The notes: a model not told the origin generated them from the sequence alone. A stretch of 64,000 bases of DNA from Paragordius varius (GCA_964247055.1 OZ176050.1:12896001-12960000); one strand, 5' to 3'; positions 1 to 64,000 are shown, counted from the stretch's first letter. Numbers and translations: made by a program.

Positions 1-954
1 TTTCTGTTTCTTTGCTTATAAATAATCTATTGATGGCATTCTCAAATTTAAACAGTCAAATTTGTAGGAATCTTAAAGGAAACATATTGCATTTTTATTC
101 ACACATAAGGCTGATTCCTTAAAAATAAATACATTTTTAACTTTTTATTATCTTTAAAGCGGGAAGCGAGTTTTCATTAGGTGAAATAATCACATCTGTT
201 AAATTTATTAGAGGCATTTATATTGATAAAGACTTGGCGCATTGTTTAGAATTTAAACCACCAATCCAAAGCACCGTATAAACGTAGAATTTTATCGAAT
301 AAAATTATGGATTGCAAATTATTTGCTAATAGTATTAAATAAGACATCCCTTTTTGAACCACCAGTAAAATTATGATAACCGAAAAGCGTGAAAACAATT
401 TTTTTATAAATTGTATACATTTTTGCTAATAAGGGGAGACTTGCAATTATAGGAGGAATTACAAGAGACAATTTATTTTAAACGATTTCATATTACGATA
501 ACTATCTCCAAAATATGACATTTTTAAACTAAGGAATTTTTCGTTTTACCATGGAAGCTATCGAAATTCGCAGGATTAAATTCTCACGGTCGAAACTATA
601 TTAATGCATATTGTATGCACTTTAATTCAAAACTATTGATTTTAAAATTTTACACCAAAATATGGTTATTAAATAACTATATTTTGCCTTTGCTAGACAA
701 CAACTTTTATATCACATAATATTTTTTTATGAAATATATTAATGATTGCATTTATTTAACATTAACTATAATTTATTTATCAAATAATTGCAATTTATGA
801 ACATTTTAGATGCAAATTTATCACCTTTTTAGTTTTTTTTGGTTGTATCTCTTTTAATTGACTCGACTTGGCATGGGTTAATGGGTGTTTCATTTTTATT
901 ATGTGAGCAAAAGAGATCCATTCATTGTATATAAATTAAAACAATTTTCAAACA

Positions 955-1160
955 CAGTATGCACATTAATGCTGACCTATTCACATTATAATTGGTCAAT
1001 TGGCAATACAATATCGTATTAATAATATTTTGTCAATAATTAAATAAACAATAGAGAGAAATAATTAATTAGCATTTTGTTGTTTTTTTCCATACACTAC
1101 TGTGTAAGCCAATCAATTAACTATAATATTATGAATAATCCAGTCTAAATGTGCAGCATA
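955..1160. mobile_element. Degenerate MITE family A copy
   Basis: CAGTATGCACATT left end and shared core TTGTTGTTTTTTTCCATACACTACTGT at ~1076-1103. Confidence 0.5.
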
Positions 1161-1249
1161 CAGTATTTTAACATCAACAGGGGCAAAGATTTGTCATTTG
1201 GATTGATTAGAGATTTTGATTAATTACAGTTAGTTAGTTAGTTGGTTAA

Positions 1250-4200
1250 TTAGGTAGGTGGCGGGTATTTGCAATAGCAATAGGGTTGTACATCATAATT
1301 GGGCATACACCAGCCCTGACTCCCATATATACTAACTCGCGTAACATCTTCGATTTTGTCAAATACGCCATCATTCACAATCATAGTTGCTTCAAACAGG
1401 GAATTGTGTGGATTAAGGGCCACAGTTATTGAATAGGTAATTGAATCCGTCGGTTCATTCATGAGTCGAGTTGAACCCATAACATTGTTACGGTAACCCA
1501 TTTTAGCAATTTGTATCTTTTTATACGTCCATGGCAAGCATAAATCATTATAGCCCTCAATTTTAGCATTGACAAAGGCGACAATATGTTTGGCTAATTT
1601 ACGGACCATAGGATCCTTCTTGGATAAAATTTTGTTCACGTTACAGGCACAAAAATGGATTGGAATGCCGGCATCTTTGCAACTTCGTTCATTGGGAATG
1701 GGGGTAAAGAAACTTGCCCCATAAGGGCTAAGACTAGAAAATGTGGCATAACTACGGACATAATCTTTGGGGTATGCTAAATGCATGAGTGTATGATACG
1801 TATCAAAGTGTGAAGTTAATTTCCGTGTATTGGCATTAAGGATGTTCCACAATCGTTCATACCTGGCAGGGAACCAGGTAGGGAGTAACACTTTTAGTAT
1901 GGGTAATTTCTCCTCAAAAGCTCCATGATAAGTTCGTCTGAAAGAATCTAACCTATTGCCATGATCAGAGAAGAGAAATACTATGGTATTATTTAGTGCG
2001 TTTGCAGCCGTTAAATTTGACAGCAAATGATAGTAGGGTGGATCCAGGAATCCCAAATTCCTTGTTTTCATATGCGTCATTTTATTCGTGAATGTGAATG
2101 CAAAGTATGGTGGTGGTGGTGCGTTACGCAATGCTCTTTGACGTGCATGATGCATTTGTAAGCAAAAAGCTTGAAGATATTGAAGCAAATCGCTGGGTTC
2201 AATCTCCCCCATAGCACAAAATTTATCGTGTGTTCGAACCTGCCAGGTCCGTATGTACATAGACATAGGTCTGTAATAGTAATCGACCGGGACCCGTCGA
2301 AATCCCATCCGTTTATAACGGCGAAATAAGGCTTGTTGGGCCGTATCCTCGGCAAAAAAGGTGTAATACCCTTGTCGTTGAAAGTGTCTCCAAGCAATCT
2401 CTGTCCTGTCATCAAAGTATAGGCGTTGATTTGATGGAACACATGTTGCTACAATAGATTAAATAATGGATAACACACACATTCAAATATATTGTAAAAT
2501 CATTTGATAAACCAATATGTGCATCGTAGCTAACAATTTTAATGGCAATTATATTACCTTAAAGTAGAGATTGTAATGGTTCCGGCACATTTTGTTCTCA
2601 GTTTTGGCTCGTTTTTTGAAAAAAGTATTAAAAGATACAAGTGTAGAATTTTAAAAAAATAACCGTTTCATTTTTCTGTTGTTTGGATGGTTTTCCGATT
2701 TTATTTTTTATTTTTAGATTACTTCATTTTGATACAATGTGAAGAAATATAAATGCACATTATTTTATATTGTATGGTACTTTTATCTGATAAATATGAA
2801 CTTTTAATTATTTTTTAAAACGCTTGTTTAACAATGGTGGCTTTAACCAAAAACGGTTGTGTTAATCTATTTCCTGGAAATATGATTCCATACTCCACAC
2901 TTTAACATCAACATATAAAAAAATTTAATGTTCCGCCTATTTTAGAATGATTAACAAAAACTTATAATGTAAAGTTAGGCCCTATTTATCCAAAAATTAT
3001 ATGATGCTAATACGGTACCGCCATCAAAAGTTATGGTGCCGTATAAAATATGCAATGTTTTGTATAATATCTCAATATCTATAAATTAAAACTGATTACT
3101 TTTTCCAATCTTTTAAAAATTGGTCATAATAAAAAAATCTTTATGTTTCAAAAATTATTTTTAATTTATGCTGTAATTTTATTTTTACGTTTGACAAAGA
3201 TTACTTGTAGTAATCGAAAATTCATTATTTTAATAAATTCATTCAATTATAGCTAAATTATAATCCCATTATTAAAATATATACTATATAGTTAATAAAA
3301 TAACCTATATCTTTTCCTTGGCAAGCAATACTTTCAAAATATTTGCCCATGAGTACGACAATCAAGTTAGGTAAAGTGTTTTCACCCACTTTATGGTGTG
3401 CACCAAACTCTACGCTTGCAAAATTATCTTTGATAAACTCTTCCGTTTCCAGCATTTGTCGATGGTAATTAATTTTTGAGACTGAATCTATCCCTAGCAT
3501 AAGGACATTCATACGAGGTAATTCCTCAAACTCTCCATTATTTTTTTCAGAATACCGGTCATTTTTATCAAATTTCAAGGTTGATTGAATAGATTTTTCC
3601 AGGGTCCGCGTTAATTTCATTGGACGGCGTTTTGGAATGAAGCGAGAAACAACACTCTCATGTATAGTTTGACCATTTTTGCTATTCCCATCTCTGCAAT
3701 ACACGTAAATGAATTCATGTGAATCCTGAGGTAAGGGCGTGATTGCTTCAGTTATAGCGGTAGCTTTTCCCAACATTATACTATTATCGGGTTCTTGACT
3801 TCGATTAACACCCCCTCGTAAAATGGGTCTGTAAAAGCATTTTGACTTTGCCTCCTCAGCATCGATTCCATTGGAAATTAGCGCATCGAAATCTAACTAT
3901 ATATAAATTTTGATTGAAATTGTGCAATTCGCTTAATTTCGTTTTAATTCATAAAAAAAATGAATAAAGTTGATTGTCTTTTAAAAAATATTCGTATTTT
4001 TGGTGGTATATAAAATTAATTTTCGAATCTCGTTAATTTAAACGCCCTAAAAACTAATAGTGGTTTCATTTATATTTATTTATATGATTATACTTTGAAA
4101 AATAGATTAATTGATTAAATAATTGAAAATGATTCATAATTTACTTTTAGATATTTCCCATCAAACTTAACTATGTGCGTTTTCTCAATCTTACAGGGAT

Positions 4201-4789
4201 ATTCATATTGTCCTTGATATTCTCGAACCTTATATTTAATACTGGGATGAAATGGTTCAAGCACCGGTAATGTACATTGCGTTCCCCATTGTTTATACTT
4301 TAGGGTGGACATGAGTTGGTCTTCATTGAATGTTTTCTCATACTTACGAAACAGTTCAAGTTGATTCTCTCTATACTCAAATTCATCAAAGGGAATGTAC
4401 AAGGCTGGATCTCTCAAATTCTGTCCTTTGAATTTGGCCAACGTTACATTATAACGCATCCAAGATGGTGTAGTCTGAGAGTAGGAATGTACATTTAAGT
4501 TTGAATTTTTCGGCGATTTTTTATGTTGTTTTGAAAAATGTTTTTCAGGAGCGTCTTTATAAAAATTTTCTTCTTCGTCTGTGGCGGCAAGTTTCGTTTG
4601 AATGGATGAAAGGAGGGTGGAATCACTTTGATCAAATGCCGCGGCTATATCAATCAATCTACCATCCGTTGTGTAATATAACCAAATCTCTTTAACTATT
4701 ACGCTTGCCACTACGCATGCAATAATGAGTGGGACAATTTGACGATTCGTTAGTCCTGAGGTGGTTGATGACAACCGTTTTTTTAACAT
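1250..4789 (-). CDS. DUF229-family (alkaline phosphatase/sulfatase-like) type II membrane protein, 3 exons, ~811 aa
   Basis: Exons 4145-4789, 3305-3896 and 1250-2448 join in frame via GT-AG sites. N-terminal hydrophobic anchor. Family motifs LGIDSVSKINYHRQM, KVGENTLPNL, FFAED, FLFSDHG, EEKLP, TSHFDTYHTL, CKDAGIPIHFCAC and a C-terminal YCYC. Confidence 0.85.
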
Positions 4790-5765
4790 TATTAAATAAA
4801 AGCTTTGAAGAACGTTTAAAGTAGAGAATTTATAGAAAAAAAAGTTTTTTAATAAAATATATATATGCTCGGAATAATCAAATAATTCATAACTTTTATG
4901 AGTAATTTATGATAAGTAAAGGTAGAGGGTGGAAAAAGGAGAGAATAGAATCAATGATAAAAGTAAAGTTGGTTGAAATCAAAGGAGGTATGCGGAAGAC
5001 TTGTGAAATTATAATAGTAATTTTAGTATATATCACATAATTATTTTCTTTTATCAATTAAATTAATTTCCAATAAATAAGAATATTTTTAATTGATACG
5101 TTTATAAGTTATAAAATTGATTTTTTTTTGTTCCAAAGTTTTTTCAAATTTAATAAAAAATATTTTCGTCATAAAACTTACTGATATTATAAACCAATAA
5201 AATTAATAATAATGATAATAATAATAAAACCAAATAAAGGTAAAAATAAATTATAATGATTTAACCTCATTTAGAAATAAAATATAAAAGAAAAAAAAAT
5301 AAATCTCATTTTTTATATGCGTTTTATAGTGGATTTTTCTTGTAGCATCTAGTTGAGATGACCTATTTGATTTGATTGTATTCTTGTGAATTATTATTTA
5401 TTATAATACCTGTTTATACGGATAAATGAAAATATATTTTATTAATCCTAAGTAATACTAACTATATCAATTTTATAAAAAAAACTATTTTTTTTGGTCA
5501 GTAAATATAACACTAAATAAAATAAAAGGTCTTGTTAAATACCGACTTTCAAATCAAAACAATAAAACGATATAATAAAATTATCAGTTGATTTGTATGA
5601 AAGTGAAAAAGTAATACAAAGTATATAAAATAAAATGCTATTTATTTCTTCCTAATGCTAAAAATTGTAATTAGGTTAATTAGTTATTTGTAGATATATA
5701 ATAGATATATAAATAAATATGAATATAATAAAATTTATTGATTCACAACTATAAATAAATATAAT

Positions 5766-15644
<9,879 letters not shown>

Positions 15645-15708
15645 ATTTTCGACCGAATCAAAAATGGTAAAGTCAATCGATTAATTTTTTGGATTATAAA
15701 ATTTCAAA
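15645..15708. promoter_or_regulatory. Putative bidirectional promoter/5' UTR region shared by XPB and CAML
   Basis: Only 64 nt separate the divergent ATGs at 15644 (-) and 15709 (+). Confidence 0.6.
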
Positions 15709-16988
15709 ATGACTCTGGAAGATTTTGAAACTCGACGGCAAAAAATATTGGCGAATGCCGAAAACCGTTTGCGTAAAATACAAGGCATACCTCTAGTAAA
15801 AGGTTAAAATTGAATATTTAATTTTGTAGAGGATATAAATATACTGGACAAAGCTACTTTAGCGAATCTTATATCCCCAAATGAGGAATACAAACAAGAT
15901 GAAATCGACAATAAAGATTTTGGGAATCTTCAACCAACTGAAGAACTTGCTTCAGATATTCGACTAAGGCGAGCTTTACCATTAAGAACCGATGAAACAA
16001 GCGACTCTGAAATTGAAAATGAGCCAACAAATGTGGCAGTTTCTCCGCATACACTGGAGGAAGCCTCTAAATATTTTGCTCTAAATTCGGCCTATGTCAA
16101 AACAATTACATGGTGTTTAAAACATAAAATTTTATTTTACCTTTGCCTTGCTATCATTGTCAGATTCATTTTATCAACACCTTTTGCATTCTTGGTCCGA
16201 GAAGTATGAATTAATTATCTATATATATATAGTCTGCCCTTTTACCGTTTCTTATAGCTTATTCCATACTGTTTTTCTCACCCAGTATATCAATGGTATG
16301 ATGTTATTAGCTTCTTTTATTATCAAACTCTATTTTTTATTTTAAAAAATGACAACATTTACCTTTGGTAAACTAAATTTTACATTTAAATAATCGGTAA
16401 TTTCCGAATTTAATGTCCAAATTAACGTTTTTTTTAAATGAATTAAATAATGATTCTATAATGTTAGAGTGAGCTTAAATGCTTATTTGGCTACTAGTAT
16501 TTGGGTATATTAAGTTAATGTGGCATAAATTAAATATTTACCATATGTTTTTAATTAAATTATATATATTCCTGTAAAATTTATTAATTGACAACTAATC
16601 ATCATTGATATTTTTTAGATACGTTGCTTCAACGCTAACTTTATTTTTTATTGGCCTTTTGATACCATTTTATTATGAGTTTATTCCATATGGGATTGCT
16701 CTTTGTTTTTAATAATCTTTTTTTTAATATAAAATTAATTTCATATATTGTTCACAATAATTTTTAATTTTGCAGACGGTCAAAACATCCAAAACTGCTA
16801 TTAAATTGGAAAATAAAACATCGTCTAGCACTCCGAATCAAATACTCAAAATGTTGCTTATTTTGTTCAAATTTGATCCACAAACCATTGAAACAATCAC
16901 GCTTGCTCTTAATTTTGCCCAATTTATTACGAAAGATTTTAGTGTTTATTTCGTCTTTTTTGTTTTATGTGATAAACTTATATTTTAG
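15709..16988 (+). CDS. CAMLG: CAML/GET2 tail-anchored-protein insertase subunit
   Basis: Exons 15709-15802, 15830-16203, 16233-16295 and 16776-16988 are in frame. N-terminal basic motif RRQKILANAENRLRKIQG (GET3/TRC40-binding type). Three C-terminal hydrophobic segments end in KDFSVYFVFFVLCDKLIF*. Confidence 0.85.
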
Positions 16989-18179
16989 CATCATATGTAA
17001 TATTAATAACATACCATATTTATGGATTACATATTTAATCTTATTTACGTGAGTAAAGATATCATAATTGTGTAATAAATGTATAAAACATGGTTTAGTC
17101 AATTTTAACGGTTAATAACTTTTTTTTATAATAATTTAGCAGTTGCAATTTTATTAAGCGAATTTATTAATGTTTTAGGAAAAAACTTTTATATTTGTTG
17201 TCTTATAATTAAAGAAGAGCTGTCCTACAATATATTCCATAATATTTAAGCAAAAGAATTTTGTAAAAAAGTCGTTTTCATACATTTCTCCGTTGTGTAT
17301 TATTTAGATTTTCCCAAAATCGTTCAGATGTTTTTAAATTATATAAAAAAGAGAAAATTTGAGGAGAAGTCCTAAATATTAAGGCCAAATAATTTAATTC
17401 GAAATCTCAGGTAACAGAAATAGGCGTGTCTGAATCAACACTTTAATTCAAATCGGGGTATCTAAATACCTCAGACAATATTTAAATTGATATTTTTAAA
17501 AAACTACCAAAAGAAACGGTTCCAATTTAAATGTATGCTTCTATCCTAATATAAATTAAATAAATTAACTTTATCTAAATAAAATTTAGTAATGGAGAAA
17601 AAGTTCCGTTTCAAACTATTTGGACGCCACTAATGTGACCAGATAGGCTGATTTTCGCAGTACAGCACTGTGTTTTCAGAAAAACAATCCGCTTGAACTG
17701 CATCCACTTTTATACTGCTTTTTGAAATTAAAAATTTTTTAATAAATTTATATTACCTTTTATCTAATTAAAAAAATTATTTTAGAATTTAATATTGTAC
17801 TCTCTGTACAAATAACCACATTTGTAAAGAAATGGTTCATTTTGCGAAAAACTAAGATTGGCCTATTTTTAATTGGTTAATATTTTACTTTCTGCTCGAA
17901 TTATACATAAAATTGGATATTGGATCGGTCAAACCGCTTATGATTGCATCCTTTCGCGCAGTGGCGAAACTATAAATCTACTTCCACCATAAGATTCAGG
18001 CTAATGGTACTTTCACACAGGGCTTCCGCAAAAAGAGGAGCCTCAAAATTTAAAATTAACAAAATTATTTTATGATATTTTAATAAATGTTTAATCAGGT
18101 TTACAAAGTTCAATTTTTGTTAATTATCAAACGGAAAACATAAAAATGTTTTTCCCGTAACATATATAAAATTTATTAT

Positions 18180-18690
18180 ATATGGCATATAGCTTCGAAA
18201 TAACCGTTTTTTGTATAAATTTTTTTTCCTAAACTTTAATTTTTATTAGTTTCTTATATTTTGCATTGGCAAATTCGAGATATTTTGTTGAAGCGTCCTT
18301 TAAACTATTTTCAAGCAGGATGGAAACGGTATAACGCTTTAAGATATAACAAAACCCGTTTTCTGAATAATTCGATGATGTTGAACATTACTATAGGTTG
18401 AGATTTTTAATTTAAAAATTTGTTTTCTTACAAATTTTGGTAAATTTTTGGAAAAAAACACAAATTAAACTCAAATTTTGAAAACGAGCTAATATTTTAA
18501 TCAAAATTCTGAGTGAGAAAAATGTTTAGCATTTTCCAATTATATATTTAAATGGTATAACATCTCAACCGTTTATATCGTTTTTATCATGCTCATAGTA
18601 TAAAGTACGCTTCAACAAAATTTTGCTAAAAATTAAATTTTTGAAAATAAGCATTTTTTAAAAAATATATTTAGTTGATATTAAAATTTA

Positions 18691-18752
<62 letters not shown>

Positions 18753-19110
18753 ATTGCATAATGTCGGATTTGCGTTTATTTTAGGAGAACAGTTCATTTT
18801 AAAAGAGCCAAAAAATTTGGGACTTTTAGAGCCCACATCTAAAAATTAAAATTTTTAAAAATAATGATTTGCTTTTTATATGTAGTTTATGTTATATTTT
18901 AGTAATATTTTTTGAAATACATTTAACTTTCACCTAATAATATAGGAAAAATTGCGGACCTTTTGCGATTCTATACGGTGCACCTACCATAAAAGTGTAA
19001 ATAACTTTCTTTAACTCGTAAAGTTGAAAACCAAAAGCACCATGATAATCTTGTTTCTACCAGAATATATATATTTCATTAGGATATTTTTTTGTAGGCA
19101 CTGTGTAAAA
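18180..19110. mobile_element. Family E foldback copy
   Basis: 18270-18345 and 18545-18625 are inverted. 18570-19060 is the reverse complement of the ~49220-49640 module. A further partial arm lies at ~19570-19800. Confidence 0.65.
18694..18749. repeat. (TA)n microsatellite
   Basis: Long TA run with one interruption. Shorter runs occur near 26376, 29935, 37221, 39560 and 57908. Confidence 0.9.
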
Positions 19111-20090
19111 TACCACACCGATGGTGTAAAAACAGGCAAAATATGTTTTAATTTTGTACTGCGTCAATCAAAATATATGGCCACATTATTGTAAGTTAAA
19201 AATTAAGTTTACTTTTTTATTATAATCACATTTATCATTGATATTAGCTGAAAAAGTGGTAAATTTGCATTATTTTTACATTTATCTTGTGCACACTTTT
19301 CATGTTGGCTAAATCTTTTTTGGTTTGCCATAAGTAATATGGAGTATTTTTGAATAAATATTTTATTATATTTCGGTGCGGTAATCTTATATAACAAACT
19401 TTTGCAATAGTTTCAATTTATTCCATATATATTAAAATATTCAATTTTAAACAAGCTTAGGGTATCTAACTTTTGAATCGAAGGACTAAAATGAATGCCT
19501 TGTATCGTAGTGTTAAGCAGTACCGTTAAAAGTCGAGGGATAAAAGTTTTCTGATAGTAAGATTATAAAGATGATATGGTGCTTTTGTTTATGGGTCTTA
19601 CGAATAATCTAAGAAAGATGTTACCACTTTTAATCAAAAAATGCCAATATTTGCTTACATTATAAATAAAATTTTACATGCTTTTTTTAATATTTATCAC
19701 TATATTATCCAAAACTATATATAAAAACAAAATTTATACAAAATTTAAAATTTTAGATGTAGTTTTCGAAGTTACAAATTTTCAGACATCTAAAACGGTC
19801 AAGATTTCTTTATTAACGTTCAGATGTCGATAATGCGCGAATTTTTTTTTAATTTATGTTAATTTTGACATCAAAAAAAAGTTTCAGAAAATTTATATTT
19901 TGCTTAAAAATATAATTTATAGTTAATAAGCAAATTAATATTCCGAATATATATACAGGAAATACTTTTAATATGCACATAAACTATTAGTTAACAATTC
20001 AAAAGGAATTTATAAATGTTATCAGTATATTTATTTTTATACCCTGCGAAGGATAATTACAGATATTTACGAGGCAGAGTGCGGCTCTTT

Positions 20091-23000
20091 ATGTCACGGA
20101 CTGATTGCATTGAAAATGTTGTTCTTGAAGGGAAAGCGTTTAAATATTTTAATGTACGGGAAAAATTAAAGGATATTAAAAATTTTGGTAAAAAATTTTT
20201 TTACTTATTATAGATACTTTGCCGTTTTCTCTCAAAATACTTCTTGAATCGTACGTTGTAAATCAAGAACACCAAAAAATTAATAGCGTCATTCATAATA
20301 ACAATAATTATTTTGGTTGGAAACCATCAAGAGTTTTATTTCAAGATTACATGTAAACAATTATGTATTAATATATAGGGGTCTACCAACTTTGATCAAT
20401 ATATTATCTCTTTTTGATGTCGACAATAAATTTTTATTGTGCTCTGAATTGGATTTTACCCTGGATTCTTTTTTGCAAATTGATTCGATTCAAAAGTTAC
20501 ATTTTTATTAATATTTATTTAGTTTGGAAAATCAGCTTAAGCTTGATATGATTGGGTTAAAAAATGGGTTACGTTCAGGAACCAATTCTACTTTAACAGT
20601 TAATTCATCATCACGTCGTTCCTCTCATTCTTCTGCGCATTCTTTTAGCAGCAAAAAATTTGGATATTATTCTAATCCAAATTATATGGCAGTACAACCT
20701 ACATTTGCAGCAATCGACAGTCAGGGGTGGCCTATGGTTTACCCTCCTGCATTTTATCAACCTTATAATAATAGTTATAATCCAAATAGTCCTTTAATGT
20801 TTCACCCCCCTTGTGGTTACCATGGATACGGAGGGGAAACCTATTTACCGGCAGTTATAGCGGTTGTACCACCACCCCTTGCGTTTCCTACCCAACCGCC
20901 CTACTCAATTAACCCTTTAAAATTAGCTGATGAATCATTTACCACAGATGATTATATTAAACAAGAGTTTCCTACCATCTCAGAAAAAAACGGTCCCCCA
21001 CATCGAATTGTAAAAAGTAGTTTTACACCCACACCTAGTCAAAAGCGAATTGGAAATGGTTCTAATGTTTCTGAAAAGCCGAATGATTGTAAGTCATGTA
21101 TATTATATCAAACTTTTTTTAAAACAAAATTAACTTTTTTTGTATCTTAATATTTCTTTATCAATAAATAGGTGATACTAATCTAAAACGCTTTGTCGAA
21201 ACTTGCTATTGTTTGGGCAAGAAATACGATGCAAACATATTGAATAACCGTTTTGGCAAAAATAAAATGTCTGTCGTGGCGGAAAAAGTCCACGAAAATA
21301 ATGGAGTTGATGAAATTATCGATGATTTGACAATTGTAGAGTCTTCACATCAAACCAATAATTTGACAAAAATGATAAATAATGATAATGATGATGGTAA
21401 CTCTTGTTGTATAATATGTGATGCCCCACCAGCTTCAACTCATTCAAAGCGGCATATAGTCATGTGTCCAGCTCATAATTTACCCACTGAAAAGTATTTT
21501 TTTCGTTCTTTTTACTAAATATTTAGGCATATTTTATCAAAATTGTTATTTTACTACAGGGAATGACAATATTTTGTTAGCGTTTGAAACAAAAGCTTGC
21601 CATTATTTCTATTTTATACGTGGGCTTTGAGAATGTTTTTGTTAAAATATTATTGGTATGATTTTTATTTCAGATTAATATTTTATAATAATCAATATCC
21701 AAACTTTCATATTTTTTGGACTGCCATATTTTAACGTTAACTCTCGAGACTGTGTTAAATGCAGGGTTGTTCTTGAAAACTAGAAATATTATAAATATTA
21801 ATCTATCCATACGAACATATGTGGAAAATATTAACTAAAATTGCGTTATTATATATTTAAAAGATTTTTAGCATATATTTTGCGATAAGTCATTAACATA
21901 TTTTATATTTTATTGCCAAAAACCCGTTTAATAATCATATTTTACTCTTTTTAAATTATTTTTTGCTATTCACAATTTATTTTACTTAAGTTCAAGTTAA
22001 TTATGAACCTTTACAGTAAAATATGTGCATATAACTCTAAATCTATATATAAACGCGCACAAGATAAGAATTATTGAAACTTAGGCCTTTATTTGCAAAA
22101 ATTTTGTCATAATATTATAAAAAAGCCAAAAGAACAAGAAATTAATTTATGTATTTATCAAATACCTTCATTTGTATAAAAATGCAGTATACGGCTTTTT
22201 GCATATTTTACCTGTTAGCATTCTATTTATATATAACATATTTATATTTATTTCAAGACATCTAAAAATAGTTTTTATTTATAAATTATCTATTTATATA
22301 TCTATCTTGTAACTCTCTTACATAAGAACATACATTTTAACATATGCATATGAAAAGGCGAACAAATATACATTAGCAATTTGGATTAAAATTTTTAGAT
22401 GAAATAAACTTATAATACCAATGATGTTTGATTAATGATGATAACTTATGAACATTTTAGTGTTTTATAACTTTGACCTAAATGTATATATGCTTAATTC
22501 AAATTTTGTTACACAATAAACAAATTTATCATAAATTCCTTTTAAAATGTTTGAATTAGATTTCTGATTTAACAATTTATATTTTTGTAATTTCGATATA
22601 AATGATTAATTTTGGATTTTGTCCGTTGACTTTGTTTTATAATTAAACGTTTCTGTCAATGACATCATTAGAGTTTTGTCTAATTGAAACAACTGCTTAC
22701 TTTCTACAGTAAAAACTGAAATTATACGGACAAAACGGAAAAATGTAAAGACAAATATTTTTTTCTAAGATACAATTATACTTTTTAAATCTGATTTATT
22801 TCAATATAACTCATTGTTAAAAATGGCAAAGTGTGAAATAGGGATATAAATTACTAACACAATCAATTCCATATTTTATTGTAACTAAATAGCTTATATA
22901 AGAAAAATTAAGGTTTATCAAAGCATGGTTGTCTTTTAGATAAATATTTGTCTTTATATTTTTACGTTTTGTCCGTATAATTCCAAATGCTGCATTTATA

Positions 23001-26000
23001 TCCGCATAATATCGGAATATGTTGTTTGTCTTATATATTATTAAGCAGACTCATTTTTAATTTTAATTATATAAAATAGTATAAAGAAAGTCCTTAAAGA
23101 AATAAATATAGGAGTCCAAGAATAGAAAATTCGGAGACTAACCACTGTGGATTTTTAAATATTATTATTAAGTTTTATCTTATGTTGTGTTTATATGTCT
23201 TGTATTATTTTAGTGCCGAAACAATTTTACGGGCACACGTGCTGGAATTCGAACGAAATCGTGAACAATTGACCTTTCTCAAGGTAAACTCAGAAATAAA
23301 TTATTGATCTGATTTCTTAAAATAAGTAATGATGACAGAATTTTATTTTGAATAAACTTTTTTATTTTTACTATAATATTAAATTACTCTTTTTAATTAA
23401 TATCTTTTTTGCCTTTTTACTCATATATACCTTAAATTCTTTAAGTAAAGACCTGGCTTAGCAACTAAATTTTTCATCTACACTTTATCTTAAAAAACGC
23501 TTTATAATCATAATTGGACAGACTGACCAAATTTTACGAATCCTTTATTTAATCGGTATTCAAATTATCATTTTATACATTTTTTTACACTTTTAGTGGT
23601 TTTCTCAAACAGCTTTTCCCAACGTTCGTATAACACCACCCGGTTGCAGCCAATCTCAATCTCTTAGTCTAGAATTCTTGGCTAGGTTTATTGTGAAAAC
23701 AGCAGCCCAGTATGCAAGAAAAAGCGTAGAAAAAACTGATGAAGAAACTCCCATGATGATAAGATTAGATAATTTGTGTGGAACTGACATACATATACCC
23801 ATGATTAATGGATTGGGAATACTGTCATATTGTAATGAATTTTAATCTTTTTAGATGAATTTTTCTTTTTTTCTAGTTCTAGTACAGTATAAAAGATTCT
23901 GGTCAAATTTTGTTTAACACCCATTATTCTGTTTTAGTATTTGAGAAAGTATTAATTAAGAAATTTTTGACACAAAGTTATATTTCATTATAATTGTTAA
24001 ATGATTGGAATTACTCATTTAAGAACCGTTGTTCGGTATATAAATCTATTTTAACACCCATTATTCCGTTTTAGTATTTGAGAAAGTATTAATTAAGAAA
24101 TTTTAGACACAAATTTATATGCCATAATATAATTGTTAATTTATTGAAATTACTCAAAGAACCGTTGTTCGATCTAAAATCTATTTTAAGACACAATCTT
24201 ATGTATATATGTTTACCAAATTAAATAAATATTCTTTGAATGAAGTTATAGATAATTTACTTATTTTTATTTAAACATATAGGCACAAGTGGGATTGAAT
24301 GTCAAAATGTTATGTTGGGCCATTCTATACCCTTTCCCACCTCATATAATTTCGGCACTTTAGACAATAATAATCAGGATGAATTAATATTACAGGATTC
24401 TATTGTGGGTGTCCGTTTAGACTTTAGCAATAAGGATAAACCATTTAATCAATATGTTACGACGACAGATATTGTCCTACATATAACTAAGGTGGTTTTT
24501 TTATCCTAATTTTAAACCTAAGAAACCAATTATTTAATAAAGGATATAATCTTTGGAGTTTATGTGCTGAAAAGAAAGTCTCTGGGTAAAATTTTATTTT
24601 AACAAAAAGAAATGGTTGAAATAGGTTTACTTATTATTGTTATATATACCATTTAAATTCAAATTCACCCTTAATTAAAATATATGATTTTTAAGATTAA
24701 AAATTACCTATATTTTTATATATTTTAAAAAAATAAACATTTTGTTTTAAATTAAAATAATAAAAAATAATAAACTATGCCATAATTATATATTACATAT
24801 TAATAATGAGAATGTTAGTTCGAAAACACTTAATTTATTTTTCGGGTGAATTTGAATTCTTTAAGGGTGAATTGGAACTGTAAATAGTATATTTAAGTAA
24901 AATATTTAGAATCCATAACTTTTTTATATAATTTGGTTTCTCTTAATCAAACTTAGTGTTTTTTCTGATAAATTGTTTTAACATTTTGGTAATAAACGAG
25001 TTAAATATGCCGTTTTTTCACATTCATCAACTGTATAAAACTCTGTTCTTTTTAATTATATAAAAATATTTACTTCATATAATATTTTCAAAATTTTTTA
25101 TTTTTTTTTATAAAAAGGCACTTCGAAATGCCAATGAAGATATTAGAGGCAGGATTTGTGAATTTTACGGTCCTGGGCTTGTGCATTTAACCATTCCTGA
25201 ACGGCTAGCCATTGCCAATATGTATGGGGAGTATGGGGCTGTCCTAGCTTATTTCCCATTTGATAACACAACGTTTGAATACATTCTTGCCCTCAATACC
25301 CATACATCGAATCCGGGTAGGGCAATTTTTTTTATCTAAAACCTATAATAAACCCCCCTTAGTAAGGTAGATCGACCCCTTTCTAATAAGCTTTTATAAT
25401 GGCTTTTCCAGCATCATTTAAGGCTTTTTATGAGTAAACAGCGCTAATTAAATTAGCTTATGTTGATTGATTTGCACTTTTTCCAATATTTTTAAAAAGT
25501 GTATTTATTTTTAAACAATTGAATATATTCTTGCCCTCATACCCATATATCGAATCCGGGTAGGCACAGTTCTTTTTCTTTTGATAAATGAATATAGGCT
25601 ACCGATAGACACCCCCTTTAATGGGCTTTTTATATAAACAGTTTAATTAAGTATTTAATTAGCACTTTATTGATTATATTGCAATATTTTATTTTTAAAT
25701 ACGGTTTTTTGACGTGTAATACATTCTTGCCCTCAGTACTTATACATCAATTCCGGATTTTTAAATAAACAGCACTTATAAAATATTTTTCCTATTTTTT
25801 ATAAAGTCTAAATTATTTAGCTTTAAATCATTTAAAGTTAAGTAAGTTTGTGGGTCTTATGGAGCCCTTTTATTAACAAAAAAATAATGAAAAATATTTT
25901 TTAACAAAATATATCCAGAGAAAAATGAAAATAAATATTAATTTATTAATTATAAAAAATTTTTATTTCATATGAAAATGGGTCATGATACTGATTGTAT

Positions 26001-29000
26001 TTTTCAATATTAATCATTACAGTAGGGGAAGATTAGTTTTAATTTTTAGCTATAATTTACTATTTAAAAAATTATATATATATATATTTATATGTTGTTA
26101 TAGATTGTTCACTGGATGAAATCCATTTTATTAAACACTATTACAAAGTTTGTGGATTGTTCTATGATCCCTCTGATGAGGCACATAAAGAACCTATATA
26201 TAAAAAGGTAAACATATCTTAATTAATTAGTTTTAAATGCAGTCAAACCTATTTTAAATGTCCAGATTACACTTAACCATGTTTTACCCCTTGACTTTTT
26301 TGTACGATATGTATTAATAGGTTTAAAATCGATTTAGAATATATAACCCCATATTTTTAACTAACTTATGTATTTATATATATATATATATATATATAAT
26401 TCCACTTCAAGAGTGTCTTTTAACACTTCAAGTTGGTCCTTTAACACTTCAAATTGGTCCTTAAATTAACATTTTTATTTTGTTTTGAACTTTTATCAAT
26501 TAAACCATGTATAATTCATCTATCTTATCATTTTTAACTTATTAATTTAATCTATACTTTTAAATGAATATCTTTTTTATTTTAAATAAATGTTATATCT
26601 TATTAATTTTCTATATAATAATTATAAATATTGTTTGTGATTAATTGTATTTTTTTTCTATAATGCACCAATAAGTTCAAAATATGCCACTAAAATACTG
26701 CTATTATTTCAAAAAAAAGATCTTTTTGCCAAAATTGGTATGGCTTCGTGTTTTTACTAAAAGTGGTTTGCCTGTATGTATTTTTATTTTTGATATTATA
26801 GTTTTTTATCGATGGTTGCTAGGATTGGGTTTTAACCCAGTCAAAAAATATTAACCGCTCCGCTTATATATATTCACTTAATCGCGCTTACGATCAATCA
26901 ATAAAATATCAAAATTGGGAATGAATTTTATCAATAACAAATAAAACGAAAAAACTAATCGTATCAGTTTAACGGTGTGTTATTTAAAAATATATTATAA
27001 TGAATATTGAGATTAAGTTTCAGAATTTATTTTTTGCATTTTTAGAAACAAATTTATTTTCCCTATGTATGTTTAATATTGTCTGTATAAAAAATTTTGA
27101 TTAATTTTTTGTGAAGAACCACACTTTATATTGGGGTTATAATTCAGCAGCTATAATTAAATGAATTTGTGAATGTTTGATTACAAGTATTGTCAAACAT
27201 ATAAATAAAATTAAAATATAATCTTACAATTAAAGTAATTTTTATCCTATAACAAAGATTGCTTGTAGTATTGATGAAAATTCACTCTAAAAAAATTATT
27301 CAATTGTAGCTAAATTATAACCCCAATAAAAACACTTCAGCATAAACAAGATCTAAACATCTTAGTTATTCGACAAAAATTTAAGTTAAATAATTTGTAA
27401 TTTGATTATTGGTAAATTTACATAATTTCAATAGATATTAATTTCATTAATATGTTATTCATAATTTACAGGTAATCGATATCGATTTAAGCCAAGTTAA
27501 CACCTATCTTAGCGGACCGCATAAGGCTTCCGAAAAACTTGCATTTCACGGATCTCTGTTGCCAAATTCAGGAGATTTTACCAATCAAGATTGCGATCAT
27601 ACCCAACAAGAACAAGAAAAAATAATTTTGCCAAAAATGTAATTTATTTTTATATTTTCGTTGTAATTTTTCAAAAAATTTTTATAGGTTACTGTAGATG
27701 TAGATTATAATAATTGAAATTGTAAAAATTCATATTTAAATTTATTTCGATGTTTTATTTTATGGAATGTGTTTTTTTTCTGCAAAAATTTTATGACTTT
27801 ATTTAATGTGATAGGAAAATTAGATGACTAACATTTTGAATTTTGGAAAAATTTCTATGTTTTACAGATTATCTAATTACTATTGGTTTTATTTAAGGGC
27901 TTGGAACGGGCTCAAAAAAGTGGAACCGGAACCGCGTTGGTTCCTTAAAAATTTAGCGGTTCAAGAACCGGTTCCATTTTTGGTTATTGACTTTTGATTA
28001 AATGATTTGCAAAATTATTATAATAATACAACCAAAATATTAACAATTATAAATCAAACAATTTATTATAAATTGTTAAATGTATAATGAAAGAAATATA
28101 GGGTAGCTTAATAAATGTACCAAAATACAAAAATATAATGGGAAAATGTATAAGTAGGTATAAAATGAGAGGGAAATTAAGTGGCATCTAAAAAAATCTT
28201 TATTTAATTTTAAATTATGCACCAAGCAATTAGCTAATCAAACTGCTTCTCAAGTCTGAAAATAGAAAATTAAGGGTGAAAAAACTCCTTTTAACGAAGA
28301 CCTATATATACGAACATATGTATTATAAACTCGAATTACTATTAGTTTTTTAGAACAGCCGAGTTGTCCATAATTCAGAGCGTATTGCTACTATAATATT
28401 AGGCGCTTAGTTTTAGGTTTAAAGCTTAAGGTATGTAATATGTAGTGAAAATTATATGGGAACCAGTAATTAAGGGGTTGGAACTTCCATATCAATGGAA
28501 CCGGTTCTTGTTAAAATCCCAGGAACCGGGTTCCGGTTCCAAGCCCTGTTTTATTTATTTAAATTACAATTTTGATAACCGTTTTAATTATAGAAAACTG
28601 CAAATTAGGCTTGTTTAAATATTTTGAAATCGTTTTTCATTCCATTTTTCAATTTTCTATAATATACTTTTTGTTTTTGACTTAGAAATGGACACATTGC
28701 TTTAGCCAGTATAACAAGTTGTAATAATGCCACGAATGGTAGTGTTATGTTAGCCGCTGGTCTCTTAGCCAAATCAGCTCTGGAAAAGGGATTGTTACGA
28801 AAGGTTTGAGCAATTTTTTATTTGTGTTTTGAATTTTATTTTTAAAATTAGGGTTTTTTTGAAATCCAATTTATAAATAGGCCAAAATTTTTAAAATATT
28901 GTTTTTTTAATAATACCTAGTATATGATTAGCATTGAGCTAAAATAATGCTTTATCTAAATATAGGATGAGTTTTTTAAAAAATTTTTGAAATAGGGATT

Positions 29001-32000
29001 ATGTTGATAAAAATAACTTTATGATCTGTAAACTGATTTGTTAATAAATTTAATTTTTTTTTACATTATGCCAATTTAGATTATAAATAGGTCGTTTTTC
29101 GGTGCGGTTTTACATTTTAAACAATAGCATTTCATCACATTGTTCGAATATTTATCCATCTGAAATATTAATATATAAAAAGTAATCAGTTTTAATATTA
29201 GAGTATGCATTTTAATGGTGGCTTATACACTATAGTAGGGCATGCAACACAATAGTATGTGGAAAAGAAAGGAGAAAATCGTTTATTTAACATTTTGTTG
29301 TTTTTTCCATACACTACTGTCTGTTGCAAATTACCATACTATAGTGTGAAATAAGCAACCATTAAAATGCATTAAAAGAATGTTGACCTTTAACAATATT
29401 TTCCTTTTGTTTATTTAATTATGGAGAAAATTAGTTTTATAAACATACGCTACTACTGTATTACCAATTGGCCACAATAATAATCTAAATAAACCTGTTT
29501 AAATGTGCATACTGTATATATTTTACGTTCGCTCATAACATATTTAAGCACATTGCCGAAAATTCTACCATTGAATTACGGTTGGAACCAGGAATATCGG
29601 GTTATTGGTGTTTAGCGGAAAGCTTAACCCTACCATACCTGACTAAATTGGGGTTTGATATTACCGGTTTTGGGTGTAGTCAATGTCAACATCAGTCACA
29701 AATTGATTTACAAACTAAAAATCGTAATAATGGGAATTCTTCTACTGCTGATAATAACTATCATCTAAACGAATCTCTTGCCCAATTAAGTGATATAATT
29801 TCCATATTTTTTTTAAAAAATTGTTTAATTCTTGATAATATATTGATTCCATTGTTTGAAGGCGTGATCCTTCACATGTCCAAACAATTTAAGTCCTTAC
29901 CCTTTAATAAAAAAGAAAAAAGAGACTCTAAGCTATATATATATATATATATATATTGATTAAATTGTTTAGTTTGAATAGCAATAATTAAATTTACCAT
30001 AACTACTATAGTAATATTTGTCTAATATAAAATTAAAATAATAATTTTTGTCGATGTTTTGGGGTTATCTTTTATATTTATTAAAAGTCTTGTTATACAA
30101 GTCAAAAATTATATACCTTAAAAGGTTATGTATGATATTTTATTAACGTATACTTTTCAAAATTATTAGATCTTAATACCAATATTGACAATGATGTTTA
30201 TCGTTTAATGGACGCTTGGCGAAAAAAGTTTGATGGATATTCAGCAATAAATAATTCGCAAATTAGTCACTCCAAGGATAGTGTTGGATTAGGTCTGTAT
30301 ACTATAACAAGAATTTTAAATTTAAAAATCTTTTTTTTACTATATTTATATTTGTTAGATTTTAGGATTTTTTCTTGTTTCATTATCATATGATATATCT
30401 ACCAACTTGTTAGTATAAACCAATTGTAAAGATTAAGTTGGCTTTGTTATTGTAATAAATATATTTTCTTTGAATTTTCCAATAAATAAAACATTTTTTT
30501 AGTGTATTACATAATTTTTTAAATTTTAGATAAAAAATCACATATAATTTTTATTCCTGACTATTCTTTCTTTGGACAAATATTATTTTTAACCTAAAAA
30601 ATTTTTTTTTCGTGTTTTAATTCAATATATTTTATAGATATATACGGTGTTATATCTAACAATCGAAATTTTGAGGGTCGAACAAAACCCCACCCAAAAT
30701 CGACGTATTTGTGTTCTCCACTTTTAGTGATAGCTTATGCCTTGGCAGGAAATATTTATCATGATTTTGAAAAACAACCCTTAAACTCAAAAGATTCAAG
30801 AAAAGGTAATTTTAAAGACTTTTGTTATATATTTTGCTTAAAATTGTCTTTTTTAAAATTAAATATATATATTGTGTATAATAAATTAGTTATTTTTTAT
30901 ATCATTTCTATGCGTTTAAATATTAAATTTGGCTTAAATATTGTCATGGTTTTACCATTGTCTTATATTTATAATTCTATTAACGATAAAATCTTTTGCG
31001 ACTTTTGAATTATATTACGTAGTTTATGCTTTATTCCAATTTTCAGGGAATTTTAGCATATTATACCATTCTAAACATCAGTGTATCGTATTTTGAGGTT
31101 ATTAAAGTTTATATATATTCTGCGTGCGCATTTTAGGCAACATTGTTAACCAAACCGACGTCTCAAAAAACTCTGATTGCATTTATCTTGCTGACATTTG
31201 GCCTAGTAGAGAACAAATTAAACATGTTGAAAATACGATAGTTATGCCTGCCCTTTACGATAACCTAAGGAAACGGTATTGTGGATTTTATTATATTGCA
31301 ATTATAATTCAACTAAAATTATATATGAATTTATTGTAAATTTTCGATATTACTACTAGTAATCTTTGTTAAACGTAAAAAAATATATAATTAAGATATA
31401 AACTAATAAATTTAAAGTAAAAAGTAGTAAAAATAATTAATGAGATATGAAACTAAAAAACATGTGTGTATTGTTATTAAGAAAAAAGTTTGTAATATTC
31501 ATTTATATTGTTGAGATCTTTTTACCTAATTTTGTGAAAAAATAATAAATTTTAATTTGCCAAATTTTTTAAGGAGAAAAAAGGTGTAATTAAAATTAAT
31601 TAGTGTATATTTAATGCATTTTTTGCCTTATAGAATCCGTGAAGGAGGTAATGAAGATTGGCGTGAATTAAGGGTGGAACCTTTAAATTCAAATTCTGAA
31701 AACTTTAATCCCTCTTCGATTTGTATTTCCTATCCTTGGAATCGATATTCAACTTGCCTTAAACCAAACCCAAACTTTATGATGAATGCAAAACTAAACG
31801 ACGATTTAAAAGATCATTATTCAGTTATAGCTGTGTTTGGAGATAATGTTAGCACAGATCATATCTCACCTGCCGGGAGTATAGCACGTCAAAGTTGTGC
31901 TGCACAATATTTAATGGCTCAGGGGTAATTTATTATGTTACAGTAAAATATTTTAAGTGAAAAGTGTCACACATCAATATAAATTTACTGCATTGGATGA

Positions 32001-35000
32001 ATATTTCACAAATATATAATAAGTTTTTATGTAACTTGTAATATTTTATTATGTTCTTTACCATTAGAGGCTCGAATTTACCACCTTGTATGTAACAATT
32101 TGTATTGATTGTATAGGTAAAAAATTAAAACAATAATTAAAGACCAAGAAACAAATATTATAATAAAAGCATAAACCTTGGCTTTTAAATAAAATTTATT
32201 ATTTTGTGTTGCCGAAATTGGAATAGAGATAGATCACACCAATTCTTATATATTATAAATGGAAAATTGAAAAGAATATAGTTTTATGGGTAAAAATATT
32301 ATTCTTATATTTTATTTATAAACGATTATGTTTAGGCTAAAACCGCGTGAATTCAATTCGTATGGTAGTCGACGCGGTAATTATGAAGTTATGTTACGAG
32401 GTATATTTGCTAATCCCCGTTTAATTAACTTATTGGTTGATCGAAATGTTGTTTCTCCCAAAGGTAATGGCATTTTTTGATATTTTTTATTCAATGAAAT
32501 GATAAATAAAAATGTGAAAGTTTACTATGTATAACAAAACGCAGATTTTTTTAGTTGATTTGAACTGTTTTTACTAATGTACAATATGGGTATAGGTAAA
32601 AGTTTGCAAATTAAAAGTTGAATTTTTTTATATAGAGATTTAATTTAAAGAATGTAAAAGGCCCACATTATCATTATAAATCCTTAATTTTTATATAATC
32701 AATTGGTTAGCCATTTTTAACCCAACTATAAGAAATAATTATGTATAAAAATATGGTGTTAGCTCCAGTAACGCGAATTGCGACTTTATATTAAAAACCA
32801 AAGCTATACATATTTATTGCCTCAATTTTATCTAATTTACTGTTTGACAAATAAATCAAAATTCTGTTCTTTTTAAATAAACTTTATTTAATATATATTT
32901 GTATATATATATAGTACCTCTTAACTATACGCGAGTCCCAACAATGATTAACATTGATAGAGATGATAATAAATTTTCTGATGGTGTTAATGAGTACAAA
33001 CGAACTAACAATCGCAAAGATTGTGAACAATATGTATCGATATATGAAGCCTGTTCTACTTATCATAATTATAATGTTGAACGTTGTAAGTATTTTACAC
33101 AATTTTTTCGGTTTATTTTAGTGTTGGATATACGTGGCCGAAATTTAAAATTTTAATTTTCAAATTATTAATAATAAAGGTAAACCTATTGTGGATCTGT
33201 TGTTGGTGAGCTTTTATAGGAAAATTTCCTCCACTCGGATATGTCGTGGGCTTTTGAGATAGATTTTGCAGTTGCATTTTAGAAAGTGATAAAATTTCGT
33301 CTACCGAACGAATACCTCTTAACATAATATCTTTTTTCAAAGAAGTCCTCGAATAAAGTGTCGAAAGTAACCTTTATCATTATACCCCGAAGCGTTGTTT
33401 GTGCGTTGATTTTATTTACGATGTCGATGTTCTTAACTTTGTTCTTCCATGTTATACTAAATATTTTTCTCCACCAAAACATAAAGCGTTTATCCTTTTC
33501 TCGTCACCACTTTTAATGGACCAGCTTTCACAGCCGTATAACATAATCGGAAATAATAATGCGTTTATTAGTCGGATTTTTGTTTTTAGATTTATTTCAT
33601 GAGATTTCCATATCTTGTAGTGTGAGGTTAGAGCGCATTGGCGATAGCTATGCGTATTTATTTTTTAGGAACTGGAGCTCGATATGTTGATATGCTTTCG
33701 AGGTATGTATATTCGTTGACCAATTGAATCGTTTCGTTATAACTTTAAAGCGAGTCATAAAAATGGGAGTTGATATGGAATATTTTAGTTATTTTGAGGT
33801 TTAATGTTAGATTATATTTTTTGCACAAAAGTTCGGAGACTGTTTTCAAGGTTTGTTTGTTAGTTGGCTAAGATTAATGACCCCCCCATTTTTAGGCAGA
33901 TTTAGATCCCTCATGATTCATTCCAAATTTAAATGTTGAACAACATGGGGGATAAAATGCAGCTTCTAGAAGGTCGGGCCATGCGGGGTGTTAATTAATA
34001 GGTAGGAGTTGGAGTATATGGATTTAATTAGTTTGATTAAGTGATCGAACTCCTGTTTGTTTAAGGGCCTTCCAGAGAATATCAAGTTGAACGGTATCGA
34101 AAGCTTTAGAGAAATCCATGAAGCGTAGCTCATTTTTAAATTCACAGTTTTTTTCCATTATCCATCTAATGTATGAGATCTTGTCTCGGCATCCTTGCAC
34201 AAACTAATGAACCACTAATATTAAAAGAAGAAATCGAATGGGTCCTGAGGCACTCATTAACCGGCAAAGCAGAGGGATTCAATGACATCCCTACAGAGCT
34301 ACAAAGGCACATTCCCATAAAATTAATTCATTCATTATTCGAAAAAAAATCTTCAGTGAGGCAACATTTACGGCAGACTAAAACAAATCACTAGTGGTCC
34401 CGATATTCAAAAAGGGCGATCTTAAATTATGTGAAAACTACCACACAATAGCATGAATTAATCAAATCTCAAAAGTGTTTTTAAAAATAATACAGAATCG
34501 TCTACAACTATATGCCAACCCGGAAATCTCAATGACACAGGCGGGTTTTAGAGAAAAAAGAGGATGCCGAGGCATGATCTCAAACATTAGGTGGATAATG
34601 GGAAAAAACTTTAAATTCCAAAATGAGCTACACCCATTCTTCGTGGATTTCTCCAAAGCCTTCGATACCGTTCAACACGACATTCTCTGGAAGGCCCTTA
34701 AACTAATAGGAGTTTCCGATCACTTAATCAAACTAATTAAATCCATTCACTCCAACTCCTACATATCACTTAACACCCCACATGGCCCGACCTCTTGGAT
34801 TTTTGAACATATTATTCTTCATGTTGTTCATCATATATTTGGAATGTATCATGAGGGATCTAAATCTGCCAGGAATAAAAGTAGGGGGTCACACTCTGAC
34901 GACTTTTCACTACGCAGACGACACGGTAATCTTAGCAAATTCACAAACAAACCTTGAAAACAGTCTCCGAACTTTTATAAATGTGTGGAAAAAATATAAT

Positions 35001-37219
35001 TTAACATTAAACCTCAACGAAACTAAAATATTGGATATCAACTCTCCTCATTCCTATGACACGCTTTGGATTAGTAGTCTACAAATGCACATACCTTGGA
35101 AGCATTATCAACAACTTAAGCTCCAGTTCCCAAGATATAAGAAGACGCATAGCTATCGCCAAATGCGCTCTAGCCCCACACTACAAGATATGGAAATCTC
35201 ATGACATAACTCTTAAAACAAAAATCCGACTACTAAAGGCATTATTATTTCCTATCATGTTATACGAATGTGAAAACTGGATTATTAAAAGTCAAGACGA
35301 AAAAAGAATTAACGCTTTTGAAATGTTTTGCTGGAAAAATACTTAGTATAACATGGAAGGACAAAGTTAAGAACACCGACATCGTAAACAAAATCAACGC
35401 ACAAACAACGCTTCGGGGTAAAATAATAAAACAAAAATTCGGTTACTTTGGACACATTATTCGAGGACATTCTTTGGAAAAGGATATTATGTTAGGAAAA
35501 AAATGGCAAAAAAGGACTAAGACATATTCGTTGAATAGACGAAATTTTATCCTTTCTAAAATGCCACTGCAAAAACTACCTCAAAAAGCCTACGACAGAA
35601 CCGAGTGGATGAAGTTTTCTTACAAAATCGCTAATGGTCGATAACCGACCACTACAAGCTCAACAATGGGACCTTTGTACATTTGCTTTTTGCGCGAATG
35701 AATGTCTCTATCTAGGTTAACACAGATTGTATTATAATGAGATTCTTTGTCAGATCTAATGTAGTTTATTGTAGTTCATTATTAATATTTTTGTACTCAG
35801 GGGGAGTGCCCTTGGATTTTGCTATTTTTCCCTGATCAATTATGTGTAAGCTTTGTTGTGATATGGTGGATTTTTTGTTTTTGATTCGGGCAGGCGGTAT
35901 AGTCTCTTTGCCTGTTTCGGTGGTAATTTTGTAAATAGTTGACCGAAGGTCATCAGTGTTTAATGTTTTGTAGTTTAAGGATTCGAATTTATTGTTAAGG
36001 ATTAAAGCGAATTCGGCAGGTATTAAATTATAGTCAATTTGGTTTTGCAAAGTGGAAGGTTATGATTTGAATCACAGTCAGCGCTCACGTATCATCGGAT
36101 GTTCTGGGATGAGCTTTTGTATCTTTGCATGCCCATTTATATTTACGGCACGGTGAGTCCAAGTGTAAAGGCGTCTAGTAGGCTGCTTGAAAAACGAATT
36201 GGCTATGAAGAAATTGTGCTCTTGACAAAATTCAATTAGCCTTTCCCTCTGACCTTGTCTGTTTTATCGTTAGCTATGATGGCGTTAAAACCACCGATGA
36301 TGAAACTTATGTCTTTTTTGGATGTTTCTCTGAGAGACATTTGTAAGTCATTATAGAACTTTTCGCATTCCTCTTCGGGTGAGACACTCGAGAGGGGCAT
36401 AGACTTAATATGTTATAACTTTGGGTTTCGAATTCGTAGAGATATGATTCGATCGGAGATAGATCTATATATATATCGGTATGTTTGGCGAGATAATTCG
36501 ATATTAAAAACCACATCCATTTCGTTTGAACTCACCGCCTGAGTTATAAAACGAGTAATTGTCGAATATTTTGTGTGAGTTATGTTGCATATGAGTCTCC
36601 GACAGTCCTACCACATAAATGTTTAAACGTCACATCTCTCGAATTATTATATCCAATTTATTATCTAAACGGCCAAGTGTATTCCATGTCGCCATGTTTT
36701 GTGTTAGGTTATAGCAAATTCGTTTTTCAAGCAGCCTAATAGACGACCTTGGACCTCACCGTGCGCTAAATATAGGAACCAAATAGATTATATATTGGGC
36801 ATGCAAAGTTACAAAAGCTCATTACATCCGATGCTATGCGAGCGTTGACCGTAATTTAGATCTTAAACTTTTGATGGCCAAAATGAAAATAAAGTTACAA
36901 TTTCCACCCACATCAACATAATAACTTTTGCAAAAACAAATTGCCGAATTTGTTTTAACCCTTAACAAAAAATGCTAATTCTTAAAACCAATTATTTACA
37001 AAATTACCACCGGAACAGCCAAAAAGATTATACCGCCAGCCCCAATCAAAAACAAAAAAAGACGATATTACCGATAAAATATAGTTTAAGTTTTAATTTA
37101 AATGACAAAACATATAATCTAAATGACAACTATTTTTTTATAAAGATTTCTGTAATATGATTACAATTATAAAATACCAATTTCTTCTATTCCTTACTTT
37201 GCAACCCAAAACGTTAAGT

Positions 37220-37252
<33 letters not shown>

Positions 37253-38887
37253 TAATCAAGGTTGTAAAATTATGGTTTTGTTATTTAAAAAAATGTTTAT
37301 TTTATAATCTACGTTTTTTTATTTTACTGCAATATATTTAATAAATACCTAGCTGGCAATTTTATAATAATGGCTGGACAAAATTTTGGTACTGGTTCTT
37401 CGAGGGATTGGGCTGTTAGAGGACCACGTATGCTTGGAATCAATGTACGTTAGTTTTTTATGCCTTTTTTGATCTTTTTAAATTTTTGATTTAAATTAAT
37501 CATATAAGGTTATTTTTATGTTTTCATTACTATTAAAAATATAAAGCAGTTTATTAAAACATAACACTAAACAGTAAATAAATGAAAACATAAAAGGAAG
37601 TTATCGTGCTTTTCCAAAAAAACACTTTTTACTTTATACTTTAATTTTTAGTTTATATTTTAATTTTAGCTGATTTGCAATAATAATACGCATTAGTATA
37701 CGCATTTTCGATCTATGAATATTATATTCTGAATGCATTTTTTCAATATAGTAATAAAGTAATAAATATTCTAAAATAATACATTTGAACACTAATAATT
37801 GTGTTTAACCTCAAAAAAATAATTTCTGTTTTTTCTTTCTTTTTATAGGTTATTGTCGCGAATTCATTTGACCCATCTTACAGAGCCCAATGCGTTTATG
37901 AAGGAATCTACCCATTTACTTCTACTCATGAATTGGGTTATGATAAAACTAAAATTTTAAGTTTGCTACACAATAAAAAAGCTGGCAACACAAAAAGGCT
38001 CACCGGTGTTGGTGAGATTACATGGATTATAAAGAGAAAAGAAATAACTACAGAAACTAGAAATGCGCATTTTACAACGTGTCCAACGTACATTTTTGAG
38101 GTAAGGATTATTATATTATGCCAATTTTTATGAAACAATTTTTGTTTAATATTTTTATTTTTTATGGATTATATTGTATCACTATTTTGAATATCAAAAA
38201 TAATGAAATTATACGGACAAAACCCAAAAATATATAGATAAATGTTTTTCATAAAAGGCAACCATGCTTTTAACTTCATTTTTAAAAAGATAACTCGTTG
38301 TTTTAAATTGCAAATTTTAAATTATATATGTATATTGATTACACAATTATTTATTTATTTACAATTGTAAATAAATAGCTTATATGAGAAACAATAAGGT
38401 TTTAAAAAGTATGGTGGTCTTTTATAAAAAAAATATTTCTCAATATATTTTTACTTTTTGTCCGTATCATTACAGTTTTTAAATGAAATTAAGGATATCT
38501 TATAGGGATACATATTATATTAAAATATTTTATAAGGGTTTCTTTTATTTCGTTAATTATAAATTATCTTTCTTTGTAAATATCTTTGTTTAATACCTAA
38601 TAGATTTTAAAATTGATATTAGACCTTTCTTTTATAATTGCTACTAATTTTAGCATTTCAAAATGTTTTCATGTTTTTTTTAAACAAATATTTATATTTT
38701 TATATAGGCGGTCTGGTTTAAAAATGTCCACACCTCTCAAATGGAGTCAAATTCCCTCACTTCGCTTTTATATTCGTTTGAAGCAAAACTCCAAGTTTTT
38801 GATGAGGAAGAATGGTTACTGTTATCACACGGTGGAACATTAGCTTATAAATTAAAAATGGCACAAAAAAGCACAAATATGGAATAA
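20091..38887 (+). CDS. IREB2: Iron-regulatory protein / cytosolic aconitase family, IRP2-like architecture, 22 exons, ~1375 aa
   Basis: Exons 20091-20187 (alternative ATG 20016), 20214-20352, 20379-20495, 20523-21088, 21172-21493, 23214-23283, 23597-23831, 24283-24491, 25118-25316, 26104-26207, 27472-27638, 28686-28803, 29549-29789, 30170-30292, 30638-30805, 31137-31275, 31634-31924, 32336-32463, 32915-33085, 37353-37444, 37849-38100, 38708-38887; total 4128 nt, in frame. Motifs [76 protein letters not shown]. Family assignment is secure; IRP1 versus IRP2 orthology is inferred. Confidence 0.9.
22707..22992. mobile_element. MITE family B (TIR CAGTAAAAACTGAAATTATACGGACAAAAC, Tc1/mariner-type ends)
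   Basis: ~50-bp inverted termini; four copies in the window; IRP intron. Confidence 0.85.
23935..24190. repeat. Direct tandem duplication (~137 bp x2) in an IRP intron
   Basis: TTAACACCCATTATTC.GTTTTAGTATTTGAGAAAGTATTAATTAAGAAATTTT..AAGAACCGTTGTTCG occurs twice. Confidence 0.9.
24649..24886. mobile_element. MITE family C copy
   Basis: Same TIRs and core; IRP intron. Confidence 0.85.
25275..25740 (+). repeat. Three tandem copies of the IRP exon-9 3' end plus intron start
   Basis: AATACATTCTTGCCCTCAATACCCATACATCGAATCCGG|GTAGG at ~25278, ~25522 and ~25718. Confidence 0.88.
27060..27350. repeat. Dispersed repeat family D (imperfect inverted repeat)
   Basis: ACAAAGATT(A/G)CTTGTAGTA..AGCTAAATTATAA is also present at ~3180-3270 and ~6015-6095, with an inverted partner at ~27125-27190. 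Confidence 0.55.
27895..28548. mobile_element. hAT-type non-autonomous element with 8-bp TSD
   Basis: TIR (C/A)AGGGCTTGGAAC / GTTCCAAGCCCTG; TSD TTTTATTT at 27887-27894 and 28549-28556; multiple subterminal GGAACC(GG) motifs; IRP intron. Confidence 0.9.
29202..29372. mobile_element. Palindromic MITE family A
   Basis: Arms ATGCATTTTAATGG..CACTATAGT / ACTATAGTGTGAAATAAGCAACCATTAAAATGCAT. Shares TTGTTGTTTTTTCCATACACTACTGT with 57104-57264 and ~955-1160. Confidence 0.75.
33150..34198 (-). mobile_element. Degenerate RTE LINE RT/3' fragment in IRP intron 19
   Basis: The minus strand reads [19 protein letters not shown] and 3' RTE motifs, with frameshifts. It is homologous to the adjacent plus-strand copy. 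The left boundary is approximate. Confidence 0.85.
34199..35670 (+). mobile_element. Degenerate RTE LINE reverse transcriptase (frameshifted)
   Basis: [37 protein letters not shown] and YECENW are spread over ORFs 34173, 34475, 34782, 35056 and 35270. Confidence 0.92.
35680..36640 (-). mobile_element. RTE LINE AP-endonuclease/linker fragment
   Basis: The minus strand reads [29 protein letters not shown] and QNQIDYNL, followed by linker. Confidence 0.8.
36690..36900 (+). mobile_element. Second, inverted endonuclease fragment of an RTE LINE
   Basis: The plus strand reads [25 protein letters not shown], the inverted homologue of ~36060-36250. Confidence 0.65.
38196..38482. mobile_element. MITE family B copy (opposite orientation)
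   Basis: TGAAATTATACGGACAAAAC ... TTTTGTCCGTATCATTACAGTTTT; last IRP intron. Confidence 0.8.
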
Positions 38888-39173
38888 ACTTATATGTGAA
38901 AAAAAGTTTTGAAAATAAAAAATATTAAGCATTTACATTCTTAGTTTTTTTTTCTTTTAAAACACATATATAAATGATGGTTAGAGTTTTGTGAATTTGT
39001 CTTGCTCTGCGTAATTTTGCTCATACATACACATTTGTTTATGACATATCACTTCAGCTATGCGCGCTATATTTTTCACATGCAATTTATATATAAATTT
39101 TTATATTTATTTGCGATTGATATCTACTACGTAATCAAAAAAAGGGTAAATTTTGACAGTTTTATGTAATTTA

Positions 39174-39438
39174 TAGTAAAAACTGAAATTATACGGACAA
39201 AACGTAAAAATATAAAGACAAATATTTATTACCAAAAAACAACCATTCTTTTTTTTAACCTTCATTTTTGCCATATTAAGCTATTTAATTACAGTTGTTA
39301 TATATAAAATTGATTGTTGCACCAATTACATATAAATTTTATAAATTGCGATTTTAAAAAAATATGGGGTTTTCTTTTAGAAAAAAATATTTGCCTTTAT
39401 ATTTTTACATTTTGTCCGTATAATTCCAATTTTTACTA
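39174..39438. mobile_element. MITE family B copy
   Basis: Same TIRs; downstream of the IRP stop codon. Confidence 0.85.
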
Positions 39439-39691
39439 TATATTGTGTTTTTGTTTCCAATCACCAATATTTTTTACATGTATTTTGTGTGTCCCAAGTC
39501 ACATAGAAATAAATTTATAACTTAATCTTTTTTTTAGCTTTTTTTGGTTATTTATATAATATATATATATATATATATATATCATAGCATAATAAAATAC
39601 GCCGAGTTGATTCCATCTGATTGAAAGCATTTTTTGTCACGGATTCAATGCAAAAAACCGTTATTTTGCAGTTAAAGATATTTTAAATAAA

Positions 39692-39951
39692 CCATTTAGA
39701 GTTCAAATTCACCCTTGAACAATTTAAATTTACCTTAAAAATAAATTATGTGTTTTCGTACTAATATAACTCTTTATGAATATAAAATATATCTATGGCA
39801 GAGTTTATAATTTCTGTATAATTTTAATTTTAAAACAAAATTTTTATTTTTTAAAAATATATAAAAATATAGGTAATTTTTAATCTCAAAAAACATAATT
39901 TATTTGAGAGTTAATTTGAATGGTTTGAGGAAGAATTTGAATTGTTGAGGG
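39692..39951. mobile_element. MITE family C copy
   Basis: Same left TIR and core, eroded right end; intergenic between IRP and DHFR. Confidence 0.8.
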
Positions 39952-40497
39952 TATATAACATTTTAACCGTTTTTTATCTCAAAATCATTTGCTAACCAAT
40001 CCTGATGTTTATGAACAATAAAAAATTTTCTACTTTTATCGATGGCTACTTGGTACGCCAGTAGTTTTGGTTATTAATTTTAGTATTAAAAAGTCAATCA
40101 ATAATCACTTAACATAAATGTTAATGTTTTGTTTAACTTTAAACCTTATTATACAATATTATAGAGTAGTATAAAACTGGGTTAATATACAATCGCAAAT
40201 ATATATATATATATCTTATCGGAAAATGTAAGGTAAAAAACACAGATTATTATAAAACAATTGAAAAAAATGCATTTAAAATCAATAAAAAACAAACAAT
40301 ATATAAAATGATAAAAAATATAAATTTATTGATAATTGTTGTTTGCATACATGATTGTCTTTATCTAAAATTCCATTGATACATAAATATATGATGATAA
40401 AAAGTGGATAGTGTTAAAAATGATTGATAAAAATTCATTTTTTAAGTAAAAATTTTACAATAATTTAAGTGAAAATAAATATTTTTGCGATAATTGT

Positions 40498-41575
40498 TTA
40501 ATAAGCCTTCAACTTATCATATATTTCTAGTTTCCAGTCGGTGTCATCTTCGCGGACACCGTATAAATATATTTCAGGACATTTGTCGCACCTATAAGAA
40601 ATAATGATAAATAATATTTATCACTAAAAGACAAGCAAAATTGATTTTTGACTTAAAATGAAATTTTTTGATTCGGTACATTGAAATATGATTAAAAAGT
40701 CCCGATTTGATTGTTCTTATATTATAAACTATAACTTTTATTTAGAAAATTATGTTAAAAAATCTGTTTTTTGAAAGCCGTAAATTTATAAAATTTGCAT
40801 AATTTCGGGGATTAAAAAAAACTTTTTTTACTAAAATGTTGACTTACTTTCCCAAAGTAAAATCTTCGGGGTTAAAGTTTGGGAAAAATCGATCGCAATC
40901 ATAATCTTTCATGATGCGGGTCAAATACATGCGTGTAAAACGGTCATTTAACAATGCATCCTATATCATAATATCACAAAATAAAAATATTATTTCCAAT
41001 ACAAAAAAATATTTTAATATAATTATTCAAGAGTTTTTTATCCAAATAATACTTTATAAACGCCCTCCCCGCCTATGGCATAAATTGTTTCAACTTCGTC
41101 GCTATACGGTTCAATACTTAATTTATCTAGGGCTTCTTGAAGAGTTTGGGCAATGAAATCGGCTCCAGGAGGTGGTTCTCTGAATAATGAAGTAAAAAAA
41201 ATAAAAATATATTTAACGTTTTTACAAATTAAATAAAGCATTCGTTTACTGTAGGGTATTGCTTAGTATGACATTAATCCGGTTTTTGAGAGGGCGATGA
41301 TTTTCTGGCAAGGATTCCCAAGTGTTTCTTCCCATAATAACTGCATTTCTTTTATCTATTTTTTGAATATTGATAAATATAAAATTATTGGCGTAAAAAC
41401 AAAATATAAGATTACTTTTGTCATGAGTTAAAGATGTTACACGGGTAAAATGACCAAATTCTTCTCTAAAAATTACAAAATCGTAAAAGTACTTTAGATG
41501 CCAAGGGAGTTGATTATTGATACCTATACCACCGTTTGGAGATACGGCAGCAATAATGTGCAAGGGTGCAGACAT
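40498..41575 (-). CDS. DHFR: Dihydrofolate reductase, monofunctional, 6 exons, 190 aa
   Basis: Exons 41493-41575, 41416-41465, 41250-41355, 41053-41179, 40848-40960, 40498-40591 (573 nt). Motifs GIGINNQLPWHL, NAVIMGRNTWESLP, RPLKNRINVILS, IGGEGVY, YLTRI and CDRFFP. Confidence 0.96.
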
Positions 41576-42099
41576 CAATCGGCGAATCAGCTTGTTGTAA
41601 ACAAAAAATAGTTTCAATATGTGTATTCTTATTTTATAAAAAAGTGTGCATTTTTAATTAGGAAATTTATTTATGCAATTTAGTAAAATAAAAATTATAT
41701 TAGTTAAATTCTGTCCTTTTTGCTTATCTAAAAAACTTGCTAATCATTAATATTGAATTGTTTGATCATTTTATTTTTTATATAACAACAAATAAATTAA
41801 TATAATTTTCTCGATTCATATTTTTTATAAGTTGATTTTGATTTCAGTGTGTTAACAGTATAATAAAAATATATATGCCTTACTAGTGTTTTATAAAACA
41901 CAAGAGGTAAAACTATATAGATTACCCTTGTAAAATATTACAGAAAATCGTGGGTACTTGAATTATTTTTATCTAATTAATGGCCATACCAAAAAATAAT
42001 TTCTGTATATTTTCATAAGAAAAAAGTTTCAATAGGAATATTTTGAAACATTAAAATATTTTTTAAACGAACCTATAATAAAACTTTTACATACAATAA

Positions 42100-42800
42100 A
42101 AATTGAATGGGAGAGTTGAGTTAGAAACATATCATGATTTTCTTCCTAATTAGAAGTAATTCAAAACCCTTATAGTTCTCACAGTAGAATTAGAAGCGCA
42201 TATCGGAGGTATCTCTGTTTGTAATCTGGTACGCCGACGATACGGTTTACCTCCCAGAACTACTTATGGTATATTAATGGAAATACTCATCATCAAAATT
42301 CGAGGAATTCGAATTCAAACCCATTTAAGCTAAATAATAGTTTTTACAACACCGCCCAGTTACCTTTGACACGCTAACACTCTATTGATCTAACCGATCG
42401 CTGCGATTTGGGGTCATCATTGCATTTGAGTCTGGTATTCCGACATCCGGGCACGTCTTGGTGTGCAATCAAGACAAACCAACCAAATTTAAAAACTGTT
42501 CCGTGATAAAACTATTAACCAAACGGCGCTTGTCTATCTGTCACTATGGGTCTGAATCATGGATATTTAAATCCATTGATAAGGCCTGCATACTCGTTTT
42601 AATGCCGCTTTCGATATATTCTGGGAATTTTTCGGGAAGCCCACATCTCTATTATCTTAACCCCATTAACCCCGATTGCTCACTAAATTAAAATATCTCC
42701 ATCGCATTCTCTTGACCCTTACAAAGTGCATTATTCTTGGGCTAATCAAATACCTGTAAAAGAGGCCCTCCAAAAGGGAACTCGATATCCTCAAGGCAGT
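42100..42800 (+). mobile_element. Old RTE-like LINE relic
   Basis: WYADDTVYL at ~42228 and HYGSESWIFK at ~42545, with multiple stops and frameshifts. Confidence 0.7.
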
Positions 42801-43789
42801 TGCAACTTACTCATCCTCAAAATATGATGTTCATTGCCTAAAGTGTAAAACACCAATAGAAAGATGAGAAAACTACGCGACTAGCAACACACAGTAAGTT
42901 TTTTAATATTTTTCATCAAACTATTCTTATTTCCCGATTTTTGTAGATTAACTAATTTAATATATAACACCACAAGACAATAAGGCAACATTTTGAATAT
43001 TTATTATTTTAAGTGTTTTGTTTTAAAATATCATACATAAAGTTAATTTTATCGCAAATTATTTATTACCTAATATTGTCTTAGTAAAGCTTTTTTAAAC
43101 CTCGGTAGTTTATACAGTCTCTTATTGAATATCTTTTAAATTTATGACACAATCTTTCTGTTATATTATAAAAATTAAATTTATTTATATCCTTTTCAAT
43201 TCTTAATTTTTTAATTTTTTCGCATTTAAAAAAATATATATATTTAATATTTGGCTGCTTTTTTTAGAGGGTTTATCAACTCTCCAGTTGCAAATATATT
43301 TTTAATGGCGACTTAAAGGCATATACATTTTTACAATTAATTATATAAAAAATTCAAATAATACTAATACTATATTTTAATCGTCATCGGGCCAAAGTCG
43401 TTAAAGGATAATTGATCATATTGAAAATTGTTATAAGCAAAATGTCATTTTAATAGTATTTTATTAGCGTCACTGGACTGTAGAAATAGACTTTATACCA
43501 CCAACAGTACTATTTTATTCTTTTGTTACTACTGGATGTTTGCTTATAGAAATTGTTTTAATTTGATCAATTAGCTGTCTAGTATGATATCTGCCCTCAG
43601 GATACAATATAATTCTTATAAAAAATTCGGATTTTTTATTGCTCATTTTGTTATTGTACTCATTGTAAATCATAGATATTTGCATTTTACTGTGCGGGTT
43701 ATCAAAACGATTTTAGCATCATTCAATCATTCAAACACATTAACTAGTATATTAAGATATAAAAAAATTTATTTTGAACTTTTACAAAC

Positions 43790-45700
43790 GTATATATTTT
43801 CAGTTATCTCTGGCTGTGTTTTGTTCGACTCCTCTTCGTTAAATTCTGAATAATCTAAATAAAACGATTTGGGATAGAAACCAAAAATAATTTTATTCAA
43901 AACAATTATTGATAATAAATGAATTATATTTACCCAAAGATATTTCATCATCCAGAAAATGTTCCTTAATTTTATCATATATATTTGATTCTCCTATCAA
44001 ATTCTTTTTATCATGTCCGAAAATGTGGTTTATGATATTATTTTCGTGATCTCTTAATTTTACATCTTTGTTTTGATGATTAGGTGTTTTGTCCAACAAT
44101 TTTTGATATATGTTTTCTGTGAGATAGGGACTTTGAGAGATTTCTCTTTCTGCTGTTATATCTAATTAAAATATTAATACCAAATAAATTAACAAACAAT
44201 TTTATATACCATTTACACTTCAAATTCAACCCCTTTGAACATTTCAAATTCATCCCCTTATACAATTCAAATTCAGCCTTGAACAATTCATATTCACCCT
44301 AAAATAAATTTTGTCCTTTTTATTACCTATATTTTTTAATATTTTTAAAAAATTGAAATTTCGTTTGTAATTAAAATAATACTGAAAAAATATAAAGATT
44401 TCTTTCACAGTAATGATAAGTTATATTAGCTGCCCGAAAAAACATTATTTATTTTTAGAGTGAATTTGAATTGTTTAAGGGTATATTTGTATAGTTCGAG
44501 TAATTGTTCAAGGGTGAATAGAATCGTAAATGGTCTATGAGAAGCTCTCAAATTATTTCTTTATTGCTTTAAGGGAATTATTAATTGATAATTGATTTGG
44601 CGTAATACTTGTTCATTTGTAATTTAGTTAGTGTTTATATTTTTAATTCACTTTATACAAGTCCAGCATGATAAATAGGCTAATTAGATATATAGATTAT
44701 TTAACAGCGCAATAAGAATGGATGTCTCTGTAACACGCTTTTTATATTTACAGTCAGCCTTTGAAATCGCATTTTATTTAAATAAAGAATGGATCCTTAG
44801 ACAAAATATTTGTTTGTGATAGGGTTAACTTTAAGTAAATTTATATAAAAAAGGTTTATATAGATACTTTATATTTTGCTGATTTATAGATAATTATAAG
44901 TTTATTACAATTAACCAAAATGACAAATAGAATCAGGTAATATTCAGATGCACTGAGAAGATAATTGAAATTTCTATAAGGAAAATATAACAGGGTTCGA
45001 AAGGAAGGAGTCGTTCAAGAATTAAATGAAAATTCATTGTAAAAGTGAGGCAAAGATTGCATTGCTCAGCCCTCTATCAAAAGACACTAAAATTAAATTT
45101 TTATTGATGTTAAGGGTGTTAAAAATTTATGAACTGCAGCCTTGTAGATGGTGCTAAATATACTTTTTGGTGATTGAAACGGATTATAATAATACTCTCT
45201 TAAAAGCAGCATAAATGCATCCATCAATAAACCTTAAAAAATATACCTGTATTGCATGTTTCTAACGGTGCAATATATCCATCGCTTATTTGACTTTCAA
45301 TGTCACTTATAGAGGTCAATCGATTTTGTAAAAAGGGATTTATCTCCACGGAATCATTTTCGAACCTAACGGGCAGTGAGCAACTTTTTCGTTCAGATCT
45401 TGGGATAATTTTGGGTCGTGGAATTTTATAGGGCACAATGTGCCAAAGTTCCTGAATTTCATAACTTACATTAGAATTATCATTTGAATTAGATAAGGGA
45501 CAATCCTTATCTAAATTTTGTGAATCCAATAACATATGTGATAAATTTTCAATTTTAGCAGCTAAATTAACATTGTTTTCCACCCTTGTATCGGTATTCG
45601 TCATAAGCCTAACTGATTGATTACGATTTTCATTTTCATTATTTATATTATTATTATTCCAAAAAGGAAAGATATCATGGGTGTATTTAGTCAATTTCAT
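43790..45700 (-). CDS. Hypothetical low-complexity (N/S/E-rich) protein; 3' end unresolved
   Basis: Open frame from ATG 45700 to a phase-1 donor near 45250. It can join phase-1 exons at ~43935-44161 and ~43790-43853. No recognisable domain. Confidence 0.45.
44209..44533. mobile_element. MITE family C copy
   Basis: Same TIRs with extra 21-bp units. Confidence 0.85.
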
Positions 45701-47899
45701 TTGTGAATGCAAAAAAGAAAAAAAAACTTAATTTAGGATATAGTGGAAAAAGTTTTAAGCGTGAATAAAAACGTGCAAAATCTATTGTTAATTATTATTT
45801 GTATAGTTCTTTTTTGTGGTTAGTTTTATCCTTCAAAAACGCTAAAAAAACAATTGTTAATTAAAATTAATTTTTACACGAACATAAAAAACGACTAAAA
45901 TTATCATAAAAGAAATTTTGACTTGCAAATGTAAAAAATGATTAAATAATTTTATACGTGCAATAAATAATATGCTACAAATGCGCGAAAAATTAAAAAT
46001 TAATCAATTAATTAATTAATGATAAAAATGGCATTTGATATTGCGCAATATTATTAATTGTTAGTGTATATACCAAATTTAAGTCTGATTTAGCTATTAA
46101 TGTAATATATATATTTTATAACTTTTTTTAAGGTTTTGGTAATGACATTCAAGCTGTATTATTATACATTTTCTCTTTCTTTTCAATAATAATTCGCTTT
46201 ATTCATATATAAAATTATTATTTATTTATTGCATTCTCACCTCTATACCTAATCAAAATTATAAATTTTATTAATTTATTTTACTTACACTATTTAGAAA
46301 GTATATATTTTATGTAATAATAAATCTATCATATTAAATTTCATTAAACTTTTAATTGACAAATTGTAGTCTTTATAGGTAATGTAATGAACTTATAAGC
46401 GCCGAAATATGATATAATAATAATATAATTAATATTTGACGTAATTGAAATATTTTAATATTAAGTAAAAAAAATATTTTTTTAATTCTCTGAACTTAAA
46501 AGACAAATAAGATAAAAATTGTTTTGATATATGTAGTTTTTTTGGTATCAACCCGTTGGAATAAATTAATTTAAAGAAAATTAAATGTACTTTATATATA
46601 TATATATATTATATTGCGGTACTTTGATGATAAGTTGGTTATTATAATATTTAAAATTGGTATGTATCATCCATCCAAAAATAAACATGATAATAAAAAA
46701 ACAAATAAAAATAAATGTAACTTAGAGTTCATATAAAACATTTTATTTTTCGTTTTGTTAAAAAATCCTAGTTTTCTTAATTTCAAGCTTACTAATTTTT
46801 ATACTAAAATATTTGTGGTTGTCGCAATAAAGCTATCTCTATTTTTGTTCTCCACTGAAAAATAACTTTTAAATTTTTCCTTATTAATTGATTAATTTAC
46901 TTTTCATGACTTTTTCTATAGAATACAGTAACATGCTACTAAATATTAAAATATATGTTAATTGATGTTTATTTTGTCGCAAAACATTGTATTAGACACA
47001 GTTATTGGAAGCGCATGTAGAACTCGTTTTAAACTTTAAAATAATTTAATTAATCTGATTGAGTATAATATATTAGGAATATAATTTTACCAGGATATGG
47101 AATAATTTATTAAAGTTTTAAGTATATTACAATTTAACTTACTACACGGTATAAATTGATTTATATTTAGTTAAGCTCATAAATATTAACATTTACTTTT
47201 TTTCTAGGGTAAATTGTTTAATTAGCCTTATAAATTCAAAAATTTTCAAATCCTAAAATAAAATAATTTAATTTTTCTGAAAAAAGTTAAAATACCTTCG
47301 GTGAAAGTCCTGATGTATATATAAATATTTTTTCAGTAATTAGTATCAAAAGCTCTCTTTTTTATGATAAGAAGTTTGTTTTATATGTGTTTCATATCTG
47401 ATAGGTATATAATAAATGAAACTGTATTAAATGCAATTTTGGATGCAAGCCGCGCATCCATTTTAATGATGGCGTGATAGATATGGAATTTGGCTTGGTA
47501 ACTGGTTCTTGTGACACAGCGCCTTTTAACGCAATCTACTTGGTTTACGAATCGATCAAATCTATGGAAAATATATAGTGCACAAAATCTGGGGCCATTA
47601 AAATTATCCAGATTATTAATATTCTCATAAAAAATGTATTTCGTATGGTTTCATTAATTTTAAGGCCTACGCGTTATGGGAAATTTATTTATACATTTGT
47701 TTTAATTGCACAACATCAAAAAATCTCAAAAGTTAGCATTATAGGCAGTTCACAAAACTTATTGATTAAATACATATATACTGCCTGAAAGATGTATCAG
47801 AATTCTCATAACGCCATATCGAAATGTCGCATTTGCGCACATTTAGTAAAGCTAAAGCTATCAAAAATTTTGGTTTTAATATAATAGAGCGCACACAAA

Positions 47900-50850
47900 A
47901 AATATGTTTTTAAAAATTACATGGTGCTTTTGGATTTGGGCTTTTGAGTGATATAAAAAATTGATTACCACCTTTGTGGCAACTGCTCTTTTTCAGAAAA
48001 GGGCAAAATTTACGCCCATTTCGTAAATTTTTTTATGAAAACCAAAGGCTTCAATCTAAAATTAAACTAAAATATATCAAAAACTCTATATCAAAAGCAG
48101 AACAATATTTTATAAAATCATATATTAAGGGGCTCCAAAAGTATCAAAAGTTTGGACCCATAAGCATTTTTCTAAAATTAAAAGCAAAAATGCTGAAATT
48201 GCGCGATAAAATTTTTAAATATCTCGAAAAAAGCTTTTTGCGAAAAACTTGTATTTTGCTTAAATTTATGTTTTTAGCAGAAATTTGGTGAAGCGTTTAA
48301 CGCATTTTGAAACATAATGGAAACGGTAAAGGATTTAAAATTATAAAAACAATCTTTTCAATGCAAACATTTTATACCTCAGATTTTTGATTAAGACTCC
48401 ATTACCGTTTGGGGTAGTTTTATATCCCAAATTTGAAATTTGAATATCTCAAAATATTTAATGTAATAAGCCGAATATATAAATTTGCCTTCTTTAGCAT
48501 TTTAGGCGCATTATACAATTTTTCTAAAAAATGTTCATCTCAAACATTTTTGCCGCCATTTTTTTCTAAAACATTTTTAATCGCTAAGGCAACAGGCAAA
48601 TAAATGTATATTATGGTTAGAAAATGTAAATAATTAATTCTAGAAGCTTTTAGGCTACATTTTACCAGCAAAATCTTGAAATATTAATTTAATATCAGCT
48701 GTTTCAATCGTTGATTGCTGTCTCAATTTTGGACTCTAGAAGCCACAAAACTATAAAAATATAATTTATAATCTAATATATGAGAACTATGTTTGATAAT
48801 TAAATTTTAACTAAAATGACTTTCATATTGGTAGTTTTTTTAAATTGAGCGGGATTTAATTATCCAAAAAGTAGAGCTAGGACAAAAAAAGGTAATGAAG
48901 TTTTAGTTGTCGACAAATTTAGGATATATAGCGGTGTTTCTAACAAAAAACATTTTATTGAAGTTAAATACATTTTTGAACTCTGATTTTATATAAATGT
49001 TCAGCTTTAAATAACTATTTTAATAACTTATAAGGTTTTTTTACCGTTTCCGTCAAGAAAAATAGAAATTCGCTTCCCCAAAACTTTGCTATAATTAAAA
49101 TTTTTAGGCAAAATATACAATTTTGATATAAAATGGATGCCAAAATTAAGCACATATTTAAATTTGCACGTGCATTAAATCGGGAGTTATGTAAAATATC
49201 TTGATGAAATAAATATATTCTGATAGAAATATCAGGATTATTAGTGCTTTTGGTTTTGGCCCTTACGAGTGATTTTATAATTTTGTGCTAAGAATATCAC
49301 AAAATGGCAAAATTTGACCACATTTTTTGTAATAATTTTTTTGCTTCATTCCAAAAAATATCACAAACTACTCAAAGAAAACAATACTTTTATATTTTAA
49401 TTTGTAGATATGGGCTCCGAAAGTCCCAAATTTTTTGCTCTTATAAAACGGGTTATTGTAAATAAACGGAAGAATATTGAAATTTCGCAATATAACTTGT
49501 AAATATATGCTAAATTTTGACATAAAAAAATATTTTTTTAAAAAATGTATACTTTTAGAAAAATTTAATATTTAACAATATTTTGTTGTAGCGTATTTTC
49601 TACTATTTTTAGGCATGATGGAAACGGTATAAAAACTCTTTTAGATAAAAACACCTTTTCTAAATAATTTAATGATGTTAAACATTTCTATCGCTTCCAA
49701 ATTTTAAAAGGTTCGTTTACTCTCAAGTGTTTATCTAAAACTTATATTTGACATAATTTTGAATACGTATGGATGCAACACACTCATTTTAGTCCTTCGA
49801 TTTAAATTGGGGTGGTTGGATACCCCAGGCCTGTGCAAAATCAAATACTTTAATAAGTATGGAAGGAATCAAAACCATGCAAAATTTTGCACTTATATAA
49901 CATTAATAAACCGGAATATATAAAAAAAATTATTCAAAAATACTTGATATTATTTTAAGCTAAAACCAAATGGTAAAAATTTCGGCTAAGTGACATGTGT
50001 GAAATGGTAAAAAATAATATAAAATAAACAGCTTTTTCTATTTCTATCAATGATAGATGTAATTTAAATACAAAATTAGTGTTAACTTTACCCTTAAAAT
50101 TAAATGAAGACGATATTTTGAAAAATTTTTGAAAAATATAAAAGGCGTCGAAGTATTTCTTTCAAAACAAAATTTTATTTGGATATTTTGGCATAATTAT
50201 ATATTTTTTTAGAATAGAAGCATAAATTTAAATTGGGACCGTTTCCTTCAGTAGTTTTTCAAAAATATTTTAAATTTAGTCTTGGGTATTTATAACCCAA
50301 TTTGATTCAAAATGTTAAAATTATGAGGTAAATATGTTCAGCATCAACAATTATATAGAAAAAGTTTTTTTAAAATATCAGAAGGGTTTGTATATGATAC
50401 TCATCATGTCTAAAAAGGATGAAGCAGGCTTAAAATTTTTTTATTAAAAATTAAATTTTTGTGAAAACTATGATTTTTTAAATTATTTTTTTGAGTCAAA
50501 ATTTAGCATACATTTAAAAGTTTTATCGCGCAATCCCCGTAGCTTGTTTTAGTAGAGCAAGAAAATGCGACTTTTTTAGCCCACATCCAGAAATAATAAT
50601 TATAAAAATATTGATCTGCTTAGTTTATGATATATTTTAGTGATGATTTTTGGAATGCAGCATTTACTTTCAGTAAAAAAAATATTACAAAAAATGTGCT
50701 TAAATTTTGCCATTTTCTGATATAAACCACTTAGCACAAAAGTGTTTTTTTATATCACTTGTGAGTCCCCAAAACCAAAAGCACCATGAGATTCATCATA
50801 CATTTTTTTATCAAAAAATTTAAATCAACATGTTTTTTGAGTACACTGGG
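47900..50850. mobile_element. Long foldback / non-autonomous DNA element cluster (family E)
   Basis: 47915-48220 and 50500-50795 are diverged ~300-bp inverted repeats (ATGGTGCTTTTGG.., TTGCGCGATAAAA..). A third arm copy lies at ~49220-49700 and a partial one at ~51170-51300. Boundaries are approximate. Confidence 0.7.
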
Positions 50851-51605
50851 TATTTATCGGTCATAGTGACATTTTTGCTTTCAATTAAAAAATTCCCCCC
50901 TTTCGGGTAATGATTTAAACTTTTGTTAAATGTAAAATTTAAATTTTTATAAAAATACTATTTTGTTTTAAAAATAAATTTTTGGAATTAAGCATTTTTA
51001 TCAAAAAATTATTTATTATAATTTGCACAAATTATGCCGTTTTTATGGAATAGTTACCACAAAAGTCGTAATAATTTAAAAATCAATGCACTATACCTGA
51101 TTATTTATCTATCAGAATACTTATATTTGGAATATTACTCTACACAACCCGATCTCGTGCATAGTGTAATAACAGTGGACACAAAAAAATATCCTGATGA
51201 AATATGTACTTTTTGACATAAAAATCCACCAGTATTCTAATGAGGCTTTTATGGTTTTGCTTACGAAAAATTTTGGAAAAATATTACACTTTTATGGTAA
51301 TTTTTTCGCATCAATAACATTTGCTCAATCTATATTAAACATTTTTCAAAAATCCAACTAAAAGGCCATAAACATGTTTCTGAAATTAGCCCAATATTGA
51401 AAATATTTTGTATTACGTTTTAGAACATTCGGGAACACTATTCATGTTTGATGGAGAATTTATGCGGTCCTGATATGCAGTTTAAGTAACTCTTAGAAAA
51501 ATTATTAACAATGCAGCATGGTTTTTCTTCGTAACTACTCTTTTTTATTGTCAATTTTTTTACAAACGCATTTATCTTTATTAACAAGATTTTATAGTAT
51601 CGCTT

Positions 51606-53749
51606 GTTGGTTGGTTGGTTTTTCCTAAGTCGTAAACGACTTTTTGGATATAGTTTTAACTATTTCTTTCCATTTTTTTCTATCTTTAACCGCTATATTG
51701 AGCTCTTTCAGTGTCATTTTGGTCTCTTCTTTTATCATATCCAACCACCTCATCGGTGGTCAGCCTCGTTTCCTTTGCCCTTCTACCTTCCCAAACATTG
51801 TATTTTTCTCCAGAGAATTCGATCGCATGACATGACCAAAATATGTTAACTTTCTTTTTAGAATTATCTCCATGATGTTTGTTTTAGGTTTTATTTCTGT
51901 AGTTAGATTTTCATTCTTACTTTTATCCTTCCAGGTGTATCCTAGCATCCTACGCCAGCAACTCCTTTCAAAAGCCATGAGCCTTTCTTTGTCCTTTTTT
52001 CTGAGAGTCCAACTCTCACATCCATATGTGGTGACCGGGAGAACGAAACAGTAGAGTAATCTTTTTTTGGTTTCAACTCCTACGCTTTTGTTTTTCCAAA
52101 TCTTTATTAATTTGGTCATCGCCTCTCTACCCAATCCTATTCTCTTTCTGATGTCAGGAGTTGAAGACCCATCCTCTGAAATTATTGCGCCCAAAAACGT
52201 TAACTGCTTAACTATTTCTATTTCTACTCCTTCTATTATAATTGTAGGCTTTTTTCCTGTACATAATATTTTGGTTTTGTTAGGATTAAGCCTAAGACCA
52301 TACCTCAAACTTTCCTTTCGAATCTCTTCAAACAATTCTTTCAAATCATTTGCACTTTCAGCTATAAGAGTGGTATCGTCTGCAAACCTTAAATTATTGA
52401 TTGTTCTCCCTCCTATTCTTACTCCAATATTTTTACCATCCAACTTCCTCATTATCATTTCTGTGCACATATTGAACAGATAAGGGGATAAGCAACACCC
52501 TTGTCTGACTCCTTTCAAGATTGGTATTTCGTCTGTGTCCCCCGCTGGTGTTCTAATAATCGCTCTTTGTTTTACATACAGAGAGCTAATCAATCTTATT
52601 AAGTGAGACGATACCCCTACTAACTTTAATGTTTCCCACAAGGAGTCATAGTTAATTGAATCGAATGCTTGTCTGTAATCAATAAAACACATGTATAATT
52701 CTTTCTGGAACTCTTTTGATGTTTCCATTATCCTTCTCATGTTTGAGATATGGTCTCTTGTGCTTTTTCCCTTCATAAATCCGGCTTGATTTTCTGGTAT
52801 TTCTGTCTGTATGATACTGTGCATTCTGTTTTGTATTACTTTTAGTAAGACCTTACTAGCGTGGCTAATAAGAGATATGTTGCGATAATTCTCGCATTGG
52901 AGTACATCTCCTTTTTTATATATTGGGAGATATACAGATGATGCCCAATCGTTTGGCCACTCACATGTTTCCCACACCTTTTGACATAACTGGTGTAACT
53001 TTTCAACGGGAATAGCTTTTATGAACTCTATTGGGATATTGTCTAATCCTATCGCTTTGTTGTTAGGAATTTCTTTTAAGGCTAATTTAACCTCCTCTCT
53101 TAATATATCTGGATCACGTTCTTCTTCTTTTAATTGCAACACCTTTGCTTGAGGAGCCTGATAGAGTTTTTGGGTGTATTCCTTCCATCTTTCTCGTACT
53201 TCTGTTTGTTTGGACAATACGGTGCCATTCTCTTTTTTAATCTTTTGTGATGATATAAAAGGTTTATGAGTCATTTGCTTCAGTTTCTGGAACATTGGTT
53301 GCATTAATCCTTTTTTGTTATTTAATTCCACTTCCAGACATTGTTTATTAAGAAAATCTTCATAATCCTTCCTTGTTTGTCGTTGAAATTCTTTGTTATA
53401 TAATTTTACCATTTTATTATCACCTTTTGATTTAGCTTTTCTCCTCTTTTCTGCTATCTCTATACTCTTTTCTGATATCCATTTGTTATCTTTCCTCTCA
53501 TAATATGTCCTCAAAAATGGAAAAGCTCTATAATCGATACCAAAATAAGCAAAAGCAGCGATTGCTCTAGCGATCATGAGCTTCTAATAACCAAAATCAA
53601 ACTTAAAATAATTAAAAATAAGGTTAAACAGATATACAGATATGACACTCGGAACATTCCAAATAGTTTTAGAACAGAAACCAAAGATAGATTAGGAAGT
53701 TTGGACAATGGATGTAGCTCAGAACAATTATGGGGAACGATAAAAAAAA
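51606..53749 (-). mobile_element. RTE-clade non-LTR retrotransposon, 5'-truncated with inverted 5' segment, 10-bp TSD
   Basis: RT ORF 51760-~53500 (NYRNISL, QAGF, FIDYRQAFDS, GVRQGCCLSPYLF, LRFADD, FLG, YGCESW). A TGA interrupts the GRPPMRWLD tail. (CCAA)n 3' tail near 51607-51620. TSD AGTATCGCTT at 51596-51605 and 53750-53759. Inverted endonuclease fragment at ~53500-53749. Confidence 0.95.
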
Positions 53750-53861
53750 AGTATCGCTTATCAATATTTATAATCTTAATATACTGTCCGAAAAAAATAC
53801 TTTTATTTTTTAAAATATGTTGAATTTACATTCATTGCCAGGTTAAGTCAACATATGTGAT

Positions 53862-56800
53862 ATGGGCTCAGAGTACAAAGAGTACGTTTATGCCTAATTT
53901 TTTTAGTTCCGATGATGAAGAAATTATGACAAAATGTGTTCGCAATGAAGGAGAAGAATTTTCCGATAAAGATCGATTTGCAAGGTATATTTTTCTGCAA
54001 AATCTTTTTCCCATTATTTTTTTATATTTTTAATAATTGGATCTTGCAGAGAAAATCATAGTGAAATCGAAAGACGTCGGCGAAACAAAATGACAGCTTA
54101 CATTGCCGAATTATCTGACATGGTTCCAGCTTGTAATACTTTAGCCCGCAAACCTGATAAACTTACCATATTACGAATGGCCGTTGCCCATATGAAAACT
54201 TTAAGAGGTATAAATATTAATTTCTAAGAATTTTAGTTTAATTTTGCACTAAATTTATTTTTTATTACATATATTTTATCTAATCTCTCCGTTTTAGGAT
54301 CCGCAAATAACAATGATTCATCGTATAAACCATCATTCCTAACCGATCAAGAATTGAAACATTTACTTCTTGAGGTTTACAATCGTTTTTTTCTAATGTC
54401 TCAATCATATAAACCATATCCCCTAAATTATGTTTTTATAGGCAGCCGATGGGTTTCTATTCGTCGTGCATTGTGATACTGGAACCATTATATATGCTTC
54501 CGATACAATCGTCTCTGTTTTAGGTCATAAACAGGTATAATATGTAATAAATTATTTATGATTGATTTTTTGTTGGACGAAAAACGTCTTATTTTTGTGT
54601 ATAATAAGTTTGAAAGATTAATTAATCTTTTATAATATTAGTAACTTAAACCATGTTTGTAGTATTAATGGATTAAATTTTTAAAAATGGTGTTTATAAT
54701 ATTTATAAGTGAAAACAGAACATAGCTCTCTTAAATGACTCTGGTTTTTTTGAGAGGACATGGGGATAAACTATAATTTTCATTTCACATAATTTATACT
54801 GCTGAATACTAATTGTTATCGATTTTTAATTAAAAATTTATGTTCCGTTGCTATTATAATTATATAATTACGAAATACATAGTTAATAATGTATTTTTCC
54901 AATTTAAAGTATTTTCAATAGTCATAGAAATGTTATGGTTGTGTTATTTGCATACTTTTTAAGTATAAATATTTCATAATTTATCACTATAGTTGTGTGG
55001 AGATTTTTATATTTTTAAAAATAATCATAAAATTGTAGATGTTAGTAAAACGCACATCAAAAATACACTAAAAAACACTTTAATAAGATATATAATTAGT
55101 TTTTAAACGTTTAGGAATCAATTTTTCCTGTTTAATTGTTTTTTATGGTTTCAAAATATGGTAATGGTTTTATTACATAAAATATTTTCGCTTCCTGATT
55201 TTGATTAAAAAAGCATCACATTTTTGCACAAATGCTCTTGTTTTATAATAATTTTATTAACATTTTTTTGCTAAAAATTATTTTATATCGTTTCGTTTGT
55301 CTTAGGAGGATTGGTGTGGGTCATCAATTTTTGCTTATTTGCATCCAGATGATGTGGGAAAGGTGCGAGAACAGCTGTTTTCCAATTCCACTTCAAATTC
55401 AGCCGCTAACTTTCAACATAATAGTATATATAAATATACAGTTAAAACTGAAATCATACGGACAAAACGTAAAAATATAAAGACAAATATATTTTACCTA
55501 AAATATAACTATACTTTTAAAATCTTGATTTGTTTCAATATAACTCATTGTTTTGGATGGCAAAGTGTGAAATAGAGATATAAATTACTAAAACAATCAA
55601 TTCTATATTTACAATTGTAATAAAAGCATATGTAGGAAAAATTAAGGTTCATAAAAGTATGGTTATCCTTTTGATAAATATTTGTCTTTATATTATTAGG
55701 TTTTGTCCGTATAATTTAATTTTTACTGTAATTTTATGTCCTTTTTTAAAAAATATTTTTAAATTAATTGAAATTTATCTTAAACAGCCCTCTTTATACA
55801 ATATCTAGATTTTCTGCTAATAATCTCCGTAAGTTTTAACCAATTTTGTTTTCATATTTAAATATATGATGTAATATATCATTTACAGTTCAAATTCACC
55901 TTGAACAATTCAAATTCACCCTCGAACATACCCTAAAATAAATATGTGTTTTTTAAGATTAAATGGTACCTTTATTTTATAATATTTTTAAAATATGAAA
56001 TTCTCTTTAAAATTAATATAATACTGAAAAAATAATAAACTATGTATGCCATAAGAATATATTTCATATTGTTGATGAATTATGAAAACACATAATTTAT
56101 TTATAGGGTAAATTTGAATTGTTTAAGGGTGAATTTGAATTGTTCGAGGGTAAACTTGAATTGTAAATGTTATATTAAATTTAATTTCTAGACGCTAACA
56201 CAACAAACCAACAATCCAATTCCACTCCAGCTAACTCTGAACAAAGTGGCACAACCTATTATCAGTCTATAAATAATCAAAACTCTTACAACAATTGTGA
56301 TAATTTAACGCTCAATAATAGCACATCAGTCACATCAAACAGTTGTGTAAATCAAAATTCGAATGCCAATAACTCAAATAATGTTAATAATAATAATAAT
56401 TTCGCTTGTTCCAATAATCGAGTTTTGGATCTTAAAACAGGAACTATCAAGAAAGAAGGCCATTCTCATCAAAACTCAAGTTCAGCCCGGTTTTGTATGG
56501 GTACTCGACGTGGTTTTATTTGTCGCATAAAGTGTGGCATACATGAAGTAGGAATTTTCGTTTTTTTGAAGAATATTTTCGTGTTTTGAAAATTTTTTTT
56601 TATTGGGAATTGGAAAAATTTAATTGGTATTTTGAGTAGAATGTGCCCGAAATAAATAAGCGTATTTTGCATTTATACAGTAAAAATTAATATTTAACAC
56701 AAAAGAAAACGAAATTTTTATAAATACAATTGAATTTTTTAATAAACATCTAAGTAAAAGCTATCGTTTTGTGGAGTTAGAAATAATTAACACACTTAAC

Positions 56801-59800
56801 TTAATATTTCACAATTATAATCATAGAGGTTATATGAAGGATCAAAAAATATTGTTTTATTAAAAATAATGGTTAATCGAAAAGAATTTTTTAATTCGTT
56901 TTAATTTTTTCTTTATCGTGAAAAGGGTTACACAAGTATAACCGTAAATTAGATATTTATAAAATATATATTAACTATTTATTTTTAAAAATCATTTATA
57001 CGCGTTTTTTGTCATTTACTTTAACTAAAAATAATGGTGTTTTGACTATATAATTTTAATATTCACTTCTTCTTTTACGCAAATCATACTATATTACAAT
57101 TTACATTTTAATGATTGTTTATTTCACACTATAGTTGGGCCATTTGCAAACAGTAGTGTATGGAAAAAAATTGACAACATTTTGTTGTTTTTTCCATACA
57201 CTACTGTGTTGTTGTGAATTACCCAACTCTAATGTGAAATAAGCAATCATTAAAATGCATACTGGAATATAGTATTGTAAATCTTTGTCTATTTTTAAAT
57301 TTTGCCTTACTTTCGAAATTTAAAGAAAAACTTGCGTTTTAAATACCGAAAATTACATGAGATTTATCACAAAACTTTCACAATTGATGCTATAAACAAT
57401 ACTGTAATATATTGCCAGAATCAATTTTATTAACGTTTAAATATATGTATTTTAGCCTGCCCCCGAGAATACATTAGTTAATCATGAGTTAACACATCGC
57501 ATTGCCCGTGGTATGTTAGGTCCTAGTCCGGATGGGGAACAATATGCCGTTCTCCATTGCACGGGTTACATTAAACATTGGCCCATGTCTTCGGGTAATT
57601 TTACAATCCTTTTTTTTATTTTGTTTAACACATTTTAGTGAAATAATAACGCAGTTTGAACTCAAAATTTTTTCTAGTATTTGAGTAATGGATATGTTTG
57701 AGAAATAAATATGCCGTATAATAGATTATATGATTTATATGTAGTTTTAGGATTGGCTTCTATGTTATGATTAAAAAAACTATTATTTTTATATGTTATA
57801 AATTTAATCGTGTTAAAACACTTGTCCACATTTTTTTGGTTTATAAATTGTTTACATTAGTGTAATAGAAAATAAAAAATTATTAATAGTTATTATGATT
57901 ATTATCATATATATATATATATATATATTAATTTATCTAATTTTCTGGGTGAATTTTTCTATTAAATACCCTTTCAACCACAACAGAATTCGTCAATTTG
58001 CATCAACCGCCGAATCAACATTTGTTACATGGAGCTAATAATAATACTTCAATCAGTCAATCTCATTACTGTTTAGTGGCGATTGGGAGATTGCAGGTAG
58101 CTAGTGCCCCAAATATATCCGATCTGGTTGTCATTGGTCCCTGTAATGAAAATGGGGGGGAACCTCAAAGAATCGTAGAATTTATGACTAGGCATGATAC
58201 TACAACTTACTTACCCCCTAACAATAATAACAGTAGTAATGTATCACATAATAGCAGCCCAAAGAATGGTATGAATGAAGGTATTTAGATGGCATATTAT
58301 TTAAAGGGAAATAAGTTGTAATACATATGAAAATGTATCAGAAAAAAATTATGAGCAAAGAATATAATTATGTAAAAGTATAAGGAAGGTGAACATGTTT
58401 CTTACTTTTAAAATGAATTTTATTATATGACATTTAAGTTGTCGTAAAATATCGTCAGATTAATAAAAACGGTTTATTTTTCAAATTTCCAATAGGGGAT
58501 ATATATTTCGATTTTTACAACTTTGTATTAAATGATAATTATTAGGGTTTTAACACATGTAAATGGGAATTTGTATGCTAAGTAAAATATTATTCATATT
58601 TTTAAAGGGATTCTTAATGGCCATGAAAATTCCTCTCAAACAACTTGTCCATACAATTTTACATTTGTAGATCAACGGTAAATATATCAACAATTATAAG
58701 TTATATTTTTAAATTTTATTTTTTTAATTGCGAAGAATTGATTAAATAATCCTAACAGCATATATAAATCCTTTTATTATTATAACCAATTAATATTTAA
58801 TGATGATATTGTTAATTGATAATTTATAAAATATCGTATTGGAAATTGATCAAAAGTGATTTTACAGTACTAAAACTACCACTATTAGATGTAAATATGT
58901 TAGTAAAATAGCATTGAATTATCCTTTTCTTTTTTTACCGGCTAAATAATTTTTTAATAACAAAAACGTAAATTAATTAATAATTAGCACTAAAATATGA
59001 GTTATACAATCGATTCAAAATTATATATAATTATTCGTTTTATTTCCATAGGGTTACAGAAGTTTTGGGCTACGCCACTACTGAATTGTTAAATAAAAGT
59101 GTTTTTGAATTTGTCCATCCCGACGATTGTCAACGCTTAAGACAGTTTTATGATCAAGGTTAATATATTTCACACTGAAAATTTAAATTTTGAATCATTT
59201 ATCTATATATATATTGTTAACTGAAGCTACAATAATTAAATTTTAATTAAGATCTAATGGTTAAGTTTAAAACTATTTTACCCCATTTTTTTCTAACCGT
59301 TTAAAATTTAGTTTTTCTATAACGAGTCGATCAAAAATACTAATATATTTATCATTTACTTAATAATTTTGCAAAAATAAGGCTGTATAATGTGTAAAAA
59401 AATAAGACAAATATAGATTCCTCATAATCTGTAGCCAATATAATTATGGTTTTTCAACATAGAGTTTAAGAATTTTAAAATTCGGTTATATCTAATTAAC
59501 AATCTTAATTAAGTGGTTATATATTACGGACAATCTAAATTATTTATCATAAATAATAAAATAATAGTACTCAAATATTTTACGCCCCTATATTTTTGCC
59601 ATATATTTCATGTTAGTTATCAATGCAAAAGGACAAACGCTTTGCATATACGTCCGTATAAAGCATAAAGATGGAAATTACCTTATGATAAAATCGGCCA
59701 TTTATGCTTTCCTTAACCCTTACTCTGAAGTTTTAGAGTTTTTAATTGCGACACATAACATTGCAAAGTATGAATTTATATTTGTCATATCACCTTAAAT

Positions 59801-62800
59801 GACAATTTTATTCTATTGTTTCATTTTCTTTACCTGTCCAATATATTTTATTGACGCATAGTTATCATTTTAAATAACATAATTTGTTTTTTGCCATTTT
59901 ATGTAGTAAAACTGTAAAATATCTTTTAAAAATGGCTCCATATGCTAATTCATACTTTAAGAGATTTCATTATAAAAATATGTAAAGTTAATCGACAAAA
60001 ATATTGTTAACAACAAAAATATTTGTGATTGAATTAATTTATTTGATATTATATATTATAGTACTACACTGAGCCCGGAAAATCCAATTCTTCCTATCCA
60101 TACCTCACCCTTTAACATTGTTTCAAACAATGAATACAATCATAAAAATGAAAATACGAATGTTATGGGAAATAATGAAACATGTATTTATGAGCGGAAC
60201 AAATCATTATCAGATCCTACATCTTGCACGTATAATTTGCCTTTTATGCATGAAAACACTTCAACGTTGGAACCTTTACAAAACCCAACTACTTTGTATT
60301 CTAGATCAACATTCAATTATCATCAAGAACAGCCAACGCATAGTTTACCTGGTATATATATTTTAAATTTCTGTTAAAATATAGCGGTGTTTTAGCCTAT
60401 GTTTGCTCTGCAATATGTATAAAGCGCTTTTTGATCATTATATGTATACGTTTAGGGCAGGGGTGTCCAACGCAAATGGCTGCGTGGGCCGCATATTCAA
60501 CCTAAAAAAAATCTGACTGGCCTCATTTCAAATATACATATGCAGGAATTTATAAATATTTTGTTTCATTAAAAATGTAAAACTGTAAAATGCAAACAGA
60601 AAACAATGTTTTTTTCTTGTTCGTTTTGACAATTTAATGACTTTTTTAAAAAAAATTTTTGCAAATCAATTTTACTGCCAATTGGAAAATTTTGAAATTC
60701 CATTTTTTTCGCGTGGGCCGCACATAAAGTCTTGAATTGTCGCATGTTGGCTACCCCTGGTTTAGAGTATCTAAGTCATACAAATTTTACACCAAAATTT
60801 TTCTTAAAAAATGTATTATTATGATTTATAAAAGAAATTTAGAGTTATATTATAAGTTTTTCATAAAAACTTATTAATTTATTAACGTTTTTTAGGCCCA
60901 TGTTATGACAATGACGGACTATTATCCTATTTAACTGGTGGTAACCGTGATGGTGAAAATAATATTATAAGAGACGATATGAATACTTATATTCCTCAAT
61001 ATTCCAACACTAATTTTGGTTTTGGAATTATTAACCATAATACTAGTATTAATCACAATGATAATGTTAACAATGCATCAACGTACGACGCACCACATAA
61101 TGTGCCATCTTTTACCTACAATCAAACAAATCAAATGAATAATGATCATGCTACAGGTAAATTTGTGATTTAAATTTTATTAAACTATTAACATTTTTAA
61201 TTACAAAATTTATGCAAAAAATATGTCATATATTGTCAGCGATCATTCAACACTCTTGAACAATTTAAATTCACCCTTGACCAATTCAAATTCACCTTCG
61301 AACAATTTAAATTTACCCTAGTATAAATAATGTGTTTTTTAAGATTAAAAATAACCTATTTTTAATATTTTTAAAAAAAGAAATTTTGTATCTAATCAAA
61401 ATAATACTGAATAAATAATAAATATTGCCATAAAAAATTATTTGATTTTAATAATGAGTTATATTAGACCGAAATCTTATAATTCATTTGTAGGGTAAAT
61501 TTAATTGTTCGAGAATGAATTTGAATTGTTCAAGGGTGAATTTGAATTGTTCAATGGTGAATTTTAATTGCTTAGGGATCATTTTGAATTGTAAATGGTA
61601 TATTATTTATATAGGACTGCTACATGATACGAATCTTACGTTGGGAAACAATATTAATCCACAATATTATTATAACTATTCCTCCAACGGTATATCTATT
61701 ATACCTTATATTTATTTTATGCTGAGGTCGAATATGCCGCATAATTTCAACTTTTTTTTACAATTCAAAAATTTGAAAAGCTTTGATTTTTAACACCCAT
61801 AATATTTTCTTGATTTTGGTGATGATACGTTGATTTAAGTAGGGATATGTTACATACAATAAATACTAAGGTAAATTTGACCCATTTGTTTGATAAAAAA
61901 GGACTTTTTGATAATTTTAGATATGACAGCCATTTTTACAATAATTTATTTTATCCTACATTGATATACAAAACTTCCCATATAATAACAAATTCACTTC
62001 TTGTTCGATACAATGGCAGTTTCCGTTTCAATTAATAATAATCTAAAGTGAAAAAAAAAATTATTACCATTGTAACGAAAATTTTGGATACAGTTTAGTT
62101 TTAAATCAATTTTACGAGCGAATCCTATTTATTATTACATATACAGTATGAGTATGAATACTTTGCTAGAAATTTATTAATTATTGCCAAATAGTAAATA
62201 CAACAAAGGGAAGTATTATTGGCTTATAGTTATTTTTTTCGCTATTTACTATTATTAGCCAATAATACTGTCCTTTGTTGTATTTACTATTTGGCAATAA
62301 TTAATACCTTTTTAGCAATGTATACTTACTCATACTGTAATATTTGTTCTCGTTGAGGAGCATATTGTAAAAATATGTGATTTGGTAATAGAATCGTACG
62401 CCTCGATAGATAACAAACAATTTGCATCCAATAATGCATTTTACCATGAGTTAGGAACGCCCCAACATCCGTCTACAAGCTTTAATTTACAAACCCCATA
62501 TATGTCATATAACCAACATACATCTCACCTTCCCACTTATAGTTTAACAAATGAACAACAAAATATCCCTGATCCCAACCATATAAATTTACAACATCAT
62601 AGTAATGACATTTTGCCTGTTTTACCCCCAAATCCTTCATATTATACCAACAATGGTAAATTTTCACCAAGATTGATAATGTGTCGTTTTATAATACCCT
62701 TATATTTTGATTAAATAATTACCTGATAAAGGGTTAATCATATTTTTAATGCTCAAATTTTGACTAAATGAACACATCTCATGTATGAATGTTGTATATA

Positions 62801-62951
62801 CTAAAATTAAACAACATTTATTTTTTATTTAGAAAATAACATTATCGTTTCCTCGAGTTATTTGACAATCAGTCCTTCAAATATACAACTTTCTTCTAAT
62901 ATACAATCGGTCAGTCAAACCTCAAATTATTACTATGCGCCGCAATCATAG
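53862..62951 (+). CDS. ARNT: bHLH-PAS transcription factor ARNT/tango (HIF-1beta), 17 exons, ~889 aa
   Basis: Exons 53862-53881, 53907-53984, 54050-54207, 54298-54374, 54442-54534, 55306-55423, 56192-56547, 57456-57594, 57987-58280, 58608-58677, 59052-59158, 59617-59767, 60062-60351, 60896-61156, 61615-61689, 62392-62655, 62833-62951 (2670 nt, in frame). b[47 protein letters not shown]; [15 protein letters not shown]; [14 protein letters not shown]; [10 protein letters not shown]; FTFVDQR; FLNPYSE. Confidence 0.96.
55439..55728. mobile_element. MITE family B copy
   Basis: TA-CAGTTAAAACTGAAATCATACGGAC...GTCCGTATAATTTAATTTTTACTG-TA; 15 nt downstream of an ARNT donor site. Confidence 0.9.
55879..56170. 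mobile_element. MITE family C copy
   Basis: Same TIRs, TA flanks; ARNT intron. Confidence 0.85.
57104..57264. mobile_element. Palindromic MITE family A copy
   Basis: Hairpin homologous to 29202-29372, ending ATGCATACTG. Confidence 0.75.
60458..60759. mobile_element. hAT (Charlie-like) MITE with 8-bp TSD
   Basis: TIR CAGGGGTGTCCAAC / GTTGGCTACCCCTG; TSD GTTTAGGG / GTTTAGAG; subterminal GCGTGGGCCGCA motif twice; ARNT intron. Confidence 0.9.
61241..61598. mobile_element. MITE family C copy
   Basis: 3-4 21-bp units per arm, right end AAATGG-TA, left end eroded; ARNT intron. Confidence 0.85.
62144..62337. mobile_element. Near-perfect palindromic MITE (CAGTATG..CATACTG, TA TSD)
   Basis: ~85-bp arms around a short spacer, with TA at 62142-43 and 62338-39; ARNT intron. 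Confidence 0.9.
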
Positions 62952-63386
62952 TTTGTGCTATTATAAGGATGAAAAACTTAGCCAAATGCTCTTTTTATAT
63001 TTGGTTCATATCAGTAATCTTTAAAGCTAACAATATTTTCAGAATAAATTTTTGGTTCCCGCTTGCTACGTTACCCATTTTAATAAAACTCTAACGAAAT
63101 AAAGATCAATCACTTAATTGATATTACGCATTCTCTCTGTATAATATATATATATTTAAAATATTACACAACTCTAATATGTATTGTCAATTGTTTATTT
63201 TGTAAATGTCGATATAAATCAATTATATTTATATAAATAAATATGTTGCATGAAATCTCAAAATTTGCATGATTTATAAATGGTACATAAAATATATATG
63301 ACCAAACAAATAAATAACTAAGTAAAATAGCATATGTTCAAAAAAACTTATGTCATGATTGCATATTATAATAAAATTAATGTGTA

Positions 63387-63989
63387 TTACAAAGAAGAAT
63401 CAGTATTTGTTTCACCGGTAATACATTTGTTTTTATTAGATATATCTAGCGTTTTGCTAGCCTTTAATTTGTGATCTATATTTAATTCATTTAAATCATC
63501 AGGTTTAAATGTAGAATAATCATTATTATAGATGTGATTGTCCGGAAATTCCGATTCTTGTAAAATGCATTCTTGATCATCATTTGTATTGGTGTTAAAT
63601 TTGAACAATTTAAATTTAATGCAATATGATTTTATTTGAGCAGGATTAACATACAAACTATGCAAATAATTCCATAATTCAGTCGTTTTGAATCCATAAT
63701 AGGCAAGGTATATGACGAATGCTGTATAAACAAACACAATCACAGAGAGAAATACCATAAATATGGGATTACTTAGGCTACCAGATGAATGATATGATAA
63801 TATTAATTGCCCAACAAAATAATAATTTATGCCGAGTACAATGAGAGACAATAGTATTGCGGCACATTGGGTGAGCAAAGAATTGGTAAATCCCATTCCC
63901 ATAATCCCTACTGCTCCACTAAACGTGACAACAGGGATTAAGGCAAAGGGAAGTTGTATACTTTGCAGTGCATTCAAAATATCATTCAT
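63387..63989 (-). CDS. Hypothetical multi-pass membrane protein (3-4 TM segments, acidic C-terminal tail)
   Basis: 200-aa uninterrupted ORF in very AT-rich DNA with alternating hydrophobic segments. It may have upstream exons outside the window. Confidence 0.7.
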   Translation of the reverse strand: MNDILNALQSIQLPFALIPVVTFSGAVGIMGMGFTNSLLTQCAAILLSLIVLGINYYFVGQLILSYHSSGSLSNPIFMVFLSVIVFVYTAFVIYLAYYGFKTTELWNYLHSLYVNPAQIKSYCIKFKLFKFNTNTNDDQECILQESEFPDNHIYNNDYSTFKPDDLNELNIDHKLKASKTLDISNKNKCITGETNTDSSL

Positions 63990-64000
63990 GCGTGTAAGTG

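Follow-up and report, generated by a model that had tools for sequence, protein, structure and literature searches.

In reviews, vertebrate IRP2 (IREB2) is separated from IRP1 by an insert of 73 residues (PMC3048577), which is also known as the iron-dependent degradation domain, has an exon of its own and sits in a host protein that is non-enzymatic. Its function has been argued over for some 25 years, with iron sensor, heme sensor or dispensable segment as the positions taken: a role in heme or iron sensing is disputed even for IRP2, and in cultured cells the insert is dispensable for iron-dependent degradation (PMC2267205, PMC3048577).

Invertebrate IRPs annotated as X1 isoforms, among them those of Priapulus caudatus (XP_014666450.1), Branchiostoma lanceolatum and Strongylocentrotus purpuratus (XP_030855986.1), also carry a cassette; it is annotated as optional and its hosts are catalytically intact. 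A literature search found no description of this invertebrate cassette, nor of IRP1 and IRP2 splitting splice forms between them; isoforms that bear the cassette are already in public annotation, and it may be informally known. As to its most conserved motif, heme-regulatory (Cys-Pro) motifs combine a Cys-Pro in disordered sequence with a His close by that can be the second ligand, and the residue after Pro is usually a hydrophobic aromatic one.

Here we analyse a window (the whole stretch of 64,000 nucleotides, GCA_964247055.1 OZ176050.1:12896001-12960000) from the horsehair worm Paragordius varius, in which an IRP-like gene carries two extra exons, 4 and 5, at the same linker site in domain 1 that holds the vertebrate insert. 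Judged from sequence comparison, these exons are very probably the form that an old, optionally used exon of animal IRP genes takes in this worm.

Results

The gene model (Table 1) is based on tblastn with P0019, which matched 13 exons in order, and on frame-consistent GT..AG junctions. With 19 introns that range from 26 (introns 1 and 2) to 4267 nt, it contradicts a preliminary description of the animal as 'minimal-intron'. The host protein matches IRP2 and IRP1 in PDB and shares 38-39% identity with animal IRPs across some 826 aligned columns; by its sequence the gene belongs to the AcnA/IRP family, with homology across the whole aconitase fold that it shares with IRP1/ACO1. A Pfam search of exons 4, 5, 7 and 16 returned no family, and phmmer with exon 16 against the whole library gave distant aconitases only, a close relative being absent; neither this search nor one of a protein collection with exon 5 retrieved relatives of the exact window gene from other horsehair worms.

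Alignment places all three Fe-S cluster cysteines (IRP1 C437, C503, C506) in the window protein, and the positions that in the IRP1-IRE structure contact the IRE loop and bulged C (R269, S371, K379, S681, P682, R713, R780, D781, W782) are conserved throughout, with T438N and K732L as differences. What sets the protein apart from IRP1/ACO1, other than the cassette, is the presence of many Asn-rich insertions and of four replacements (H126S, S127F, H178Q, S206I) at catalytic positions of aconitase. These four are invariant in all 11 comparison IRPs, P0096 (H126N) excepted. With them replaced and the Fe-S cysteines and IRE-contact positions kept, the host protein is most likely an RNA-binding-only IRP, and its apparent loss of enzyme function involves residues (H126S, H178Q, S206I) other than those of IRP2. 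In a tree of 29 IRPs and AcnAs, drawn up without vertebrate IRP2, the end branch of the window protein measures 10 changes per site, a length because of which the core cannot be placed. The label 'IRP2-type gene' given to it previously suits the cassette module and need not mean orthology with vertebrate IRP2; as the cassette is found in unduplicated invertebrate genes, such orthology is unnecessary as an explanation.

Table 1. Parts of the IRP-like gene and its cassette, in window positions
Feature	Positions	Strand	Description
IRP/cytosolic-aconitase-like gene	20091..38100	+	20 exons, open 1275-codon frame; start codon and C-terminal end uncertain
Exon 3	20379..20495	+	ends in 11 residues (letters not shown) + 'aa', phase 2 in 4th linker codon
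Intron 3	20496..20522	+	27-nt GT..AG micro-intron (gttaca...tttag), exon 3 to cassette
Exon 4	20523..21088	+	cassette part 1: 188 codons plus split codons, Ser-rich then Pro/Tyr-rich low-complexity
Intron 4	21089..21171	+	83 nt (gtaagt..atag), inside cassette
Exon 5	21172..21493	+	cassette part 2; ends ...CCIIC-x15-CPAHNLPTE + 'aa', phase 2
CIIC (CxxC motif)	21408..21419	+	further Cys codon just before, 21405-21407
CPAH (Cys-Pro-x-His)	21465..21476	+	6 residues short of cassette end
Intron 5	21494..23213	+	1720 nt; high-copy repeat at about 22620-23012
Exon 6, small, conserved	23214..23283	+	first base finishes split Asn codon, then 23 residues (letters not shown); ends phase 0

The two cassette exons, first noticed in the preliminary description, are confirmed: frame, junctions and open reading frames bear them out, and their 888 nt (296 codons, split ones counted) lie in frame between exons 3 and 6. 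Exon 3 ends on ...QIDSIQ plus two bases, with 'caa aa|gt' at its junction and 'gaa aa|gt' at that of exon 5, and the cassette is, on sequence, a phase 2-2 exon unit after the fourth linker residue following DHSxQxD. Skipping of exons 4-5 keeps the frame, restores the same Asn codon and leaves a canonical 14-residue linker of IRP1 length. With 296 against 73 residues the cassette is about four times longer than the IRP2 insert and occupies two exons rather than one; the fourfold expansion of a low-complexity domain that had been claimed stands, and Pro, Tyr, Ser and Asn are abundant in the worm's addition. Its C-terminal part reads CIIC-x15-CPAH-x6, in keeping with the earlier reading that the insert ends in a CPxH motif. 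Neither NPGG nor PGGG occurs in any frame of 20380-23300, so that the PNPGGG start known from other cassettes is missing.

As to coding evidence, the local frequency of stop codons (0.082 per codon) gives chances of 1e-7 and 1e-4 for open frames of 188 and 107 codons, respectively, and the GC contents of exon 4 (0.38) and exon 5 (0.34) are like those of other exons against a background of about 0.25 in this AT-rich worm. In DNA of a related organism (run X3), exons 4 and 5 have single-copy depth, exon 4 differs by three listed substitutions and an in-frame 6-nt deletion, and the listed single-copy differences cluster in intron 2 and immediately after 21493; over the repeat of intron 5, depth in the same run is in the thousands. 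Taken together, open frames, exon-like GC, the in-frame indel and the divergence of exons versus introns suggest that the coding sequence is still under selection. Contigs from three putative RNA runs fell on no exon within 20000-23900 and hence are uninformative on skipping.

Of the invertebrate IRP proteins retrieved, at least 30 carry a cassette at precisely this site, and it was present in 15 of 120 animal IRPs retrieved. Carriers include scleractinian corals, Priapulus, molluscs, annelids, a brachiopod, nemerteans, a bryozoan, echinoderms and amphioxus, with X1 isoforms in Priapulus, sea urchin, starfish, Lingula, Lineus, Watersipora, Tubulanus, Owenia, four further corals and additional molluscs. 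In seven species X1 and X2 differ by the cassette alone according to annotation, which makes it an optional exon, and UniRef names two echinoderm X1 forms IRP2 (for example Strongylocentrotus purpuratus XP_030855986.1, 'Iron-responsive element-binding protein 2'). The claim that IRP1-type genes lack the insert is hence right for vertebrates only, invertebrate IRP/ACO1-like genes carrying it as an option.

In corals and many bilaterians the usual cassette is a single symmetric phase 2-2 exon in the intron after the DHSxQxD exon; it opens on PNPGGG, carries a CxxC midway and closes with CP[FY]H and six further residues. Deviations concern all three elements: corals have a degenerate DPGGN for PNPGGG and no CxxC, the CxxC is altered in several molluscs (CxC in some gastropods) and Pecten has CPGQ in place of Cys-Pro-x-His, which is otherwise nearly invariant as Cys-Pro-[FY]-His across invertebrate cassettes. 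The amphioxus cassette aligns as a single domain along the entire human IRP2 insert; a region-restricted search with it returned only the self-match, since a motif this short cannot reach a passing E-value in a database of 5.8 billion sequences. For Priapulus X1 residues 1-440, AlphaFold gave the cassette a pLDDT of 27-49 in a truncated construct that lowered confidence in the flanks too; the model shows only that a confident fold is absent, nothing more is to be read from it, and it matches the IRP2 insert, which 'appears to be unstructured' (PMC3048577).

Gene structure ties the worm cassette to these others. The introns on either side of the cassette have identical positions and phases, and the next exon an identical end, in the window, amphioxus, Porites, Paralvinella, Priapulus and Watersipora; for Solemya, from which the cassette exon itself was not recovered, the flanking exons agree. 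The exon 3 boundary and its phase ('..R + ag|gt') are common to amphioxus, coral, bivalve, annelid, priapulid and bryozoan genes, cassette donors read '..tg|gt' or '..gg|gt' in amphioxus, Porites, Paralvinella, Priapulus and Watersipora with the same phase as in the window, and in Porites, Solemya, amphioxus and Priapulus the small exon homologous to exon 6 stops at '..LK|gt', likewise in phase 0. What the worm does not share is size (27-152 residues elsewhere), the intact catalytic residues of the other hosts, the PNPGGG with which nearly all the others start and two features of its introns: one exon holds the whole cassette in amphioxus, Porites, Paralvinella, Priapulus and Watersipora, intron 4 being absent from the six other taxa examined, and kilobase-scale introns flank it in other taxa versus the 27-nt intron 3.

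Similarity at the protein level is confined to about 33 of the 296 residues. Against 177,635 PDB sequences, a 42-residue junction peptide matched human IRP2 only (6vcd_A; E = 4.4e-4, ungapped), with CPAH placed over CPFH; exon 5 alone gave chance-level matches there and none in the protein collection, which says little because of the length limits of that search and since the proteins of this genome seem to be absent from that collection. A profile of the cassette without its flanks scored -0.8 bits, equalled by 67% of shuffles and thus not significant, for which reason an anchored design with shuffled and rotated inserts was adopted. Here, the window scored 55.5-56.5 bits against 40-41.5 +/- 2 for shuffled inserts, a value reached by one in 20,000 shuffles and by none of 295 rotations (p about 5e-5), so that the proposed CPAH similarity is significant in the anchored test and not in the unanchored one. 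CP.H fell in register in 27 of 300,000 shuffles and, with the upstream CxxC required as well, in none. In the anchored alignment CIIC pairs with the CxxC of invertebrate cassettes, with a spacer to CP that is four residues longer in the worm, and the register of CPAH is exact relative to CPFH or CPYH of human IRP2 and of nearly all cassettes retrieved from invertebrates. Both Cys and His are thus kept, as had been stated before; the third residue, Ala, has no counterpart in other taxa, where Phe or Tyr is usual.

Discussion

The cassette resembles the IRP2 insert in ways that go beyond its place in the linker: both have a cysteine pair upstream of Cys-Pro-x-His plus six residues, followed by the conserved ...EFxRNRE, both have exons of their own and are predicted to be unstructured, and the worm's host, by its sequence, is most likely non-enzymatic too. 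They differ in that human IRP2 has CPFH and a CxxxC with a spacer of 22 residues, as opposed to CPAH and a CxxC with one of 15 in the worm, which also lacks NAPNPGGG. Our favoured reading is that one ancient optional exon underlies all these forms. Vertebrates would have fixed it as the '73-amino-acid IRP2-specific' insert, and the window gene would have kept the insertion point, both phases, CxxC and the in-register Cys-Pro-x-His while PNPGGG was lost, about 230 Ser-rich and Pro/Tyr-rich low-complexity residues were added, an 83-nt intron was gained within the cassette and the upstream intron shrank to 27 nt. Because the latter ties the cassette to exon 3, inclusion is probably constitutive or frequent. 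The product is probably a disordered surface loop on domain 1, in which Cys-Pro-x-His and the nearby cysteines would bind heme or metal and so couple heme, iron or redox state to protein stability or partners, as has been proposed, if disputed, for IRP2.

The part of this reading that concerns heme has the strongest competitor, namely that the Cys and His residues are ligands of zinc or iron or act as a redox switch, or that the Pro/Tyr-rich loop is a docking or condensate region, in neither case a heme sensor; this we regard as possible though doubtful. A CxxC with a CxxH after it makes a common metal-knuckle pattern, and the worm's addition is of low complexity and rich in Pro, Tyr, Ser and Asn. 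CPAH is like heme-regulatory motifs in its Cys-Pro and nearby His and appears to differ from them in the Ala after Pro. For IRP2, direct iron binding to C168, C174 and C178 has been proposed (PMC2267205), and the insert mediates an effect on tumour growth that is unrelated to known IRP targets (PMC3048577, PMC2854138). On the other hand, C201 of IRP2 is reported to bind heme, in work cited in PMC2267205, and AlphaFold gave no confident knuckle, though such a model carries no metal. The variability of CxxC, missing in corals and altered in several molluscs, against a near-invariant Cys-Pro-[FY]-His points to the Cys-Pro motif itself.

Homology might also hold with the worm cassette being mostly skipped, perhaps as a decaying relic, and a 979-residue protein of canonical length as the main product. 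This fits the restored frame, Asn codon and linker, the optional annotation in seven other species and the lack of RNA contigs on exons 4-5, though the three putative runs matched no exon at all in 20000-23900 and so say nothing on skipping. It is, to our minds, unlikely in view of two long open frames, exon-like GC, the in-frame indel and the exon-versus-intron divergence, and because intron 3 binds exon 4 so closely to exon 3 where other taxa have kilobase-scale introns.

Independent exonisation within the same ancient intron, with the CPAH likeness due to chance or to convergent selection for a heme-regulatory motif, we consider quite improbable. Cys-Pro motifs are short and readily evolved, only the last 33 or so residues align, PNPGGG is missing, the unanchored profile is not significant and the surface loop can take up large additions peculiar to one lineage, examples being Watersipora and Tubulanus. 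Yet there is agreement in register, in both exon phases and in the upstream CxxC, the anchored test and the joint motif count in shuffles speak against coincidence, and Priapulus, another ecdysozoan, has the cassette with the same gene structure, which makes inheritance the simpler account. The alternative of a pre-vertebrate or a convergent IRP2-type module, left standing in the preliminary description, can hence be narrowed: insertion point, phases, CPxH-plus-6 register and CxxC agree with many invertebrate IRPs and human IRP2, and shared ancestry fits them far better than convergence. Finally, a separate small nested gene running from an ATG at 20548, nine codons into exon 4, to a stop after 21516, eight codons on if the donor at 21494 went unused, is scarcely credible given that exon 5 closes with a segment homologous to the IRP cassette end and lying on the conserved phase-2 donor, that differences in the related organism begin directly after 21493 and that neither exon alone resembles a known protein or family.

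If the worm cassette is indeed descended from the ancient exon, the near-invariance of Cys-Pro-[FY]-His from corals to amphioxus and the survival of Cys-Pro-x-His in a very fast-evolving worm gene, where the insert has otherwise mostly changed, argue that, as far as sequences tell, selection has acted on the motif over hundreds of millions of years. The distribution suggests that two splice forms existed first and were later shared out between IRP1 and IRP2. A broader scenario, which we offer as speculation, is that the cnidarian-bilaterian ancestor made two IRPs from one gene by way of the optional cassette, that vertebrates split these forms between IRP1 and IRP2 and that the worm gene was independently 'IRP2-ised', its enzyme function abolished, its cassette locked to exon 3 by the 27-nt intron and its disordered arm of about 300 residues still sensing heme or metal. 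The question of the IRP2 insert now becomes a comparative one: what roles do the isoforms with and without the cassette have in animals with one gene, and may heme binding be a conserved property?

Gene model and coding signal of the cassette exons

From stop-to-stop frames, a tblastn search with an aconitase query (P0019) and a scan for GT..AG junctions that keep the frame, we predict in the window (GC ~25%) an IRP gene of 20 exons and 19 introns (26-4267 nt, GT..AG in all) with an unbroken 1275-codon frame, whose start codon (20091), C-terminal end and exon 13 donor (29789 vs 29723) are uncertain. The insert in its domain-1 linker, counterpart of the 73-aa vertebrate IRP2 insert and here called the cassette, is encoded by exons 4 and 5, and every element of the exon layout that a preliminary description had drawn up for them and their surroundings is present at 20495-23283. 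The two exons (888 nt) keep the frame jointly and neither does so singly; when both are skipped the frame is maintained too, the Asn codon (aa|t) is remade unchanged and the linker comes to 14 residues, its canonical length.

Features of the IRP locus (window positions)
Feature	Position	Strand	Remarks
IRP/cytosolic-aconitase family gene	~20091-38100	+	predicted gene model
Intron 1	20188-20213	+	26 nt
Intron 2	20353-20378	+	26 nt
Exon 3 end	20495	+	two bases of split codon at end
Intron 3	20496-20522	+	27 nt
Exon 4	20523-21088	+	cassette part 1; 83-nt intron follows
Exon 5	21172-21493	+	cassette part 2; 1720-nt intron follows
Intron 5 repeat	22620-23012
Exon 6	23214-23283	+	begins conserved segment
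Asn-/Asp-rich insertion	24330-24400		within exon 8
Asn-/Asp-rich insertion	29700-29789		within exon 13
Asn-/Asp-rich insertion	32915-33040		within exon 18
Pfam RVT_1 fragments	34170-35641		in 4267-nt intron 18
ORF remnants	near 38100-38400 and 39200-39520		resemble intron 5 repeat

We conclude that exons 4 and 5 are coding sequence, not chance frames, because, given how often stops occur locally, frames staying open for 188 and 107 codons would arise by chance with probability 1e-7 and 1e-4, their GC (0.38 and 0.34) is like that of the remaining exons, and both the difference pattern and the single-copy depth over exons 4-5 in low-coverage DNA reads of a related organism (run X3) agree with this. 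Within the single-copy part, the listed differences cluster in intron 2 (8 in 26 nt), with its flanking exons hardly changed, and in the first 35 nt past 21493; exon 4 has three listed substitutions and an in-frame 6-nt deletion. Putative RNA reads gave no contig over the 3.9-kb stretch examined (20000-23900), its conserved exons included.

Elsewhere in the gene, the coding sequence carries several Asn-/Asp-rich insertions relative to all other IRPs, and insertions of this kind are typical of very AT-rich genomes. The RVT_1 fragments, frameshifted and in two pieces in different frames, look like a decayed retroelement, and the intron 5 repeat reaches depths in the thousands in run X3, with many rearranged joints.

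Distribution of the cassette in animals

A conserved-exon search of the whole library returned one animal-type IRP (P0096; ENA, 903 aa), and with it as query we retrieved 120 animal IRPs. P0096 itself has no cassette and is degenerate at catalytic positions (H126N, N509S, R699L, S778P). The linker from DHSxQxD to EFxRNxER measures 14 residues in 97 of the 120 and 41-77 residues in 15, all invertebrate. Including further carriers added by cluster look-ups, the cassette occurs in scleractinian corals (two species of Porites, Montipora, Orbicella, Oculina), a priapulid (Priapulus), molluscs (many bivalves, many gastropods, one chiton), annelids (Paralvinella, Owenia), a brachiopod (Lingula), nemerteans (Lineus, Tubulanus), a bryozoan (Watersipora), echinoderms (one sea urchin, one starfish) and amphioxus; it is absent from the isoforms examined of Xenia, Hydractinia, Rhopilema and Cloeon. 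Always inserted after the fourth linker residue, it starts nearly always with PNPGGG (DPGGN in corals), usually contains CxxC and has CPFH or CPYH exactly six residues before its end, Pecten maximus X1 (CPGQ) being an exception. According to public annotation, isoforms with (X1) and without it (X2) differ solely by this segment in seven species. Across the carrier groups above, the cassette is annotated as an optional exon (X1 versus X2) of the IRP/ACO1-like gene (loci L001-L006; proteins P0184-P0329). In UniRef, the X1 forms of both echinoderms bear the name 'Iron-responsive element-binding protein 2'.

Exon phases and profile statistics

Exons were mapped in six fetched loci (amphioxus, Porites, Solemya, Paralvinella, Priapulus, Watersipora). 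In 6/6 the exon preceding the cassette terminates in '...R + ag|gt', phase 2 within the fourth linker codon; the cassette, recovered in all but Solemya, forms a single exon that closes in phase 2, inside the sixth codon after the His; and the next small exon ends '...LK|gt' in phase 0 where mapped (Porites, Solemya, amphioxus, Priapulus). The corresponding junctions of the window, 'caa aa|gt' (20495), 'gaa aa|gt' (21493) and 'aag|gt' (23283), are all three identical to those of the comparison loci in position and phase, and a separate gene nested at exons 4-5 is unlikely.

The likeness of the worm's CPAH to the IRP2 motif was put to a profile alignment, the check that the preliminary description had proposed, and stood in one design but not in the other. 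A cassette-only profile gave no significant match to the 296-residue insert (-0.8 bits, equalled by 67% of shuffles), whereas a profile with flanks, the correct design since homology predicts a fixed register, gave the actual sequence 55.5 bits when built from 15 sequences and 56.5 bits when built from 21, against 40.2-41.5 +/- 2 bits with the insert shuffled; the observed score was matched by 1/20,000 shuffles and 0/295 circular rotations. From CxxC, by way of CPxH, into the core, this alignment has no break. In shuffles, CP.H arose in register in 27/300,000 and, with the upstream CxxC as well, in 0/300,000.

Against 177,635 PDB sequences, a 42-residue peptide across the exon 5/6 junction had one match, human IRP2 (6vcd_A; E = 4.4e-4, ungapped), with 17 worm residues aligned over ILCPFHLQPVPEPETVL; exon 5 as lone query matched nothing in Pfam, PDB or the protein collection. 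The amphioxus region aligns with the human IRP2 insert over its full extent and in one domain, NxPNPGGG and CPFHxQP being common to both.

Discussion

The presence of the cassette at the same site from corals to amphioxus, the shared phases and the flanked-profile score support the earlier proposal of a pre-vertebrate IRP2 module, and its other option, a convergent origin of the worm cassette, is unlikely. IRP2 orthology is not needed to explain the worm cassette. Sequence divergence of the host protein is extreme: it shares 38-39% identity with any IRP, and in the tree its branch, 10 changes per site long, defies placement. H126S, S127F, H178Q and S206I fall at positions that do not vary in the comparison set; of the functional residues given in the IRP1 structure papers, the protein keeps C437, C503 and C506 as well as R269, S371, K379, S681, P682, R713, R780, D781 and W782.

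The worm cassette is the longest seen, followed by those of Watersipora (152 residues) and Tubulanus (75), likewise grown by Ser/Thr-rich sequence. It is split by an intron, in contrast to the single exon of mapped comparison loci; PNPGGG was not found in any of its frames; its motif has Ala where other cassettes have CPFH or CPYH; and its spacer from CxxC to CP is four residues longer than theirs. The upstream intron is 27 nt long versus roughly 0.85-9 kb elsewhere, and this length hints that the cassette may be constitutively included in the mRNA.

As to function, the cassette is a conserved optional loop, disordered-looking in Priapulus (AlphaFold pLDDT 27-49), in which deep conservation is confined to PNPGGG and Cys-Pro-[FY]-His. 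For IRP2, C201 has been proposed as a heme-binding residue and C168/C174/C178 as binding iron or heme; insert-less IRP2 is still degraded in iron-replete cells, and the insert is required for a tumour-growth effect (PMC2267205, PMC3048577). Our best guess is that Cys-Pro-x-His would serve as a putative heme- or metal-responsive switch on an IRP that only binds RNA; that the signal is heme specifically we hold to be somewhat short of an even chance. The Pro/Tyr/Ser-rich worm addition may be a flexible spacer or interaction region.

The status of this domain as an ancient optional exon was not found in the literature searched, yet is visible in public annotation. With carriers from corals to amphioxus, the X1/X2 pairs and the amphioxus-human IRP2 alignment as grounds, we conclude that the 'IRP2-specific' exon is a long-standing cassette of animal IRP genes, and the copy in the window is an extreme new variant of this known domain.
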